Shown here: in pieces, positions 1-64,000 of the stretch | Numbering within the stretch: position 1 is the first letter of the stretch | Layout of the letters: the number at the start of each line of letters is the position of its first letter | Assembly: GCA_965662525.1 (NCBI GenBank) | Contig: CBFIHQ010000001.1 | Span: 52,535 to 116,534, forward strand | Length of the DNA stretch: 64,000 nt | Direction of reading: 5' to 3' | Source: an uncultured Porticoccaceae bacterium | GTDB lineage: Bacteria; Pseudomonadota; Gammaproteobacteria; Pseudomonadales; Porticoccaceae | Made by a program: the position numbers and the translations under genes | Notes under the pieces: generated by a model | Databases searched by the model: none | Told to the model about the DNA's origin: nothing | The model's input: only the letters and a program-made list of their open reading frames with translations

Positions 1-474
1 ATCAACTTAGCCTTAACTACCGGTGCGATTGTTCTTGGTTTTAATGTTCGAGCCTCAAGTGTTGCCCGCCAGTTAGCAGAAAAAGAGCAAATTGAAGTCA
101 GATACTACAGTGTGATCTACAACCTTCTTGATGAAGTGAAGCAAGCATTGTCTGGGATGTTGGCGCCGGAAACTAAAGAAGAAATTGTTGGTATTGCCGA
201 AGTCCGAGATGTATTTAGGTCGCCTAAGTTTGGTGCTATTGCTGGCTGTATGGTGACTGAAGGCGTTGTTTATCGCAACAAGCCAATCCGCGTACTGCGC
301 GATAATATAGTCATCTATCAAGGCGAATTAGAGTCACTTAGACGCTTTAAAGACGATGCGCAAGAGGTCCGCAACGGTATGGAGTGTGGTATCGGAGTGA
401 AAGATTACAACGATGTTAAACCGGGCGATCAAATCGAAGTTTATGATATTACTCAGGTGCAGCGCTCTCTATAA
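1..474 (+). CDS. infB: Translation initiation factor IF-2, 3' part (5'-truncated by window)
   Basis: Frame open from base 1 ([18 protein letters not shown]...); C-terminal IF-2 motifs [22 protein letters not shown]; followed by rbfA-truB-rpsO-pnp. Confidence 0.98.
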
Positions 475-488
475 AGAGTGCTAAACAT

Positions 489-869
489 ATGCCAAAAGAA
501 TTTTCACGGTCGGAACGTGTTTCCGATGCGGTTCAAAGAGAGTTAGCATCATTGATACGTCAGCATGTTCGGGATCCGCGCGTGGGGATGACTAGTGTTA
601 CCGATGTAACGGTTACCCGTGATCTGGCGATTGCAAAAGTCTATGTTGCCTTTGTGGGTGAGCGAACTTCTGAGCAAATTAAACAAGGTCTTGATGCCCT
701 TAATGGAGCCTCGGGTTACCTTAGAAAACTTCTATCCTCAAGTATCGCATTACGCGCCACGCCAAAACTTAACTTCTTCTATGATGAGACTGGACAGCGC
801 AGCCAGCATCTAGATGCCTTGATTGATTTAGCTATCTCCTCGGATAATAGTAATCAAGAGGAATCCTAA
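489..869 (+). CDS. rbfA: Ribosome-binding factor A
   Basis: RSERVSDAVQRELA, DPRV, TRDLAIAKVY, PKLNFFYD motifs; operon context. Confidence 0.97.
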   Translation: MPKEFSRSERVSDAVQRELASLIRQHVRDPRVGMTSVTDVTVTRDLAIAKVYVAFVGERTSEQIKQGLDALNGASGYLRKLLSSSIALRATPKLNFFYDETGQRSQHLDALIDLAISSDNSNQEES

Positions 870-871
870 AT

Positions 872-1816
872 TTGGGTCGTCGTCGCAAATCTGGTCGATC
901 AGTTAATGGAGTCCTGCTTCTCAATAAACCTATTGGATTGACATCTAACAAAGTATTACAAAAAGTCAGATGGTTATTTGATGCCAATAGAGCCGGTCAT
1001 ACTGGCGCACTTGATCCTCTTGCTTCTGGTGTTCTTCCGCTGTGTTTTGGTGAAGCCACCAAATTTAGTCAATATCTCCTTGATTCGGATAAATACTATC
1101 GCAGTACCTATACCCTAGGTATAAGCACTACAACTGGTGATAGTGAGGGTGAAGTAATTTCGCAACAGGATGCGTCTAATATCACCTTGCAACAGGTGCA
1201 AGATAAAATACAGGGTTTTCAGGGAGAGATAGATCAAGTGCCCTCAATGTATTCTGCCCTTAAGCACAATGGTCAGCCGTTGTATAAGTTAGCTAGGCAG
1301 GGAATAGAAATAGATCGCCCTGCACGACAGATTACAATCTTTGATTATCAGATTATTGATTTTAGACCCGGCACTAATGCCAAAGTCGATGTTGAAGTTC
1401 ACTGCAGCAAAGGCACCTACATTAGAACATTGGCAGAAGATTTAGGCGCAGCTCTAGGTTGTGGCGCTCATGTTAGTGCATTGCATCGTTTTAGAGCAGG
1501 TCCTTTTGATGAGCAGCAAACAATTTCCCTTGAAGAGCTAGAAAAACTAAGAAAACAGGGTTCTGTAGAGCAACTAGACCAGCTATTAAAGCCGGTAGAT
1601 ACACCGGTTAGCAACTATCCGGCAGTGGAGTTTGATCAAATAATGGCTGGATATTTTCAATTGGGACAGGAAATTAGCTCAAATAAAGCCTTTCACCAAG
1701 GGCAAGAAGGCGATATAGTGCGCGTCTTTCGTGAAGGTGGTACGTTCCTGGGTATAGGAACTGTTACAGAAGATGGCAAAATTGCCCCTAAACGTTTAAT
1801 TGTTGAGGACGCCTAA
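872..1816 (+). CDS. truB: tRNA pseudouridine(55) synthase
   Basis: GHTGALDPLASG, PSMYSALK, CSKGTYIRTL motifs; TTG start. Confidence 0.98.
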   Translation: MGRRRKSGRSVNGVLLLNKPIGLTSNKVLQKVRWLFDANRAGHTGALDPLASGVLPLCFGEATKFSQYLLDSDKYYRSTYTLGISTTTGDSEGEVISQQDASNITLQQVQDKIQGFQGEIDQVPSMYSALKHNGQPLYKLARQGIEIDRPARQITIFDYQIIDFRPGTNAKVDVEVHCSKGTYIRTLAEDLGAALGCGAHVSALHRFRAGPFDEQQTISLEELEKLRKQGSVEQLDQLLKPVDTPVSNYPAVEFDQIMAGYFQLGQEISSNKAFHQGQEGDIVRVFREGGTFLGIGTVTEDGKIAPKRLIVEDA

Positions 1817-1897
1817 TCTTAAAAATAGGTATTCTCGTAAAGAATTTGAGACTGTCTGAGTGGACACTCAAAATCGACTAAAATAGTCGATACAGGT

Positions 1898-1970
1898 AGG
1901 TTGTCTGTAATTATGCACGGGCATCCTGAATTCAATCATTGCATATTGGAGTAATGACCATGGCACTAAG
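1898..1970 (+). promoter_or_regulatory. Probable S15 (rpsO) autoregulatory leader (hairpin/pseudoknot)
   Basis: Stem AGG-T-TGTCTGT/ACGGGCA-T-CCT; loop AATTATGC can pair with GCACTAA just inside the rpsO CDS, as in the E. coli S15 leader pseudoknot. Confidence 0.6.
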
Positions 1971-2229
1971 TGCAGAAGAGAAAGCAAAAATCGTAGCAGA
2001 GTATGGGCAAGGGGAAAATGATACAGGATCCCCAGAAGTTCAGGTTGCACTGTTAACTGAAAACATCAACAAGCTTCAAGGCCATTTCGGCGATCACAAA
2101 AAAGATAACCATTCACGTCGCGGATTAATTCGTATGGTTAATCAACGTCGTAAATTGTTAGATTATCTTAAAGCTAATAAAGCAGAGCGTTACAGCGCTG
2201 TGATTAAAAAGCTTGGTCTACGTAGGTAA
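1960..2229 (+). CDS. rpsO: 30S ribosomal protein S15
   Basis: [28 protein letters not shown]; ATG at 1960 after GGAG gives the canonical 89 aa. Confidence 0.98.
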
Positions 2230-2295
2230 TCACTTAGCTGTGCGGCTCTGTATTCAAATGCCGAGCCGCAATTTTAAGCGACTTACTATATATAT

Positions 2296-2395
2296 CCTGA
2301 AAAATGTCAGACAACAGCTGATCGAGTTACTTATAGCCATCTAAATAGGTGGCTATAAGTAACCCGAGCAGCATAAAAAATGACAGAGATTCAGG
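2296..2395 (+). promoter_or_regulatory. Long stem-loop in pnp leader (probable RNase III processing site)
   Basis: GTTACTTATAGCCATCT-AAAT-AGGTGGCTATAAGTAAC (17 bp, one G-U) extended by GCTG/CAGC, TGTCA/TGACA and CCTGAA/TTCAGG arms; same position as the RNase III stem of E. coli pnp. Confidence 0.7.
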
Positions 2396-2423
2396 TAAAA
2401 CTTAAATATTTAAAGGTAAAACT

Positions 2424-4550
2424 ATGAACCCTGTAATTAAAACATTTCAATACGGTAAACATACCGTAACACTTGAAACAGGTCGTGTTGCTAGACAGGC
2501 AACCGGTGCTGTTTTATGTTCTATCGATCAAACCACAGTGCTTTGTACTGTAGTTGGCGCAAAAACTGCTAAAGCGGATATAGATTTTTTCCCACTTGGC
2601 GTTCACTATCAAGAAAAAGCTTATGCAGCAGGTAAGATTCCCGGTGGTTTTTTTAAGCGCGAAGCTCGACCTAGTGAAAAAGAAACGCTAACTTCACGTC
2701 TAATCGACCGTCCGATCCGTCCACTATTTCCAAATGGATTTAAAAACGAAGTTCAGGTTATCTGTACGGTAATTTCGGCAGAAAAAGATATTGATCCAGA
2801 TATAGCGGCAATGATTGGTACCTCGGCGGCACTTTCCATTTCAGGTATTCCATTTAATGGCCCCGTCGGCGGTGCTAGAGTTGGCTACTCTAATGAAGAA
2901 GGCTATATTCTTAATCCAACTTACAGTGATCTTGAAAGCTCATCCCTGGATATGGTGGTTGCCGGTACTAAAGACGCAGTATTGATGGTTGAATCAGAAG
3001 CAAAAGAGCTATCTGAAGATATTATGCTAGGTGGTGTTCTATTTGCTCACCAAGAAATGCAAACCGTTATCAGTGTTATCGAGGAATTAGCTGCAGAAAC
3101 TGGCAAGCCTCGCTGGGATTGGCAGGCGGAAGAAAAAAATATTGATTTGGTAAATGCTCTATCAGCGGTTGTTGCCAGCGATTTAGATGCAGCCTATCAG
3201 GTTGTTAACAAACAAGAGCGTTCAGCAAAAATTGCTGAGCTTAAAGATGCAGCAATAGCTCAATTATCAGCTGATGATCAGTTCCCAGAAGATGAGTTGA
3301 AAGATGCATTTAAGCAGCTTGAAAAAGATATTGTACGTGGGCGCATTATTCGTGGCGAACCGCGAATTGACGGACGTGATACTACAACTGTTCGTGGCAT
3401 CAATGTTGAAGTTGACGTATTAGATCGTGTACATGGTTCTGCTTTGTTTACTCGTGGTGAAACTCAGGCATTGGTAGCTGCTACTTTGGGTTCGACCAGA
3501 GATGCACAGATGATTGATGCCCTTGAAGGCCGTCGTGATGATCCATTTATGTTGCATTACAACTTCCCTCCTTACTCGGTAGGTGAGTGTGGTCGTGCTG
3601 GTTTCACTAGCCGCCGTGAAGTAGGTCATGGCCGCCTAGCGCGTCGTGGTATTGCAGCTGTACTTCCAACTGCGGAAGAATTCCCTTATGCGATGCGTGT
3701 AGTGTCAGAGATTACTGAATCAAATGGTTCAAGTTCAATGGCTTCTGTGTGTGGTTCAAGTTTGGCGTTGATGGACGCTGGTGTGCCACTTAAGGCGCCA
3801 GTAGCTGGTATTGCCATGGGTCTTGTTAAAGAAGATGCAGGCTATGCTGTATTAACCGATATCCTTGGTGATGAAGATCATCTTGGCGATATGGACTTTA
3901 AAGTAGCTGGTACTTCTGATGGTATTACTGCTCTACAGATGGATATTAAAATTGAAGGTATAACTGAAGAAATTATGGAAATTGCTCTAGAGCAAGCACT
4001 TCATGCTCGAGTTCATATTCTTGGTGAAATGAACAAGGTTATTTCTAAGAGCCGAAGTGAAGTCGCTGAATCTGCACCTAAGATGGGTACTATGCAGATT
4101 GATTCCGATAAAATCCGTGACGTTATCGGTAAAGGCGGTGCAACTATTCGCGGTCTATGTGAAGAGCATAACTCAACTATTGATATTACTGATGATGGTG
4201 AGGTTAAAATCTATTCAGAAGATTCAGCATCACTGAATGCTGCTATGGATGCTGTGACAGCAATTGTAGCTGATCCAGAGCCAGGTACTATTTACGACGG
4301 TAAGGTTGTTCGTATTGTTGATTTTGGTGCCTTTGTTAACTTTATGCCGGGTACAGACGGTCTAGTGCATATTTCTCAAATCGCAGATAAGCGTGTTGAG
4401 AAGGTGACTGATTATTTAAGTGAAGGACAAGATGTCCGCGTTAAGGTACTTGAAATTGATAACCGTGGTCGAGTGAAGCTATCGATTAAAGAAGCTCAGC
4501 TTGAAGAAGGCGGTGCTGCTGAAGAACCTGCGGCAACTACTGAAGACTAG
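2424..4550 (+). CDS. pnp: Polyribonucleotide nucleotidyltransferase (PNPase)
   Basis: [40 protein letters not shown] and S1 domains. Confidence 0.99.
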
Positions 4551-4568
4551 TATTTCAGTAAATGCCTG

Positions 4569-4608
4569 AAAAAGCCCTCATTGATCTAATCACTGGGGGC
4601 TTTTTTTA
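4569..4608. terminator. Bidirectional intrinsic terminator between pnp and recN
   Basis: AAAAAGCCCTCA...TGGGGGCTTTTTTTT, A-run and T-run flanking a hairpin between convergent genes. Confidence 0.85.
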
Positions 4609-4610
4609 TA

Positions 4611-6284
4611 CTATGCATGAGCCAGATCAAATAATTCAGCAGCATGAGAAAGCGTTTGTTGGGTAACTTTAGCACCGCCAAGCATGCGGGCAAGTTCCTC
4701 TATGCGTTGCGTGTTATTGAGATGGACAATAGTTGATTCAGCACTGCTGTTATCAGTAATTTTACTCACCACATAATGTTGGTGAGCATGCGCTGCCACC
4801 TGCGGTTGATGAGTAACACTAATTACCTGTCCTTTCGATCCAAGCTGTTTTAATAGTTTGCCAACAATATCCGCAGTACTGCCGCCAATGCCCACATCAA
4901 CTTCATCAAATACCACTGTAGGTATACTGCTGTTGGCCGCGGCAACCACTTGAATTGCAAGGCTTACGCGAGATAGTTCGCCACCAGACGCTACTTTGGC
5001 TAGGGGTTTATGCCCCTGTCCGGGGTTGGTAGAGATCATTAGTTCAATATCTTCTAACCCATAGGATTTAAAGTTAGTCTCACTTAGCGGTGTCAGCCTA
5101 ACTAATAAATTAGCGCCTTCCATAGACAGCTGCTGCAATTGTTGATTAATGTCCTGCGACATTTTTACCGCACCCTGCTGTCGAATAAGGCTTAGTTTAG
5201 TCGCGGTTTTTTTATATGTAGAAGCTAGTTGATCAACCTGCTGCTGCAGGGCTTCCAGATTTTGGTCGCCGTCAGTAAGTTGCTCAAGCTCTAAAGCCAG
5301 TTCATTAAGTTTATCGCCGAGCTGATGGCTATCCACCCGATGTTTTCGCGCTAGTTGGAAGATAAACCCAAGCTCTTCTTCAATCTGCTGTAGCCGCTGA
5401 GGATTAGCCTCAAAGCGATCAATATGCTGCTCAATGTAGTGAACTGCCTCATCTACCTGGATTAATCCAGACTGCAGTAATTGTTCTGCCTCCGCGAGTG
5501 CCTCAGGTTTATGTTTTAGCTGACTTAAAATAGACAGGCATTGATTAAATCCATCGCGAAGATTAAAGGGTTCGCCCTGATCGCTTATGGCAAGCAGTTT
5601 TTGACTATCTTGAATGAGCTGTTCAGCATTAGCCAAATTTTGTTGTTCCAGTTCTAATTGTTTTAAATAACTAGACTCTAAATTAAATTCCTGTAGTTCC
5701 TCAGCTTGAAACTGTAGAAGATCTCTGCGCGAGATAAGCTCCTCCGATCGCTCTGCTAAATCATGTAATTTCTTTGCCGCGCGGTGCCAATTTTGAAAAT
5801 CAATCGCTACTTGGTCAGCAAGCTCATTGCTATTAGTAAATTCGTCCAATAGTTTGCGATGAGTGTTTCGACGCAGCAAGGATTGATGCTCATGCTGGCT
5901 ATGAAGATCAACTAAGGCATCGCCCAATTGCTGTAATTGTTGCATGGTGCAGGGTTGACCATTGATATAACCCTTAGAGCGACCCTCGATGGTGTATATA
6001 CGCCGCAGTATGCACTGGTCATCCTCACAGAAGTCGTGATCTTCAAGCCATAGTTTTGCTTCGGGTATACCGGATATGTCGAAGCTAGCGGTTATTTGTG
6101 CTCGCTCCTTACCTTGGCGGATGGTACTACTATCCGCACGATCACCTAGCGCCATACTAAGCGCATCTAGTATGAGTGATTTTCCGGCGCCAGTTTCACC
6201 TGTAATAGCCGTTGTGCCTCCTGAAAATTCAATCTCAAGGGTATCGACTAGGGTGTAATTATTAATTGTAATAGACAGTAGCAA
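4611..6284 (-). CDS. recN: DNA repair protein RecN
   Basis: Walker A TGETGAGKS, ASGGELSR signature, FDEVDVGIGG, THQPQVAA; divergent from grpE. Confidence 0.98.
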   Translation of the reverse strand: MLLSITINNYTLVDTLEIEFSGGTTAITGETGAGKSLILDALSMALGDRADSSTIRQGKERAQITASFDISGIPEAKLWLEDHDFCEDDQCILRRIYTIEGRSKGYINGQPCTMQQLQQLGDALVDLHSQHEHQSLLRRNTHRKLLDEFTNSNELADQVAIDFQNWHRAAKKLHDLAERSEELISRRDLLQFQAEELQEFNLESSYLKQLELEQQNLANAEQLIQDSQKLLAISDQGEPFNLRDGFNQCLSILSQLKHKPEALAEAEQLLQSGLIQVDEAVHYIEQHIDRFEANPQRLQQIEEELGFIFQLARKHRVDSHQLGDKLNELALELEQLTDGDQNLEALQQQVDQLASTYKKTATKLSLIRQQGAVKMSQDINQQLQQLSMEGANLLVRLTPLSETNFKSYGLEDIELMISTNPGQGHKPLAKVASGGELSRVSLAIQVVAAANSSIPTVVFDEVDVGIGGSTADIVGKLLKQLGSKGQVISVTHQPQVAAHAHQHYVVSKITDNSSAESTIVHLNNTQRIEELARMLGGAKVTQQTLSHAAELFDLAHA

Positions 6285-6344
6285 GGTAAAAAGTCACCAA
6301 AATAAGGTTAAAAATTATTTTTAGGTGCAAAGCAGAAGATTTCC

Positions 6345-6373
6345 ACTTGAAACTCTGCAACTTGCCCCCATCT
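6345..6373 (+). promoter_or_regulatory. Sigma-32 heat-shock promoter of grpE
   Basis: CTTGAAA-N14-CCCCATCT matches the RpoH consensus. Confidence 0.8.
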
Positions 6374-6432
6374 GTAGTATCAGCGTAAGAACATTTTTTA
6401 TCAACAATCTAAGTGAATTATAAGGAGTTGGC

Positions 6433-7014
6433 GTGTCTCAAGATACTAACCAAGATGATACTGCGACTAAACCACAACAGTCTGAGGTTGAAATGGAAGA
6501 AAAACTTCAAGCTGGGGCCGAAATAGATCAGCCAGAATTGTCCAAAGAGCAGAGTGAAAACCAGGTTGAGGAGCTACAACAAAAACTCAGCACACTAGGC
6601 GAGCAATTATTGCGCGAGCAGGCAGAAATGCAAAATGTGCGCCGACGAGCTCAGCGAGATATTGAGAGCGCGCATAAATACGCGCTAGAAAAGTTTGCCG
6701 GCGAGCTTTTATCTGTCGTTGATAACCTTGAGCGAGCGATTGATGCCATTGATGCAGATGATGAATCGCAAAAAGCTGTTGCAGAGGGATTAGAGTTAAC
6801 CCTTAAAACCTTTATTGAAGTATTGGCTAAATACAACGTAGAGGCAGTTGAGCCCGAGGGGCAACCCTTTGATGCAGAGCTTCATCAAGCGGTTAGTACA
6901 GTGCCTAATAAGGATGTAGAGCCGAATACAGTTATTAATGTATTTCAGAAGGGCTACACCCTTAATGGTCGTCTAATGAGACCCGCCATGGTGGTGGTAT
7001 CAACTTCAGCCTAA
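6433..7014 (+). CDS. grpE: Nucleotide exchange factor GrpE
   Basis: AEMQNVRRR, PFDAELHQAV, QKGYTLNGRLMRPAMV. Confidence 0.98.
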   Translation: MSQDTNQDDTATKPQQSEVEMEEKLQAGAEIDQPELSKEQSENQVEELQQKLSTLGEQLLREQAEMQNVRRRAQRDIESAHKYALEKFAGELLSVVDNLERAIDAIDADDESQKAVAEGLELTLKTFIEVLAKYNVEAVEPEGQPFDAELHQAVSTVPNKDVEPNTVINVFQKGYTLNGRLMRPAMVVVSTSA

Positions 7015-7035
7015 TTGAAAAAATTATTTATCACA

Positions 7036-7067
7036 CCCTTGAAATGGTGAAAAAAGAACCCACATTA
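7036..7067 (+). promoter_or_regulatory. Sigma-32 promoter of dnaK
   Basis: CCCTTGAAA-N14-CCCACATTA upstream of dnaK. Confidence 0.7.
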
Positions 7068-7145
7068 GGGGTAAGTGATTAGAAATTTAAACTTCTGTTA
7101 TTGCACCTTAGATAACAGACTATAGAAAAGTGATGGAGAAAAGTA

Positions 7146-9068
7146 ATGGGAAAAATTATCGGAATTGATTTGGGGACCACCAACTCATGTGTAGCTGTAC
7201 TAGAAGGCGATGCGCCTAAGGTTATTGAAAACGCAGAGGGTGCCCGAACAACCCCATCTGTTATTGCCTATTCAGATGACGGCGAGATTTTAGCGGGTCA
7301 ATCAGCCAAGCGTCAGGCAGTAACTAACCCAGAAAATACAATCTATGCAGTCAAGCGTCTTATTGGTCGCCGTTTTGATGACAAAGTGGTACAAAAAGAC
7401 ATTGATATGGTGCCTTACAAGATTGTTAAAGCAGATAATGGTGATGCTTGGGTAGAGGTTAAAGGCGAAAGCAAGGCTGCGCCTCAGGTTTCTGCTGAAG
7501 TGCTTAAGAAAATGAAGAAGACTGCGGAAGACTATTTGGGTGAAGCAGTGACAGAAGCGGTAATTACTGTTCCTGCTTACTTTAATGATTCACAGCGTCA
7601 GGCAACCAAAGATGCGGGTCGTATTGCTGGTCTTGATGTTAAGCGTATCATCAATGAACCAACGGCTGCAGCACTGGCTTATGGCATTGATAAGAGTGAA
7701 GGCGATAGCGTTATTGCCGTCTATGATTTGGGTGGTGGTACATTCGATATCTCAATTATTGAAATTGCTGATGTTGACGGTGAAAAACAATTTGAAGTAT
7801 TGGCGACAAATGGTGATACCTTCTTAGGTGGTGAAGATTTTGATTTACGTCTAATCGAATATTTGTCAGCAGAATTTAAAGCCGACAGCGGCATTGATCT
7901 AGCGGGTGACCCACTGGCGATGCAGCGTCTTAAAGAAGCTGCTGAAAAGGCCAAAATTGAGCTTTCCTCAAGCACTCAGACCGAAGTTAATCTGCCTTAT
8001 ATCACTGCTGACGCCTCTGGGCCAAAGCACTTGGTGGTAAAGTTGACCAGAGCCAAGCTTGAATCACTAGTTGAAGAGCTAGTTGAGCGTTCGTTGAGCC
8101 CGCTTAAAGTTGCTCTTAAAGATGCAGGCAAATCAGCCTCAGAAATAGATGAGGTTATTCTTGTAGGTGGTCAAACACGTATGCCACTGGTACAGGAAAA
8201 GGTTACAGAATTTTTCGGCAAAGAGCCGCGAAAGGATGTTAATCCGGATGAAGCGGTTGCAGTGGGTGCGTCACTTCAAGGTGCTGTTCTTGCGGGTGAT
8301 GTTACCGATGTTTTATTGCTGGATGTAACGCCATTAAGCCTTGGTATTGAGACTATGGGTGCAGTTGCGACACCGGTGATTGAGAAAAACACCACCATTC
8401 CTACTAAGAAATCGCAGGTTTTCTCAACGGCAGAAGATAACCAAACCGCTGTAACCATTCATGTGGTTCAAGGTGAGCGTAAACAGGCGGCGCAGAATAA
8501 ATCTCTGGGTCGTTTTGATCTGGCTGATATCCCGCCAGCACCGCGCGGTATGCCCCAGATTGAAGTAACCTTTGATATTGATGCTAATGGTATTTTAAAT
8601 GTAAGCGCAAAAGACAAAGCCACTGGCAAAGAACAGTCTATTGTAATTAAAGCGTCTTCAGGTTTATCGGATGATGAAATCGATGCAATGGTAAAAGATG
8701 CAGAAGCCAATGCTGCTGAAGATAAAAAGTTTGAAGAATTAGTTCAGGCGCGAAATACGGCGGACGGTCTTGCTCATGCGGCTAAGAAAACTCTTGAAGA
8801 AGCAGGTGATAAAGCCTCTGATGAAGAAAAGTCAGCTATTGAAGCGGCAATTGCCAAGGTTGAAGAGGTTGTTCAAGGTGATGATAAAGAAGCTATGGAT
8901 GCCGCGGCTAAAGAATTATCTGAAGCCTCAGCAACCCTCGCGCAAAAGCTTTATGCAGAGCAGCAGGCAGAAGCGGGTTCTTCTGCCGAAGCGGGTGAAC
9001 AGCCGGCAGATGATGCTATGGACGCTGAGTTTGAAGAGGTTGATGAGACTCAGAAAGATAGCAAGTAA
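7146..9068 (+). CDS. dnaK: Chaperone DnaK (Hsp70)
   Basis: [33 protein letters not shown]. Confidence 0.99.
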
Positions 9069-9099
9069 GTAAGGGATAGAGTAATTTTTTATTTCTCTT

Positions 9100-9137
9100 A
9101 GGCGCGAACATAGTTTCGCGCCTTTATTTATTTTTTC
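9100..9137 (+). terminator. Hairpin/partial terminator between dnaK and dnaJ
   Basis: AGGCGCGAA-CATAGT-TTCGCGCCT followed by a T-rich tract. Confidence 0.7.
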
Positions 9138-9155
9138 TAGGAACAAAAGCTAGTT

Positions 9156-10280
9156 ATGGCAAAACGCGATTACTACGAAATTTTGGGCGTGGATAAGTCG
9201 GCCTCTGATCAAGAAATTAAGAAGGCTTTTCGTCGCGTTGCGATGAAGCACCATCCAGATCGAAATCCAGATGATACGAGCTCGGGTGAAAAATTTAAAG
9301 AGGCTCAAGAGGCCTATGAGATCCTTGGCGATGGCGATAAAAAAGCAGCCTATGACCGCTTTGGTCACGCTGGTGTAGATGGCAGTGCTGGCGGCGGTGG
9401 AGGTGGATTTGGCGGCGCTGGGTTTGGTGATGCATTTGGTGACGTATTTGGCGATATTTTTGGTGGCGGCGGTCGTAGATCAGGTCCTGCCAGAGGCGCT
9501 GATCTTCGCTACGATCTGCAGCTAGATTTAGAGGATGCGGTCAAAGGTAAGACCATTAAAATTGATGTGCCAAGGTCAGTTCACTGTGATACCTGTGACG
9601 GATCTGGTGCGCGGCCAGGTTCATCCCCTGTAACCTGCGGAACCTGTGGCGGTTCTGGTCAGGTGCGCATGTCTCAAGGTTTTTTTCAGGTTCAACAAAC
9701 CTGTCCTAATTGTGGCGGTACTGGGCAAATCATTGCTGATCCCTGTGTTGATTGTCACGGGCGCGGTGTTCGAGAAGAGTACACAAAACTATCTGTGAAA
9801 ATCCCTCCCGGAGTGGATACCGGTGACCGTATTCGTCTTGGTGGCAAAGGAGAAGCTGGGCCCAATGGTGGTCCAGTTGGGGATCTTTATGTTCAGGTTC
9901 ATGTTAGAGAGCACGCAATATTTGTCCGCGATGGTAGTCACTTACACTGTGAGGTTCCTATAAGCTTTGCACAGGCAGCCCTTGGTGGAGTGTTAGAGGT
10001 TCCTACATTAACGGGTAAGGTTAAGCTTAAAATTCCGGCAGAGACTCAGAGTGGCAAAGTATTTCGCTTGCGTGGCAAAGGGGTGGCTCCAGTGCGTGGA
10101 GGGGCTACAGGTGATCTATTATGTCGGGTGGTTTTAGAGACTCCTATTAATCTCAGCGAAAATCAGCGTGAATTGCTAGAGAGCTTTGATAAAAGCCTTA
10201 TGGGCAAAGGGAAACACTCTCCCAGAACCTCAAGTTGGTTTGATGGCGTGAAAAAATTCTTCGATAATCTTACCGGTTAG
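9156..10280 (+). CDS. dnaJ: Chaperone DnaJ
   Basis: J-domain HPD, G/F-rich region, four CxxCxGxG repeats. Confidence 0.99.
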
Positions 10281-10304
10281 AGTAGAGTTACCCATAATAA
10301 TTAA

Positions 10305-11126
<822 letters not shown>

Positions 11127-11177
11127 TTTTTTTAGTCCCAAAAATATAAAATTTAGTTAAAAAAAATTCATCAGTGA

Positions 11178-11313
11178 TGGACAAAACAGGTCTGTTTACC
11201 CTAAAATGCATTCTCAGATCCGTTAACTAATAACGGTACTGGTCCGAGAGGTTGTTATACTGAATATTTCTTATAAAAGCGAGATGAGACAAATGGTCCC
11301 ATCTCGTTTTTTT
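11178..11313 (+). promoter_or_regulatory. carA promoter and leader terminator (putative attenuator)
   Basis: TGGACA ... TAAAAT promoter-like pair, then AAAAGCGAGATG-N-CATCTCGTTTTTTT hairpin with U-tract about 65 nt before the carA start. Confidence 0.6.
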
Positions 11314-11378
11314 GCAAATAATCAAAAGGCTTTTCGGTTTTTCCTACCAGATAGACTTATTATAATTTAGGAGGTTGT

Positions 11379-12515
11379 GTGAATTCACAGACCAATCGGG
11401 AGGCTGTTCTTGCGCTCGCAGATGGAACAATTTTCAGAGGTACCGCTATTGGTGCTGAAGGTCAATCTATTGGTGAAGTGGTTTTTAATACTGCATTAAC
11501 AGGTTACCAAGAAATTCTCACAGATCCCTCATATGCCAATCAAATTGTTACTCTTACGTACCCTCATATAGGTAATGTCGGTGTTAACAGTGAAGATCAG
11601 GAGTCCGATCAAATTTGGGCTGCCGGGTTAGTTATTCGCGATTTGCCGCTGATGGTTTCTAACTTTCGCAGTGAGCAAAGTTTAGATCAGTATCTTGCGC
11701 ATCACGGTATTGTCGGTATAGCGGATATAGATACCAGAAAACTTACGCGCATTTTGCGTGAAACAGGTGCGCAAAGCGGTTGCATCTTCGTAGGTGAAAT
11801 CGATGAGCAAAAAGCTGTTCAAGCGGCTAAACAGTTCCCTGGCCTTAAGGGTATGGATTTGGCAAAACAGGTCACCACCACCGAAGCTTATCAATGGCAG
11901 CAAAAGAGCTGGCAAATAGGCCAAGGCTATCAGCAGCAAGACGCGTTTAAATTTAAAGTCGTGGCCTATGATTTTGGGGTTAAGCAAAATATTTTACGCA
12001 TGTTGGTTGATAGAGGCTGTGATTTAACGGTTGTTCCTGCTCAAACGCCGTCTAGTGAAGTCTTAGCGATGAATCCTGATGGCGTATTTCTTTCAAATGG
12101 TCCAGGCGATCCAGAGCCATGCGAATATGCGATTGAGGCAATTACAGAATTATTGAAGACAGATATACCGCTCTTTGGCATCTGTTTAGGTCACCAGTTG
12201 CTCGCCTTAGCTTCTGGCGCAAAAACTGGAAAGATGAAATTTGGCCACCATGGCGCCAATCATCCGGTAGAAGATATCGCCAACAAAACAGTAATGATCA
12301 CCAGCCAAAACCACGGTTTTGCCGTTGAGGAAGAGGGGTTGCCAAGTTGTTTAAAAGCAACTCATCGCTCGCTGTTTGATGGTTCTCTGCAAGGTATCCA
12401 CCGCACAGATAAACCTGCATTTAGTTTTCAGGGGCACCCTGAAGCAAGCCCTGGTCCCCATGATGCGGCACCATTATTTGATCACTTTATAGAATTGATG
12501 GAGGCTAGACGTTAA
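11379..12515 (+). CDS. carA: Carbamoyl-phosphate synthase small subunit
   Basis: [32 protein letters not shown]. Confidence 0.99.
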
Positions 12516-12539
12516 GCGTCTGGACTGAGTAGCGACCCT

Positions 12540-15500
12540 ATGCCAAAAAGAACAGATATTAAAAGCGTATTAATTCTTGGAGCAGGCCCGATTGTGATTG
12601 GTCAGGCTTGTGAGTTCGATTATTCCGGTGCTCAAGCCTGTAAGGCTTTAAGAGAAGAAGGCTACAGAGTTATATTGGTTAACTCTAATCCAGCCACCAT
12701 TATGACCGATCCAGCAATGGCCGATGCTACATATATTGAGCCGGTTGAATGGGGTACTGTCGCTAAAATTATCGAAAAAGAAAGACCAGATGCTTTACTA
12801 CCAACTATGGGTGGCCAAACAGCGCTTAACTGTGCCTTGGATCTTGCTAAGCATGGTGTTTTAGAAAAATTCAATGTTGAAATGATTGGTGCCAATGCGG
12901 ACGCCATTGATAAGGCAGAAGACCGCGAGCGCTTTGACAAAGCCATGAAAGCTATTGGTTTAGATACCCCAAACTCTGGCATTGCTCACAGCCTTGAAGA
13001 AGCCTATCAGGTTGCCGATCGTTTTGGTTTTCCCTGTATTATTCGTCCCTCATTTACTATGGGTGGATCAGGGGGTGGTATCGCCTATAACCGCGAAGAA
13101 TTCGAGCAGATCTGTCGACGTGGCCTCGATCTCTCGCCGACCAATGAATTGTTAATTGATGAATCGCTGATTGGTTGGAAAGAATTTGAAATGGAGGTGG
13201 TTAGAGACCGCAATGATAACTGCATTATTATCTGTTCTATTGAAAATCTCGACCCTATGGGTATTCACACCGGCGACTCAATTACTGTTGCACCTGCTCA
13301 AACCTTAACTGATAAAGAATATCAGATCATGCGTAATGCTTCAGTCTGTGTATTACGCGAGATTGGTGTAGAGACTGGTGGTTCCAATGTGCAGTTTGCG
13401 GTAAACCCTGAAGATGGCCGTCTTATTGTTATTGAAATGAACCCTCGAGTTTCACGTTCATCGGCACTAGCCTCAAAGGCTACTGGCTTCCCTATTGCCA
13501 AGGTCGCTGCCAAGTTAGCCGTAGGCTATACCCTAGATGAACTACAAAATGAAATTACCGGCGGCGCTACACCAGCCTCTTTTGAGCCAAGTATCGATTA
13601 TGTGGTTACCAAGGTGCCACGTTTTGCCTTTGAGAAGTTTAACCAAGCAAGCCCAAAACTAACCACACAGATGAAATCTGTAGGTGAGGTAATGGCTATA
13701 GGGCGAACATTCCAAGAATCTATGCAAAAAGCACTGCGTGGTTTAGAAGTAGGTGTTTCTGGTTTTGATCCAGTGCTCGATCAGGCAGATGATTCATCAT
13801 CCAGTATTTTGAATAATCAGCTAGCTGAAGCTGGCCCTGATCGTATCTGGTATGTTGCCGACGGTTTCCGTTCAGGAATGAGTCTTGATGAGATGTTTAA
13901 TATCACCAAAATTGATCCATGGTTTTTGGTGCAAATTGAAGATCTAATTAAAGACGAGCAACAATTACAGGGTGCGGAGCTTTCGGCGCTCGATAAAAAC
14001 AGATTGTTTAGACTGAAGCGCAAAGGTTTCTCCGATAAGCGTTTAGCTGACATTCTAGGTTGTGGCGAGAAGGCGATGCGAGCGCATCGACATCAGTTAG
14101 AGATTCATCCGGTCTACAAGCGGGTTGATACCTGTGCCGCTGAGTTCTCTACAGATACGGCTTATATGTATTCAACCTATGAAGAAGAATGCGAAGCGCA
14201 ACCTAGTGATCGTGAAAAAATCTTGGTTCTAGGTGGCGGGCCCAACAGAATTGGTCAGGGTATTGAATTTGATTACTGCTGTGTTCATGCGGCCTTAGCT
14301 ATGCGTGATGATGGCTATGAAACCATTATGGTTAACTGTAACCCTGAGACTGTATCTACGGATTATGATACCTCCGATCGACTGTTTTTTGAGCCAGTGA
14401 CTCTCGAAGATGTACTGGAAATTGTTCGTCTAGAAAAACCTAAAGGTGTTATTGTTCAGTTTGGTGGTCAAACGCCATTGAAATTGGCTCGTGCCCTTGA
14501 AGCTGAAGGCGTGCCTATTGTTGGTACTACCCCCGACGCCATCGACCGCGCCGAAGATCGCGAAAGATTCCAGCAGATGATTGAAAAGCTCGACCTTTTA
14601 CAGCCATCAAACGCCACAGCACGAAGCGCTGAAGATGCGGTTCTGCTAGCGGAAAAAATTGGCTACCCATTGGTTGTTCGTCCATCCTATGTTCTAGGCG
14701 GTCGCGCCATGGAGATTGTTTATAAAGAAGATGAATTGCGACACTATATGCGAACCGCTGTAGAAGTATCAGAGGATTCGCCAGTATTGCTAGACTTCTT
14801 CTTGCCGAATGCTATAGAAGTGGATGTGGATGCGGTTAGCGATGGCGAGCAAGTGGTAATCGGTGCCATTATGCAACATATCGAGCAAGCGGGAATTCAC
14901 TCTGGTGATTCGGCCTGCTCTCTTCCACCGTATAGTCTTAGTGAAGATGTGCAAAATGAGATGCGTGAAGTGTGCAAAAAAATGGCGCGCGAACTAGGCG
15001 TCCGCGGTCTGATGAATGTCCAGCTGGCACTTCAGGATGAAAAAATCTATGTGATTGAAGTCAATCCTCGAGCTTCTAGAACAGTGCCTTTTGTTTCCAA
15101 ATGTATTGGTACATCGCTGGCTAAAATAGCCGCACGCTGTATGGTTGGACAAACCCTAGAATCTCAGGGGTTCACCAAAGAAATCGTGCCGCCTTATTAC
15201 AGTGTTAAAGAAGCAGTTTTCCCGTTTAATAAGTTCCCAGGAATTGATCCAATTCTAGGGCCAGAAATGAAGTCGACCGGTGAAGTGATGGGTGTTGGTG
15301 AAACTTTCGCCGAAGCCTACGGTAAAGCTGAGCTGGGTGCCAGTGATGAAATACCCTCAAAGGGAACAGCGTTTATCAGTGTTCGAGATAGAGATAAGGG
15401 TCAACTGCCTGCCTTGGCAAAAGACTTATTATCTATGGGCTTTAAGCTAGTTGCTTCAAAGGGAACAGCTAAGGTAATCTCTGAGGCTGGTTTTGATGTT

Positions 15501-15758
15501 GAGCTGGTTAATAAGGTTCAAGAAGGCAGGCCGCATATTGTAGATATGATTAAAAGTGATAAGATTCACTTAATTATCAACACTACTGAAGGTCGCAAGG
15601 CAATCTCCGACTCCAGCGCTATTCGTTCTAGTGCAGAGCAGCATCAAGTTTACTATACTACAACGATGGCGGGCGGGAGAGCAGTATGTGAGGCTCTAAT
15701 GTTTGCTGGTGATATACAGGTTCGTGACTTACAAACGCTTCATAAGGCAATTAGTTAA
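12540..15758 (+). CDS. carB: Carbamoyl-phosphate synthase large subunit
   Basis: [18 protein letters not shown], duplicated ATP-grasp domains, MGS domain. Confidence 0.99.
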
Positions 15759-16238
15759 ATGCAAAAAATTCCAATGACAGTCGAGGGTGAGGCAGCGCTT
15801 CGAATTGAGCTTGAAAAGCTTAAGAAAGAAGATCGCCCAACGGTTATTCAGGCTATTGCTGAAGCTCGTGAGCATGGCGACCTAAAAGAGAATGCTGAAT
15901 ACCATGCTGCTAGAGAACAGCAGGGCTTTATTGAGGGGCGTATTCAAGATATAGAATCAAAGCTTTCTCTTTGTCAGATAGTGGACATCTCACAAATGCC
16001 CGAGGGCGATCGAGTTATCTTTGGCTCTACTGTGACTATTATCAATACAGAAACCGATGAAAAGTTAACCTACAGAATTGTCGGTGATGATGAGGCAGAT
16101 GTAAAAGCGGGCATGATTTCCTATCAATCGCCGATCGCTCGCGCACTCATCAGCAAAGAAATTGGCGATGTGGTTAATGTTCATACACCGGGTGGTGAGG
16201 TTGAATATGAAATTGACGATGTATCCTACTCTGGCTAA
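15759..16238 (+). CDS. greA: Transcription elongation factor GreA
   Basis: [27 protein letters not shown]. Confidence 0.98.
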
Positions 16239-16265
16239 TGGTTTGTATTAGCCAGTGCCAAAAAT
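16231..16265. terminator. Hairpin between convergent greA and argF
   Basis: CTGGCTAAT-GGTTTGT-ATTAGCCAG 9-bp stem. Confidence 0.5.
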
Positions 16266-17173
16266 TACTGGTTTAGTAAAAATAACATCAATGCTTTTTG
16301 CGCATGCAAACGATTTTCCGCTTCATCCCAAACTACAGAAATAGATTTATCTTCTAATAATTCAGCGGAAACTTCCTCGCCTCTATGTGCAGGTAAGCAA
16401 TGCATAAATAAAGCATTATCTGCGGCCTTAGCTATTAGCTTATGGTTTACCTGAAAGCCTGCAAAGTTCTCTAACCTTGTTGCTTGTTCGGATTCTTGGC
16501 CCATAGAGGCAAATACATCAGTAGTGACAAGATCGGCACCAGAGACAGCCTGGCTAGGATCCATGGTCACCAATACTCGGTCACCGGCACTTTTAACAAT
16601 ATCAGGGTCTGGCTCATAGCCTAGAGGGCAAGCTACCTGCAACTTAAAATCAAACTGCATGGCGGCATTGATCCACGAGTGGCACATATTGTTGCCATCG
16701 CCAATCCAAGCCACCGTTTTTCCTTGGATAGAGCCGCGATGTTCAACATAAGTTTGTACATCGGCAAGCAACTGACAGGGGTGAAAGCTATCAGTTAAGG
16801 CATTGATCACTGGTACATTAGAATGCTTGGCAAATGTCTCAATTTTTTCATGACCAAAGGTTCTAATCATAATAATATCGGTCATTCTTGAAATCACTCT
16901 GGCAGAATCTTCAATCGGCTCACCTCGGCCCAATTGGGTATCTGTAGGCGATAGGAAAAGTGCGCTGCCGCCAAGCTGAGCCATGCCAGCTTCAAAAGAA
17001 ACTCTGGTTCTAGTGGATGATTTCTCAAAAATCATCGCCAGCACCTTGCCCGCTAAAACTGGCTGCTGTGTGTTTTCACGATGCGCTTTTTTTAAAGCAA
17101 TCGCTGAATCAATCACCTGATTTAGTTCACTAGGTGAAAGGTCATGTAGAGTGAGAAAATGTCTAACAGCCAT
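16265..17173 (-). CDS. argF: Ornithine carbamoyltransferase
   Basis: [31 protein letters not shown]. Confidence 0.98.
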
Positions 17174-17184
17174 CGTTTTGACTC

Positions 17185-18357
17185 CTATTGGAAGTCTCTA
17201 ATTAGGGGCGCCAAAATGCTCACAACTTGTTGAGCTTCTTGATCGGTCATAATCATAGGTGGTAACAGTCTAACCACTGAGTCAGCAGTTACATTAATAA
17301 TTAAGCCATGTTTAAGTGCTTCGGTATACAGTGATTTACAGGGCATGGTGAGTTCAATCCCGATCATACAGCCACAGCCCCTAATATCTTTTACATGCTC
17401 AACATTATTAAGTTCTGAAGCCAGACCTTGCATAATGATATCGCCAATTACTGTAGCTCTCTGATAGATATCACCAGACTCCAGTAACTCAACTACCTTT
17501 AGTGCAACAGAGCATGCTAATGGATTGCCGCCAAAGGTGGAGCCGTGATTGCCCGGCTGCATTAGATGGGCAGCATTGCCGGATGCTAAACAAGCGCCAA
17601 TAGGCATACCATTGCCAAGCCCCTTGGCGGTGGTGACCACATCGGGTGTTACGCCGCTGTGCTGATGGTAAAAATATTTACCGGTTCTACCATTACCTGT
17701 TTGAACTTCGTCAAACATTAGCAGCCAGTCGAGTTCGTCACAAAGGTTTCTTAACTGCTGCAAATAATTTGAGTCAGCTAGATTAATACCACCCTCTCCT
17801 TGAATAGGCTCAACAAATATAGCGCAGATATCTGGATTATTTTTAGCAATAATTTTGAGGGCCTCAATATCATTGAAGGGCCCACGTGCAAAACCTGTTA
17901 CGAGTGGCTCAAAGCCCGCTTGAATTTTTCTGCTACCAGAGGCGCTTAAAGTAGCAAGAGTTCTGCCATGAAAGGCATTATCCATAACCAATACTGTCGG
18001 TAACTTAATCCCTTTCTTATTACCATGTAAGCGCGCTATTTTAATCGCTGCTTCATTAGCCTCAGCGCCGGAATTACTAAAGAAAATATTAGTCATACCA
18101 GAAATCTGGCATAACTTTTCAGCGAGCTGTTGTTGGCTGGGAATAGAGAAAAAGTTTGAACAGTGAATTAATTTTGACGCTTGATCAGAAATAACAGCGC
18201 TGAGTTCAGCATGAGAATGGCCCAAACCACAGACGGCAATACCTGATAGCGCATCTAGATATTTGTTACCTTTTTCGTCATATAGCCATGCACCTTCGCC
18301 GCCAACTAGTGTCGCAGCTCTTTCGCCATAGGTATTCATTAAGGACTTGTCGCCCAT
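17185..18357 (-). CDS. argD: Acetylornithine aminotransferase
   Basis: [38 protein letters not shown]; upstream of argF. Confidence 0.95.
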
Positions 18358-18387
18358 AATTATTCACGCTCTTTTTAAAATCTAATA

Positions 18388-18452
18388 GAAAAAGGGCAGC
18401 GTTGCTGCCCTTGACACCTTGTGATTATAGAAACATTTACTAGTCATCGCAA
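18388..18452 (-). promoter_or_regulatory. Sigma-70 promoter of argD-argF with a promoter-proximal terminator-like hairpin
   Basis: Minus strand TTGCGA-N17-TATAAT (18452-18424), then AAGGGCAGC-AAC-GCTGCCCTT-TTT. Confidence 0.6.
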
Positions 18453-18567
18453 TTTTTGCTTAGCTAGCCTTGTCTGGATAAAATTTTTACAGTAAATCAA
18501 TACCGTCAAACTCTGAAACAGGTTAAAATGCGTATAATCCAAATTTATCGAAATAGGGCGCTTTTAA

Positions 18568-18900
18568 ATGGATACTATGGAAACAATTCGTGATCAGGTC
18601 GAAGGTAACTCAGTATTACTTTATATGAAAGGATCACCCAATCAACCACAATGTGGTTTTTCAGCCCGCACTGTGCAGGCGCTGATGGCATGCGGTCACC
18701 GCTTTGCCTATGTAGATGTGCTATCAAATCCAGAAATTAGATCTAATTTACCGCTTTATGGTAACTGGCCAACTTTCCCTCAGCTTTGGGTAGCTGGTGA
18801 GCTAATTGGCGGCTGTGATATTGTGACTGAAATGCATGAAAAGGGTGAATTGAAAACCCTTATTGATGAAGTTGTTGGCGATCAAGCTGAAAGCGAATAA
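18568..18900 (+). CDS. grxD: Monothiol glutaredoxin Grx4
   Basis: MKGSPNQPQCGFS, WPTFPQL, GGCD. Confidence 0.97.
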   Translation: MDTMETIRDQVEGNSVLLYMKGSPNQPQCGFSARTVQALMACGHRFAYVDVLSNPEIRSNLPLYGNWPTFPQLWVAGELIGGCDIVTEMHEKGELKTLIDEVVGDQAESE

Positions 18901-18910
18901 TTAAATTTAT

Positions 18911-18950
18911 AAAAAAACGCTCGGTGAAATATCATCGAGCGTTTTTTTTT
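18911..18950. terminator. Bidirectional terminator between grxD and FTR1
   Basis: AAAAAAACGCTCGGTGA-AATA-TCATCGAGCGTTTTTTTTT. Confidence 0.9.
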
Positions 18951-18980
18951 GCTTTTTTAAAAGTTTAGAACAACAACTTT

Positions 18981-19895
18981 CTAAGCTTCAGATTTAGAGA
19001 AATAAAATTTTCGCCACAGTCTTAATCCAAAGCCCAAAGATAGTATCCAGACAAATAGCTCGATCCAGTTAGGGTTGCTGTTATAGCCGACAAAGCCTTT
19101 AAGAAAAACACCAATATGTCCCTTATCATGCAACAGGTGAGTGTATTTTTCTTTACCATTAAGGTTGTAAGAATAAAACGCAGGATTATCTGATTCGCTT
19201 AATTCAGCTTTTGGTTTAAGGATGCTGTAAGGGCGAGCAATATCCTGTTTTGTTTCAAGGCCAATGATCTGGAGATGATCACCCTTGACTAAAAATTCTT
19301 CAATTTCATGGGTGCCATAGGTCATCATGCCTGAAGCAAAAACAACTAATAATAAGCTAGTTGCCCTAAAAAATGACTTAAGCTGAATACGTTTACCCTG
19401 AATAACAATGGCATAACCTATAGCAATCGCTATCACCAGGCCGCCAATAAAGCCTGTGTAAGAGAAAGATTCTGTCATAGAAAAGCTGCCCATTAAGAAG
19501 ATGGCTGTTTCAAAACCTTCTCGGTAGATAGCGAAAAATATAATCAAGAAAATACCCCATCCAGCATTTTCCACAGCTTGATTGGCATCCTCTTTTAATG
19601 TGGCAGTTGCACCCACCTGTTTAGATAGCCAAAAAATCACATACCAGATCAAACCAGCAGTGGCGATCATGGCTACTCCCTCAAAGAGAGCCTCAATAGA
19701 CGCGTTGCCAATGGAGCTTTTTACCTGGACCAATGCATAACCAGTGATAATACTGGCGACAATAGCACTTGCAACGCCTAGCCAAAGTTGACGGATTTCT
19801 TTGTGAAGGTCTTGCTTAATAAGAAGGGTATAAATGATTCCAACAATTAAAGAAGCCTCAAGGCCCTCGCGAAACATAATAATAAATTCGTTCAT
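18981..19895 (-). CDS. FTR1/EfeU-family iron permease
   Basis: Two RExxE motifs (FREGLEA, YREGFET), about 7 TM helices, Fur box upstream. Confidence 0.9.
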   Translation of the reverse strand: MNEFIIMFREGLEASLIVGIIYTLLIKQDLHKEIRQLWLGVASAIVASIITGYALVQVKSSIGNASIEALFEGVAMIATAGLIWYVIFWLSKQVGATATLKEDANQAVENAGWGIFLIIFFAIYREGFETAIFLMGSFSMTESFSYTGFIGGLVIAIAIGYAIVIQGKRIQLKSFFRATSLLLVVFASGMMTYGTHEIEEFLVKGDHLQIIGLETKQDIARPYSILKPKAELSESDNPAFYSYNLNGKEKYTHLLHDKGHIGVFLKGFVGYNSNPNWIELFVWILSLGFGLRLWRKFYFSKSEA

Positions 19896-19999
19896 AACAG
19901 GTTTGCTCTATATTTGTGCATGGAGAACTGGAAAAAATTTGTAGCAGGATCGCTGAAACAACATTTTCAAAATTCAATTTTACAGAAAAAATCAGCTTA

Positions 20000-20018
20000 A
20001 ATGCAAATAATTATCATT
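20000..20018. promoter_or_regulatory. Fur box (FTR1-proximal)
   Basis: AA-TGCAAAT-A-ATTATCA-TT, a near 7-1-7 Fur inverted repeat. Confidence 0.75.
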
Positions 20019-20105
20019 TGTAAATAGGACAGCATATTAATAATACTAAGAAACATCGCATTTGGTTCATTGAAAACAAAGTATAGGAGCTGTTCAAAAT
20101 AATTG

Positions 20106-20138
20106 TTGCAAATATTAATGATAATCATTATCATTATC
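20106..20138 (+). promoter_or_regulatory. Fur box overlapping the sigma-70 promoter of the TonB receptor
   Basis: Perfect TGATAAT-C-ATTATCA (20119-20133) plus an extra ATTATC hexamer; TTGCAA-N17-TATCAT promoter. Confidence 0.9.
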
Positions 20139-20180
20139 AAATAATTTAAATACACACATATATTTTGAAGAGACAATTTT

Positions 20181-22286
20181 ATGAAGCGAGTATTATTTAC
20201 AGGCGTTACCGTTCTATTTAGCGTCCTTATGTCCATTGATGTTTTGGCTGAAGGTTCAGAAGTTGAGGAGATCCTTGTTAAGGGTAGAGTTTTACAGAGT
20301 GATCAAATGAATGCGCTCAAAATACCTACGCCAATTATTAATGTGCCTCAATCTCTTTCTATTATTACAGATGAAGATGTCCGTAAAAAAGGCTTCAAAG
20401 AGATAGGCGACATTGTTAAATATACCCCAGGAATTAATACCTCCTTGGGAGAGGGGCATCGAGATGCAGTGGTATTTCGCGGCGTAAGATCAACAGCAGA
20501 CTTCTTTCAAGATGGCGTAAGGGACGATGTTCAATACTACCGCCCCCTATACAATGTAGAGCAGGTTGAAGTCCTTAGAGGCCCCAACGCGTTATTATTT
20601 GGGCGTGGTGGAACTGGCGGTGTTATTAATAGGGTTTCCAAGAAGCCAGTCAATGGAAAAGAATTTAAAACCGTCGACCTTGGTTATGATTCGTTTGGTG
20701 CATCCGATATCGCTGTCGATTTAAATACAAACCTTAGTGACTCTGTCGCTTTTCGCTTAAACGTACATAATGATTCTCTTGAAAATCATCGAGATTTTTA
20801 TAATGGTGAACGATTCGGCATCAACCCTACACTCAGTGTGGCGCTAGATGCAGATACCGACGTAATACTATCTTATGAATATATTGATCATGAGCGATTT
20901 ATTGATCGCGGTATTCCTACTGCTAATGGTGAACCAGTAAAAGCCTTAAGCGATATTGTATTTGGTGATAAGAACGAAAATCTCAATACAGTTGAAGCTT
21001 CTGTATTGCGTGCATCATTGGATCATAAATTTTCAGACTCGAGCAAAGCAAGTCTTTCGGTGATTTCTAGTAGCTTTGAAAAAATGTATCAAAATACTTA
21101 CGCGAATAGCTACGATCTTGATACCAATGTTGTTGAAATGGATGGTTATCATGACCCCACTAATAGAGATAATCTAATTGTTTCTGGTAATTTAGTTAAT
21201 GCGCTTAATATCGGTAATATGACTCATACAATTCTTACTGGGTTTGAGACGGTTAAAACCGAAAATAGTAATCTTCGTTATAATATTCTTTGGTCTTCAA
21301 ATGATTGTTCAGTAAGTAATTATGATAGAGAAACATTTAATGTTACCAACCCAATGGACTTCACTACAAATGCAGGCGGTGTTGCTACGAGCCTCGAATA
21401 TACCGATTCATGCGCCCTTAAAACGAGCACAGAGACGGATATAAGCGTTAGCTCTTTTTATATTCAAGATCAAATTGATGTCACTGATAATCTAATCGTA
21501 TTGCTTGGTGGTCGTTATGATAAGTTTGATGTCAAAGTAGACGATGTGAAGAATGCCTCCTCTGCATCAAGAGTGGATACTGAGTTTTCTCCAAGATTTG
21601 GTTTGATTTATAAGCCTCAAAACAATGTGTCTGTTTACTATAGTTATAGTGAAAGCTTCTCGCCAAGATCGGGTGAGCAGTATAAGAAGCTTACGGGTGG
21701 AGCGCCTGGCACAGGTGAAACGCTAAAGCCAGATTATTATGAAAACTCCGAAATAGGCGTTAAATTTGACCTGAATAAAGACCTAAGTTTTACCTCTGCG
21801 TTCTTTGAAAGTGAATCAGAGATTGCAGGATATGATGGATCAAGCTCAGAATATATAACTGAGCGTGGATTGTCGGTCGAAGGGTTTGAGTTAGAGTTAA
21901 AAGGGCGTGTTAATGATAATCTTAATGTTGCGTTTAGCTACAGCAATATAGATGGAGAAACTTCGAGCGGCGGAAAGCCAAAAGAAATTCCAGATTCCAC
22001 CTATTCAATCTGGACAACCTATGATGTAAGTCCTAAATTAGGTTGGGCGCTAGGTGTGGTACATCAGGGTGAATCAGCAGTGAAAGATAACAACCCAACT
22101 CTACTTCTACCTGATTACACTAGAGTTGATGCGGCAGTTTATTATGAGCTTTCTAATGATACTAAGCTTCAGCTGAACCTAGAAAACCTTTCGGATGAGG
22201 TATATTTCCCTCATTCACACAGCACTCATCAGGTAGCTGTCGGGGAGTCTAGAAATATTAGATTTTCACTTAGAAAAGACTTTTAA
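20181..22286 (+). CDS. TonB-dependent siderophore receptor (Fiu/PiuA-like)
   Basis: Signal peptide, TonB box EEILVKG, plug NVEQVEVLRGPNALLFGRGGTGGVINRVSK, LNLENLSDEVY, C-terminal Phe; Fur box. Confidence 0.92.
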   Translation: MKRVLFTGVTVLFSVLMSIDVLAEGSEVEEILVKGRVLQSDQMNALKIPTPIINVPQSLSIITDEDVRKKGFKEIGDIVKYTPGINTSLGEGHRDAVVFRGVRSTADFFQDGVRDDVQYYRPLYNVEQVEVLRGPNALLFGRGGTGGVINRVSKKPVNGKEFKTVDLGYDSFGASDIAVDLNTNLSDSVAFRLNVHNDSLENHRDFYNGERFGINPTLSVALDADTDVILSYEYIDHERFIDRGIPTANGEPVKALSDIVFGDKNENLNTVEASVLRASLDHKFSDSSKASLSVISSSFEKMYQNTYANSYDLDTNVVEMDGYHDPTNRDNLIVSGNLVNALNIGNMTHTILTGFETVKTENSNLRYNILWSSNDCSVSNYDRETFNVTNPMDFTTNAGGVATSLEYTDSCALKTSTETDISVSSFYIQDQIDVTDNLIVLLGGRYDKFDVKVDDVKNASSASRVDTEFSPRFGLIYKPQNNVSVYYSYSESFSPRSGEQYKKLTGGAPGTGETLKPDYYENSEIGVKFDLNKDLSFTSAFFESESEIAGYDGSSSEYITERGLSVEGFELELKGRVNDNLNVAFSYSNIDGETSSGGKPKEIPDSTYSIWTTYDVSPKLGWALGVVHQGESAVKDNNPTLLLPDYTRVDAAVYYELSNDTKLQLNLENLSDEVYFPHSHSTHQVAVGESRNIRFSLRKDF

Positions 22287-22315
22287 ATTCGCTGGATTTT
22301 AGAGTTAATAATTAC

Positions 22316-22343
22316 AAGGGGCGACATAGTCGCCCCTTTTTTT
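22316..22343 (+). terminator. Intrinsic terminator
   Basis: AAGGGGCGAC-ATA-GTCGCCCCTTTTTTT. Confidence 0.9.
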
Positions 22344-22568
22344 GTATAAGTAATTTCTCAAAACGTAAAGTCTGTTGTTGATTCGATTTCGTAAACATGT
22401 GAAATTCATCTGCATTAGTTTTTGATGTTCTTCGCAGATTTTTCGTTTAGTAATTGAGATGCCAATTAATTGAATTTAAACGATCAATTAGTTGAAAGTT
22501 TTCTACCAAGAAACTATGCTCTCGAATGAGCAGTTTTTTAAGTAATTTTTACATTAGGAGTAAGTAAT

Positions 22569-23171
22569 ATGTCTGTATTAGTAGGCAAGCCAGCACCGGA
22601 TTTCACTGCGGCAGCAGTCACTGGCAGCGGCGAGATTATCGATAACTTTAATTTAGCAGAGGCAATCAAAGGCAAAAAGGCTGTAGTATTCTTTTACCCG
22701 CTTGATTTTACCTTTGTTTGTCCTTCAGAGCTTATCGCTTTTGATCATCGCTATCAGGAATTTGTTGACCGCGGTGTTGAGGTTATTGGTGTTTCAATTG
22801 ATTCCCAGTTTTCTCATAATGCGTGGCGAAACACCGACATTAATGATGGTGGTATTGGCGCAGTAAAATATCCTCTTGTTGCTGATGTTAAGCATGAGAT
22901 TTGTCAGGCCTATGATGTTGAGCATGCTGATGGCGTAGCATTTCGTGGGTCATTCTTAATTGATGAAGACGGCTTGGTAAGGCATCAGGTTGTGAATGAT
23001 TTGCCATTGGGGCGCAACGTTGATGAAATGTTGCGTATGGTTGATGCATTGGCATTCCATCAGGATCATGGTGAAGTATGCCCAGCAGGCTGGAACAAAG
23101 GTGATAGTGGTATGAAGGACACCCCAGATGGTGTGGCTGAGTATCTATCAGAGAACGCTGACAAACTATAA
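22569..23171 (+). CDS. ahpC: 2-Cys peroxiredoxin (AhpC/Tsa family)
   Basis: FYPLDFTFVCPSE and GEVCPAGW. Confidence 0.93.
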   Translation: MSVLVGKPAPDFTAAAVTGSGEIIDNFNLAEAIKGKKAVVFFYPLDFTFVCPSELIAFDHRYQEFVDRGVEVIGVSIDSQFSHNAWRNTDINDGGIGAVKYPLVADVKHEICQAYDVEHADGVAFRGSFLIDEDGLVRHQVVNDLPLGRNVDEMLRMVDALAFHQDHGEVCPAGWNKGDSGMKDTPDGVAEYLSENADKL

Positions 23172-23191
23172 TTATTCTACAGTTTGTCATT

Positions 23192-23224
23192 ACGCCCGCG
23201 CTGTTTCAGTGCGGGCGTTTGTTT
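23192..23224. terminator. Terminator between peroxiredoxin and NUDIX gene
   Basis: ACGCCCGCGCTG-TTT-CAGTGCGGGCGT-TTGTTT. Confidence 0.8.
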
Positions 23225-23244
23225 ATATGCGATCTATATATTCT

Positions 23245-23778
23245 TTATTTGCGAGTAATAACATCATGAATGACTGCGAAATTATTATTTTCACGGTCAG
23301 ATAAATAACGCTTAAGCACAGCTTTTACTACGGGAAATGCTAGTTCATCCCAAGGGATATCATGTTCGCTAAATAGAGCAACTTCAGTTGATTCAGAGCT
23401 GGGGCCAAACGCTTTATTGGCTAATTTACCGCGATAGAAAACATACACCTGATTGATATAAGGGATATCATAAAGAGCATACAATTCATTGTCGATAACG
23501 CTTGCGTTTGCCTCCTCGTAGCACTCTCTTAATGCACCCTCTAGGGTTGACTCATCATTCTCCAAAAAGCCTGCAGGAAGAGTCCAGCGACCTTTTTGTG
23601 GCTCAATGGCGCGCTTACACAACAAAATCTGTTGTTTATATTCGGGCAGGACTCCTACGATAACCAGCGGATTTTCATAGTGAACAGTGTTGCAGTGATC
23701 GCAGACAAAGCGTAGCCTGTTATCACCATCGGGTATCTGTTGTGTCACTTTATTGCCACAGTTGGAACAGAACTTCAT
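23245..23778 (-). CDS. NUDIX hydrolase with N-terminal zinc ribbon
   Basis: CSNCG...CDHC, Nudix box PAGFLENDESTLEGALRECYEEA. Confidence 0.9.
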   Translation of the reverse strand: MKFCSNCGNKVTQQIPDGDNRLRFVCDHCNTVHYENPLVIVGVLPEYKQQILLCKRAIEPQKGRWTLPAGFLENDESTLEGALRECYEEANASVIDNELYALYDIPYINQVYVFYRGKLANKAFGPSSESTEVALFSEHDIPWDELAFPVVKAVLKRYLSDRENNNFAVIHDVITRK

Positions 23779-23817
23779 AAAACCCTCATTGTTATTAATA
23801 ATAAGTATAAATGATTA

Positions 23818-24429
23818 ATGCTAACAACAATTAAACAACGGTTAAAAAAATACTCACCGCAATCAGATAATTCTGAGTTTTCTGATTTAACACCAAAAGC
23901 AGCGGTGTTCCTCTTGTTGCATGGCGATCCAAATGATCCTCAAGTTATTCTTACTCGTCGCGCTAATCACCTGAGTAGCCATGCCGGCGAGGTAGCTTTT
24001 CCCGGCGGAATGAAAGATAAGAATGATCATGATCTGTTGGCAACCGCCCTTAGAGAGACACAAGAAGAGATTGGTTTAGCATCTAGTAAAATTAATATAT
24101 TGGGTAATTTGCCCACAGATTCGCCGCGTCTAAGCAATATACGGGTGACGCCATTTATGGGATGGGTAAATACGCCTTTTATGTTAACTCCAGACTCTTC
24201 AGAGATAGCCAGTGTATTTAATTTTCCCCTAAGTTTTTTGTTGGATATAAAACATTATCAATATTTTTTTCTAACACAGGGAAAAATTGAACTACCTTAC
24301 GTAAAGTATGAGAATTACAAGATTTGGGGCTTCACTCTTAAAGTAATGGTAGATATGCTTAACAATACATTGAATGCCAAAATAAAGCTTCGCTACCCTA
24401 GTCAAAAACAACTAAAGCAGTTAGGTTAA
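23818..24429 (+). CDS. CoA pyrophosphatase (NudL-like)
   Basis: LTRRANHLSSHAGEVAFPGG, ALRETQEEIG, IWGFT. Confidence 0.9.
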   Translation: MLTTIKQRLKKYSPQSDNSEFSDLTPKAAVFLLLHGDPNDPQVILTRRANHLSSHAGEVAFPGGMKDKNDHDLLATALRETQEEIGLASSKINILGNLPTDSPRLSNIRVTPFMGWVNTPFMLTPDSSEIASVFNFPLSFLLDIKHYQYFFLTQGKIELPYVKYENYKIWGFTLKVMVDMLNNTLNAKIKLRYPSQKQLKQLG

Positions 24430-24435
24430 AAAGTA

Positions 24436-24603
24436 ATGGAAAAACCCGTTTCACCCTGCATCTCAGTATGCCGCTTAAATGATAGGAATATCTGTGAAGG
24501 TTGCTTTCGCACCACGGAAGAAATTAGAAATTGGGTATATCTTGATGATGATCAGCGCCAACAGATTATCGAGGCTTGCTCAGATAGGGCAGAAGAAAGT
24601 TAA
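24436..24603 (+). CDS. DUF1289-family small cysteine-rich protein, 55 aa (below ORF-track cutoff)
   Basis: Translated by hand: MEKPVSPCISVCRLNDRNICEGCFRTTEEIRNW...; SPCxxxC-x7-CxGCxRxxxEIxxW pattern. Confidence 0.85.
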   Translation: MEKPVSPCISVCRLNDRNICEGCFRTTEEIRNWVYLDDDQRQQIIEACSDRAEES

Positions 24604-24608
24604 GTATT

Positions 24609-25889
24609 CTATTTACCACTGGGCGACTTTAATGGGCGCAGTGTCGTAACCTCGACTTTTTTGACCCGAGTACCATTAATTTCTACCGTCTCAAATTTGA
24701 AATTATTGATGGTAAAGCTAACATTGCCATCGGGAATGCTCTGCAATTGTTCAAGCACCAAGCCATTCATTGTTTTCGGGCCATCAAGGGGCAGGGCCCA
24801 GCTAGTGGCCTTATTAATATCGCGAATAGTTGCCGTGCCATCAATAAGAAAACTGCCATTACTTTGCGCAATTACTTCCTCAACTCTATCGGCTTCATTG
24901 GTGGTAAAGTCGCCGACAATTTCTTCCAGAATATCTTCCAGGGTCACAAGGCCCTGAACTTCACCATACTCATCAACCACAATAGCAAAGCGACTGCGCA
25001 TTTTTTTAAAATTGAGAAGCTGGGTGGTAAGTTTGGTGCTTTCAGGAATAAAATAAGCTTCATCGGCAAAGCGTTTAATGGCCTTGTGAGTAATGGTGTC
25101 TGCGCGGAGTAAATGATTGGCTTTTCTTACGTGGAAAATTCCAATAATATTATTGATATCGCCAGAATAAACAGGCTGTCTGGTGTACTCGCAAGATAAA
25201 ATCTGTTCCATCAGAACATCTATATTTTCCTCAAGATCAAGTCCGCTAACTTCATTGCGAGGAATCATAATATCCTCAACCGTCATATTATCCAGATCGA
25301 GAATAGCGCGTAACATACCCTGATTGCTGTTGGAGATTTTATGCCCAGAAAGATCGACCAAGGATTTTAATTCTTCAGAATCTAGACTGTCATCCCTATC
25401 CTTTTTTGGGTCAAAGCCCAAAAGACTAATAAAAGTATTGGTTAATTTGTTAATTGACCACACTAGCGGCGTCATTAGTTGCAGAAGAGGTTTTAGAATA
25501 TGACTGGCTTTAAAGGCAAACCATTCAGGATTCTGAGCCGCAATAGTTTTCGGTGTAACTTCTGAAAAAACCAGCACTAGAATAGTTAGGGTTGCAGTGG
25601 CAACCCAAGGGGCTGCCGCCTCACCAACATAATAAATCGCAAGCATATTGGCAATAATTGCCGCCAGAATATTAACCGCATTGTTACCAATAAGAATCAA
25701 GCCAATAAGGCGATCTGGCATGTTGAGTAGTTTTGCCGCACGTCTGGCTCCCGCACTTTTTTTGCGTTGATGTCGGAGTCGATAGGGGTTGAGGGACATC
25801 ATGCTGGTTTCTGAGCCTGAAAAAAATGCGGACAGAACCAAAAGTGAAAACAGGATGCACCAAAGAATTAGTGGGTGGGAACCTTCCAA
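24609..25889 (-). CDS. HlyC/CorC (CNNM-CBS) family membrane protein, YfjD-like
   Basis: SAFFSGSET, CBS pair, VVDEYGEVQGLVTLEDILEEIVG, CorC domain. Confidence 0.93.
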   Translation of the reverse strand: MEGSHPLILWCILFSLLVLSAFFSGSETSMMSLNPYRLRHQRKKSAGARRAAKLLNMPDRLIGLILIGNNAVNILAAIIANMLAIYYVGEAAAPWVATATLTILVLVFSEVTPKTIAAQNPEWFAFKASHILKPLLQLMTPLVWSINKLTNTFISLLGFDPKKDRDDSLDSEELKSLVDLSGHKISNSNQGMLRAILDLDNMTVEDIMIPRNEVSGLDLEENIDVLMEQILSCEYTRQPVYSGDINNIIGIFHVRKANHLLRADTITHKAIKRFADEAYFIPESTKLTTQLLNFKKMRSRFAIVVDEYGEVQGLVTLEDILEEIVGDFTTNEADRVEEVIAQSNGSFLIDGTATIRDINKATSWALPLDGPKTMNGLVLEQLQSIPDGNVSFTINNFKFETVEINGTRVKKVEVTTLRPLKSPSGK

Positions 25890-25958
25890 AAAATATTAGC
25901 CTCTATAACGTAGATAGCTATGTTGAATGAGATTTTTCAATTTAGCAACAAAATTTAA

Positions 25959-26753
25959 TTAGGTTAAAATAAATTCGATTACGAACTTACTACCTAGATA
26001 GCCCAGTAGGATTCCCGAAAACCCAACCCAAGTCCAATTAATGGCTCGCTGCCCGCGCCAACCGTAGTGATACCTGCCAAAAATAAGCACCGCATAAACC
26101 AGCCAGGCAACAATGCTAAAGGTAACCTTGTGAATTAATTGTTGTGCAAAAAAATCATCATAGACGTAAAAGCCGGTAAGCAATGAAGCGGTAAGTAAAA
26201 TTTCTCCCACCCAAATAAGCTTAAACAGCAAGTTTTCCATGGTCTCAAGTGCTGGCATGGTTCGCATAAGTGCATTTTGATGTTTGTGTTTAAGCTGCCA
26301 GTTTTGATAGCCCACCAAAAGAGCTTGCAGAGCTGCAATAGCCAAAAAGCTATAGGCTATAATTGAGGTGAGAATGTGTGCTTGCAGGCTGTAGGGGATT
26401 ACATCCGTTGATTTTGTGCTAGCGCTAATCAGTGCAAATACCAGCGTGACCGCTGAAACTGGGAAAAGCGCCAAATAAAGACTGTGAATGGGCTTTTTAA
26501 TACTACTCAAGAAAACTAAGCCATTAATGACTAGTGCTAACAACGGAAGAATTTTAAGTAGACTAAGATCCAAGCCGCCGTCGTGGAGTATTAAGCCAAA
26601 GGTAGCAGAGCCGTGGAGAATAATGGCCAAGCCAGTCAAAGCTTGGATTAAATTAATTTTTATTTGTCCTTTATTGGATAGTTTCAGCACATAGGCTATC
26701 CACCCCAAAAGATAGAGTGCAATAGCGCTAGAGCCTAGTATAAAGGTGGTCAT
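25959..26753 (-). CDS. ypjD: Inner-membrane protein YpjD (CcsA-like)
   Basis: About 8 TM helices, HKVTFSIVAW, GWRG, YLGSKFV; divergent from ffh. Confidence 0.88.
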   Translation of the reverse strand: MTTFILGSSAIALYLLGWIAYVLKLSNKGQIKINLIQALTGLAIILHGSATFGLILHDGGLDLSLLKILPLLALVINGLVFLSSIKKPIHSLYLALFPVSAVTLVFALISASTKSTDVIPYSLQAHILTSIIAYSFLAIAALQALLVGYQNWQLKHKHQNALMRTMPALETMENLLFKLIWVGEILLTASLLTGFYVYDDFFAQQLIHKVTFSIVAWLVYAVLIFGRYHYGWRGQRAINWTWVGFSGILLGYLGSKFVIEFILT

Positions 26754-26875
26754 ATTTTAATCCGCATTCAATAGGCATTAAGTTTGGCATATTAACCGCT
26801 ATAGGTGAAGTCTGTAGGCGAATTACTGGTATAATAGGGTTTTAAATCCACGATTTGGAAGCTAGATCAATGGCA

Positions 26876-28258
26876 ATGTTTGAAAATCTTAGTGATCGGC
26901 TATCCCAGAGTTTAAAAAAGATCTCTGGAAAAGCCAGTCTTAGTGAGAGCAATATTCAAGAAACGCTACGCGAGGTTCGTATAGCTCTTCTTGAGGCGGA
27001 TGTTGCATTACCTGTGGTCAAGGATTTTATTGAGCTTGTAAAGCAGCGTGCAGTTGGACGCGAGGTAAGTAGCAGCCTTAATCCAGGACAGCAGTTTCTT
27101 AAGATAGTCCAAGCTGAATTAGAGTCAGTTATGGGGGAAAAAAATGAATCCCTCAATTTAAATGCGCAACCTCCTGCGGTGATTCTTATGGCAGGTCTTC
27201 AGGGTGCGGGCAAGACCACTTCTGTGGCCAAGCTTTCACGGTTTTTAAGTGAGCGTGAAAAGAAAAAAGTTATGGTGGTATCTGCAGATGTATACCGTCC
27301 TGCAGCGATTGAGCAATTAAAAACACTGGCTGGCGAAGTAAATGCTGAATTCTTTCCAAGTTCAGAAGATCAGCGTCCAGTAGATATTGTTAATCAGGCA
27401 ATCGCTGCAGCAAAAACAAAATTTGTCGATGTGTTAATTGTCGATACCGCCGGTCGTTTGGCAGTTGATGAAGAGATGATGGCTGAAATCCAACAGATTC
27501 ACACAGCAGCAAATCCTGTTGAGACACTGTTTGTGATTGATGCCATGATTGGTCAGGATTCAGTTAATACCGCTAAGGCCTTTAATGAAGCTCTTTCACT
27601 GACCGGGGTAATACTGACTAAAGTTGATGGTGATGCCAGAGGTGGTGCGGCGCTTTCTGTTCGTCACGTTACAGGGAAGCCAATTAAATTTTTGGGTGTA
27701 GGTGAAAAAACTGATGCTTTAGAGCCATTTCATCCCGAAAGAATTGCATCTCGCATCTTGGGTATGGGTGATGTACTCAGTCTTATCGAAGATGTCGAGC
27801 GCAAAGTCGATAAGAAAAAGGCCGAAAAATTTGCCAAAAAGGTCGCTAAGGGAAAGCGGTTTGATCTTGAAGACCTGCGTGAGCAACTGCAGCAAATGAA
27901 GCAGTTAGGCGGTATGGAGAGCATGATGGATAAGCTCCCCGGCATGGGTAATATGGCGCAAATGACTCAGCAAAAGGATATGACCGGGCAGTTTAGTAAG
28001 ATGGAATACATTATTGATTCTATGACTCCAAAAGAGCGCGCTAATCCAGACATTCTCAATGGTTCGAGAAAAAGACGCATTACCCAAGGTTCAGGGACAA
28101 CCATTCAAGACTTAAATCGCTTGCTCAAACAGCATAAGCAAATGGGTAAAATGATGAAGAAAATGAAAGGCAAAGGCATGCAAAATATGATGCGTGGTCT
28201 GGGCGGTGGTATGCCTCCGGGCGGCGGGTTACCTCCCGGTGGGTTCCCAAAATTTTAA
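26876..28258 (+). CDS. ffh: Signal recognition particle protein
   Basis: MFENLSDRL start, GLQGAGKTT, DTAGR, TKVDGDARGGAALS, Met-rich M domain. Confidence 0.99.
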   Translation: MFENLSDRLSQSLKKISGKASLSESNIQETLREVRIALLEADVALPVVKDFIELVKQRAVGREVSSSLNPGQQFLKIVQAELESVMGEKNESLNLNAQPPAVILMAGLQGAGKTTSVAKLSRFLSEREKKKVMVVSADVYRPAAIEQLKTLAGEVNAEFFPSSEDQRPVDIVNQAIAAAKTKFVDVLIVDTAGRLAVDEEMMAEIQQIHTAANPVETLFVIDAMIGQDSVNTAKAFNEALSLTGVILTKVDGDARGGAALSVRHVTGKPIKFLGVGEKTDALEPFHPERIASRILGMGDVLSLIEDVERKVDKKKAEKFAKKVAKGKRFDLEDLREQLQQMKQLGGMESMMDKLPGMGNMAQMTQQKDMTGQFSKMEYIIDSMTPKERANPDILNGSRKRRITQGSGTTIQDLNRLLKQHKQMGKMMKKMKGKGMQNMMRGLGGGMPPGGGLPPGGFPKF

Positions 28259-28445
28259 GTGGCTATAAAGATACATTTCAAGGCAAAAGATACAGCTTAA
28301 CAAAGAGGTTTCCTTTCATCTTAATTTCGCGTAATATACCGCGCCTTTCTTAGGCTCATAGCGCATTAGCGTTGTGCGACAAAAAGAGCAGGATTAAATA
28401 GATAATTTGGGACGTCAAAAACGTCCAAAAATAGGGTATCAGTAG

Positions 28446-28697
28446 ATGGTAACAATCAGATTGGCACGCGGTGGTTCAAAAAAACGTCCGTTCTTCCACA
28501 TTACAGTTTCCGATTCACGGAAAGCACGTGATGCTCGCTACATCGAGCGTATTGGGTTCTTTAATCCTATTGCCCGCGGCGGTGAAGAGCGTCTTCGTAT
28601 TGATTTAGACCGCGCAACATACTGGCAGGGTCAAGGTGCACAAATTAGCGATCGTGTTACAGCGTTGCTTAAAGAGGCCGCTAAACAAGCAGCATAA
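28446..28697 (+). CDS. rpsP: 30S ribosomal protein S16
   Basis: [16 protein letters not shown]. Confidence 0.99.
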
Positions 28698-28711
28698 AGG
28701 GAGATTATCCT

Positions 28712-29254
28712 ATGAGCAATAATGAAATTGTTCAAAGGACCCTCGTTGTTGGGCGGATCTCCGCCGTGTTTGGTGTGCGTGGCTGGGTAAAAGTTATGTC
28801 TTTTACTGAGCAAGCAAGCAAGATTTTTGACTATCAACCGTGGCTTGTTGATAAAGATGGCAGGCTTCAATCCATTCAAGTTGATGAATGGAAAACCCAT
28901 AGTGATGGTTTGGTTGCACGACTAAAAGGGATTGATGATCGTGATGTTGCTCGCAGTTGGTGTCTTAAAGATATCCACGTCGATATAGCATTGCTTCCAG
29001 AGCTGAGTACTAGTCAGTTTTATTGGCATCAATTAGAAAGTTTAGTGGTTTATAACCACTTCGATGATACGGTAGAGCGGTTGGGCATTGTGTCATCCCT
29101 TTTAGAAACTGGAGCCAATGACGTCATTGTGGTTAAAGGTGATGCAGAGAGTATTGACCGTCGTGAACGATTAATACCCTACTCGAAACAGTATGTACTG
29201 AATATTGATCTGGGTTCGCAACGCATTGATGTGACTTGGGATCCCGATTTTTAA
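28712..29254 (+). CDS. rimM: Ribosome maturation factor RimM
   Basis: FGVRGWVKV, FYWHQL, ETGANDV, WDPDF. Confidence 0.97.
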   Translation: MSNNEIVQRTLVVGRISAVFGVRGWVKVMSFTEQASKIFDYQPWLVDKDGRLQSIQVDEWKTHSDGLVARLKGIDDRDVARSWCLKDIHVDIALLPELSTSQFYWHQLESLVVYNHFDDTVERLGIVSSLLETGANDVIVVKGDAESIDRRERLIPYSKQYVLNIDLGSQRIDVTWDPDF

Positions 29255-29284
29255 ATAATCGGCATAGGTGATGGAGGTCTGGTT

Positions 29285-30037
29285 ATGAAAATAGCATTGA
29301 TTACTCTGTTTCCAGAAATGTTTGAAGCATTGACTGATTACGGTGTCAGTGGTCGAGCGGTAAGTCAGGGTTTGCTAGAAGTGTCTAGTTTTAATCCTAG
29401 GGATTTTACCGAAGATACGCACTCAACAGTTGATGATCGCCCTTATGGTGGTGGGCCTGGCATGGTTCTTATGGTTGAGCCATTGCGCAAGGCAATCAAT
29501 GCTGCCAAAGAGTGGGTTGATGGCGAATCATTAGTGGTTTACCTGTCTCCTCAGGGTAGTGTTTTACAGCAAGCTGCTGTGAATAATATGGCAAGAGAGC
29601 AGTCTATTATTCTTATAGCAGGGCGTTATGAAGGTATTGATGAGCGATTGATTCAGCTTGAAGTAGATGAGGAATGGTCAATTGGAGACTACGTACTAAG
29701 TGGTGGAGAATTGCCCGCGATGGTCCTAGTCGATGCGTTAATACGACAGATTCCAGGTGCTTTGGGTCACAGTGAGTCTGCTAATCAGGATTCCTTTGCT
29801 GATGGCCTTTTGGACTGTCCGCACTTTACGCGACCTGATAGTTATGAAGATTTAAAAGTTCCAGATGTACTGTTATCTGGAAATCATGAAAAGATTAGAC
29901 GGTGGCGATTACAGCAATCTCTACTAAGAACGCAACAAAGAAGACCAGATTTATTGGACAGGTTAGAGCTTAATACTGAGCAACTAGCCTTACTTAAGGA
30001 AATGAGTGATGCGCTGGCAGATGATGGCAAAGGATAG
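29285..30037 (+). CDS. trmD: tRNA (guanine37-N1)-methyltransferase
   Basis: [31 protein letters not shown]. Confidence 0.99.
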
Positions 30038-30109
30038 AGCCATCCTCTCTGTACAGAGCTCTAAATCAGGTGGCATGCCACCAACCAATGTAAATTGAGG
30101 AGCAAAAAA

Positions 30110-30469
30110 ATGTCAAATAAGATGCCTATCATCGCTGCTTTAGAAGCAGAGCAGATGGAGAAAAAAATCCCGGATTTTGGTCCAGGTGATACAGTTTCGG
30201 TTAAGGTGAAAGTTAAGGAAGGTAATCGCGAGCGCCTACAGGCTTTTGAAGGCGTGGTGTTAGCCAAGCGCAACCGTCAACTTAATTCAGCTTTTACTGT
30301 AAGGAAGATTTCTAATGGTATTGGTGTTGAGCGTACATTCCAAACCTATAGCCCATTAGTCGATAGTATTGAGGTTAAGCGCCGCGGTGCTGTGCGCAGA
30401 GCCAAGCTTTACTATCTTCGTGAGCGTTCAGGAAGATCAGCAAGAATTAAAGAAAAGCTGTCTAAATAG
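30110..30469 (+). CDS. rplS: 50S ribosomal protein L19
   Basis: [22 protein letters not shown]; ATG 30110 after GAGGAG. Confidence 0.99.
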
Positions 30470-30475
30470 CTCTTC

Positions 30476-30507
30476 AAAAAAGCGATCCAAAGGGTCGCTT
30501 TTTTTTG
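30476..30507 (+). terminator. Intrinsic terminator after rplS
   Basis: AAAAAAGCGATCC-AAA-GGGTCGCTTTTTTTT. Confidence 0.9.
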
Positions 30508-30725
30508 CACTAATTTTCTTATGAAAACCCTAAATATTGCGTCTATTATTAAGTCAGTTACAATAAAAGTGGCGCTAATTATTATCGCGGTATCGGTTTA
30601 ACTTTGGACAATGACTAAGGGGCAGGGATGCTTTATACTCAATTTAACAATATATTTTATAACGAATTGGAAAGCTTGATTTTACACAGAGGCCTATGTT
30701 CTTTTTTAGGTGTGGTGGTTAGATA

Positions 30726-31403
30726 ATGCATATTCTTATAGTAGACGACCATGCTTTTGTCTGTGAAGGCCTGAAGGCTACATTGATCGATAAATTGAAA
30801 GATGTAGAGGTAACAACAACAGAGCGAGGAGAAGAAGTTCTTTCTATTCTTGCCGAAAATGATATTGATTTAATAATTCTGGATCTATTTATGCCCGGGG
30901 GCTATGGTGGTTTTGGTCTTATTGGGCTTGTGAATGAGCGCTATCCTTGCTTGCCAATCATTGTTTTATCAGCATCTGAAAATTCTGCTCATATTAGAAA
31001 GTGTTTGGAGTTGGGGGTGACTTGCTTTGTCACGAAATCAGCTCCCAAAGAGTCATTGTTTGAAGCGATTTCCAAAGCATTAAATGGAGAGCAGTATGTG
31101 CCTAAATATCTTATTGAGGCACTGCCAGATGTTGCTCGAGTGATTGATGAAGTGGACTCTGGGGTTAATGTTGAAATTATTGCCGAATTAATCACAGATA
31201 GACAATTTGATATTTTAAGTTATATAAGCCGCGGGCATTCAAATAAACAAATAGCTCGAGGTTTGGGGCTGTCCGAGAATACAGTTAAAGTTCATGTGAG
31301 CGCTATGTTAAAGTCCCTAGGTTTAACTAATCGAACCCAGGCTGGTATACTTGGTCAGAAACTTGGGTTGGCTGAATCAGTGGATTTAGAATCTGATAAT
31401 TAA
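30726..31403 (+). CDS. NarL/LuxR-family two-component response regulator
   Basis: REC domain (VDDH, LDLFMP, SA, FVTKS) plus LuxR HTH (TDRQ...SNKQIARGLGLSENTVKVHVS...NRTQA). Confidence 0.95.
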   Translation: MHILIVDDHAFVCEGLKATLIDKLKDVEVTTTERGEEVLSILAENDIDLIILDLFMPGGYGGFGLIGLVNERYPCLPIIVLSASENSAHIRKCLELGVTCFVTKSAPKESLFEAISKALNGEQYVPKYLIEALPDVARVIDEVDSGVNVEIIAELITDRQFDILSYISRGHSNKQIARGLGLSENTVKVHVSAMLKSLGLTNRTQAGILGQKLGLAESVDLESDN

Positions 31404-31467
31404 GCATTTTAAAACCACCATAAAACTATAATAACATGCATTTTTTGGCTGTAGAGGGTTTAAATTA

Positions 31468-33561
31468 ATGAAGTCTTCGCGAAATAAAGCATATCTTTTA
31501 GCTCTGGCTTCTGGACTTTTTTCAACCTGTGTGCTGGCAGATTATGGGGTTATCACCGAGGATGATTTATTTGCAGAAATTGATTATGTCTCTGGTGTAA
31601 CTCACCTAAGGCAAGATCTTCAGCAGGTACCTGCTGCAGTGACGATTATTGATCGCAGAACAATAGAGTCATCAACTGCGGTTGATTTGGTGGACTTGTT
31701 TCGTCTAGTTCCTGGCTTTCAAGTTTACTTTCATCATGGTAATAAGCCGGGAGTGACCTATCATGCTCATGGCGGTGAGTACTCTCGTCGCTTAGAGGTC
31801 AAAATTGATGGGCGCTCTGTTTATGAGCCGTTATTATCCTCTGTAGAGTGGAACACTCTGGGTGTTGAGCTGGATGATATTGAGTATATTGAGGTGGTTC
31901 GAGGTTCAAACACGCCAGCCGATGGAAGTAATGCCTTTCTTGCCTCAATTAATATAGTTACTCGTTCGCCATTAGCTAATTTAGATGCTGATTACAGTGT
32001 TGATTATAGTGCTCAGGGCCATAAACGCAGCAAAATTTCGTACTCATCTCATATGGGGCAGCTCGCCTCTCGGGCTTCAATAAAAGTCAGCGATAATGAT
32101 GGATTTGTGGATATTGATGATACGGCAGAAACTGTAACTATGAGATATCAGGGGTTATGGACGCCAACAATACAAGACAGTATTAATTTCCAGTTAGGTT
32201 ATGGTGATACAGACACAACAATTGGCTCTAAGCACTATCTTGATCGTAAATGGAAAAATAAGTATCAGCATATTGCATGGGAAAGAGTGACCAATAATTG
32301 GAGCGATATTGAACTCTCTATTTATCATAATGTAATCAATTTTATGGATGAGGAATTGCCTATAAATGTAGGCGATGTTCTTGGCGAATGGGGTGCTGAT
32401 GAGAATGGTGAGTCAAATAACGAAGATGTCGTTCTTACACCAGAAACTCAAAATATTTTAGAAAATGAACCCAACCAGAAAAAATATATTGTATATCCCA
32501 GTTATTCTCATTATTCCGATCGCTGGGATGCTGACTTAAGAGCCAATATCTATCGCTATGATAACTTGAGGATGAGCCTAGGCTTTGCCTCTAGATATGA
32601 TAGCCTGAGCAGTGCGTTATTTTTAGGTGGCAATCGCACAGTCTCTGAAAACTCTCATAGGTTGTACGCTAATTTAGAGTGGACGGCAAAGGATAATCTA
32701 GTTTTTAACTATGGGCAGGCCATAGAAAAAAGAAGACACAAGGCTGGTACTGATTCATATCGTATTGCAGCAAATTATAAGTTCTCAAATGAACATATTT
32801 TTCGTGTTGCCTCCAGCCAAAGTTTCAGACAGCCAAGCCTTTTAGAGGCAAATCAAAGTTCCACCTATTACTATAATGAAATTGTCATGAATATGCCTGT
32901 TAGGTCGGATATAGATATTGAAAAAGAGCGTTTGATTAGCCGTGAGATAGGGTATTTGGGTTCTTTTCAAGATAAAAACCTCAGTCTTGATATAAGACTA
33001 TTTGAAGAACATCTTACCGATCTTATTGGTGAGCGAAGAGAGCCTTTTATCGGTGAGACGCAGGATATAATTAATATTATAGACAATATTGAAGATCTTG
33101 ATTTGCGTGGGATCGAGTGGCAATTGCAATACAAGCCATCAAATAGCTTAATGATCAATTTTAATCACAGCTATATAAATGCTGAGGGTGATAGTTGGTT
33201 TTATTCTATCACCTCAAATGATGATGTGGCGACGCCAGACTTTGATGTTATTTTACCTCTTGAAGATATGCTGCCTAAGCAGATGAGCAATCTATTGGTT
33301 ACTTATCGAATGCAAAATGGCTTAATGCTCAGTGGTTCTCATCATTATCAATCGGGTTACAAAACCAAAGTAAGTTTATCTGAGCAGCCTTCGGGTAATT
33401 CGCGAGTAGACTTAAAGGCATCTAAGCGATTTCAGTACGGCAATAATTGGCTAGAGTTGTCTTTTACTGCGCAGAATGCTGGCAGTGATTATTCAGAGCA
33501 TCATGCATTTAATATTTTTAAAAGCAAATATATTTTTGGTATAAAAATGGGATCCAATTAG
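31468..33561 (+). CDS. TonB-dependent receptor (plug + beta-barrel), non-siderophore type
   Basis: Signal peptide; plug motifs PAAVTIIDRRTI, DLFRLVPG, IDGRSVY, DDIEYIEVVRG, INIVTR; barrel strands; FRQPSLLE. Confidence 0.9.
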   Translation: MKSSRNKAYLLALASGLFSTCVLADYGVITEDDLFAEIDYVSGVTHLRQDLQQVPAAVTIIDRRTIESSTAVDLVDLFRLVPGFQVYFHHGNKPGVTYHAHGGEYSRRLEVKIDGRSVYEPLLSSVEWNTLGVELDDIEYIEVVRGSNTPADGSNAFLASINIVTRSPLANLDADYSVDYSAQGHKRSKISYSSHMGQLASRASIKVSDNDGFVDIDDTAETVTMRYQGLWTPTIQDSINFQLGYGDTDTTIGSKHYLDRKWKNKYQHIAWERVTNNWSDIELSIYHNVINFMDEELPINVGDVLGEWGADENGESNNEDVVLTPETQNILENEPNQKKYIVYPSYSHYSDRWDADLRANIYRYDNLRMSLGFASRYDSLSSALFLGGNRTVSENSHRLYANLEWTAKDNLVFNYGQAIEKRRHKAGTDSYRIAANYKFSNEHIFRVASSQSFRQPSLLEANQSSTYYYNEIVMNMPVRSDIDIEKERLISREIGYLGSFQDKNLSLDIRLFEEHLTDLIGERREPFIGETQDIINIIDNIEDLDLRGIEWQLQYKPSNSLMINFNHSYINAEGDSWFYSITSNDDVATPDFDVILPLEDMLPKQMSNLLVTYRMQNGLMLSGSHHYQSGYKTKVSLSEQPSGNSRVDLKASKRFQYGNNWLELSFTAQNAGSDYSEHHAFNIFKSKYIFGIKMGSN

Positions 33562-33608
33562 TTCACATAACGAATGTCTTAATTTATTGGTAGGGTATAT
33601 AGAAATTA

Positions 33609-34592
33609 ATGTTAAGTTTAAAGGTTAAAGGTAGAGCCAAGTTAGGGGCGAGAAATACTCTGTATTTCAGCGCTCGCTGGCTTCTTTTGGTCTTTTTATT
33701 TGCTTGCGCCCATGCAAATTCGTATAAATTGGACCGTATTCTCTTTATTCTCAGCAAGAATTCCCCAGAATATCAAGAGATAGTAAATTCTATAACTACT
33801 AGCTGGGGTGATAATAAAGCAATCAGCTATGAGATTTTGATTCAAAACGAACAGGCTGGTTTAGATAAAAGCCTTGAAAAATCGGATCTTGTTGTTACCT
33901 TAGGTACTGTTGCTGCCGATAGAATTTTGGCTAGAAAAATTTCTCAACCACTGATAACTACCTTAATCACTGAAAGCGCATTTAATTCATTGTCTGAAAA
34001 GTACTACGGCAATAGCTCAGAGGCTGTATCCTCGGGAGTGAATCCTATTTTCTTAGATCAGCCATTTGAGCGGCGATTAAAACTTGCCTGTCGATTGGTT
34101 GATCAGCTCGATAAGGTAGGTGTTATGGTTGGCCCATCAGTAGTTGCCAATCAAGAATTCTATACTTCTTCTATTTCGGAAAAAAGTTTAAAATCACACA
34201 TGATTGTCATGGATCCCGATAAAAATCCAATTAGACAGCTAGACCCCGTGTTTAAAACAAGTGATGTCTTTATTCCAATTGCCGATAGTCATTTTATAAA
34301 TGTAACTACCGCTAAATGGATTCTACAATTAGGTTATAGATACAGAGTACCCGTTATTGGGTATTCAGCAAATTATGTTGATGCCGGTGCATTGGCATCG
34401 GTTTATTCTTCTCCAGAGGATGTATCAAAACAAACAGCAGAGCTAATACAATCACTGCTCACTGAAAATCACAAACATCAGATACATACACCTAAATATT
34501 GCACTATAAAATTCAATAAATCAGTGGCCTGGCATTTAAATTTAAATATCCCAGATGATTTAGAAAAGCAAAATGGGCGCTGCGATTTATGA
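33609..34592 (+). CDS. Periplasmic substrate-binding protein (ABC_sub_bind-like) with no cognate permease nearby
   Basis: Hydrophobic signal ending AHA; LVVTLGT; RVPVIGYSANYVDAGALASVYSSPEDV; start uncertain; ATGA overlap with kinase. Confidence 0.8.
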   Translation: MLSLKVKGRAKLGARNTLYFSARWLLLVFLFACAHANSYKLDRILFILSKNSPEYQEIVNSITTSWGDNKAISYEILIQNEQAGLDKSLEKSDLVVTLGTVAADRILARKISQPLITTLITESAFNSLSEKYYGNSSEAVSSGVNPIFLDQPFERRLKLACRLVDQLDKVGVMVGPSVVANQEFYTSSISEKSLKSHMIVMDPDKNPIRQLDPVFKTSDVFIPIADSHFINVTTAKWILQLGYRYRVPVIGYSANYVDAGALASVYSSPEDVSKQTAELIQSLLTENHKHQIHTPKYCTIKFNKSVAWHLNLNIPDDLEKQNGRCDL

Positions 34593-36832
34593 AGCAGTTG
34601 CTTAGTCGTAATAGTATTTCTTATCGACTATTAATCACTGGATTAATTCCACTGACGCTTCTTAGCATCCTGATGGGTTATTATTTTATCTCTTATCAAA
34701 GAGCTGAGATGTTGGGAAACTTGCATGATACAGGTCACATTGCAGTGCGACAGGTTTCTCAAAATACGGCCTTTGCACTCTATTCAGGTGACCGTAAAAG
34801 TTTGGACTCTCTAAGCTATGCTACGCTAGAAACACCCTCTGTATCTGGAATTTTTTTTTATAGTTACACGGATGCTAAATCAATAATTATTGGCGATTTT
34901 AAATTCGAAGAAATACCAAAAGATTTTATTCGAACTGAGCCTTTCGAGGTTGATGGGTACTGGTATTTTTTCTCTGAAATACTGTCAGATCGGGCGCCAA
35001 TAATGGACTACGAGAACTCTACTCAATATGAACCTGAAAAAATTGGTTGGGTATTAGTTTCACTGAGTGATCGTTTGATGAGAGAAAAGGAGCTTGGTTT
35101 TTTTCTTACAGCGGCAACTGTGGTCTCCTTTAGTCTTCTTTTAGCCTTTTGGTTATCTATTCGAATTGGTAGAACCGTAGCTGATCCCTTAGAGCAATTA
35201 ACCAATGTTGTTGCTGAGTTGGAGTCCGGGAATCTCGAGGTTATTGCTTCTGAAGATGGCTTGGTCGAATTGTCAGAGTTGTCTCGAGGTATTAATGGCT
35301 TAGCGACTAGCGTTCGAGAATCTAATCAATTGATGCAAAGTGAGATTGATCGAGCTACAAGTCAATTAAAAAGGGCATTAGCCGACTTAGAGCAAGCTAT
35401 GCGAGCTAAGGATCAGTTCTTGGCAAGAATGAGTCATGAGCTAAGAACGCCGTTAACTGCAGTTTTGGGTTTTTCAAATATGTTATTCACAGAGGTGAAT
35501 GAGTCAAAGCGTGAGGAGCAATTAAGGGTAATACAGCGCTGCTCAACTGTTTTATTGACTATGATTGATGATGTTCTTGATTTTTCTAATGCTGATCTTG
35601 GCGGCTTTACTTTAAATAATAGTTTTTTTGCTCTTGATAAATTTATTGAGGATTTAACGGCGCTATTTCGCCTGCAAGCAAATGAAAAGGGGCTAGAGTT
35701 TAGTATGTCCCATGAGGGTGAAATTCCTAAAAGTATACACAGCGATCCAGTTCGGCTAGCACAGGTAATAACTAACCTAGTTAATAATGCTATTAAGTTT
35801 ACCGATTCTGGCTTTGTTTCAGTAAATTTAAAGATGGAAGACTGTCATGATGGTCATGATTATTTGCAGTTTGTTATTAAAGACACGGGTAAGGGTATTG
35901 TAGAAGATAAAATACTAACGTTGTTTGAGCCTTTTACCCAGGAGGATACATCGATCAATCGTCATTATGGCGGCAGCGGTTTGGGATTATCAATTGCCAA
36001 GCGCTTGGTTGGCGCAATGAATGGCGATATTACAATAAAAAGTAAGGTAAATATTGGCACTGAAGTAACGTTTACTTGTCGCTTGGAAAAGGATAGTAAA
36101 AATCTTAAAAATACTGATCAGTCATTACTAACCGAAATTGTTACTCAACAAGATGAAGTTTTGTCAGATATCATTATTCTACTAGCAGAAGACAATGAAT
36201 TTAATCAGAAATTTATGCTTAGATTATTAGAACGCCATGGCGCGACTTGCTCAATTGCAAAAAATGGTCAAGAGGCTATAGAAATCGCGCGAAATAATAA
36301 TTTTGATCTAATTTTAATGGACCTGCATATGCCAATTATTAATGGCATAGAGGCTACCAAGGCCATTGTTAAAGAAATTAAAAATAGTCCTCCAATAATT
36401 GGGCTGACTGCCGACATAACAGCTACAGAGCAAAATAAATTAATCTCTGCGGGTGCCAAAAGCGTTCAACTTAAGCCAGTTGATGAAGTAGATTTAATAA
36501 ATACTATTTTAGAATCGATAAATGCTAAAGAAATGCCGCAGACATTTTCTGGGGAAGGAATGCTGGCATCTGTTCTTCCAGTGGCGGACCTAAAGAAAGC
36601 AATTGTTGATAATCTTGATAGCCTAGAGAGTTGTTTGCATGCCAATGAGCAAATGCTTATCAGACCGTTAATCCATGATTTATTGGGTTTTTGTGGTTTG
36701 TATGGAATGACTGGTCTCAGAGATATAGTGCTTGAGTTGAAAAATTCCTATGCCGTTTTAGATAATTCGAAAAATTTACAACAGGTTAAACGTATCCGCC
36801 AATATATGGACGAGTCACCTATTTTTAGCTAG
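34589..36832 (+). CDS. Unorthodox hybrid sensor histidine kinase, GacS/BarA-like (TM-periplasmic-TM-HAMP-HisKA-HATPase-REC-HPt)
   Basis: H-box FLARMSHELRTPL; NLVNNAIKFT; DTGKGI; GGSGLGL; REC LAEDN...LILMDLHMP...KP; HPt-like IHDLLGFCGLYG. Confidence 0.93.
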   Translation: MKQLLSRNSISYRLLITGLIPLTLLSILMGYYFISYQRAEMLGNLHDTGHIAVRQVSQNTAFALYSGDRKSLDSLSYATLETPSVSGIFFYSYTDAKSIIIGDFKFEEIPKDFIRTEPFEVDGYWYFFSEILSDRAPIMDYENSTQYEPEKIGWVLVSLSDRLMREKELGFFLTAATVVSFSLLLAFWLSIRIGRTVADPLEQLTNVVAELESGNLEVIASEDGLVELSELSRGINGLATSVRESNQLMQSEIDRATSQLKRALADLEQAMRAKDQFLARMSHELRTPLTAVLGFSNMLFTEVNESKREEQLRVIQRCSTVLLTMIDDVLDFSNADLGGFTLNNSFFALDKFIEDLTALFRLQANEKGLEFSMSHEGEIPKSIHSDPVRLAQVITNLVNNAIKFTDSGFVSVNLKMEDCHDGHDYLQFVIKDTGKGIVEDKILTLFEPFTQEDTSINRHYGGSGLGLSIAKRLVGAMNGDITIKSKVNIGTEVTFTCRLEKDSKNLKNTDQSLLTEIVTQQDEVLSDIIILLAEDNEFNQKFMLRLLERHGATCSIAKNGQEAIEIARNNNFDLILMDLHMPIINGIEATKAIVKEIKNSPPIIGLTADITATEQNKLISAGAKSVQLKPVDEVDLINTILESINAKEMPQTFSGEGMLASVLPVADLKKAIVDNLDSLESCLHANEQMLIRPLIHDLLGFCGLYGMTGLRDIVLELKNSYAVLDNSKNLQQVKRIRQYMDESPIFS

Positions 36833-36909
36833 TGCTAATTCAATAAAGGATTTAGCACTTAAGTATTAGTGCGTCAGTGTCATTTTAATTTACTACAACA
36901 TGATCTAAA

Positions 36910-37168
36910 TTTAACAGTGCAAGATCGACTGTCCAAGCAGGAAGCATTTAAATGGATTTACATTGGTTCGCAAGCATAAACCCATACACCATTGTTAAGT
37001 CTCTGTAGTTTCATTCTTCGATCAAATTTGTTCGATGGATGTATTGGGCTGTTGTTTCATGGTAGTCAACATTTACGGCGACAGGGTAGTTGCTATGTAC
37101 CATAGATGGTACAGGTCGATTTTGTTATTTACTCCCTCTTTAAACCTCGCTCCTGCGAGGTTTTTTTT
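36910..37168 (+). ncRNA. Candidate sRNA or structured long 3' UTR downstream of the hybrid kinase
   Basis: About 430-nt gap in an otherwise tightly packed genome; several hairpins, three ANGGA motifs, strong terminator at the end; 5' end undefined. Confidence 0.4.
37142..37168 (+). terminator. Intrinsic terminator
   Basis: AAACCTCGC-TCCT-GCGAGGTTTTTTTT. Confidence 0.9.
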
Positions 37169-37262
37169 ATATTTAGAAAAAAACAGTACATAAAACTAAA
37201 AGTAATTCTTTTCTCTCGATAGTATTAGTCATAGACTGTTTAAAACTTCACAAAGAATCTAT

Positions 37263-39680
37263 ATGAAAAAAGAAAAACCCATTATCGATAGCTTTGCAAA
37301 CCGTGAGGCATCTAAGTATCAAAACCCTATTCCAAGTCGAGAGTTTATTCTTGATTATCTGGAGCATAGTGTAGGCCCATTAACCCACGAGGCGGTCTGT
37401 ACAGGTCTTAATTTAACCGATCCTGAGCAAGTTGAAGCCATGCGCCGTCGATTAAACGCTATGGAGAGAGATGGGCAGCTGGCTAGAAACCGTCGCGGTG
37501 GTTATGGCACGCTGGAAAAACTTAATTTGGTTAAAGGAAGAGTTATAGGTCATTCAGAGGGTTTTGGTTTTGTCTCGCCACTCAGTGGTGAGGGTGACGA
37601 TATATTTCTTTCTAGCGCACAGATGCGGCGTGTATTTGACGGCGACATTGTATTGGTTAGGGTGGCGGGATGGGATAGGCGAGGTCGTCCTGAGGGCTCA
37701 TTAGTAGACATAGTAGAGCGAGCTACGCACCAATTGGTCGGTCGTTATTTTCGTGAAAGTGGTATCAATTTTGTAAGACCGGATAATCCAAGAATTAGTC
37801 AGGATATTTTAATTTCTGCAGATCGTCCCTGTCCGGCAAGTCCTGGGCAGATAGTGGTAGTAGAAATTTTGGAGCCACCTACACGAAATAGTCTTCCTGT
37901 AGGGTTTGTTTCCGAAGTATTAGGCGAGCATTTAGATCCTGGTATTGAAATTGATATGGCGGTTCGCAATTATGGTATCCCCTTTCAATGGAATGACGGA
38001 GTTGAGGCGGAAACAGCCGATATCCCATCGGAGATTTCCCATACAGATTCAAGAGTTGATATAAGATCGATACCATTAATAACGATTGATGGCGAAGATG
38101 CTCGTGATTTTGATGATGCGGTGTATTGTCGGCCTAAAGCACGAGGCGGGTGGGAGCTTATTGTTGCCATTGCCGATGTTTCTCATTATGTGACTGTGGG
38201 TTCTGAATTAGATAAAGAAGCTTTCTCTCGAGGAAATTCTGTATATTTCCCGAATCACGTAGTGCCCATGCTACCGGAAAAGTTATCCAATGGACTCTGT
38301 TCACTAAATCCTGCTGAAGATCGTTTTTGCATGGTGTGTGAAATGCAAATTAGTGAGCAGGGTGATATCACTGGTTATCAGTTTTATGAGGGCATCATGC
38401 ATTCTCATGCTCGTATGACCTATACCCAGGTAGCGCAGATAGTAGCTGATAAAGATCATACTTCTGCAGCAAGGGAGCAGTTTAGCGCGGTACTACCGCA
38501 AATTGATGCGTTACAGGACTTGTCCCAGCGATTACAAAAATGTCGTAGTCAGCGTGGTGCTATAGATTTTGATACTCGAGAAACGCGAATACTTTTTGAT
38601 AGCAAGCGCAAAATAAGTCAGATTATTCCGGTGGATAGAACCGATGCCCACCGTTTAATTGAGGAGTGCATGCTATGCGCTAATCTGTGTGCTGCGGAAT
38701 TTTTACACAAATCTAAACTGCCGGCACTCTATCGAGTGCATGAGGGGCCAAGCGAAGAAAGATTAATCTCGGTAAGGGATTTCTTAGGTGAATTGGGTAT
38801 TGGATTGGGTGGGGGTGATGAGCCGCAGCCTATGCATTATCGGCAAGTACTACATGCTGTTAGGCACCGTGATGATGCTCAAATTATCCAATCTGTTCTG
38901 CTTCGTTCTATGAGTCAGGCGGTTTATCAGTGTGAAAATTTAGGCCATTTTGGTTTAGCATTTGACGCCTACACTCACTTTACTTCACCTATTCGCCGTT
39001 ATTCTGATTTATTAGTTCATCGTGCAATACGCAGTTTGATCAAAAGCGGAAAAAAATCCGCCCATATTCGGCGAGAAGGTAAACAGCCTAATGTTGATAA
39101 GGCTATTTATTATCCCTATGAGTTATCTTCTCTTGAGGAGGTGGGGCAGCATCTATGTGTAACTGAGCGTCGCGCTGACGAGGCGACACGGGATGTAGTC
39201 AACTGGCTAAAGTGTGAATTCCTGTTAGATCGCGTTTCTGAGCAATTTACTGGGGTTGTTAATGCGGTAACAGGCTTTGGTTTATTTGTGATGCTGGACG
39301 ATTTGATGGTGGAGGGCTTAATTCATGTTACCGGTTTGCCAAAAGATTATTATCACTTTGAAGCATCACAGCATCGAATGGTGGGCGAGCGAACTGGCAG
39401 GACATTTAGGCTGGGTCAAAAGGTCAAAGTAAAGGTTGTTCGGGTTAATTTGGAAGAGAGAAAAATTGACTTTGAACTTATAGACAAGGCATCTAATCAG
39501 TCTCATGCGACCAAGCCAAGGAATTTTGTTAAAGCGTCAGATGACCGTTCGAAAAAGCCCAGAACTAAAAAACCTGGTGCCAGAACGTCTAGTGGAAAAA
39601 AGTCCTCAAGCAGCCGCACTAAAACGAAGACAAAGGCGGGTAGCTTTAATGCAAAAAGAAAGCGTAAATCTAGGCGTTAA
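37263..39680 (+). CDS. rnr: Ribonuclease R
   Basis: TIDGEDARDFDDA, HFTSPIRRYSDL, S1 domain, basic C-terminal tail. Confidence 0.98.
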   Translation: MKKEKPIIDSFANREASKYQNPIPSREFILDYLEHSVGPLTHEAVCTGLNLTDPEQVEAMRRRLNAMERDGQLARNRRGGYGTLEKLNLVKGRVIGHSEGFGFVSPLSGEGDDIFLSSAQMRRVFDGDIVLVRVAGWDRRGRPEGSLVDIVERATHQLVGRYFRESGINFVRPDNPRISQDILISADRPCPASPGQIVVVEILEPPTRNSLPVGFVSEVLGEHLDPGIEIDMAVRNYGIPFQWNDGVEAETADIPSEISHTDSRVDIRSIPLITIDGEDARDFDDAVYCRPKARGGWELIVAIADVSHYVTVGSELDKEAFSRGNSVYFPNHVVPMLPEKLSNGLCSLNPAEDRFCMVCEMQISEQGDITGYQFYEGIMHSHARMTYTQVAQIVADKDHTSAAREQFSAVLPQIDALQDLSQRLQKCRSQRGAIDFDTRETRILFDSKRKISQIIPVDRTDAHRLIEECMLCANLCAAEFLHKSKLPALYRVHEGPSEERLISVRDFLGELGIGLGGGDEPQPMHYRQVLHAVRHRDDAQIIQSVLLRSMSQAVYQCENLGHFGLAFDAYTHFTSPIRRYSDLLVHRAIRSLIKSGKKSAHIRREGKQPNVDKAIYYPYELSSLEEVGQHLCVTERRADEATRDVVNWLKCEFLLDRVSEQFTGVVNAVTGFGLFVMLDDLMVEGLIHVTGLPKDYYHFEASQHRMVGERTGRTFRLGQKVKVKVVRVNLEERKIDFELIDKASNQSHATKPRNFVKASDDRSKKPRTKKPGARTSSGKKSSSSRTKTKTKAGSFNAKRKRKSRR

Positions 39681-40366
39681 TTTATAGGGTTAATATGTTT
39701 GGGTATTAATTCGCTTAGTAGATCGCCGATGTAATCAATAAAAACTGTACCTATTTCTTTAGTATAGAATTCGGGATCACTGTGCCCAAGGGCTAAAACC
39801 CCAAAAGTATTGGTCGCTCTAAGCGGTAATGCTAAAACAGAGCCTATTTCTCCGACTTGATTGCCAAACAGTAGGGAAATTTCTTCATACTTTCTTTTGC
39901 CGCAGATAGCTTTTTTCGCGCTTAGAATATGGCCAATAATTGATTTAGCCTCACTTTCAGAAATGAAATTGACCGCGTTTTTAGTCACTGCGGGATCATC
40001 ATTTATAAGGGTAAGGCTAAAAAATTCTGTGGAAAAATCACTCTTTAAACTAACCGTAAGCGCCTTACCTAAGCTATTTAAATCATTTGCTTGAACCAAG
40101 TTTAAGACCAGCCGATTAGTTTTTTCCATAAGCAATGCGTTTTCTTTGGCAGCGGCTTGCATCTGATCTATTTGAGTGATCATTTCGCTATTGCGTTCTC
40201 GCATTATGCCAATCTGACGTTCTACCAGTGAGATTGCTTTACCGCTGTCATGAGAGATATTGATGACTTCAAAAATATCTGGGTTTTGTTCGAAAAAATC
40301 CGGATTCTTAGTAAGATAATCTCGAACCAACTCCTGTTCAGCTGGTTTTTCCTTTTTAGCGGTCAT
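39677..40366 (-). CDS. DUF484 family protein (YigA-like)
   Basis: YLTKNPDFF, SLVERQ, GVLALG; directly downstream of dapF. Confidence 0.9.
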   Translation of the reverse strand: MTAKKEKPAEQELVRDYLTKNPDFFEQNPDIFEVINISHDSGKAISLVERQIGIMRERNSEMITQIDQMQAAAKENALLMEKTNRLVLNLVQANDLNSLGKALTVSLKSDFSTEFFSLTLINDDPAVTKNAVNFISESEAKSIIGHILSAKKAICGKRKYEEISLLFGNQVGEIGSVLALPLRATNTFGVLALGHSDPEFYTKEIGTVFIDYIGDLLSELIPKHINPIN

Positions 40367-41193
40367 AGTTTAATCTTTCCGTGAAAAACCGTTTTGGCAG
40401 GTCCTGTCATTAGTATGGGCTCACCTTCCCCCAGCCATTCAATACAGAGCTCTCCACCCAGCAATTCAAGATTAACCTTGGAATCTACCAGGTCTTGTTG
40501 AATAGCCGCTACAGCCGCTGCGCATGCGCCAGATCCACAGGCTTTGGTTTCACCAACCCCGCGTTCATAAACTCGCAACTTTATATTTTGTCGATCAATA
40601 ATTTGCATAAATCCTACATTGACGCTTTCCGGAAACTGGTCATGACCTTGAATTAAACGGCCAATATCTTCTACTGCAGTAGTATCTATATCGTCAACCT
40701 GTATAACTGCATGAGGATTGCCGATAGATAGCGCTGCAATTTCAAAGTTTTGAGATTCTGCCTCAATTACATAAAGTGTGTCTTGCTGTTGCGAGAAAAA
40801 CGGTATATCTGCAGGGGTAAAAGTTGGCTCACCCATATTGGCTGTAACCAGATTTTTAGCCTTGGTAGTCACTTCCATTATGCGATTTTTGGTTTGAAGT
40901 AGAACGGTTTTTTTGCCAGAAAGTTGCTGGTCTGCAATAAAGCGACCCATACACCGAGCACCATTGCCACATTGCTCTACTTCACTGCCATCACAGTTAA
41001 AAATACGATAATTAAAGTCAATATTTTTATTACTGGGAGGCTCTATTAATAGAACTTGATCACAACCAATGCCAAGATTCCGGTCTGCTAATATTTTGAT
41101 AGCATCCGTGGTCAAATTAATATGTTGTCGCACGGCGTCAATAACTACAAAGTCATTGCCAAGGCCATGCATTTTGGTAAATTTTATCAACAT
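40363..41193 (-). CDS. dapF: Diaminopimelate epimerase
   Basis: KMHGLGNDF, CGNGARC, ERGVGETKACGSGACA. Confidence 0.99.
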   Translation of the reverse strand: MLIKFTKMHGLGNDFVVIDAVRQHINLTTDAIKILADRNLGIGCDQVLLIEPPSNKNIDFNYRIFNCDGSEVEQCGNGARCMGRFIADQQLSGKKTVLLQTKNRIMEVTTKAKNLVTANMGEPTFTPADIPFFSQQQDTLYVIEAESQNFEIAALSIGNPHAVIQVDDIDTTAVEDIGRLIQGHDQFPESVNVGFMQIIDRQNIKLRVYERGVGETKACGSGACAAAVAAIQQDLVDSKVNLELLGGELCIEWLGEGEPILMTGPAKTVFHGKIKL

Positions 41194-41207
41194 TTCAGTG
41201 AGCTCCG

Positions 41208-42464
41208 TTATTGCTCTTTTATCAGTTGTTCACCTCTAACAAGATCCTCTATGGTCTCGCGCGCTCTAACAAGATGTATTTGATCACCATCAACCATGAC
41301 CTCAGCCACTCTTGGGCGGCTATTATAATTTGAGCTCATGGTAAAACCGTAGGCTCCAGCTGAGGAAAGATAAAGATAATCTCCCTCTTCAATGCCAAGT
41401 GTTCTATCTTTGCCCAGGAAATCACCTGTTTCACATACCGGACCAACCACATCATAGTCTGCTTCTGTTCTATCTGAGATGATTTCAATCGGATTGATAT
41501 CCATCCAGGCATCATAAAGAGCAGGTCGCAACATATCATTCATGGCGGCATCGACAACGGCGAAATTTTTATCGCCATTTTTCTTAATGACCTGAACTTG
41601 AGTTAATAAAATACCAGCGTTAGCAGAAATGGACCTGCCAGGCTCCATGACTAAGGTTTCCGTACGGTCTTTGAGTAGTGGTGCTAGGGCATCCATATAG
41701 CTCGTCAAAGATGGTACGGTTTCATTTTGATAGCGCACACCTAGTCCACCGCCAATATCAATATGTTTTAGTTTAATGCCAGAATCAGCCAAACGATCTA
41801 CTAATAATAATAGGTGCTTCATAGCATCGATAAAGGGCGTTATATCGGTTAACTGTGACCCGATATGACAATCAACACCAACTACGGAAATATTGTCCAT
41901 TTCAGTAGCTTGCTGATATACCTCGTAGGCTCGGCTGATATCTATACCAAATTTGTTTTCTTTAAGCCCAGTTGAAATATAGGGGTGAGTTTTGGCATCT
42001 ACATCAGGATTGACACGAATTGAAACTGGTGCCATTTGGTTGGTTTCTGCGGCTGTTTTATTTAAGAGTTCTAGCTCTGATTCTGATTCAACATTAAAGC
42101 AATGAATACCCACTTCGAGCGCGCGACGCATTTCAGCGGCAGTTTTGGCTACACCGGAATAAACCACCTTGGCCGGATCACCGCCAGCCAACAGTACGCG
42201 TTCGAGTTCACCAACAGAAACAATATCAAAGCCTGCACCTAATTTTGCCAGTGTTTGCAACACAGCTATATTAGAATTGGACTTTACCGCATAACAAATA
42301 AGATGATCGCGCGAACTTAGAGCTCGTTGATAGTCTAAAAAGTTTTCACTAATTGCCCGTTTGCTGTAGACATAGCAGGGGCTGCCATACTCCTGAATAA
42401 TATCCTTTAGAGGGACATCTTCCATTAATCGTTGGTTGCCGTTGGTGGTTACTGAGCTATGCAT
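41208..42464 (-). CDS. lysA: Diaminopimelate decarboxylase
   Basis: YAVKSNSN, HIGSQ, EPGR, GPVCETGD, MSSNYNSRP. Confidence 0.98.
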   Translation of the reverse strand: MHSSVTTNGNQRLMEDVPLKDIIQEYGSPCYVYSKRAISENFLDYQRALSSRDHLICYAVKSNSNIAVLQTLAKLGAGFDIVSVGELERVLLAGGDPAKVVYSGVAKTAAEMRRALEVGIHCFNVESESELELLNKTAAETNQMAPVSIRVNPDVDAKTHPYISTGLKENKFGIDISRAYEVYQQATEMDNISVVGVDCHIGSQLTDITPFIDAMKHLLLLVDRLADSGIKLKHIDIGGGLGVRYQNETVPSLTSYMDALAPLLKDRTETLVMEPGRSISANAGILLTQVQVIKKNGDKNFAVVDAAMNDMLRPALYDAWMDINPIEIISDRTEADYDVVGPVCETGDFLGKDRTLGIEEGDYLYLSSAGAYGFTMSSNYNSRPRVAEVMVDGDQIHLVRARETIEDLVRGEQLIKEQ

Positions 42465-42469
42465 TTTGG

Positions 42470-42592
42470 CTAATAGTCCCTATCTTGATGGTTTGTTGTG
42501 TCTTCAGGTAAATATAGATCACCGGTATTGCCACAACCAATTAGTCCGCAGAAAAAAAATACAGTTAAAATTAGAGTGAGTCGTTGACGCAT
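42470..42592 (-). CDS. lptM: Small lipoprotein LptM/YifL (LppL), 40 aa (below ORF-track cutoff)
   Basis: Translated by hand: MRQRLTLILTVFFFCGLIGCGNTGDLYLPEDTTNHQDRDY; lipobox LIGC plus GxxGxLYLP; conserved position before lysA/dapF. Confidence 0.85.
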   Translation of the reverse strand: MRQRLTLILTVFFFCGLIGCGNTGDLYLPEDTTNHQDRDY

Positions 42593-42685
42593 ATTCTGTT
42601 ACCTTGTAAAAAACGGTAGTATAGCGGTAGTGGCTGACCACACTCAAACAATTATCACAGCCTTCTACTAACAGGTACCCAAACT

Positions 42686-43018
42686 ATGACAGAAGCCCAG
42701 TTTAACCAGATAGTCGATGATCTTATGTTTTCAATTGAAGAAAGTATTGATGATAGCGGTGCAGATCTGGATTATGAAAACACAGCGGGTATGTTGACGA
42801 TCACCTGTGAAGCCAATGGGTCACAGATTATTTTATCCCGCCAACCAGCGCTGGGTGAAATATGGTTAGCCGCACGCTCTGGAGGCTTTCATTTTAGGTT
42901 AGATACGAACTCAACTCAGGGTATTTGGATAAATACTGTGAGCGGTGAGCCGCTCATCAATATGTTGTCAGATGCCTGTTTACAGCAGTCAGGAGAGCAG
43001 GTTAATTTTGACTTTTAA
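42686..43018 (+). CDS. cyaY: Iron donor protein CyaY (frataxin)
   Basis: [23 protein letters not shown]. Confidence 0.95.
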
Positions 43019-44432
43019 CCAGTGCTAGCGCTCTGTCTGCGGCGGCGTTAACCTGTTCTGGCGCTGTTCCACCCTGATGATTTCTGGCGGCAACTGATCC
43101 TTCAAGAGTAAGAACATCAAATACATCCTGTTCAATTAGGCTTGAGAATTTTTGTAGTTCACCAAGAGTCATCTCAGATAGATCTTTACTATTTTCGATG
43201 CCATAGGCAACCGCATTGCCAACAATTTCATGAGAGTCTCTAAAGGCAGTTCCTTTGCCTACCAGATAGTCTGCTAAATCTGTCGCAGTGGAGAAGCCCC
43301 TGCGAGCGGCTTCATACATGGATTCACGATTGGCCTGTATGGCTGGAATCATGTCACCAAAGGCTCGCAGACAGTCTTGAACTGTGTCAACGGCATCAAA
43401 TAGAGGTTCTTTATCCTCTTGATTATCCTTGTTGTAAGCCAGTGGTTGTGACTTCATTAGGGTAAGCAGTGAAATAAGTTGCCCAGTCACTCTGCCGGTC
43501 TTACCTCGAACCAATTCTGGTACATCTGGATTTTTCTTTTGCGGCATTATCGACGAGCCAGTACAGAAGCGATCTGGCAGATCAATAAACTGAAATTGTG
43601 CCGAAGCCCATAAAATTAATTCTTCAGATATACGTGAAAAATGGGTCATAAGAAGGCTGGCAAAGGCGCAGAATTCAATGGCAAAGTCGCGATCACTTAC
43701 TGAATCTAATGAGTTTTCTGAGGCTTTGCTAAAGCCGAGTTCTGAGGCGGTAAAATCACGATCAATAGGGTAGCTAGTACCGGCGAGTGCGGCCGACCCC
43801 AAAGGGCTTTGGTTAAGCCTTTTCCTGCAGTCACATAGGCGCTCATAGTCTCTTTGTATCATCTCATTCCAAGCTAGGAGGTGATGGCCTAAGGTCACTG
43901 GCTGAGCAGTTTGCAAATGTGTAAAGCCGGGCATTATGGTCGATGCCTCTTTCTTAGCCAAGGCAATAATGTTTTGTTGTAACTGACTTATTTGCGGTTT
44001 GATGCTATCAATTTGATCGCGCAACCACAGGCGAATATCTGTAGCGACCTGATCATTTCTAGAGCGTCCAGTATGTAGTTTTTTACCCACTATACCTATG
44101 CGTGAAGTTAATGCCGCTTCTATATTCATATGAACATCTTCTAGGGTCTGGGACCATGCAAATTTTCCAGCATTAATTTCTTCGCCGATTTCCCCTAGAC
44201 CTTGAATAATTTTCTCAAGCTCATCTGCGGTGAGAATCCCAACCTTAGCTAACATTTTTGCGTGGGCGATGGAGCCCTGAATATCCTGTTGCGCAAGCCG
44301 TTGATCAAAATCAACAGATGCCGTAAAGCGCGCTACAAAAGCGTCTACAGGTTCATTAAAGCGACCGCCCCACGAGGCATTGGTTACAGAATTATTCAGT
44401 TGTTCAGTTTTGTTTTTGTTAGATTTAGTCAT
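43002..44432 (-). CDS. argH: Argininosuccinate lyase
   Basis: [26 protein letters not shown]. Confidence 0.99.
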
Positions 44433-44614
44433 TGACGATATTGCCCAATCGGTAAAAATTGAGACGATTATAGCTAATCCTGATGGTTAGGGGGTAGAAG
44501 TTAGTATCAGAGCTGCGATTATTTTAATAAACAGCGCTTTTAATACGGATTACTCTGACAAATAGCGATAAATTGATGATAATAGGCACTGATAATTTAT
44601 CTCAGGTTAAAACC

Positions 44615-45559
44615 GTGACAAATATATTGCGAATAGCAACCAGAAAAAGCCCTCTTGCTCTGTGGCAGGCGGAATACGTTAAACATCAATTAATGCTGCA
44701 TCATCCTGATTTGCAGGTTGAATTAGTTGCAATGAGTACTCGTGGCGATAAATTACTCGATGCCCCGCTTGCCAAAGTTGGCGGTAAGGGCTTATTTGTA
44801 AAAGAGCTTGAAGTTGCAATGCTCGAAGGAAGGGCGGATATTGCTGTGCACTCAATGAAAGATGTGCCGATGGAATTTCCCGAAGGTTTGGCTTTATCGG
44901 TGATTTGTCAACGAGAAGATCCCACTGATGCCTTTGTATCCAATAAATATTCTGACTTAAGTCAGTTGCCAGACAATGCGGTTGTGGGCTCCTCAAGTCT
45001 GCGACGCCAATCACAAATACGTGCAAAATTTCCACATTTAACCATCAAAGATCTGCGCGGTAACGTCAATACCCGATTAGATAAACTCGATAAGGGTGAG
45101 TACGATGCACTAATTCTTGCCAGTGCCGGCCTTATTCGTTTGGATATGGCCGATAGAATTGCTGCGAGACTGGATATTGATCTATGTTTGCCGGCGGGTG
45201 GGCAGGGTGCAGTAGGTATTGAATGCCGCACTAATGATATTGAGGTTTTAGCGCTTTTAGCGCCATTGCATGATGCAGATACGGCCTGTCGCGTTATTGC
45301 TGAGAGAGCAGTTAACCGCCGTTTACAAGGTGGCTGTCAGGTACCTATCGCCTGCTTTGCTGAAATGGATTCAGATAATCAATCAATTTATCTTCGTGGA
45401 CTGGTGGGTAGTGTCGATGGTCAAACATTGCTTGAGGCCTCTATAGATGGACCGGCAGATAAAGCTGAACAATTAGGTGAAGCTCTGGCGGATAAGTTAC
45501 TTTCTATGGGTGCGGGGGAGATACTTTCAGTCGTTATGGGCAATAATTACAATGCCTGA
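44615..45559 (+). CDS. hemC: Hydroxymethylbilane synthase
   Basis: [31 protein letters not shown]; probable GTG start at 44615. Confidence 0.98.
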
Positions 45560-46301
45560 TAAGCCGATTTTAGTGGTTAGGCCTTTGCGCGGCGAGGATG
45601 CTTTTCTGAGGCTTTTAGATAAATCCTCCATTGCCTTTAAATATATTCCTATTATGCAAATACAGCCGCTAAATGAGGTTGATAAAGACTTTAAGTTAAT
45701 AACAAGCTGTATTGATCGCTTATCCCAGTTTGATCACGTTATTTTTATTAGTGCTAATTCCGCTGAAATTGGCTTGAGAATAATAGCTCAGCGCTGGTCT
45801 GTATTGCCTAAAAATATTAAATTTTTAGCAGTGGGTCAGCAGACTGCTGATATATTTGCTGAATTTAATTACCCAGTAAGATTCCCGCAGAAACAGCCCA
45901 ATACTGAGGGGCTGCTTGCTGAGTTACCTCAGTTGCAAAACTTAAAGGGTAAAAAAGTGCTTATTTTGCGAGGTGGCCAAGGTCGGCAAACATTGGGTGA
46001 GAAACTTGCTCAACGCGGCGCAACGGTCGAGTACTGCGAGCTATACCAGCGTCAGATTCATTCGCAAAATTTATTACAGGCAAAAAACTTTATGCCCAGC
46101 GCTAGTTGCCTTGTAGTTCACAGCGGTGAATTACTGCACGCTATGGATATTCCACAGGATAAGCATATACCCTTGGTAGTGCCCAGTGATAGAATTGCAC
46201 AAATGGCAAAGAGTATGGGTTACCTAACAGTAGTAGTTGCAGAAAATGCCCTGCCTAAATCAATGTACAGGGCTGTAAAAAAGTCCTTGGCTATTAATTA
46301 G
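45552..46301 (+). CDS. hemD: Uroporphyrinogen-III synthase
   Basis: [34 protein letters not shown]; ATG 45552 overlapping the hemC end. Confidence 0.92.
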
Positions 46302-46386
46302 CCAACCTAGATAAACAATACCTTTAAATATTAGTTATCCCTGATGTTTTATGCAGGGTTTTTAGATAAAAAGTGAAAATAGCCCT

Positions 46387-47469
46387 ATGAAATCATCGAT
46401 TTTGGCAAAGTTGGATAATCTTAATGAGCGCTACCAGGAGGTGGCTGCTCTTTTGAGTGATGCCGAAATAATTACTGATCAAAATAAATTTAGAGATCTG
46501 TCCAAGGAATATGCCGAATTAGAGCCAGTGGTTAAAGCTTATTTGAGCTATCAAGAGGTTCTTAATAATTTAGATGAAGCCAAGCTACTACTTAAGGATT
46601 CCGACCCAGATATGCGTGCAATGGCCCAAGAGGAATTTGCCGAAGCGGAATCGCAACTAGAGCCATTGGAGCTGGATCTGCAGAAACAATTGCTACCCAA
46701 AGATCCCAACGATCACAAGAATGTTTATTTGGAGATTCGTGCCGGAACCGGCGGTGATGAAGCCGCTATTTTTTCAGGCGACCTCTTTAGAATGTACAGT
46801 CGCTTCGCTGAGGGTAAGCGCTGGAAGGTGGAGGTCATCAGTATGAATGAAGGTGATCACGGTGGTTATAAAGAAATTATCACCCGAATTGTCGGCCAAG
46901 GCGTTTACTCTATGCTGAAATTTGAATCTGGTGCCCACCGTGTTCAACGGGTCCCTGAAACTGAATCTCAGGGTCGAATTCATACTTCTGCCTGTACGGT
47001 GGCTGTGATGCCAGAGGCTGATGAGCAGGATACTATTGAAATTAATAAAGGCGATTTACGAGTAGATACATTTCGCGCTTCAGGCTCTGGTGGGCAGCAC
47101 GTCAACAAAACTGATTCAGCTATTCGGCTAACGCATTTGCCAACGGGTATTGTTGTCGAATGCCAGGATGAGCGATCACAGCATAAAAACCGTGCCAAAG
47201 CTATGTCAGTTTTGCAGGCGCGTTTGAATAATGCGCAAACTGATGCAGCGGCCAAGGAACAATCAGAGCAGCGTAAAAATTTGGTGGGTAGTGGTGACCG
47301 TTCAGAGCGTATTCGAACCTATAATTTCCCACAGGGTAGAGTCACCGATCATAGAATAAATCTTACTCTGTACAAGCTAGCAGAGGTTATGGAGGGAAGT
47401 CTGGGTGAGGTGGTGCAGCCATTAATCAATGAATTTCAAGCTGAACAGCTTGCCTCGCTGTCAGAATAA
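46387..47469 (+). CDS. prfA: Peptide chain release factor 1
   Basis: PxT motif [18 protein letters not shown]. Confidence 0.99.
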
Positions 47470-47481
47470 TGGCTTTTTAGT

Positions 47482-48321
47482 ATGGCCAGTGTTTCTGAGT
47501 TACTTAATTTATCAGCTAAATTACAATTAAACAGTGACTCGCCGAAATTAGATTGTGAGCTGCTTTTATGCCATGCGCTTGAGGTAGATCGCACCTGGTT
47601 GCGAACCTGGCCAAAGAATCAAGTTTCTGCAGGCCAACAAATCCTTTTTGAATCTCTTTTAGACCAGCGTATTAATGGTACTCCTATTGCCTACCTTATC
47701 GGTTCTCGCGGTTTTTGGTCTATGGATTTAAATGTTTCTTCGGATACGCTTATACCTCGCCCAGAAACTGAACTGTTGGTAGAGATCGCATTGAGTCTTA
47801 ATATACCAAGTAAGGCCTATGGTTTAGATTTGGGTACAGGCTCTGGCGCTATTGCTCTCGCCTTAGCTTCTGAGCGATTAGATATGCAGTGGATTGCTGT
47901 GGATTCACAGCAGGGAGCAGTTGAGCTGGCGCAAAGTAATTGCGATCAACAACAGCTTACCAATGTAAGTATTTTTCAAAGCAGTTGGTTTGACGCAATA
48001 AAAGCGCCAAATAATAAATTTGATTTAATTGTCAGCAACCCACCCTATATTGCTGCAGATGACCCCCATCTTTATCAGGGAGATGTTCGCTTTGAGCCTT
48101 TAACGGCATTAGTTTCTGGCATTGATGGGTTGGACGATATTAAAATTATCGTTCGCCAAAGCTCGAATTATTTAAATACCAGTGGCTGGCTTATTTTGGA
48201 GCATGGCTATAATCAGGGGCAGTCGGTTAGAGAGCTAATGTTAGCTGCAGGGTTTTCTCAGGTTGTGACCAAGCAAGATTATAATAATTTAGACCGTGTT
48301 ACTCTTGGGCAGTGGCAATAA
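47482..48321 (+). CDS. prmC: Release factor glutamine methyltransferase
   Basis: LIPRPETE, DLGTGSG, SNPPY. Confidence 0.98.
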   Translation: MASVSELLNLSAKLQLNSDSPKLDCELLLCHALEVDRTWLRTWPKNQVSAGQQILFESLLDQRINGTPIAYLIGSRGFWSMDLNVSSDTLIPRPETELLVEIALSLNIPSKAYGLDLGTGSGAIALALASERLDMQWIAVDSQQGAVELAQSNCDQQQLTNVSIFQSSWFDAIKAPNNKFDLIVSNPPYIAADDPHLYQGDVRFEPLTALVSGIDGLDDIKIIVRQSSNYLNTSGWLILEHGYNQGQSVRELMLAAGFSQVVTKQDYNNLDRVTLGQWQ

Positions 48322-48494
48322 TTTCTAATCTTCAGCACCCATCATTTTGCTAGATAATAGGGCTAAAAGAGTCTAAGTATTTATTATATAAGCGAATAAA
48401 ACCTAATTCTGCTATAGTTGTTGCCAGAGTGATACCGTGGTGATTGCTAAAGAGCTCTCATCTTAATTAAAAACTAAAAAAAGCATATAGCCCT

Positions 48495-49817
48495 TTGACT
48501 AAAACTCCCGAACAATCTGTTAATGCAGAGGCGTCAGCGCCCTCGAATCAATCTAATTCTAAAAAGCCTATTAGAGCGTCAAAAAATCGACGTAAAAAGA
48601 ACCAAAAGTGGGATATTTCTCAATTTGTGGTTGATCCTCGTGAAGATAAAGCTAGGTTCCATGACTTTGAGCTTCCAAACGAGTTGATGCACGGTATTCA
48701 TGATGCAGGTTTTCAATACTGCACTCCGATTCAGGCCGCTTCATTGCCGCATACCTTGCACGGTTATGATCTTGTAGGCAAGGCTCAAACTGGGACGGGT
48801 AAAACAGCTGCATTTTTGTTGAGTATTATTGCTGATTTAATTAAGCATCCGGTTGAGGGTGAGCGCTACTTAGGAGAGGCAAGAGCCATGATTATGGCGC
48901 CAACGCGCGAGTTGGCGATTCAAATTGCTGATGATGCGGCTAATTTGGTGAAGCATGCTGATATAGGTGTGCACTGTTTAGTTGGCGGTATGGACTATGG
49001 TAAACAGTTATCTAAACTTCAGCGAAGACATTGTGATATTTTGGTGGGAACACCAGGTCGCCTTTTGGATTTTGCTAATAACCGAGATATTTACCTAGAT
49101 CAGGTTGAAGTTTTAGTGATTGATGAAGCAGATCGTATGCTAGATATGGGTTTTATTCCTCAAGTTAGACGGTTGGTTCAATTAACTCCCAAAAAAGAAG
49201 ATCGCCAAACGCTTTTATATTCAGCCACATTTACCCCTGAAATTATGCGACTGACTCAATCTTGGACTTTTGAGCCAGTAACTGTTGAGATTGATGCAGA
49301 AAAAATTGCTACCGATACCGTCGAGCAGAAAATTTATATTGCCTCTACAGAAGAAAAGATAATCTTATTGCAAAATATTCTTACATCCGATGAGGTGGAT
49401 TCGGTAATGGTGTTTGCAAATCGTCGCGATATTTGCCGAACACTTTATGAAAAGCTGAAAAAGCAAGGATTTAAAGTAGGTATTCTATCGGGTGATGTGC
49501 CGCAGAACCGTCGAATGAAGGCGCTGGAATCCTTTAAATCTGGTGCATTAAAAGTCATGGTGGCGACTGATGTTGCTGGACGAGGGATCCATGTTGACGG
49601 TGTCAGTCATGTAATCAATTACACCTTGCCTGAGGAGCCAGAAGACTATATTCACCGCATCGGAAGGACGGGACGCGCCGGTAAAACAGGAACTTCGATC
49701 AGCTTTGCCTGTGAAGATGACGCATTTCGTCTAGAGCCAATTGAAAAGCTATTGGAGAAAAAGTTGAATTGTGTGATGCCTGAAGAAAGTTTGTTGCAGG
49801 GCGTTAACGCTAAATAA
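48495..49817 (+). CDS. rhlB: DEAD-box RNA helicase, RhlB-like
   Basis: AQTGTGKT, PTRELA, DEAD, SAT, HRIGRTGR; resembles Pseudomonas-type RhlB. Confidence 0.85.
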   Translation: MTKTPEQSVNAEASAPSNQSNSKKPIRASKNRRKKNQKWDISQFVVDPREDKARFHDFELPNELMHGIHDAGFQYCTPIQAASLPHTLHGYDLVGKAQTGTGKTAAFLLSIIADLIKHPVEGERYLGEARAMIMAPTRELAIQIADDAANLVKHADIGVHCLVGGMDYGKQLSKLQRRHCDILVGTPGRLLDFANNRDIYLDQVEVLVIDEADRMLDMGFIPQVRRLVQLTPKKEDRQTLLYSATFTPEIMRLTQSWTFEPVTVEIDAEKIATDTVEQKIYIASTEEKIILLQNILTSDEVDSVMVFANRRDICRTLYEKLKKQGFKVGILSGDVPQNRRMKALESFKSGALKVMVATDVAGRGIHVDGVSHVINYTLPEEPEDYIHRIGRTGRAGKTGTSISFACEDDAFRLEPIEKLLEKKLNCVMPEESLLQGVNAK

Positions 49818-49823
49818 TACAGA

Positions 49824-50297
49824 TTAGGAATGGCGCATGAGTCGTTGTTTTTGACGACTCCAATCTCTATCTTTTGAGTCCATACGTTTATCGTAGGCAA
49901 CTTTACCCTTAGCGAGGGCAACTTCGCACTTAACCAAGTGACCTTTCCAATAAAGCGCAGTGCAAATACAGGTGCGACCCTTTTGCTTTATTGCATCATC
50001 TATTTTTTTTAGTTCACGGTAATTGAGTAGAAGTTTTCTTGATCGCGTTGGCTCGGTCACATAATGGGTAGAAGCTGTTTTAAGTGGCGATATATTAGTG
50101 TTTAACAGCCAAGCTTCGTTATCTTTGACCATGACATAGGTATCGGTAAGGTTAACCTGACCTTCCCGCAGGCTTTTTACTTCCCAACCCTGAAGTGAAA
50201 TCCCAGCCTCAAATTTTTCTTCGATAAAATAGTCATGCCTCATTTTGCGATTGAGGGCAATGGTATTGGAGGACTGTTTAGGTTTCTTTTTGCTCAT
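49824..50297 (-). CDS. smpB: SsrA-binding protein
   Basis: [26 protein letters not shown]...DKR. Confidence 0.98.
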
Positions 50298-50456
50298 AGT
50301 AAATGATTATACGTCGACCATTAGTTTTGTCATAAGATTATTGTCAAGATGCCAATATTTAGGTGTTTTTTTAATGACAATACATTAATCGGTTACCGCT
50401 CTAGGTAAGATCAAAAATTATGGTTACAATTCAGCAATAAATATTGGGGATTTGTT

Positions 50457-51827
50457 ATGGCACTTCAGCAAAAGGGAATGCATGGCGCATGGGTTAGTCG
50501 ATGGACTTTTATAATGGCCGCTACTGGGTCTGCGGTTGGCTTGGGGAATATGTGGAAATTTCCCTATGTTGCTGGCAGTAATGGTGGTGGTGCATTTGTT
50601 TTAGTTTATCTAGCCTGTATTCTTTTTATTGGTGTTCCAGTGATGATGGCAGAAGTTATGCTGGGCCGCCATGGCCGCAAAAGTCCAATTAATGCCATGC
50701 GAGATATCGTCTCAGAAAGCGGAGTCGATCGGCGCTGGTCGCATATAGGCTGGCTTGGCGTTATCGCGGCTATTTTAATTCTAAGTTTTTATGCGGTGAT
50801 TGCTGGTTGGGCTCTGAGCTACATTATTGAAATGGGTTCAGGCGTTTTAAAAGGCGCCGATGGTGAAACTGCTGCCGCTGCCTTTACTCAGTTACTTAAT
50901 AACCCCGCTAAATTAATTTTTTGGCAAACGGTATTTTTAACCCTGTGTGTGGCCGTGGTTATGGGTGGGGTTAAAAAAGGCTTGGGGGTTGCGGTTGAAA
51001 CTCTAATGCCAATTCTATTTTTTATACTTTTGGGGCTATTGGTTTTTAGTTTTTTTAAAGGTAATTTTGCAGCTGCGGCAAACTTCTTATTTTCTTTTAA
51101 CCTCGACCAATTAACGTCGCGATCGGTTTTAGAAGCAATGGGGCAGGCATTTTTTACTCTTAGCATAGGTATGGGTGCCATAATGGCTTATGGTGCTTAT
51201 ATGCCACAAACAGCCAGTATTGGTAAAACTATTCTTATAGTGGCTTTTTTTGATAGCGCTGTGGCTATTATTTCAGGCTTGGTCATTTTCTCAATCGTAT
51301 TTGCAACCCAGGGTATTGAGCCTGGTGCTGGTCCGGGGTTAATGTTTATTAGTTTACCTGTTGCATTTGGCAGTATGCCAGGCGGTTTATTGATTGGTGC
51401 TATTTTCTTTATTTTAGTTTCTATTGCTGCTTGGAGTTCGGCTATATCTCTGCTGGAGCCCTGTGTAGCATGGCTAGTCGAGGCTAAGAATATGGATCGT
51501 TTTCAAGCCAATTTGATCTTTGCAGTAATAGCTTGGACTTTAGGCTTAGGCACAGTGTTTTCATTTAATATTTGGTCTGGGTATCAATTGTTTGGTTTTA
51601 CATTCTTTGATTTCTTGGATTTCTTAACTGCTAATATAATGCTACCTATTTCAGGTCTATTGATTGCGTTATTTGTCGGCTATGTAGTTGATAAAAAGAT
51701 CGTTACCGCTGAAATGAAGGGTATGCATCCCAAAATACAGGTATTATGGCAATTTACTCTGCGCTATCTAGCTCCTTTTTCTATTGGTGCCGTATTTATT
51801 ATGGGTCTGTATGACAAACTTATTTAG
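50457..51827 (+). CDS. Sodium-dependent transporter (NSS/SNF family)
   Basis: GSAVGLGNMWKFPY, GQAFFTLS, GPGLMF. Confidence 0.95.
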   Translation: MALQQKGMHGAWVSRWTFIMAATGSAVGLGNMWKFPYVAGSNGGGAFVLVYLACILFIGVPVMMAEVMLGRHGRKSPINAMRDIVSESGVDRRWSHIGWLGVIAAILILSFYAVIAGWALSYIIEMGSGVLKGADGETAAAAFTQLLNNPAKLIFWQTVFLTLCVAVVMGGVKKGLGVAVETLMPILFFILLGLLVFSFFKGNFAAAANFLFSFNLDQLTSRSVLEAMGQAFFTLSIGMGAIMAYGAYMPQTASIGKTILIVAFFDSAVAIISGLVIFSIVFATQGIEPGAGPGLMFISLPVAFGSMPGGLLIGAIFFILVSIAAWSSAISLLEPCVAWLVEAKNMDRFQANLIFAVIAWTLGLGTVFSFNIWSGYQLFGFTFFDFLDFLTANIMLPISGLLIALFVGYVVDKKIVTAEMKGMHPKIQVLWQFTLRYLAPFSIGAVFIMGLYDKLI

Positions 51828-51835
51828 GTGTTCGC

Positions 51836-52276
51836 TTGGCAACAGTTAATCGCTCAGCAATTGTTCCTTATTCCGCCCATAAAATGTATTGCTTGGTCAA
51901 TGATGTGGCAAGCTACCCACAATTTATGGATGGATGCTCTTCGGTTGAGCTTATTGAGCATACAGATCAATTGATGCGGGCTACTTTGTGTTTAAAAAAA
52001 GCGGGTATGGAAGTTAATTTCACCACCTGTAATCAATTGGTAGCAGACACCAGTATTGAAATGCGCTTGCAGGACGGTCCATTTAAAACATTTTATGGTT
52101 TGTGGCAGTTTAAACCTTTGTCTAAAAGCGCTTGCAAGATTACACTAGATTTAGAATTTGAATTTAATAGCTGGGCATTGGCTAAGGTAGCCACAGGTAT
52201 GTTTTCAGGGGTATCTAATAATCTTGTGGATGCGCTTTGTAAGCGTGCGAACGAAATATATAAAAAGGCAATCTAA
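51836..52276 (+). CDS. ratA: RatA/PasT (Coq10-like START-domain protein)
   Basis: MYCLVNDVASYPQF, GPFK, LEFEF; context smpB-ratAB-bamE. Confidence 0.93.
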   Translation: MATVNRSAIVPYSAHKMYCLVNDVASYPQFMDGCSSVELIEHTDQLMRATLCLKKAGMEVNFTTCNQLVADTSIEMRLQDGPFKTFYGLWQFKPLSKSACKITLDLEFEFNSWALAKVATGMFSGVSNNLVDALCKRANEIYKKAI

Positions 52277-52605
52277 TGACGGAAAGTAATTCTGAAATCA
52301 CTGTTGAGGTGGCTTATGCGCTGCCCGATAAGCAGCTACTTAAAGTGTTAAACGTTCCTCAAGGCACCACGGCTCTTGATGCTGTAAAACAGTCTGGCGT
52401 GTTGCAAATGTTTCCGGAAATAGATTTGGAAAATATACAAATGGGTATTTTTTCTCAAGTGCTTGGCACCAAGGGGCTTGCGGAGCCAGCTAGCTATGAG
52501 CTTCAGGCAAAAGATAGGGTTGAGTTATATAGACCATTGATTGCTGATCCAAAAGAAGTTCGCCGCCGTCGAGCAGAAGAAGCTAAAGCGCAAAAAACCA
52601 GTTAA
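52276..52605 (+). CDS. ratB: RnfH/RatB ubiquitin-like protein
   Basis: VEVAYALP, DRVELYRPLIADPKEVRRRRA. Confidence 0.93.
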   Translation: MTESNSEITVEVAYALPDKQLLKVLNVPQGTTALDAVKQSGVLQMFPEIDLENIQMGIFSQVLGTKGLAEPASYELQAKDRVELYRPLIADPKEVRRRRAEEAKAQKTS

Positions 52606-52617
52606 ACAGCGACTTGT

Positions 52618-52962
52618 CTACAGGTCTTCTGTATTTAAAGAAAAATCACCTTGTAGACTAACAAGGCTGTTGTCTTGGTCAAAAATTAAGCTGAGTTCCT
52701 GTTCGGTTTTGTTATTTTTGGAATCGACCCTAGTATAATAATAATCCCAGCGAGATGGATCAAAAGTATCGATTACAAGGGGTGTACCCAAAATATACTG
52801 CACCTGTGTTTTAGTCATGCCAACCTGTATTTTATCTACCATATCTTGGGTAACTATATTACCCTGCTGAACAGTTACCTTGTGTATGCTTGGGAATTGA
52901 ATCCAGCTACATCCAGCGAATAAAAATACACAAAGTATGACCAAAATTGAATATAATCGCAT
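52618..52962 (-). CDS. bamE: Outer-membrane protein assembly lipoprotein BamE (OmlA)
   Basis: Lipobox FAGC, QGN, GMTKTQV, LGTP, WDY; divergent from fur. Confidence 0.95.
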   Translation of the reverse strand: MRLYSILVILCVFLFAGCSWIQFPSIHKVTVQQGNIVTQDMVDKIQVGMTKTQVQYILGTPLVIDTFDPSRWDYYYTRVDSKNNKTEQELSLIFDQDNSLVSLQGDFSLNTEDL

Positions 52963-53028
52963 GTACAGTATCCTAATTGGTGTGTTAGATAAATGGTTGA
53001 TGGATCATAACATAGAGAAGGGAAGATT

Positions 53029-53433
53029 ATGTCTACAGAAGATATTGAATTAAAAAAAGTGGGCTTAAAAGTCACGCTGCCTAGAATTAAGATTTTACAA
53101 ATCCTTGAAAATACAGTCGAAAGACATATGACGGCGGAGGATATTTATCAGTCGCTTCGGGATGCCGATGAAGATGTTGGAATTGCCACGGTATATCGAG
53201 TACTCACTCAATTTGAGACGGCGGGGCTGGTTGAGAGGCATAATTTTGATTCAGGGCCTGCGGTATATGAGTTAGATCGCGGTGAACATCACGATCATAT
53301 GGTCTGTACTGAAACTGGAAAGGTGATCGAATTTCATAATGACGAAATTGAAGCCTTACAGGAAAAAATTGCAGAACAAAATGGCTATCAGCTGGTAGGA
53401 CATAGCTTGGTGCTATACGTTAAGCCCAAGTAA
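53029..53433 (+). CDS. fur: Ferric uptake regulator
   Basis: GLKVTLPRIKIL, GIATVYRVLTQF, HHDHMVC. Confidence 0.98.
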   Translation: MSTEDIELKKVGLKVTLPRIKILQILENTVERHMTAEDIYQSLRDADEDVGIATVYRVLTQFETAGLVERHNFDSGPAVYELDRGEHHDHMVCTETGKVIEFHNDEIEALQEKIAEQNGYQLVGHSLVLYVKPK

Positions 53434-53445
53434 TTAAATTTTATT

Positions 53446-53481
53446 ACACAGGGTTTTAGCGCACGGCTAAAACCCGTGTTT
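53446..53481. terminator. Hairpin between convergent fur and panB
   Basis: GGGTTTTAGC-GCACG-GCTAAAACCC 10-bp perfect stem overlapping the panB stop. Confidence 0.6.
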
Positions 53482-54255
53482 AGCCTCGGGAAATGCCCCG
53501 CTTAATACCTCATTTCTGTAATTGATAAGTGCATCCTGAATATTGGATGAATGCTCTAAATAATTCTTGGAAAACTTTGGCGCGCTATCAGAAATCCCCA
53601 ACATATCCTGAAGCACCAAGACCTGCCCATCTGTATCTGCCCCTGCACCAATCCCTATGACCGGAATATCAAGAGCGGAGGAAAGCCCTTTACCTAAGGC
53701 AGAGGGTACGCATTCAACTACCAATAAATCGGCACCTGCTTGTTCAAGCATTTTTGCGTCAGCTAAGATCTTGTCAGCAGCGTTTGTATCTTTGCCCTGA
53801 ACCTTGAAGCCACTTAATTTATGCACTGACTGCGGGGTAAGTCCAAGATGACCACAGACCGGAATACCTCTTTCCGTTAGGGCAAAAACAGCTTCTGTTA
53901 ACCACTCTCCACCTTCTAACTTGACCATTTGTGCTCCTGCCTGCATTAATATTGCTGCGTTCTCTAAAGCTTGAGGTACGGTAGAATAGGACATAAATGG
54001 CATATCTGAAAGGATTAAAGAGGACTGAATGCCGCGCTTCACATTTGTAGTGTGGTATGCCATTTCATCAATGGTTACAGGGATAGTTGTTTGTTGTCCT
54101 TGAATCACATTACCTAGGGAGTCACCTACTAAGGTAACCTCAATCCCAGCGTTATCAATTTGCCTTGCAAAGCTATAATCATAGGCCGTAATAGCGGCAA
54201 ATTTCTTGCCGCTTGCTTTGATTGATCCCAGTTTGTCAATTGATATAGTCGTCAT
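53467..54255 (-). CDS. panB: 3-methyl-2-oxobutanoate hydroxymethyltransferase
   Basis: TAYD, LVGDSLG, VKLEGG, HLGLTPQ, IGIGAG; ATG 54255. Confidence 0.97.
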   Translation of the reverse strand: MTTISIDKLGSIKASGKKFAAITAYDYSFARQIDNAGIEVTLVGDSLGNVIQGQQTTIPVTIDEMAYHTTNVKRGIQSSLILSDMPFMSYSTVPQALENAAILMQAGAQMVKLEGGEWLTEAVFALTERGIPVCGHLGLTPQSVHKLSGFKVQGKDTNAADKILADAKMLEQAGADLLVVECVPSALGKGLSSALDIPVIGIGAGADTDGQVLVLQDMLGISDSAPKFSKNYLEHSSNIQDALINYRNEVLSGAFPEAKHGF

Positions 54256-54332
54256 ACAGGTTCCCAAACTATTTAGCCGCAAAATTTCTATTATTTACCA
54301 ACATATTGTAGCATTTTATTTGCTCGTAGGAT

Positions 54333-55025
54333 TTATTGGATAGGGTGAGGATTATAGTAGTGCCTACCGGGCTGCCCGCGGAGAATATATTTTACTAAAT
54401 TGAAGTAGTCAGAATTGCCCTGAGCTAAATTTATTTCGCTAGTATTGACGATAAGTAGGGGGCTGTCCTCATAATGATGAAAAAACTGAGTATAGGCGTC
54501 ATTAAGTGTTTGGATGTAAGTTAAATCAATACCACGCTCAATACTATTACCCCGGCGCTGTAATCGATCAAACAGTGTTGTAGTAGGTGCCTGTAAACAA
54601 ACTACAAGATCAGGTTTTGGTAATTCTTCTATTACCTTGTCATACAGTGTTTGATAAAGACGGTACTCATCATCATCCAGTGTTATTCTGGCAAATAGAG
54701 GATCTTTCTCGATCAAAAAATCTGAGACTCGACCCTGATGAAATAGTTCGCCCTGTTTGATTGTTTGAAGTTTTTGAATTCGCTGAAACAAGAAAGATAG
54801 CTGAGTAGGAAGAGCATTGGCACGACGGTTTTGATAAAAACGCTCTAGAAATGGGTTTTCTTCGGCCTCTTCAAGGATTGTTTCACAGCTGAAGGTTTCT
54901 GCAAGTCGCTTGGCTAGTGTAGTTTTACCAACACCGATTGGGCCTTCAACGGCAATATAGCTAGGTACCTTGAGGGACGCTACATTAGTGTCTAAACCAA
55001 GTGTATTTAGAAGCTCTGCTTCCAC
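54333..55025 (-). CDS. Deoxynucleoside kinase
   Basis: IAVEGPIGVGKTTL, ENPFLERFY, PDLVV; sits between folK and panB. Confidence 0.92.
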   Translation of the reverse strand: MEAELLNTLGLDTNVASLKVPSYIAVEGPIGVGKTTLAKRLAETFSCETILEEAEENPFLERFYQNRRANALPTQLSFLFQRIQKLQTIKQGELFHQGRVSDFLIEKDPLFARITLDDDEYRLYQTLYDKVIEELPKPDLVVCLQAPTTTLFDRLQRRGNSIERGIDLTYIQTLNDAYTQFFHHYEDSPLLIVNTSEINLAQGNSDYFNLVKYILRGQPGRHYYNPHPIQ

Positions 55026-55059
55026 TAATATCTCCAGTAATCATGCCATTGGCGCAGCG

Positions 55060-55566
55060 TTAATTGGTAATTCTTACAATACCTTGCATTGAACAATTTG
55101 CCAATAGATCAATAACTTTTCCGTGACTTGGGATAGTTAAATCGGCATTTAAATCTGCCAGAGGGGCTAATACAAAGGCTCTTTCATGAGCATATGGATG
55201 TGGAAGGGTAAGTCTTTGGGTATTTTCGATTAACTGGTCGTAAATTATTAGGTCCAAATCTAAGGTTCTTGCACCCCAGCGCTGCTTGCGAATGCGTCCC
55301 TGTTGATTTTCAATCGATTGAAGGGCATCGAGTAATTCGTATGCCCCTAAATCGGCCTCAATTTTGGCTGCAGCATTAATATAATCTGGCTGATTTCCAG
55401 GGCCAATGGCTGGAGTTTGATATAGGCTGGAAACCTTTATGATATTAATTTTCTTGTGCGCACCTATTTTTTCTATCGCGCATTCTATTTGCATTTCTGG
55501 GGTTTTATGCAGGCCATCAGATTCGCCGCCTAAGTTGCTGCCAAGTCCAATAAAAGCCTCAGGCAT
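55060..55566 (-). CDS. folK: 2-amino-4-hydroxy-6-hydroxymethyldihydropteridine diphosphokinase
   Basis: IGLGSNL, SSLYQT, RWGARTLDLD, LPHP, RAFVL; start reassigned to ATG 55566 (8-nt overlap with pcnB). Confidence 0.96.
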   Translation of the reverse strand: MPEAFIGLGSNLGGESDGLHKTPEMQIECAIEKIGAHKKINIIKVSSLYQTPAIGPGNQPDYINAAAKIEADLGAYELLDALQSIENQQGRIRKQRWGARTLDLDLIIYDQLIENTQRLTLPHPYAHERAFVLAPLADLNADLTIPSHGKVIDLLANCSMQGIVRITN

Positions 55567-56896
55567 TAGTGGGACCTTTGGTTTTTCGTCGAGGTCTGCG
55601 GTTTCGAGGTCGATGAGAGCTGAGCTGTTGAACCATCGTTTGACGCTCATCTTCATTAGCCTCTTGATATGTGGTCCACCAGTCACCAAGACCCTCCAGG
55701 CACTCACCTGTTTGTTCTCTCAACAGAATAAAGTCGTAGGCAGCCCGGAAGCGCGGGTTTTCCATAGAGCGATTAGCTCTATTACCTCCGCGTTTCACCA
55801 GGGTTAACTGCATAGACCAAATTTCACGCATAGCCATGGTGAAGCGTTTTGGAATTGCTGTAATTGGGATTTGATTGCTTATTACTTCATTGGCTGCCTT
55901 GTTTATAGCGCTAGCAGCTGGATGTCCTTGTTTTTCATATTCTGCAGCTGTTTTTTGTACCGACGGCCACAATAGTGCAGCATAAATAAAAGCCGGAGTT
56001 ACTCGCTTGTTGCTGCGAATTCTTAAATCAGTGTTAACTAAAGCCTGCTCTACCATTTTTTTGGCAGTTGGGTGTCCTTGATCGATTAGGCGATTTGTCT
56101 GGGGCACGAGATGTGCGAAGAGTCGGGATTCAAATAGCTGTTGAAATACTGCAAGGCCATAGCCACCCATAAATAATTTGAGTGTTTCATCAAACATTCT
56201 AGGTGCCGATACATGCTGTAAGCTATTTGCCATTTTAATAATGGGCTTTAACGTCTTACTCTCTATCTGGAAGCCTAGCTTTGCTGCAAAACGGGCTACT
56301 CTTAAAAGTCTAACCGGGTCTTCGCTGTATCTAGTTGCAGGATTGCCGATGATACGGATTTTGCGCTTGGCAAGATCCTCAAGGCCATCGCAGAAGTCAT
56401 GAAGTGTATTTTTTTCTGTATCGTAATACAGGGCATTAATACTCAGGTCACGCCGGCTGGCATCATCCTGCATAGAGCCAAACATATTATCTCTTGTAAG
56501 CAGTCCGCTCTCAGCTTTTTGTACCTTTCCATTTATATCTGTGTTGTTTGATCTGAAGGTAGTGACCTCGATGAGCTCTCTACCAAATTGAACATGAACA
56601 ATTTGAAATCTTCGGCCAACAATTCTTGAGCGGCGAAAAAGTCTTTTTACCTGCTGGGGTGTTGCATTGGTAGCTATATCAAAGTCTTTCGGGTTGAGGT
56701 CAAGAAGTAGATCCCGTACACAGCCTCCAACCACAAAGGCTTCAAAATTATTTTTTTGTAGCACCCGAACAACTTCGCAGGCATGCTTGGATATTTTTTT
56801 CGAGTTGAGATTGTGTTGCTGAGCATGAAGCACAGTACTAATGCCATCTTTATGAGATGACATGCGTTCAAAAAATTTTCCGAGACGTTTTATCAC
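55559..56896 (-). CDS. pcnB: Poly(A) polymerase I
   Basis: VGGCVRD, KDFD, IVGRRFQIVHV signature, EDPVRLLR, RFRAAYDF. Confidence 0.97.
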   Translation of the reverse strand: MIKRLGKFFERMSSHKDGISTVLHAQQHNLNSKKISKHACEVVRVLQKNNFEAFVVGGCVRDLLLDLNPKDFDIATNATPQQVKRLFRRSRIVGRRFQIVHVQFGRELIEVTTFRSNNTDINGKVQKAESGLLTRDNMFGSMQDDASRRDLSINALYYDTEKNTLHDFCDGLEDLAKRKIRIIGNPATRYSEDPVRLLRVARFAAKLGFQIESKTLKPIIKMANSLQHVSAPRMFDETLKLFMGGYGLAVFQQLFESRLFAHLVPQTNRLIDQGHPTAKKMVEQALVNTDLRIRSNKRVTPAFIYAALLWPSVQKTAAEYEKQGHPAASAINKAANEVISNQIPITAIPKRFTMAMREIWSMQLTLVKRGGNRANRSMENPRFRAAYDFILLREQTGECLEGLGDWWTTYQEANEDERQTMVQQLSSHRPRNRRPRRKTKGPTNA

Positions 56897-57007
56897 ATTG
56901 ATTGCCGTTGATGTGTAATGGGATAGTTTAACAGAGCAAAACCAGCACTGTTAGCATTATATATTGACTAAGGTATATGGGGGGATAATGGAAAAAATAG
57001 ACCGGCA

Positions 57008-57140
57008 ATAAAAAAGGGTTGCCTTTCGGCAGCCCCCCGTAACCGTTCTTCAGTCTATGCTGTTTGAACGCTTTGCAATCCATCCGTTTATTATTTTTGT
57101 TTATTTTTATTATTTATAGTCAAAGCATGCTTCGACAGGT
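57008..57140 (-). ncRNA. Candidate CrcZ-like (Hfq-sequestering) small RNA
   Basis: Minus strand: 5' hairpin GTCGAAG-CATG-CTTTGAC, A-rich tract with AAnAAnAA motifs, terminator with GAAA loop and T6; located between gluQ and pcnB like Pseudomonas crcZ; ends approximate. Confidence 0.55.
57010..57038 (-). terminator. Intrinsic terminator upstream of pcnB
   Basis: GGGCTGCC-GAAA-GGCAACCC-TTTTTT (one C.A mismatch on this strand). Confidence 0.75.
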
Positions 57141-57309
57141 CTATATAATCAAAATTCTTAGGGAGTCACAACCTCAGTAGTGCAAGAAATAGGCTAAAAG
57201 GGTGGGAAAATGCGTTAAATGTCGTATTTGGCAGCTTTTAATGCGATAAAACTTTATATTTTTAGGTTTTTTTCGCTATTTTTGCGATCCAAAAGCTAAA
57301 TGAGATAGT

Positions 57310-58227
57310 TTAAAAATTTTCGGGTACAGCAATACCATCAGAAACTTTTGGTATTTTATTTATATCCCAATGACTTATTCCCCAGTTGATAATATCGTTT
57401 ACGCAAGAATCACGAAGTTCCTGTGGGGGACTCTGTTGTAACCAGTCTAGTGCCAGCCAAAGTTGCTTATGCCTATTGCTTTGAGGTAGTTGTTTAGCAT
57501 GATGTTGTTTACTGAGCTTCTGCCCGAGATTGTTCTTGGCAACAGGGATGTGACCATAGGTCGGTGTCTTATATCCTAAACATTGTTGCAGTAAAATTTG
57601 TCTAGGTGTTGATTCGATAAGATCGGCGCCACGAATAATTTCTGTAATACCCTGTAGGTGGTCATCAATAACTACTGCAAGTTGGTACGAAATAAGACCG
57701 TCTCGGCGACGCAAAACAAAGTCACCTACGTCTTGAGTAAGTGATTGAAAGTAACTTCCCATAATGTCATCGCAAAAATTGATTTTGTCATTTTTCATGC
57801 CTATGGTGCTTAGGCTATCTTCAATTGAAAGGCGTACGGAGGTATTTTTATCGGTGAGATGTAGTTTGTGACATTTTGCATCATAGATGCCATTGAGCAG
57901 ATTTAAGCGATGCCTCGTACACTCACAATGGTAGGTCAATTTCTGTGTTTTTAAATCCGCAAGCACTTCAAAATAATGCGTTATCTGGTTGCTTTGATAA
58001 ATAACATTGTCGTCCCAATGAAGCCCGTGTTGTTCTAATTGCTGAAGAATGGTATCACTTGCGCCAGGGACTTCTCTCGGAGGGTCAATATCTTCTATTC
58101 TGACCAGCCACTTTCCACCCTGATGTTTAGCCTGCATAAAGCTGGCAACTGCAGCCAGAAGGGAACCAAAGTGGAGCGGGCCGCTAGGAGAGGGTGCAAA
58201 CCGGCCAATACTTAATGTTGGGGACAT
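57310..58227 (-). CDS. gluQ: Glutamyl-Q tRNA(Asp) synthetase
   Basis: GRFAPSPSGPLHFGSL, RIEDIDPPRE, KLSKQ; short, no anticodon domain; downstream of dksA. Confidence 0.95.
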   Translation of the reverse strand: MSPTLSIGRFAPSPSGPLHFGSLLAAVASFMQAKHQGGKWLVRIEDIDPPREVPGASDTILQQLEQHGLHWDDNVIYQSNQITHYFEVLADLKTQKLTYHCECTRHRLNLLNGIYDAKCHKLHLTDKNTSVRLSIEDSLSTIGMKNDKINFCDDIMGSYFQSLTQDVGDFVLRRRDGLISYQLAVVIDDHLQGITEIIRGADLIESTPRQILLQQCLGYKTPTYGHIPVAKNNLGQKLSKQHHAKQLPQSNRHKQLWLALDWLQQSPPQELRDSCVNDIINWGISHWDINKIPKVSDGIAVPENF

Positions 58228-58269
58228 TGTGTATTGACCGTGGATTAAGCATTCATTCTGGTGGCTTGA

Positions 58270-58743
58270 TTAGCCGCCAGTGATTTGCTTTTCCTTGATT
58301 TCATCCAGGGTTTTACAATCGATGCAGAGATCTGCAGTAGGTCTAGCTTCTAGTCTTCGAATACCAATTTCTACACCACATTGGTCACAGAATCCATAAT
58401 CATCATCTTCAACACGTATGAGAGTTTTATCAATTTTCTTGATGAGTTTTCTTTCTCGATCTCTAGTGCGTAGTTCAAGACTAAACTCTTCTTCCTGAGT
58501 TGCACGATCCGCGGGATCTGGAAAATTCGCCGCTTCATCTTTCATATGCGTAACAGTGCGATCAACTTCTTCCATTAGCTCTTTTCGCCAAGCGTTTAAG
58601 ATAAGTTTAAAATGATCTCGCTGATGTTCGTTCATATACTCTTCTTTGGCTTTTTCCTGATAAGGGGCTATACCATGAAGGGTTACAGAGTTTTTAGCTC
58701 CTGGAGCAGAGTTCGCTGATATTTTTTTCTTTGCTGTTGCCAT
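58270..58743 (-). CDS. dksA: RNA polymerase-binding transcription factor DksA
   Basis: [12 protein letters not shown]4 zinc finger CDQCG...CIDCK. Confidence 0.98.
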
Positions 58744-58948
58744 GCTTTAAGTCCGAATTTGAAATAAGCTCAAAGGTTTAGACAGGGGTTTATAGAGAGT
58801 TTATAACAATTTATCAAGAAAAATTTTTGCATTTAAGCAGTTTTAGAAACATTACAGTGTTAGATTGTGGAACTTAATAAATAATAGCACATATTCTATA
58901 CTGAATATTTTTTACTGGCAGGTCAGTTTCAGCAAAGGAATTTAATAA

Positions 58949-59683
58949 ATGAAATTATCACCGAGCTTTCTTTTGGGAAAATTTCAGAGGCGATATAAAC
59001 GGTTTTTTAGTGATGTAATAAGCATCGATGGTCAACCGTTAACAATACATTGCCCAAATACTGGTTCTATGAAAAATTGTTTAGTTGAAAATTCTGAGTG
59101 TTGGTATTCATTATCCGACAATCCAAAACGAAAACTTCCGGGAACATTAGAATTAGTTACCAATGAATATGGCAATTTGGCTGGAATCAATACTATTAGA
59201 GCTAACAAGCTGGTTAGAGAAGCGATAGAGTCCAATCTTATTCCACAGCTATGTGGATATGAACAGCTTCGGTCAGAGATAAGGTATGGTGAGGAAAATA
59301 GTCGTATAGATTTACTGCTGAAGGATTCAGTAAAAGGGCATTGTTATATTGAGGTTAAAAGTGTCACTCTAGAGGTGTCGAAAGGTTTGGTTATGTTTCC
59401 TGATGCTGTGACCAGTCGCGGCGCCAAGCACCTAAGAGAACTTATTAATGTGGTACAGCAGGGTCATAGGGCAGTGTTATTTTTCTGCGTTCAGGTGAAT
59501 GGGGCGCAAAGGATGGAGGTGGCTGAGGCAATAGATCCTCAATATACTAAAATCCTTGTCCAAGCACTAAATGAGGGTATTGAGGTAATTGCCTGGCGTG
59601 CCAAAATTAGTGCCAGTGAAATTGTTTTAGAGACTGCTATTCCTTGTCTTCAAGATCTGCAAGAGCCTGAGACCGGAGGTTAA
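58949..59683 (+). CDS. sfsA: Sugar fermentation stimulation protein / nuclease SfsA
   Basis: RYKRF, HCPNTGSM, IEVKSVTL, FPDAVTSRGAKHL. Confidence 0.96.
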   Translation: MKLSPSFLLGKFQRRYKRFFSDVISIDGQPLTIHCPNTGSMKNCLVENSECWYSLSDNPKRKLPGTLELVTNEYGNLAGINTIRANKLVREAIESNLIPQLCGYEQLRSEIRYGEENSRIDLLLKDSVKGHCYIEVKSVTLEVSKGLVMFPDAVTSRGAKHLRELINVVQQGHRAVLFFCVQVNGAQRMEVAEAIDPQYTKILVQALNEGIEVIAWRAKISASEIVLETAIPCLQDLQEPETGG

Positions 59684-60062
59684 CAGGTGCTGGAGGCATC
59701 TTTTGATTTGCCGCCACATAGTAAAAATGATCTTCGCATCTAAGCTCAACAGGCTGAAGGCTATCACCACTGCAGGGGCCTGCAATACATAGACCGGAAT
59801 CAATTTCAAATAATGCACCGTGGAGTGCGCACTGAATAAGTTGATTTTCAGTATCTAAAAATTGGTTGGGGACCCAGTTAAGCGGACTATTTCTGTGTGG
59901 GCAGAGATTCCAATAAGCAAAAATAGAATTACCCTGTCGGACTGCGAATAATTGTCGCTCCTCGATAGTTAATTCCATAGCGCAATGATCTTCTAGATCG
60001 TCTAATTTGCAGAGTGGAACTTCTTCTTGAAGATAGGTTTCATTGCTCATAACGGAACTCAT
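59637..60062 (-). CDS. Rieske [2Fe-2S] ferredoxin-like protein
   Basis: CPH...CALHGALF...GPC motif; start uncertain (60062 or 60050); 3' overlap with sfsA. Confidence 0.88.
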   Translation of the reverse strand: MSSVMSNETYLQEEVPLCKLDDLEDHCAMELTIEERQLFAVRQGNSIFAYWNLCPHRNSPLNWVPNQFLDTENQLIQCALHGALFEIDSGLCIAGPCSGDSLQPVELRCEDHFYYVAANQKMPPAPVNLRSQALADLEDKE

Positions 60063-60208
60063 ATATTTAAAGTAGCTTTTTAAAGGTGGAAGAATTGATC
60101 TATATATATTTGAGAATATTGCGTTTTGATAAAAAAAAGTCAATGTTTGTTTAAATTGTCTGGGGGATTTTTTTGCTTATTATTGTTGGTGAGGGTATAA
60201 GATGAGTT

Positions 60209-60895
60209 ATGACTAATCAAATTATCACAGGCTCAACCGATACTCATCTTATTAGGCTAGGTGAGGATCAGGCTGATACTGAAAATCAGTTTATTCACAA
60301 GCAGGTATTGCAGCCTTTGATCGATCTTCAATTGGCGGGGCGAGAGGCTGGTTTTGATATAAAAATATGTAGTGCCTTTAGGTCTTTCGAGCGTCAATTG
60401 TTTATTTGGAATGGAAAAGCTTCAGGTATGAGGCCGGTTATGGATCCCTTTGGCAAGGCAATCAATATTCAAGAGTTGAGTTCATGGCAGAAAATTCAAG
60501 CTATACTTCGTTGGTCTGCGCTGCCAGGAGCTTCAAGGCATCACTGGGGTACTGATTTTGATATTTTTGACGCTAATGCAATGCCGGAGAATTATCAAAT
60601 ACAGTTGACGCCGGAAGAAGTGCAGGGCGATGGTCTATTTGCGCCTATGCATGACTGGCTCGATGATTATTTAAAATCTGAAAAAACTAATTTTTATCGT
60701 CCCTATGCATTGGATAAGGGAGGTATAGCGCCTGAGCGATGGCATCTTAGCTATAGGCCACTTGCTGATCAATATGCGCAAATGCTGAATATCGATGTTC
60801 TTTCTAGCAGGCTTAAAGATTCCAATTTAATATTGTTAGATGTGGTTTTAGAATATTTGGATGATATCTTTCAACGCTATATTATAGTTGACTAA
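60209..60895 (+). CDS. M15-family metallopeptidase (VanY-like D,D-carboxypeptidase)
   Basis: SAFRSFERQ, SRHHWGTDFD (SxHxxGxxxD), ERWH (ExxH). Confidence 0.9.
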   Translation: MTNQIITGSTDTHLIRLGEDQADTENQFIHKQVLQPLIDLQLAGREAGFDIKICSAFRSFERQLFIWNGKASGMRPVMDPFGKAINIQELSSWQKIQAILRWSALPGASRHHWGTDFDIFDANAMPENYQIQLTPEEVQGDGLFAPMHDWLDDYLKSEKTNFYRPYALDKGGIAPERWHLSYRPLADQYAQMLNIDVLSSRLKDSNLILLDVVLEYLDDIFQRYIIVD

Positions 60896-60920
60896 ACATT
60901 TAGGGATTTAGGGAAAATTT

Positions 60921-61700
60921 ATGAATTCAACGGACCCTATATGGGAATTTATTCAACAAGAGGCCCAACAATTAGCTTCTGAAGAACCGCTTTTAGCCGG
61001 ATTTTTTCAGCGATCTGTGCTTCAGCACTCAAGTCTAGAGGCGGTTGTTGGGTATGTTTTATCCGAAACATTTGTCAGCACTTCAATAGGTGCTGAAGAT
61101 ATTCGTAAGGTAATTACTCAAGCTTTTGAAAGTGACACTAAGATAGGTATTAGTATTCGGCGTGATATAGAGGCAGCATTTGAGAGAGATGCTGCATGCC
61201 AGCATTATTTAACACCGCTAATTTACTTCAAAGGTTTTCAAGCACTTCAGTTATACCGAATTTCTCATTGGTTGTGGAACAATCAACGCTACTCTTTTGC
61301 CTTATTTTTACAGAATAATATTTCTGAGCGATTTGCGGTAGATATTCATCCCGCGGCCCAGTTGGGAGAGGGCATAATGATTGATCATGCTACAGGTTTG
61401 GTTATTGGTGAAACCGCCATCGTTGGCAATGATGTCTCGATACTGCACTCAGTAACCCTTGGCGGCAGTGGTTGTCAGCAAGGTGACCGTCACCCTAGGA
61501 TTGGCAATGGGGTGTTGCTGGCTGCTGGCGCTAAGGTTTTAGGCAATATCACGGTAGGTGAGGGGGTAAAAGTGGGTGCTGGAAGCCTAGTATTGGAATC
61601 AATTCCAGAGCATGTCACAGTTGCCGGTGTGCCGGCAAAAATCGTTGGCACACCAGCCGAAGACAACCCTGCGCTGGAAATGGACCACTATATCGAATAA
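60921..61700 (+). CDS. cysE: Serine O-acetyltransferase
   Basis: RDAAC, KGFQAL, DIHPAA, DHATG, DRHPRIG hexapeptide repeats. Confidence 0.96.
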   Translation: MNSTDPIWEFIQQEAQQLASEEPLLAGFFQRSVLQHSSLEAVVGYVLSETFVSTSIGAEDIRKVITQAFESDTKIGISIRRDIEAAFERDAACQHYLTPLIYFKGFQALQLYRISHWLWNNQRYSFALFLQNNISERFAVDIHPAAQLGEGIMIDHATGLVIGETAIVGNDVSILHSVTLGGSGCQQGDRHPRIGNGVLLAAGAKVLGNITVGEGVKVGAGSLVLESIPEHVTVAGVPAKIVGTPAEDNPALEMDHYIE

Positions 61701-61711
61701 CAGAGGCTATT

Positions 61712-62095
61712 TTGATGCTGAAAAATTTTTTAGCCTTGATGTATCGCCGCTACATTGTGGCAGGTAGACACTCGTCGAAAGGGCTTAAAGATGCTTTTCT
61801 TAAGGAAGAGGCTTTTCGCGTTCAGGTCTCACTTGGTGTATTTTTAATACCCTTAGCCTGCTTTATTGCAAATAGCTACCAGCAATTATTATTACTCCTT
61901 TTAGTGTTTTTTTTAGTGATGATAGTGGAGTTATTAAATACCTGCATTGAGTTAGTTGTCGATCGAATTGGACCTGAATTGCATGAGCTTTCCGGTAGAG
62001 CTAAAGACATTGGCTCTGCTGCAGTAGCGCTTTCAATGTTTCTTTTTTTATTAGTCTGGGGTCTGATCTCAGCCACCAACTTTGGTCTTATTTAG
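61712..62095 (+). CDS. dgkA: Diacylglycerol kinase
   Basis: EEAFR, VELLNTCIE, AKDIGSAAV; start uncertain. Confidence 0.93.
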   Translation: MMLKNFLALMYRRYIVAGRHSSKGLKDAFLKEEAFRVQVSLGVFLIPLACFIANSYQQLLLLLLVFFLVMIVELLNTCIELVVDRIGPELHELSGRAKDIGSAAVALSMFLFLLVWGLISATNFGLI

Positions 62096-62097
62096 TC

Positions 62098-63333
62098 TTA
62101 ATCAAGACAAATACGAATTAAGTACTCCAATTGCTTGTGCAGTAATTGACGTCTGTTTTCTGAGAATCCCTCCAAGATAAACTGGTGGTTTTCATAGCGT
62201 TGGAAGCGTGCAATTGACGATAATTCATCAATATCAAACTGATCGCAGCTTAATAGAATTAAGCCTTCTTGTAAGTTACTGGCTATTTCTAAATTATTCT
62301 TTTTTAGCCTTAACAGTGACTGTTCATGCCAAAATTTTGGGGATATTTCTATATCGTCGCTGTTTATAACCCAATTAATTTCAAGGTCAATGCCAATTTT
62401 TTTTGATAACTGTTCGATTAATTGTTGCAGGGTATAAACCGCCATAAGGCAAACCAGCAAATGCTGTTTTGAACACTGAGTTGAGCGAATAGTAAAACAA
62501 AAACTATCTTCCATTCCTTCCACTCGATCACCGCCATATAGTTGCAGTGTTCGCAGAATAGAGTAATCTAATTTTTCAAATAATTGATCTAAATTATCCT
62601 TATTTAACTGCTGTAAAAGGCGTTGATGATTTTTTATATTAGCACTTATAAGTGAGTAGAAATAACGATTATTTGGCGTATAAGTTGATTCTCCAGAGGT
62701 TGAAAGTAGTGGCTGTATTTTAGTCTCTAGAGCCGAAATCTCATCAACTAGGGGTTCAGTTTTTCCTGGAAGTCGGTCATTGATCCGCACAATGCGAGAA
62801 ATAATCTGATCGACAAATCGATAGCTAATATAGGTGCTTAACAGGGTGAATGACAGCCATAAAAATAGCCAATTTATAAAAATTCGATGGTATTTTTGGT
62901 AGATTGGTCGGCTATTAATTGCGATTGAAATAACGCCAGCTTGAGTGTTTTGAAACTCAATATTTTCTGAGAAATTTTCTACAGAGACTCCTTGTGAATC
63001 AGCGTTAATACTCTGGGCTAAAAGCTCGCCATCAATGCCGTTGAGACTGGCACTTATTATGCGTGGGTCTTCAGTTATTCTCTGTAAAGCAACTTGCTGG
63101 CTAATGGTGTCGTTTCTCAATAGTGGCGAAAGTATTGATTCATGCAATTGATTGAGAGCTGAGTCAGCCATGTCAGCAACCGCCTCTTTCGCCAATCTAT
63201 CTGCCTGTGCAAACAGTAATGGCCAGCTAATTAGACCAAAAAGTAGGCATATACATAGTACGGTTGCAGAAGTTTTTTTTGGCATCGATAGTTGGCGACG
63301 CATGTTTTGCCTTTTTTTTGCAGTTATTTTCAA
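62098..63333 (-). CDS. AhpA/YtjB (SMP)-like membrane protein with long cytoplasmic domain
   Basis: Two TM helices flanking a periplasmic domain; divergent from serB as in Pseudomonas-like genomes; start uncertain. Confidence 0.6.
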   Translation of the reverse strand: MKITAKKRQNMRRQLSMPKKTSATVLCICLLFGLISWPLLFAQADRLAKEAVADMADSALNQLHESILSPLLRNDTISQQVALQRITEDPRIISASLNGIDGELLAQSINADSQGVSVENFSENIEFQNTQAGVISIAINSRPIYQKYHRIFINWLFLWLSFTLLSTYISYRFVDQIISRIVRINDRLPGKTEPLVDEISALETKIQPLLSTSGESTYTPNNRYFYSLISANIKNHQRLLQQLNKDNLDQLFEKLDYSILRTLQLYGGDRVEGMEDSFCFTIRSTQCSKQHLLVCLMAVYTLQQLIEQLSKKIGIDLEINWVINSDDIEISPKFWHEQSLLRLKKNNLEIASNLQEGLILLSCDQFDIDELSSIARFQRYENHQFILEGFSENRRQLLHKQLEYLIRICLD

Positions 63334-63402
63334 ACATATTCTATCCTATTCTCACAGCTTTTATATAATGCATGTCTTAGAAACTAGATTTGGGCGTAAT
63401 TT

Positions 63403-64000
63403 GTGAAAGATATACTTCTAATCAATGTGTTTGGTGAGGATAAACCTGGTGTTACCAGTGCAGTAACAAATGTTCTGTCATTTTATGATGCAACTGTATT
63501 GGATATAGGGCAAGCGGTTATTCATCAACAGTTAAATTTGGGTCTATTAACATTAGTTCCCAGTGAGGCTGACATGGAAGCTTTGGTTTCCCAAGTCCAA
63601 TCATGTGCTGCGAATTTACACATGCGGGTCAAATTTTTACCTATTTCAGAGCAAGACTATCAGCAGTGGGTTGATCAGCAAGGTAAGTCGCGACATATAG
63701 TGACTCTTCTCGCAAGAAAGATTGAGGCTAAGCACTTGGCCGCACTCACGGCAGTTGTGTCTCAATATCAGCTTAATATAGATAAAATTATCCGCCTTTC
63801 AGGCCGAATTAATCTCCATGAAAGTGATCAATTAGGTCGAGCATGTGTTGAATTCTCGGTTCGCGGTGAAGCCTCTGACCCCCATGCTTTCAAAAAATCT
63901 TTGCTTGAGCTAGCTCATCAGTACGATATAGATATTGCTTTCCAAGAGGACAATATTTTTAGACGAAATCGAAGATTAGTTGTATTTGATATGGATTCAA
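63403..64000 (+). CDS. serB: Phosphoserine phosphatase with ACT domains (3'-truncated by window)
   Basis: Translated by hand from GTG 63403: ILLINVFGEDKPGVT...LDIGQAVIH...RRNRRLVVFDMDS (HAD motif I at the window end). Confidence 0.95.
   Translation, partial: MKDILLINVFGEDKPGVTSAVTNVLSFYDATVLDIGQAVIHQQLNLGLLTLVPSEADMEALVSQVQSCAANLHMRVKFLPISEQDYQQWVDQQGKSRHIVTLLARKIEAKHLAALTAVVSQYQLNIDKIIRLSGRINLHESDQLGRACVEFSVRGEASDPHAFKKSLLELAHQYDIDIAFQEDNIFRRNRRLVVFDMDS

Follow-up and report, generated by a model that had tools for sequence, protein, structure and literature searches.

A probable TonB-gated periplasmic sensing cassette between rplS and rnr of a marine SAR92-type bacterium

We analysed a 64,000-nucleotide stretch of DNA (hereafter the window) from an uncultured Porticoccaceae bacterium and characterized in it a cassette coding for a response regulator, a TonB-dependent receptor, a periplasmic binding protein and a hybrid sensor kinase. 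Our comparison established which genes and domains make up this cassette, that their linkage is conserved and that the cassette varies in a modular way. It is probably a TonB-gated periplasmic sensing system of the PahS/PahP/PahK/PahR type, to which we liken it by architecture and not by sequence.

Results

The cassette lies on the forward strand of the window between rplS (30095-30469) and rnr (37263-39680). Its genes encode, in this order, a NarL/LuxR-type response regulator with REC and GerE domains (30726..31403; 225 aa), a TonB-dependent receptor of a cassette-specific subfamily (31468..33561; 697 aa), an orphan periplasmic binding protein of a PF04392 subfamily (33609..34592; 327 aa) and a tripartite hybrid sensor kinase (34589..36832; 747 aa), the first three assigned with Pfam and the kinase with Pfam and NCBIfam. 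The genes are separated by gaps of 64 and 47 nt and then by a 4-nt ATGA overlap, and all four reading frames are full length and uninterrupted. The G+C content of the cassette is 36-41%, against 42-45% in the flanks. No ABC permease/ATPase, ECF sigma factor or anti-sigma factor was found within or beside the four-gene block. The preliminary description of this DNA had reported four co-oriented genes between the rplS terminator and rnr, devoid of an ABC permease/ATPase or an ECF sigma/anti-sigma pair; its coordinates, gaps and overlap proved exact, and the block does lack those components.

At its 5' end the cassette is bounded by the intrinsic terminator of rplS (hairpin plus T8, at about 30479..30508 on the forward strand), which is conserved in 7 genomes and shows compensatory changes in its stem (alignment A7). 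A promoter scan, together with the same alignment, placed a putative sigma-70-like cassette promoter (ATGACT, 17 nt, TATACT) at 30611..30639, and a second conserved, presumably functional block, TCTATTATTAA, was found at about 30540-30556, both on the forward strand. Promoter and block are nearly invariant in A7, while the spacer around them varies. Given the ATGA overlap of the binding-protein and kinase genes, the conserved promoter of its own and the single terminator after the block, the cassette fits one transcript.

The response regulator fell below every NCBIfam equivalog cut-off (ErdR, 129 of 390 bits; NarL, 107 of 250; UvrY/GacA, 63.7 of 280), and its gene adjoins kinase-type cassettes in most Pseudomonadales loci. 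The receptor matched the Pfam Plug domain with 48.5 bits and the 22-strand TonB beta-barrel domain with 62.8 bits; these were the only domains detected, an STN signalling domain being absent by Pfam. Its N-terminus carries a signal peptide, a conserved TEDDLF motif and a TonB-box-like stretch, and the conserved segment ahead of the plug aligns with the usual position of the TonB box. Paralogues from its own genome matched the receptor with at most 60 bits and in the plug region only, whereas the cassette receptors of Betaproteobacteria and Chromatiales matched it over the full length with 186-293 bits. By this measure the cassette receptors are a distinct subfamily, far closer to one another than to the host's nine other receptors.

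The binding protein matched ABC_sub_bind (PF04392) with 44.3 bits (cut-off 25.9) and has a cleavable signal peptide. Its AlphaFold2 model (pLDDT 91.6) shows a complete two-lobe class I fold, and such a fold, with its cleft and hinge, points to small-molecule binding. The PDB structures closest to the model were 3LKV, 3LFT and 6HNJ, and the co-sensors LuxP, TorT and XylFII were also among its structural matches. A profile search matched 3LKV at 8.7e-14; with phmmer the E-value to 3LKV was 5e-6, compared with 1e-50 or better within its own subfamily. Judged from the phmmer values, the subfamily stands well apart from those members of PF04392 that are linked to transporters.

The kinase is built of a transmembrane helix, a Cache-like periplasmic domain (about residues 36-169), a second transmembrane helix, HAMP, HisKA, HATPase and REC domains and a diverged Hpt domain. 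The best NCBIfam model for the protein was BarA, with 394 bits and thus under the cut-off of 890, and LuxQ and TorS were among the best matches to its core. These results agree with the GacS-like hybrid kinase of the preliminary description. The sCache_4 (15.2 bits) and Hpt (13 bits) matches both lie under the Pfam cut-offs in this copy; in a same-genus orthologue and in distant cassette kinases they exceed them. An AlphaFold2 model of residues 1-210 was likewise Cache/PDC-like. The Hpt histidine is conserved across the kinase family, the catalytic His and Asp motifs are present in the host copy, and the closest relatives of the kinase share 73-90% identity with it.

Within the genus, the four-gene block was found between rplS and rnr in 15 of the 24 genomes sampled. 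Other families of the order have it too, with 28-46% identity, and there the genes sometimes run regulator, binding protein, receptor, kinase. At the same site two same-genus genomes carry the regulator and kinase genes alone, with receptor and binding protein both missing, and in two more rplS directly adjoins rnr. One genome retains only a kinase remnant (G004), and some have split receptor, binding-protein or kinase genes (G005, G021, G023). The cassette thus appears modular, the receptor and the binding protein coming and going as a pair while the regulator and the kinase stay, and the genomes that lack the pair suggest that the kinase may also sense by itself.

Beyond the genus, we compared 47 loci from named genomes of Porticoccaceae, other Pseudomonadales, Chromatiales, Thiohalobacter, Burkholderiales, Thiobacillaceae and Rhodocyclales. 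A sensor gene lies directly 3' of the binding-protein gene in 45 of them, and in 33 the cluster includes, besides, a receptor of the cassette-specific subfamily. The core of binding protein and sCache_4-HAMP sensor, usually with the receptor, spans Gamma- and Betaproteobacteria. All sensors of the family have the sCache_4-HAMP arrangement, and their output is either HisKA-HATPase-REC(-Hpt) or (PAS-)GGDEF-EAL. Of 400 Gammaproteobacteria genomes drawn evenly, 77 (19%) carry the binding-protein subfamily, whose profile matches 1519 sequence clusters at E<=1e-30. The receptor is in the cluster at about three quarters of the loci fetched; because about a quarter of the family loci have none nearby, it is a frequent, non-obligatory partner. 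Neither ABC_tran nor BPD_transp_2 recurred among 115 flanking ORFs of 28 loci. Judged by synteny over dozens of genomes, the four-gene arrangement is far beyond chance. The survey bore out two further points on which the preliminary description depended, the conservation of the gene set and the pairing of such binding proteins with histidine-kinase or GGDEF-EAL outputs in place of recurrent ABC components.

The host is a small-genome marine SAR92-type bacterium whose assembly measures roughly 1.3 Mb and is 81% complete. It encodes TonB (TonB_C), nine TonB-dependent receptors besides that of the cassette and only about six HisKA genes, the cassette kinase among them. The cassette's binding protein is the single PF04392 gene of this 81%-complete genome, and no cognate permease for it was found there. 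The sole BPD_transp_2 permeases are parts of a transporter of the urea/amide type, which has a Peripla_BP_5 binding protein of its own. No ring-hydroxylating dioxygenase was found in the host genome, so that the ligand is probably different from the polycyclic aromatic hydrocarbons (PAHs) of the Pah system, and PAH catabolism in this organism looks unlikely.

Separately, we observed a non-coding, nearly invariant element of ~320 nt with the features of a structured RNA at 36850..37170 on the forward strand, 3' of the kinase gene, which alignments A2/A3 mark as a candidate 3'UTR-derived or independent small RNA. Mean column identity in these alignments was 83%, with indels of 1-2 nt, against 47-79% identity for the neighbouring proteins. 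The element has a long closing helix with compensatory changes and, ahead of the intrinsic terminator (37142-37163 plus T8) in which it ends, an exposed, anti-Shine-Dalgarno-like CUCCCUCU stretch. It accompanies the kinase and is missing where rplS abuts rnr, and it had no Rfam match.

Discussion

In the mechanism that we favour, the outer-membrane receptor would bind an external ligand, either a scarce one or one whose size bars it from porins, and, with energy supplied through TonB, would relay to the periplasmic side the ligand itself or a conformational signal. The binding protein, of class I and without a transporter, would take up the ligand and, once loaded, dock on the periplasmic sCache_4 (Cache-like) domain of the inner-membrane kinase. 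Docking would switch autophosphorylation and the H1-D1-H2 relay, and the NarL-type regulator encoded by the first gene of the operon would be phosphorylated and change transcription. This is in essence the wiring of the preliminary description, from receptor through binding protein and His-Asp-His-Asp relay to the NarL regulator, and as a whole it is the arrangement best supported by the comparative evidence; the direction of flow, the physical contacts and the phosphotransfer in the cassette we infer from sequence comparison. The same description had proposed import for sensing rather than for nutrition, a view that the lack of recurrent ABC components and the GGDEF-EAL outputs favour by comparison. 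Enzymes of c-di-GMP synthesis or breakdown cannot act as transcriptional regulators of adjacent genes, which argues that the receptor and the binding protein are inputs and not targets.

Other explanations of the same genes were weighed. The binding protein might mainly act in the periplasm to inhibit (or activate) the kinase, the outer-membrane receptor holding or releasing this protein with no need for the ligand to cross the outer membrane. Such sequestration would follow YfiBNR of Pseudomonas aeruginosa, which also has an outer-membrane partner and whose YfiR resembles half of the PF04392 fold. The likeness is one of fold and logic, as Pfam detected none of the YfiBNR domains (DUF4154 of YfiR, the OmpA-like domain of YfiB, GGDEF of YfiN) in the four proteins. 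Since the predicted complete fold, with cleft and hinge, points to small-molecule binding and the receptor is absent from a quarter of the loci, we consider sequestration unlikely. It is also conceivable that a nutritional receptor and its binding protein are simply under the control of the adjacent two-component system, in the way that PfeSR lies beside PfeA, the receptor it regulates, and deliver their substrate to an unlinked inner-membrane transporter. The solved PF04392 members 3LKV, 3LFT and 6HNI do bind aromatic amino acids for ABC transporters, and an assembly that is 81% complete leaves room for such a transporter. Nevertheless, no cognate permease/ATPase was found in the 81%-complete host genome and none recurs in the 28 other loci, the receptor and binding-protein pair also precedes GGDEF-EAL enzymes, which have no direct control over transcription, the binding-protein and sensor genes are translationally coupled, and the phmmer match to 3LKV is faint beside those inside the subfamily; regulated uptake therefore seems quite improbable to us.

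A decaying cassette, on its way out of a streamlined genome and no longer signalling, would account for the lower G+C content, the weak sensor-domain and Hpt scores of this copy and the loss or splitting of genes in several same-genus genomes, including the remnant in G004. We give this reading very little credence, as the four frames are intact, the catalytic His/Asp motifs and the Hpt histidine are in place, the promoter and the kinase are well conserved, and the kinase is kept among so few HisKA genes in so small an assembly.

We return to TonB-gated sensing as the preferred reading. The roles usually assigned to TonB-dependent receptors are nutrient import and partnership with ECF sigma factors. 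A third route, which leads from the receptor through a soluble binding protein to a Cache-type sensor, is common, yet a single experimental report describes it. That a streamlined SAR92-clade genome with about six histidine kinases keeps the cassette kinase suggests that the signal matters for oligotrophic marine life. As a tentative and rather doubtful extension, the cassette might sense a non-PAH compound of marine dissolved organic matter, and the ~320-nt RNA at the end of its operon might be a dedicated, 3'UTR-derived small RNA that extends the output of the two-component system to the post-transcriptional level. As some same-genus genomes have the receptor and binding-protein pair and others lack it, they offer a ready comparison for ligand and regulon.

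The closest known counterpart is the Pah cell-surface sensing system of Cycloclasticus sp. P1 (Wang et al. 2023, iScience, PMC10570129; gene table in PMC8547461). Its chain from receptor to binding protein, kinase and regulator was documented by SPR, CoIP, two-hybrid and FRET data, and its PAH ligand was read as a signal and not as food (PMC10570129). The preliminary description knew of no mechanistic characterisation of such a combination; this publication overturns that statement, and with it the novelty of the cassette as a kind of system, since the concept was already described in Cycloclasticus. The two systems share the gene order of receptor, transporter-less class I binding protein and kinase, and their proteins are of similar size (PahS 687, PahP 318, PahK 771 and the NarL/GacA-type regulator PahR 215 aa, against 697, 327, 747 and 225 aa here); the comparison with PahS, PahP and PahK (Q91_0827, Q91_0826 and Q91_0825) is one of order and size. 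Cycloclasticus 16S primers had no match in 401 sampled genomes and no Cycloclasticus name came up in the homologue search. The two systems differ in the place of the regulator gene, which opens the operon here but lies elsewhere in the case of PahR, and in that PahK is described by its authors as devoid of a periplasmic sensor domain (PMC10570129), whereas the cassette kinase family has a Cache-like one. Across 392 family proteins the published pocket residues of PahP were matched at no more than 3 of 6 positions, and across 49 loci at no more than 2 of 6. The single experimental paper (PMC10570129) has weaknesses: the pahS primer printed in it matches a flavin monooxygenase gene and not a receptor.

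In LuxP-LuxQ and TorT-TorS, too, a class I binding protein without a transporter docks on a hybrid kinase at its periplasmic domain, but these systems have no outer-membrane receptor partner and their binding proteins belong to other Pfam families. The ectodomain of LuxQ is tandem PAS-like and that of TorS is helical. In FecA-FecR-FecI a TonB-dependent receptor also starts a signal that ends in transcription; the cassette, however, has no STN domain, anti-sigma or ECF sigma factor, and its relay would consist of a soluble binding protein and a phosphorelay. NspS-MbaA of Vibrio cholerae and YfiBNR resemble the GGDEF-EAL variants of the family in that a periplasmic protein controls a membrane c-di-GMP enzyme, but NspS is PotD-like, YfiR is a DUF4154 protein, YfiB is an OmpA-like lipoprotein, and neither system includes a TonB-dependent receptor. 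Finally, BarA/GacS/LetS share with the cassette kinase both the tripartite architecture and an sCache_4-type ectodomain, although kinase and regulator score far under the BarA and UvrY/GacA equivalog cut-offs and no Csr/Rsm RNA was found by Rfam. We know of no binding-protein or receptor partner of BarA/GacS. As a further tentative and rather doubtful extension, the shared sCache_4 ectodomain might be a general docking site for a ligand-loaded binding protein; if this is true, docking on it would give a handle on the long-sought input of the BarA/GacS kinases.

Gene organization of the cassette

Four open reading frames, all on the + strand, lie exactly where the preliminary description had placed them, with the same intergenic gaps (64 and 47 nt) and the same ATGA overlap between the binding-protein and kinase genes. 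According to Pfam, they encode a REC + GerE response regulator (30726-31403), a TonB-dependent receptor with Plug and TonB barrel domains and without an STN domain (31468-33561), a binding protein of the ABC_sub_bind family (PF04392; 33609-34592; 44.3 bits, cut-off 25.9) and a HAMP-HisKA-HATPase-REC kinase (34589-36832); the flanking genes are rplS and rnr. The rplS terminator (~30479-30508) is readable in the sequence and conserved with compensatory changes. On its 3' side lies a predicted, conserved sigma-70-like promoter (30611-30639), and the sole strong terminator 3' of the block is at 37142-37163. The host is a SAR92/Porticoccaceae-type gammaproteobacterium with a 1.31 Mb assembly, 81% complete. 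The G+C content is 0.36-0.41 in the cassette (window 30500-37000) versus 0.42-0.45 in the ribosomal-protein and rnr flanks.

The binding protein and the receptor

The binding protein has a cleavable signal peptide and lacks a conserved lipobox cysteine. Its predicted fold is a complete two-lobe class I structure (pLDDT 91.6; alignment of 85 sequences), with the PF04392 proteins 3LKV, 3LFT and 6HNI/6HNJ as nearest structures and the open form of CD0873 as the best fit; the kinase co-sensors LuxP, TorT and XylFII stand lower in the match list. It is the only PF04392 protein encoded in this genome, as assembled to 81% completeness. Candidate Rosetta-stone fusions were discarded: the long frames spanning the binding-protein gene in high-GC genomes only extend upstream, where they overlap the receptor gene.

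The genome encodes TonB. Its nine other receptors match the cassette receptor at no more than 60 bits and in the plug only, while cassette receptors from Betaproteobacteria and Chromatiales reach 186-293 bits along the whole protein; by these scores, the cassette receptors evidently form a subfamily of their own. From Porticoccaceae to Burkholderiales they share a short acidic motif, TE(D/E)DL(F/L) (alignment A8), found here at 31552-31572 (receptor residues 29-35), ~10 residues before a TonB-box-like stretch that is followed by the plug. This motif may be a periplasmic docking site.

The kinase and the regulator

The kinase exposes ~134 periplasmic residues between two membrane helices. This copy scores weakly for sCache_4 in this part (15 bits) and for Hpt at the C-terminus (13 bits), and both cut-offs are passed by one same-genus orthologue and by distant cassette kinases. 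In a model of residues 1-210, one long helix and then short helices precede a five-strand sheet, after which comes a second long helix; this model matches WalK, a LapD-type periplasmic domain and Cache ligand-binding domains; the periplasmic domain is thus predicted to be Cache/PDC-like. The Hpt histidine is kept throughout the kinase family. Together with the domain make-up, this points to a relay H1-D1-H2 and then to the receiver domain of the regulator, in line with the phosphorelay originally put forward.

Among NCBIfam models, the nearest to the kinase is BarA (394 bits, cut-off 890), and the nearest to the regulator are ErdR, NarL and UvrY, all far under their cut-offs. Therefore, the names "GacS-like" and "NarL/LuxR" of the preliminary description are adequate for the architecture but not for orthology. 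On the same equivalog scores we rejected the idea that the two proteins are the BarA/UvrY pair of this genome. ErdR/CrbR was also rejected as the identity of the regulator (129 bits, cut-off 390); a pair with a CrbS-like 1139-aa kinase is encoded elsewhere in the genome. That hybrid kinase and a 302-aa REC-GerE regulator adjoin a urea/amide-type ABC system (Peripla_BP_5, BPD_transp_2 permeases, two ATPases) with a formamidase, on contigs C28 and C31 of the same assembly (L081 and L080), outside the window; it is a second hybrid kinase beside a binding-protein gene in this small genome.

Conservation across genomes

The binding protein is present in 15 of 24 sampled same-genus genomes, and the regulator-receptor-binding protein-kinase block surrounds it at all 14 fetched same-genus loci, most of them with rplS and/or rnr as flanks. 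The block also occurs in other families of the order at 28-46% identity, in one instance with the receptor and binding-protein genes in the reverse order. The order regulator-binding protein-receptor-kinase was seen at three loci from one group of uncultured gammaproteobacteria (L048, L054 and L056), whose 5' neighbours are a ~1060-aa PutA-like proline dehydrogenase and a 441-aa PALP-family enzyme; these enzymes may hint at what the cassette regulates or senses in this group.

Searching named genomes with the family alignment yielded 47 loci, spread over Porticoccaceae, other Pseudomonadales, Chromatiales, Thiohalobacter and several betaproteobacterial orders. By our own count, a sensor gene lies directly 3' of the binding-protein gene at 45 of them and a receptor gene belongs to the cluster at 33. 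All the sensors start with sCache_4-HAMP, and continue as a hybrid kinase in some and as (PAS-)GGDEF-EAL in others. When 400 Gammaproteobacteria genomes were drawn evenly, the subfamily was found in 77 (63 of 321 genera), with the same neighbours at about three quarters of the loci fetched from this draw. The binding-protein profile retrieved 1519 clusters at E<=1e-30 among 1.84 billion representatives, and cultured carriers of family members include Neptuniibacter, Marinobacterium jannaschii and Nitrincola.

Variants at the same site and a conserved spacer element

At the same site, two same-genus genomes have rplS adjoining rnr with no cassette between them, two have the regulator and kinase only, and in one (G004, L162) nothing but the C-terminal part of the kinase is left. 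In addition, the receptor is in two pieces in G005 (L017) and G021 (L020), and in G023 (L032) the kinase is in three pieces and the binding protein in two frames. Because the receptor and the binding protein are missing together, the pair acts like a single accessory module that adds an input to a two-component core. Judged from these loci, the whole cassette is apparently dispensable in some lineages, and its repeated loss in the genus appears to be ongoing.

The kinase-rnr spacer is 430 nt long, and ~320 nt of it (36850-37170, + strand) are nearly invariant in nine genomes whose binding proteins are merely 47-79% identical. Since it carries indels of 1-2 nt, this element is non-coding. In the RNAalifold prediction the element is closed by a long helix, which shows compensatory changes, and includes internal hairpins, the terminator and an unpaired stretch with CUCCCUCU in it. 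We found no Rfam match at E<=1 and, by eye, no enrichment of GGA motifs, and so rejected a Csr/Rsm-type or other known RNA; the palindrome TGTACC-N6-GGTACA was weighed as a binding site for the regulator, but a stem of the predicted RNA accounts for it more simply. The window's genome holds one copy of the element, and diverged copies occupy the same place in a larger-genome clade. It is kept in one genome with the regulator and kinase only and missing where rplS abuts rnr; thus, its presence follows that of the kinase gene, not that of rnr. We regard it as a candidate for a new small RNA, perhaps derived from the operon's 3'UTR, or for a structured 3'UTR.

Comparison with the Pah system

Literature searched by Pfam names, and a review of binding proteins in signalling, contained no receptor partner for such binding proteins. 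Nevertheless, the hypothesis of the preliminary description is already in print for Cycloclasticus sp. P1 (Wang et al. 2023, PMC10570129), contrary to its statement that no mechanistic characterisation was known. There, a cluster encodes the receptor PahS (687 aa), the class I periplasmic binding protein PahP (318 aa) and the kinase PahK (771 aa), which act with the unlinked PahR ("GacA", 215 aa). In the published model PahS binds PAH and hands it to PahP, which leaves PahS and docks on PahK, and PahR then alters transcription; SPR, CoIP, two-hybrid, FRET and ChIP-seq are reported as evidence (PMC10570129). On architecture, gene order and size only, the window cassette is classed as a putative Pah-type member.

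The printed pahS primer (Tn7-pahSf, PMC10570129) gave 13 exact metagenome matches (L091-L103), all at the start of a gene for a 500-aa flavin monooxygenase that adjoins SDR, metal-hydrolase, alpha/beta-hydrolase and FadL-like genes, with no TonB receptor beside it. The primer as printed thus does not derive from a receptor gene; its text seems to belong to another gene, and details of that paper are to be treated with care. The published pocket residues of PahP, used as a fingerprint, were matched at no more than three of six positions in 392 proteins and two of six in 49 loci. Size matching found no locus with proteins of 687, 318 and 771 aa, Cycloclasticus is absent from the family cluster names (Neptuniibacter, Marinobacterium and Nitrincola), an ESM Atlas search for Pah relatives returned generic PF04392 clusters only, a final search for homologues led to a MAG group and to no Cycloclasticus, and Cycloclasticus 16S qPCR primers matched none of 401 sampled genomes. 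No ring-hydroxylating dioxygenase was found in the window's genome (81% complete), which makes a PAH signal for PAH catabolism unlikely here.

Proposed mechanism

We favor, with reasonable though not high confidence, a route in which the TonB-gated receptor would pass a ligand to the orphan binding protein, which, once loaded, would dock on the Cache-like ectodomain of the kinase and so switch the phosphorelay toward the adjacent regulator. That the receptor and binding protein feed into the sensor is favored by their occurrence before c-di-GMP enzymes, which are unable to regulate their neighbours' transcription, by the separate subfamily formed by the cassette receptors and by the flanks: the binding protein recurs with a histidine kinase or GGDEF-EAL sensor, and no recurrent ABC transporter family was found among 115 flanking ORFs of 28 loci. 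Consistent pairing of the homologues with ABC permeases, which the preliminary description had named as evidence against its reading, was not seen in this set.

The c-di-GMP enzymes and the flanks also weigh against regulated uptake through an unlinked transporter, which we regard as improbable; the BPD_transp_2 permeases of this genome all belong to the urea/amide-type system, which has a Peripla_BP_5 protein of its own and a formamidase. A YfiBNR-like sequestration, with the receptor holding or freeing the binding protein, is a little less doubtful, and it overlaps with what the Pah model proposes for the resting state. That the cassette is a decaying remnant is very improbable: pieces and losses do occur in the genus, but the window's own four frames are intact and of full length. 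As for the wiring from receptor through binding protein and kinase to regulator that was initially proposed, comparative genomics supports it, but its novelty does not stand, the concept being already published (PMC10570129). The locus adds a further member to that concept.

Follow-up and report, generated by a model that had tools for sequence, protein, structure and literature searches.

A CrcZ-position RNA gene conserved beside pcnB in SAR92 bacteria with and without cbrAB

The distal, ARN-binding face of Hfq requires an A-A step followed by a free third base, and the Hfq motifs of the Pseudomonas RNA CrcZ are of the same nature; in Pseudomonas, moreover, the Crc protein stabilizes Hfq on A-rich RNA. 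Class II Hfq small RNAs such as ChiX and MgrR combine an ARN tract with an intrinsic terminator and its U-tail and compete strongly for Hfq. Reviews describe CbrAB/CrcZ as exclusive to Pseudomonadaceae (PMC8871633, PMC6296734), and the published CbrB consensus reads TGTTAC-N12-14-GTAACA-N15-19-GTAACA (PMC8871633). Relatives of enhancer-binding proteins that lack the GAFTGA motif have been described both in V. cholerae, where VpsR acts at a sigma-70 promoter (PMC6158489), and in Caulobacter, where NtrC works with sigma-70 (bioRxiv 10.1101/2023.06.06.543975). Our literature search turned up nothing on CrcZ or Hfq in Porticoccaceae, SAR92 or Marinobacter.

Here we analyse a window of 64,000 nucleotides from an uncultured Porticoccaceae bacterium of the genus SAR92/HTCC2207, whose assembly (G000) comprises 1.31 Mb in 47 contigs and is 81% complete. 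A preliminary description of the window had proposed that its gluQ-pcnB gap encodes a shortened CrcZ-like Hfq sponge decoupled from CbrAB, possibly with a decayed sigma-54 promoter. We find a conserved RNA gene in the CrcZ position, together with a different history for both its length and its promoter.

An RNA gene in the gluQ-pcnB gap

The genes follow one another in the order that had been claimed, namely Rieske, sfsA, dksA, gluQ, the gap, pcnB, folK, dNK and panB (Pfam and NCBIfam assignments), and the 413-nt gluQ-pcnB gap carries the RNA element on its minus strand. The hairpin, A tract, CGGATGGA, terminator and upstream TAGCCTATTTCTTGCA of the preliminary description all lie on that strand where it had placed them. 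The genes and the parts of the RNA are as follows, in the order of transcription:

57310-58227, minus strand: gluQ (tRNA glutamyl-Q34 synthetase), the upstream neighbour (NCBIfam NF004314, 365 bits)
57010-57136, minus strand: putative small RNA transcript of ~127 nt, the CrcZ-position RNA (match to model R1)
57119-57136, minus strand: 5' hairpin (5/5 modelled pairs with compensatory changes)
57087-57117, minus strand: A-rich tract of 31 nt with two AAnAAnAA clusters, (AAN)5-C-(AAN)4 in this genome
57075-57085, minus strand: GGATGGATTGC, a single-stranded motif, nearly invariant among relatives, that contains CGGATGGA
57044-57070, minus strand: central hairpin (model helices 2-4, 89-97% paired)
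57010-57038, minus strand: intrinsic terminator with a G+C-rich stem (57016-57038; helix 5) and a T6 run (57010-57015)
55559-56896, minus strand: pcnB (poly(A) polymerase I), the downstream neighbour (TIGR01942, 505 bits)

The 5' end of the transcript is inferred from the conserved -10 box and its 3' end from the terminator T-run, which lies 113 nt ahead of the pcnB start.

Taken by itself, the element would attract little attention. Its single-sequence fold energy is unremarkable (z -0.71, a score that is uninformative for one sequence), and a consensus promoter and terminator scan called neither the promoter nor the bulged terminator. An Rfam scan of the gap with E up to 10 yielded only noise and no known RNA family, and a scan of the whole window at the gathering threshold returned only a ribosomal protein S15 leader outside the gap, an ordinary example at 1897-2016 on the plus strand (RF00114, 79.9 bits). 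The case is comparative: the element is not a chance arrangement because it is conserved across relatives. In a DNA search, the stretch at ~57117-56986 is 76-86% identical in distant congeners, as against 68-74% for the adjacent start of pcnB, and an alignment of 14 congeners (A1) contains conserved blocks for the -35 TTG, the -10 region, the A tract, the GGATGGATTGC motif and the terminator. A covariance model of the element, R1, matches the window at 57004-57145 (minus strand) with 144.6 bits, finds a single copy in 62 of the 79 genomes of the genus, and has matches in 9 of 20 Porticoccaceae genera.

The secondary structure is conserved as well, with three helices of the RNA covarying. When 51 distinct sequences were realigned to the model, compensatory changes appeared at 16 of the 23 modelled base pairs, and modelled partners were paired in 92% of cells, as opposed to 52-58% when the partners were slid, figures that lean towards the model to which the alignment had itself been fitted. 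The 5' hairpin is predicted in all 14 sequences that were folded singly, despite their differing sequences; helices 2-4 of the central hairpin show compensatory changes at 6 of 8 pairs, and helix 5 of the terminator is 99.4% paired with such changes at 5 of 10 pairs. These comparisons, all made at the level of sequence, confirm that the gap holds a real conserved RNA gene. During the modelling, a pairing of the A tract with the U-tail that RNAalifold drew from a MAFFT alignment proved spurious, and it was replaced by a hand-set structure and the model-based realignment.

Regulator genes and the promoter region

The two-component genes are missing from the locus, as had been reported: neither cbrA nor cbrB lies between gluQ and pcnB, and nothing similar is found elsewhere in the 81%-complete assembly. 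The DNA-binding C-terminus of CbrB has no match there (best E 0.05), no kinase resembles the cbrA-like protein of relatives outside the generic kinase core, and the only complete enhancer-binding protein is NtrC, encoded beside NtrB. Sister genomes that are 91-97% complete likewise contain no full-length cbrB-like gene at E <= 1e-70, a cutoff at which short REC-HTH forms elsewhere would escape. On another contig (C12:10379-10633; L004:1438-1704, minus strand), an 88-residue open frame is probably what is left of a gene, since its match to enhancer-binding proteins is confined to the Walker A part. Over 86 residues it shares 46% identity with Porticoccus CbrB (residues 111-196), and it was weighed as a cbrB remnant, situated outside the gluQ-pcnB locus. 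This genome does encode rpoN and hfq, the latter adjoining hflX and specifying a protein that keeps F25, I30 and K31. The genome also contains csrA, and Crc was not found in it, exonuclease III being the sole member of that fold.

In larger-genome congeners, the order is gluQ, a cbrA-like gene, a cbrB-like gene, the same RNA and pcnB, which bears out the assignment of the window's RNA to the CrcZ position. The cbrA-like products (965-981 residues) contain PAS, HisKA and HATPase domains preceded by 11 hydrophobic segments in residues 1-490, a region in which Pfam calls no SSF/SLC5 domain, and the cbrB-like products (418-435 residues) have a REC/AAA+/HTH architecture. A protein search detected the cbrB-like regulator in 52 of 79 congeners, and its gene lies directly upstream of the RNA in all listed genomes that have both. 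These SAR92 proteins have lost the GAFTGA loop through a 19-residue deletion, as well as a second loop, and carry NN in place of the Walker B DE. As the GAFTGA loop and Walker B residues are missing, they cannot be conventional sigma-54 activators, and they are probably ATPase-dead. Porticoccus CbrB, by comparison, carries GAFTGA. In one Porticoccus genome (G139, L082:6297-7634), the receiver domain of CbrB lacks 6 residues around the place where the phospho-acceptor Asp is expected, and no cbrA is present between gluQ and cbrB; this CbrB may be an orphan, phosphorylation-independent activator.

Four states of the locus in which the RNA is present can be told apart:

cbrA, GAFTGA-less cbrB and the RNA: most large genomes
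cbrA, a 191-residue REC-HTH protein with the AAA+ domain deleted, and the RNA: G047, G024, and G164 in genus g31
a divergent cbrB-like gene and the RNA, with no cbrA: the G014 clade
the RNA alone between gluQ and pcnB: the window, G013, G074, G011, G015, and G157 in genus g28

In a PcnB tree, the window falls within a well-supported clade of 10 genomes, all of which lack cbrAB at the locus and all of which have the RNA, and this clade is sister to the G014 clade. On the same single-gene tree, the absence of cbrAB from the locus needs at least four independent changes; the RNA would accordingly have been kept after at least four independent cbrAB losses, a pattern suggestive of a function independent of CbrAB. 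The reverse state also occurs: 11 congeners encode a cbrB-like protein and have no R1 match, and in the two of these 11 loci that were read (G055, L231; G056, L229), the short cbrB-pcnB spacer contains no A-rich RNA. The existence of this lineage, in which cbrA/cbrB-like genes persist in 11 genomes without the RNA, implies that the CbrB-like protein has other targets. Since each has been lost where the other was kept, neither the RNA nor the two-component system is indispensable in every lineage.

Wherever the locus was examined, which covers several families of the order, the CrcZ-type RNA lies immediately 5' of pcnB, a linkage that persists even after loss of cbrAB or duplication of the RNA. 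The latter is seen in genus g28, where two tandem copies ~290 nt apart, each with its own sigma-70-like promoter and terminator, lie between gluQ and pcnB with no cbrAB (G157, L080:2433-2868); tandem copies are found in seven further g28 genomes (G120, G168, G182, G178, G142, G132, G105). Genus g28 does encode a Crc-like protein. Such a protein, which among solved structures is closest to Pseudomonas Crc (4JG3, 217 bits), is present in 15 of 20 Porticoccaceae genera and was found in none of 31 SAR92 genomes and none of 16 genomes of genus g31.

Upstream of the RNA, the following sites can be delineated in the window:

57220-57237, minus strand: decayed remnant of a TGTTAC-N5-GTAACA palindrome, a presumed binding site for a CbrB-like protein (aligns with the G014 clade)
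57181-57196, minus strand: sigma-54-like site TAGCCTATTTCTTGCA, with AG replacing the -24 GG (probably chance)
57166-57171, minus strand: putative -35 box TTGTGA (TTG unchanged in the 14 congeners of A1 and recognizable at every SAR92 locus)
57142-57151, minus strand: putative -10 region TGATTATATA, read as TG + TTATAT or as TATATA (conserved block)

The -35 TTG and the TGATTAGAAT / TGATTATATA block are conserved upstream of the SAR92 RNA at sigma-70 spacing, and the -10 block takes the form TTTTGATTAKATAG / TCTGATTAGAAT in all SAR92 loci; in this genome the -10 box is non-canonical (TATATA or TTATAT) and was not called by a strict consensus scan. The suggestion of a decayed ancestral sigma-54 promoter is not supported by the comparison. 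TAGCCTATTTCTTGCA has the right sigma-54 spacing and a good -12 element, but among the relatives only the nearest, G067, shares it, with G013, G018, G070, G071, G074 and others lacking it, and the conserved -35/-10 pair of sigma-70 type lies downstream of it. We therefore rejected it as a conserved sigma-54 element, and it is probably best read as chance. Neither in the window nor in the genus is any GG-N10-GC arrangement conserved upstream of the RNA.

The signature of a sigma-54 promoter activated by CbrB at TGTTAC/GTAACA sites is thus absent from the window and the genus, and it is found in Porticoccus, where TGGCAC-N5-yTGCT stands just upstream of the RNA in 10 of 10 loci examined and TGTTAC and GTAACA half-sites matching the published CbrB site lie further upstream. 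The SAR92 loci have an imperfect palindrome, TGTTTC-N5-GTAACA, ~80 nt upstream. An exact GTAACA is present upstream in 19 of 23 loci with a full-length cbrB-like gene versus none of 14 loci without cbrB, and the remnant at 57220-57237, with identical flanks, matches the intact palindrome of the G014 clade at ~9 of 18 positions as counted on the alignment. Because the congeners that keep cbrAB already combine a GAFTGA-less CbrB with the same sigma-70-type promoter, the promoter changed class before cbrAB were lost. The cbrAB-less clade has a separate conserved motif upstream of the promoter, GACATTTAACGCATTTTCCCACCC (core TTAACGCA; 57200-57223, minus strand), whose reverse complement, TGCGTTAA, lies closer to the promoter in the G014 clade; the motif may be a site for another regulator.

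Hfq and the candidate functions of the RNA

The A-rich tract with its two AAnAAnAA clusters, a central element of the preliminary description, is not only present in the window but also conserved as a strict 3-nt periodicity. The family consensus is (AAN)4-A-(AAN)5, and among 51 distinct sequences the frequency of A is 0.8-0.99 at the first two positions of each triplet and falls to 0.1-0.5 at the third, which is the pattern expected for the Hfq distal face. Long AAN tracts are rare, with only 28 of (AAN)>=5 in the whole assembly, and the combination of such a tract with a terminator U-tail gives the RNA the predicted anatomy of a strong Hfq binder. Directly downstream of the tract, GGATGGATTGC is the best-conserved non-A sequence over SAR92 and Porticoccus and is predicted to be unpaired; g28 and G011 retain the other parts of the RNA but have a degenerate version of this motif. 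The near-invariant GGAUGGAUUGC might pair with other RNAs as a seed or be bound by a protein.

The reading that we favour, with moderate confidence, is that of an independently transcribed small RNA of ~127 nt that takes the place of CrcZ in the locus, is probably orthologous to it and most likely serves as an Hfq decoy or buffer. The RNA would be made from the sigma-70-type promoter and end at the strong intrinsic terminator; its nine AAN triplets would occupy the distal face of Hfq, with the 3' U-tail probably on the proximal face, and it would compete with A-rich mRNA leaders for Hfq and thereby determine how much Hfq remains free for their repression. In the ancestral state, which Porticoccus would still represent, the RNA is transcribed from a sigma-54 promoter under a CbrB with GAFTGA, and a gene for a Crc-like protein is present. 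The SAR92 lineage would then have lost Crc, while CbrB shed the GAFTGA loop and Walker B residues and the promoter became sigma-70-type; in the window's clade, cbrAB would finally have been deleted and the CbrB site would have decayed. The presumed end state is a constitutive or otherwise controlled Hfq decoy or buffer whose level is not set by CbrAB.

More tentatively, the SAR92 RNA might have ceased to be a catabolite-repression decoy under CbrAB and Crc and have taken on a new role, whether that of a constitutive Hfq buffer or that of a regulator using GGAUGGAUUGC as a seed. The locus would then record the complete stepwise dismantling of an enhancer-binding-protein circuit whose RNA and two-component system were separately dispensable in different streamlined lineages. 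If so, the order would run from a sigma-54 activator through an ATPase-dead sigma-70 activator and a REC-HTH protein to nothing.

Several observations weigh against the favoured role as an Hfq decoy. Crc was not found in the genus, nine triplets in a single tract could titrate far less Hfq than CrcZ with its six motifs, and a pure sponge model leaves the near-invariant GGAUGGAUUGC unaccounted for. The RNA is, in addition, dispensable in some backgrounds, since some congeners keep cbrAB-like genes without it. In this genome, we found no clear set of A-rich ribosome-binding-site targets: only 6 of the 28 (AAN)>=5 tracts lie at gene starts, at least two of these six at internal starts, and the others form no coherent catabolic set. 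The longest single-frame AAN tract outside the small RNA, AAAAATAATAATAATAAT (contig C1:2131-2175, minus strand), is 27 nt upstream of a saccharopine-dehydrogenase-like gene and is a possible Hfq-bound leader.

A less probable account, though the most serious of the alternatives, makes the RNA a class II base-pairing Hfq small RNA, anchored by the AAN tract and U-tail, with GGAUGGAUUGC as the seed for specific mRNAs and no decoy role. The AAN tract and terminator reproduce the class II architecture of ChiX and MgrR, and the conservation and predicted unpaired state of the 11-nt motif speak for the account; against this, the motif has degenerated in g28 and G011 while the rest of the RNA was kept. 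A target search with GGAUGGAUUGC, made in this single genome with crude ORF calling, returned no outlier among 1299 crude 5' regions (best duplex -18 kcal/mol, followed by a smooth tail), and the exact 11-mer occurs at just two other sites, both apparently within coding sequence.

It is improbable that the element acts in cis, as a pcnB leader or attenuator or as a long gluQ 3' UTR, rather than as a trans-acting RNA. Its position directly upstream of pcnB in every family examined would fit such a role, as would the precedent of Pseudomonas, in which part of CrcZ stems from read-through out of cbrB (PMC8871633). The element is nevertheless preceded by a conserved promoter block of its own and closed by a strong terminator well ahead of the pcnB start, each copy of the g28 tandem duplication ends in its own terminator, and pcnB manages without the element in G055 and G056.

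We consider a CsrA/RsmA decoy acting through the ACGGAUGGA motifs very unlikely. The overlapping ANGGA motifs of the preliminary description are indeed present, the second (AUGGA) is conserved and unpaired, and csrA is encoded in this genome; the first, however, is not conserved, which leaves one conserved GGA cluster in the RNA, its two GGAs 4 nt apart, whereas known Csr/Rsm decoys bear many GGA loops. Equally unlikely is a decaying, functionless relic of the cbrAB loss. The decay of the CbrB site and the complete disappearance of the RNA from another SAR92 lineage would fit such a relic; in the cbrAB-less clade, however, promoter block, hairpins, AAN periodicity, motif and terminator are present in each of the 10 genomes, and compensatory changes persist in the hairpins.

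Comparison with CrcZ and other known systems

The locus places a Cbr-CrcZ module in abundant marine bacterioplankton, beyond the Pseudomonadaceae. New, in our view, are the change of the whole genus to a sigma-70-type promoter, accompanied by a probably ATPase-dead CbrB that lacks GAFTGA, the absence of Crc, and the natural series of partial circuits in streamlined genomes. The SAR92 genus amounts to a natural deletion series, comprising a full circuit, a probably ATPase-dead activator, a REC-HTH activator, the RNA only and the regulators only, which bears on which parts of Cbr-CrcZ-Hfq-Crc are needed, on the conversion of a sigma-54 into a sigma-70 promoter and on what genome streamlining removes first. 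Cultured SAR92 isolates exist, which makes the series testable.

A search with the Rfam CrcZ model (RF01675) found no match in the gap at E up to 10 or in the whole genome; the gathering score of 95 bits was not reached in the gap, the genome or three Porticoccaceae genomes, and genuine CrcZ scored 300-360 bits in the same run as those three. Since there is no detectable sequence similarity, homology to CrcZ is argued from synteny, regulator, promoter and motif type. CrcZ of Pseudomonas and Azotobacter, with CrcY and CrcX the closest known system, occupies the same slot, after cbrB and before pcnB; the R1 RNA of the congeners lies in that slot, and the window's copy, between gluQ and pcnB, corresponds to it through orthology. 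The AAnAAnAA/ARN Hfq-type motifs are of the same kind, and the Porticoccus homologs share with CrcZ the sigma-54 promoter and the TGTTAC/GTAACA half-sites.

The two RNAs differ in size, CrcZ having ~400 nt and six motifs and the window's RNA ~127 nt and one nine-triplet tract in two clusters. This difference had been taken for a local shortening, yet lengths of 100-160 nt are usual in Porticoccaceae and in no fewer than two further families of the order, and in two such families (L213, L214) cbrB, a sigma-54 promoter, a short A-rich RNA and pcnB follow one another; by this distribution, the short form is ancestral for these marine lineages rather than a local truncation. Further differences from CrcZ are the sigma-70-type promoter of the SAR92 RNA, the failure to find Crc in the genus, the absence of CbrAB from this genome, and the GGAUGGAUUGC motif, which is conserved in the SAR92/Porticoccus RNA and missing from genuine CrcZ.

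With class II Hfq small RNAs, the window's RNA shares an ARN tract, an intrinsic terminator and a U-tail; ChiX and MgrR differ in pairing with known targets, and no target was found for the window's RNA. The SAR92 CbrB-like proteins, for their part, resemble VpsR, Caulobacter NtrC and NtrX in keeping REC, an AAA+-like core and HTH without the sigma-54 contact loop, and in having a target with a sigma-70-type promoter. They depart from these regulators in the replacement of the Walker B DE by NN and in the lineages that have gone further, some deleting the AAA+ domain to leave a 191-residue REC-HTH protein and others dispensing with the gene altogether.
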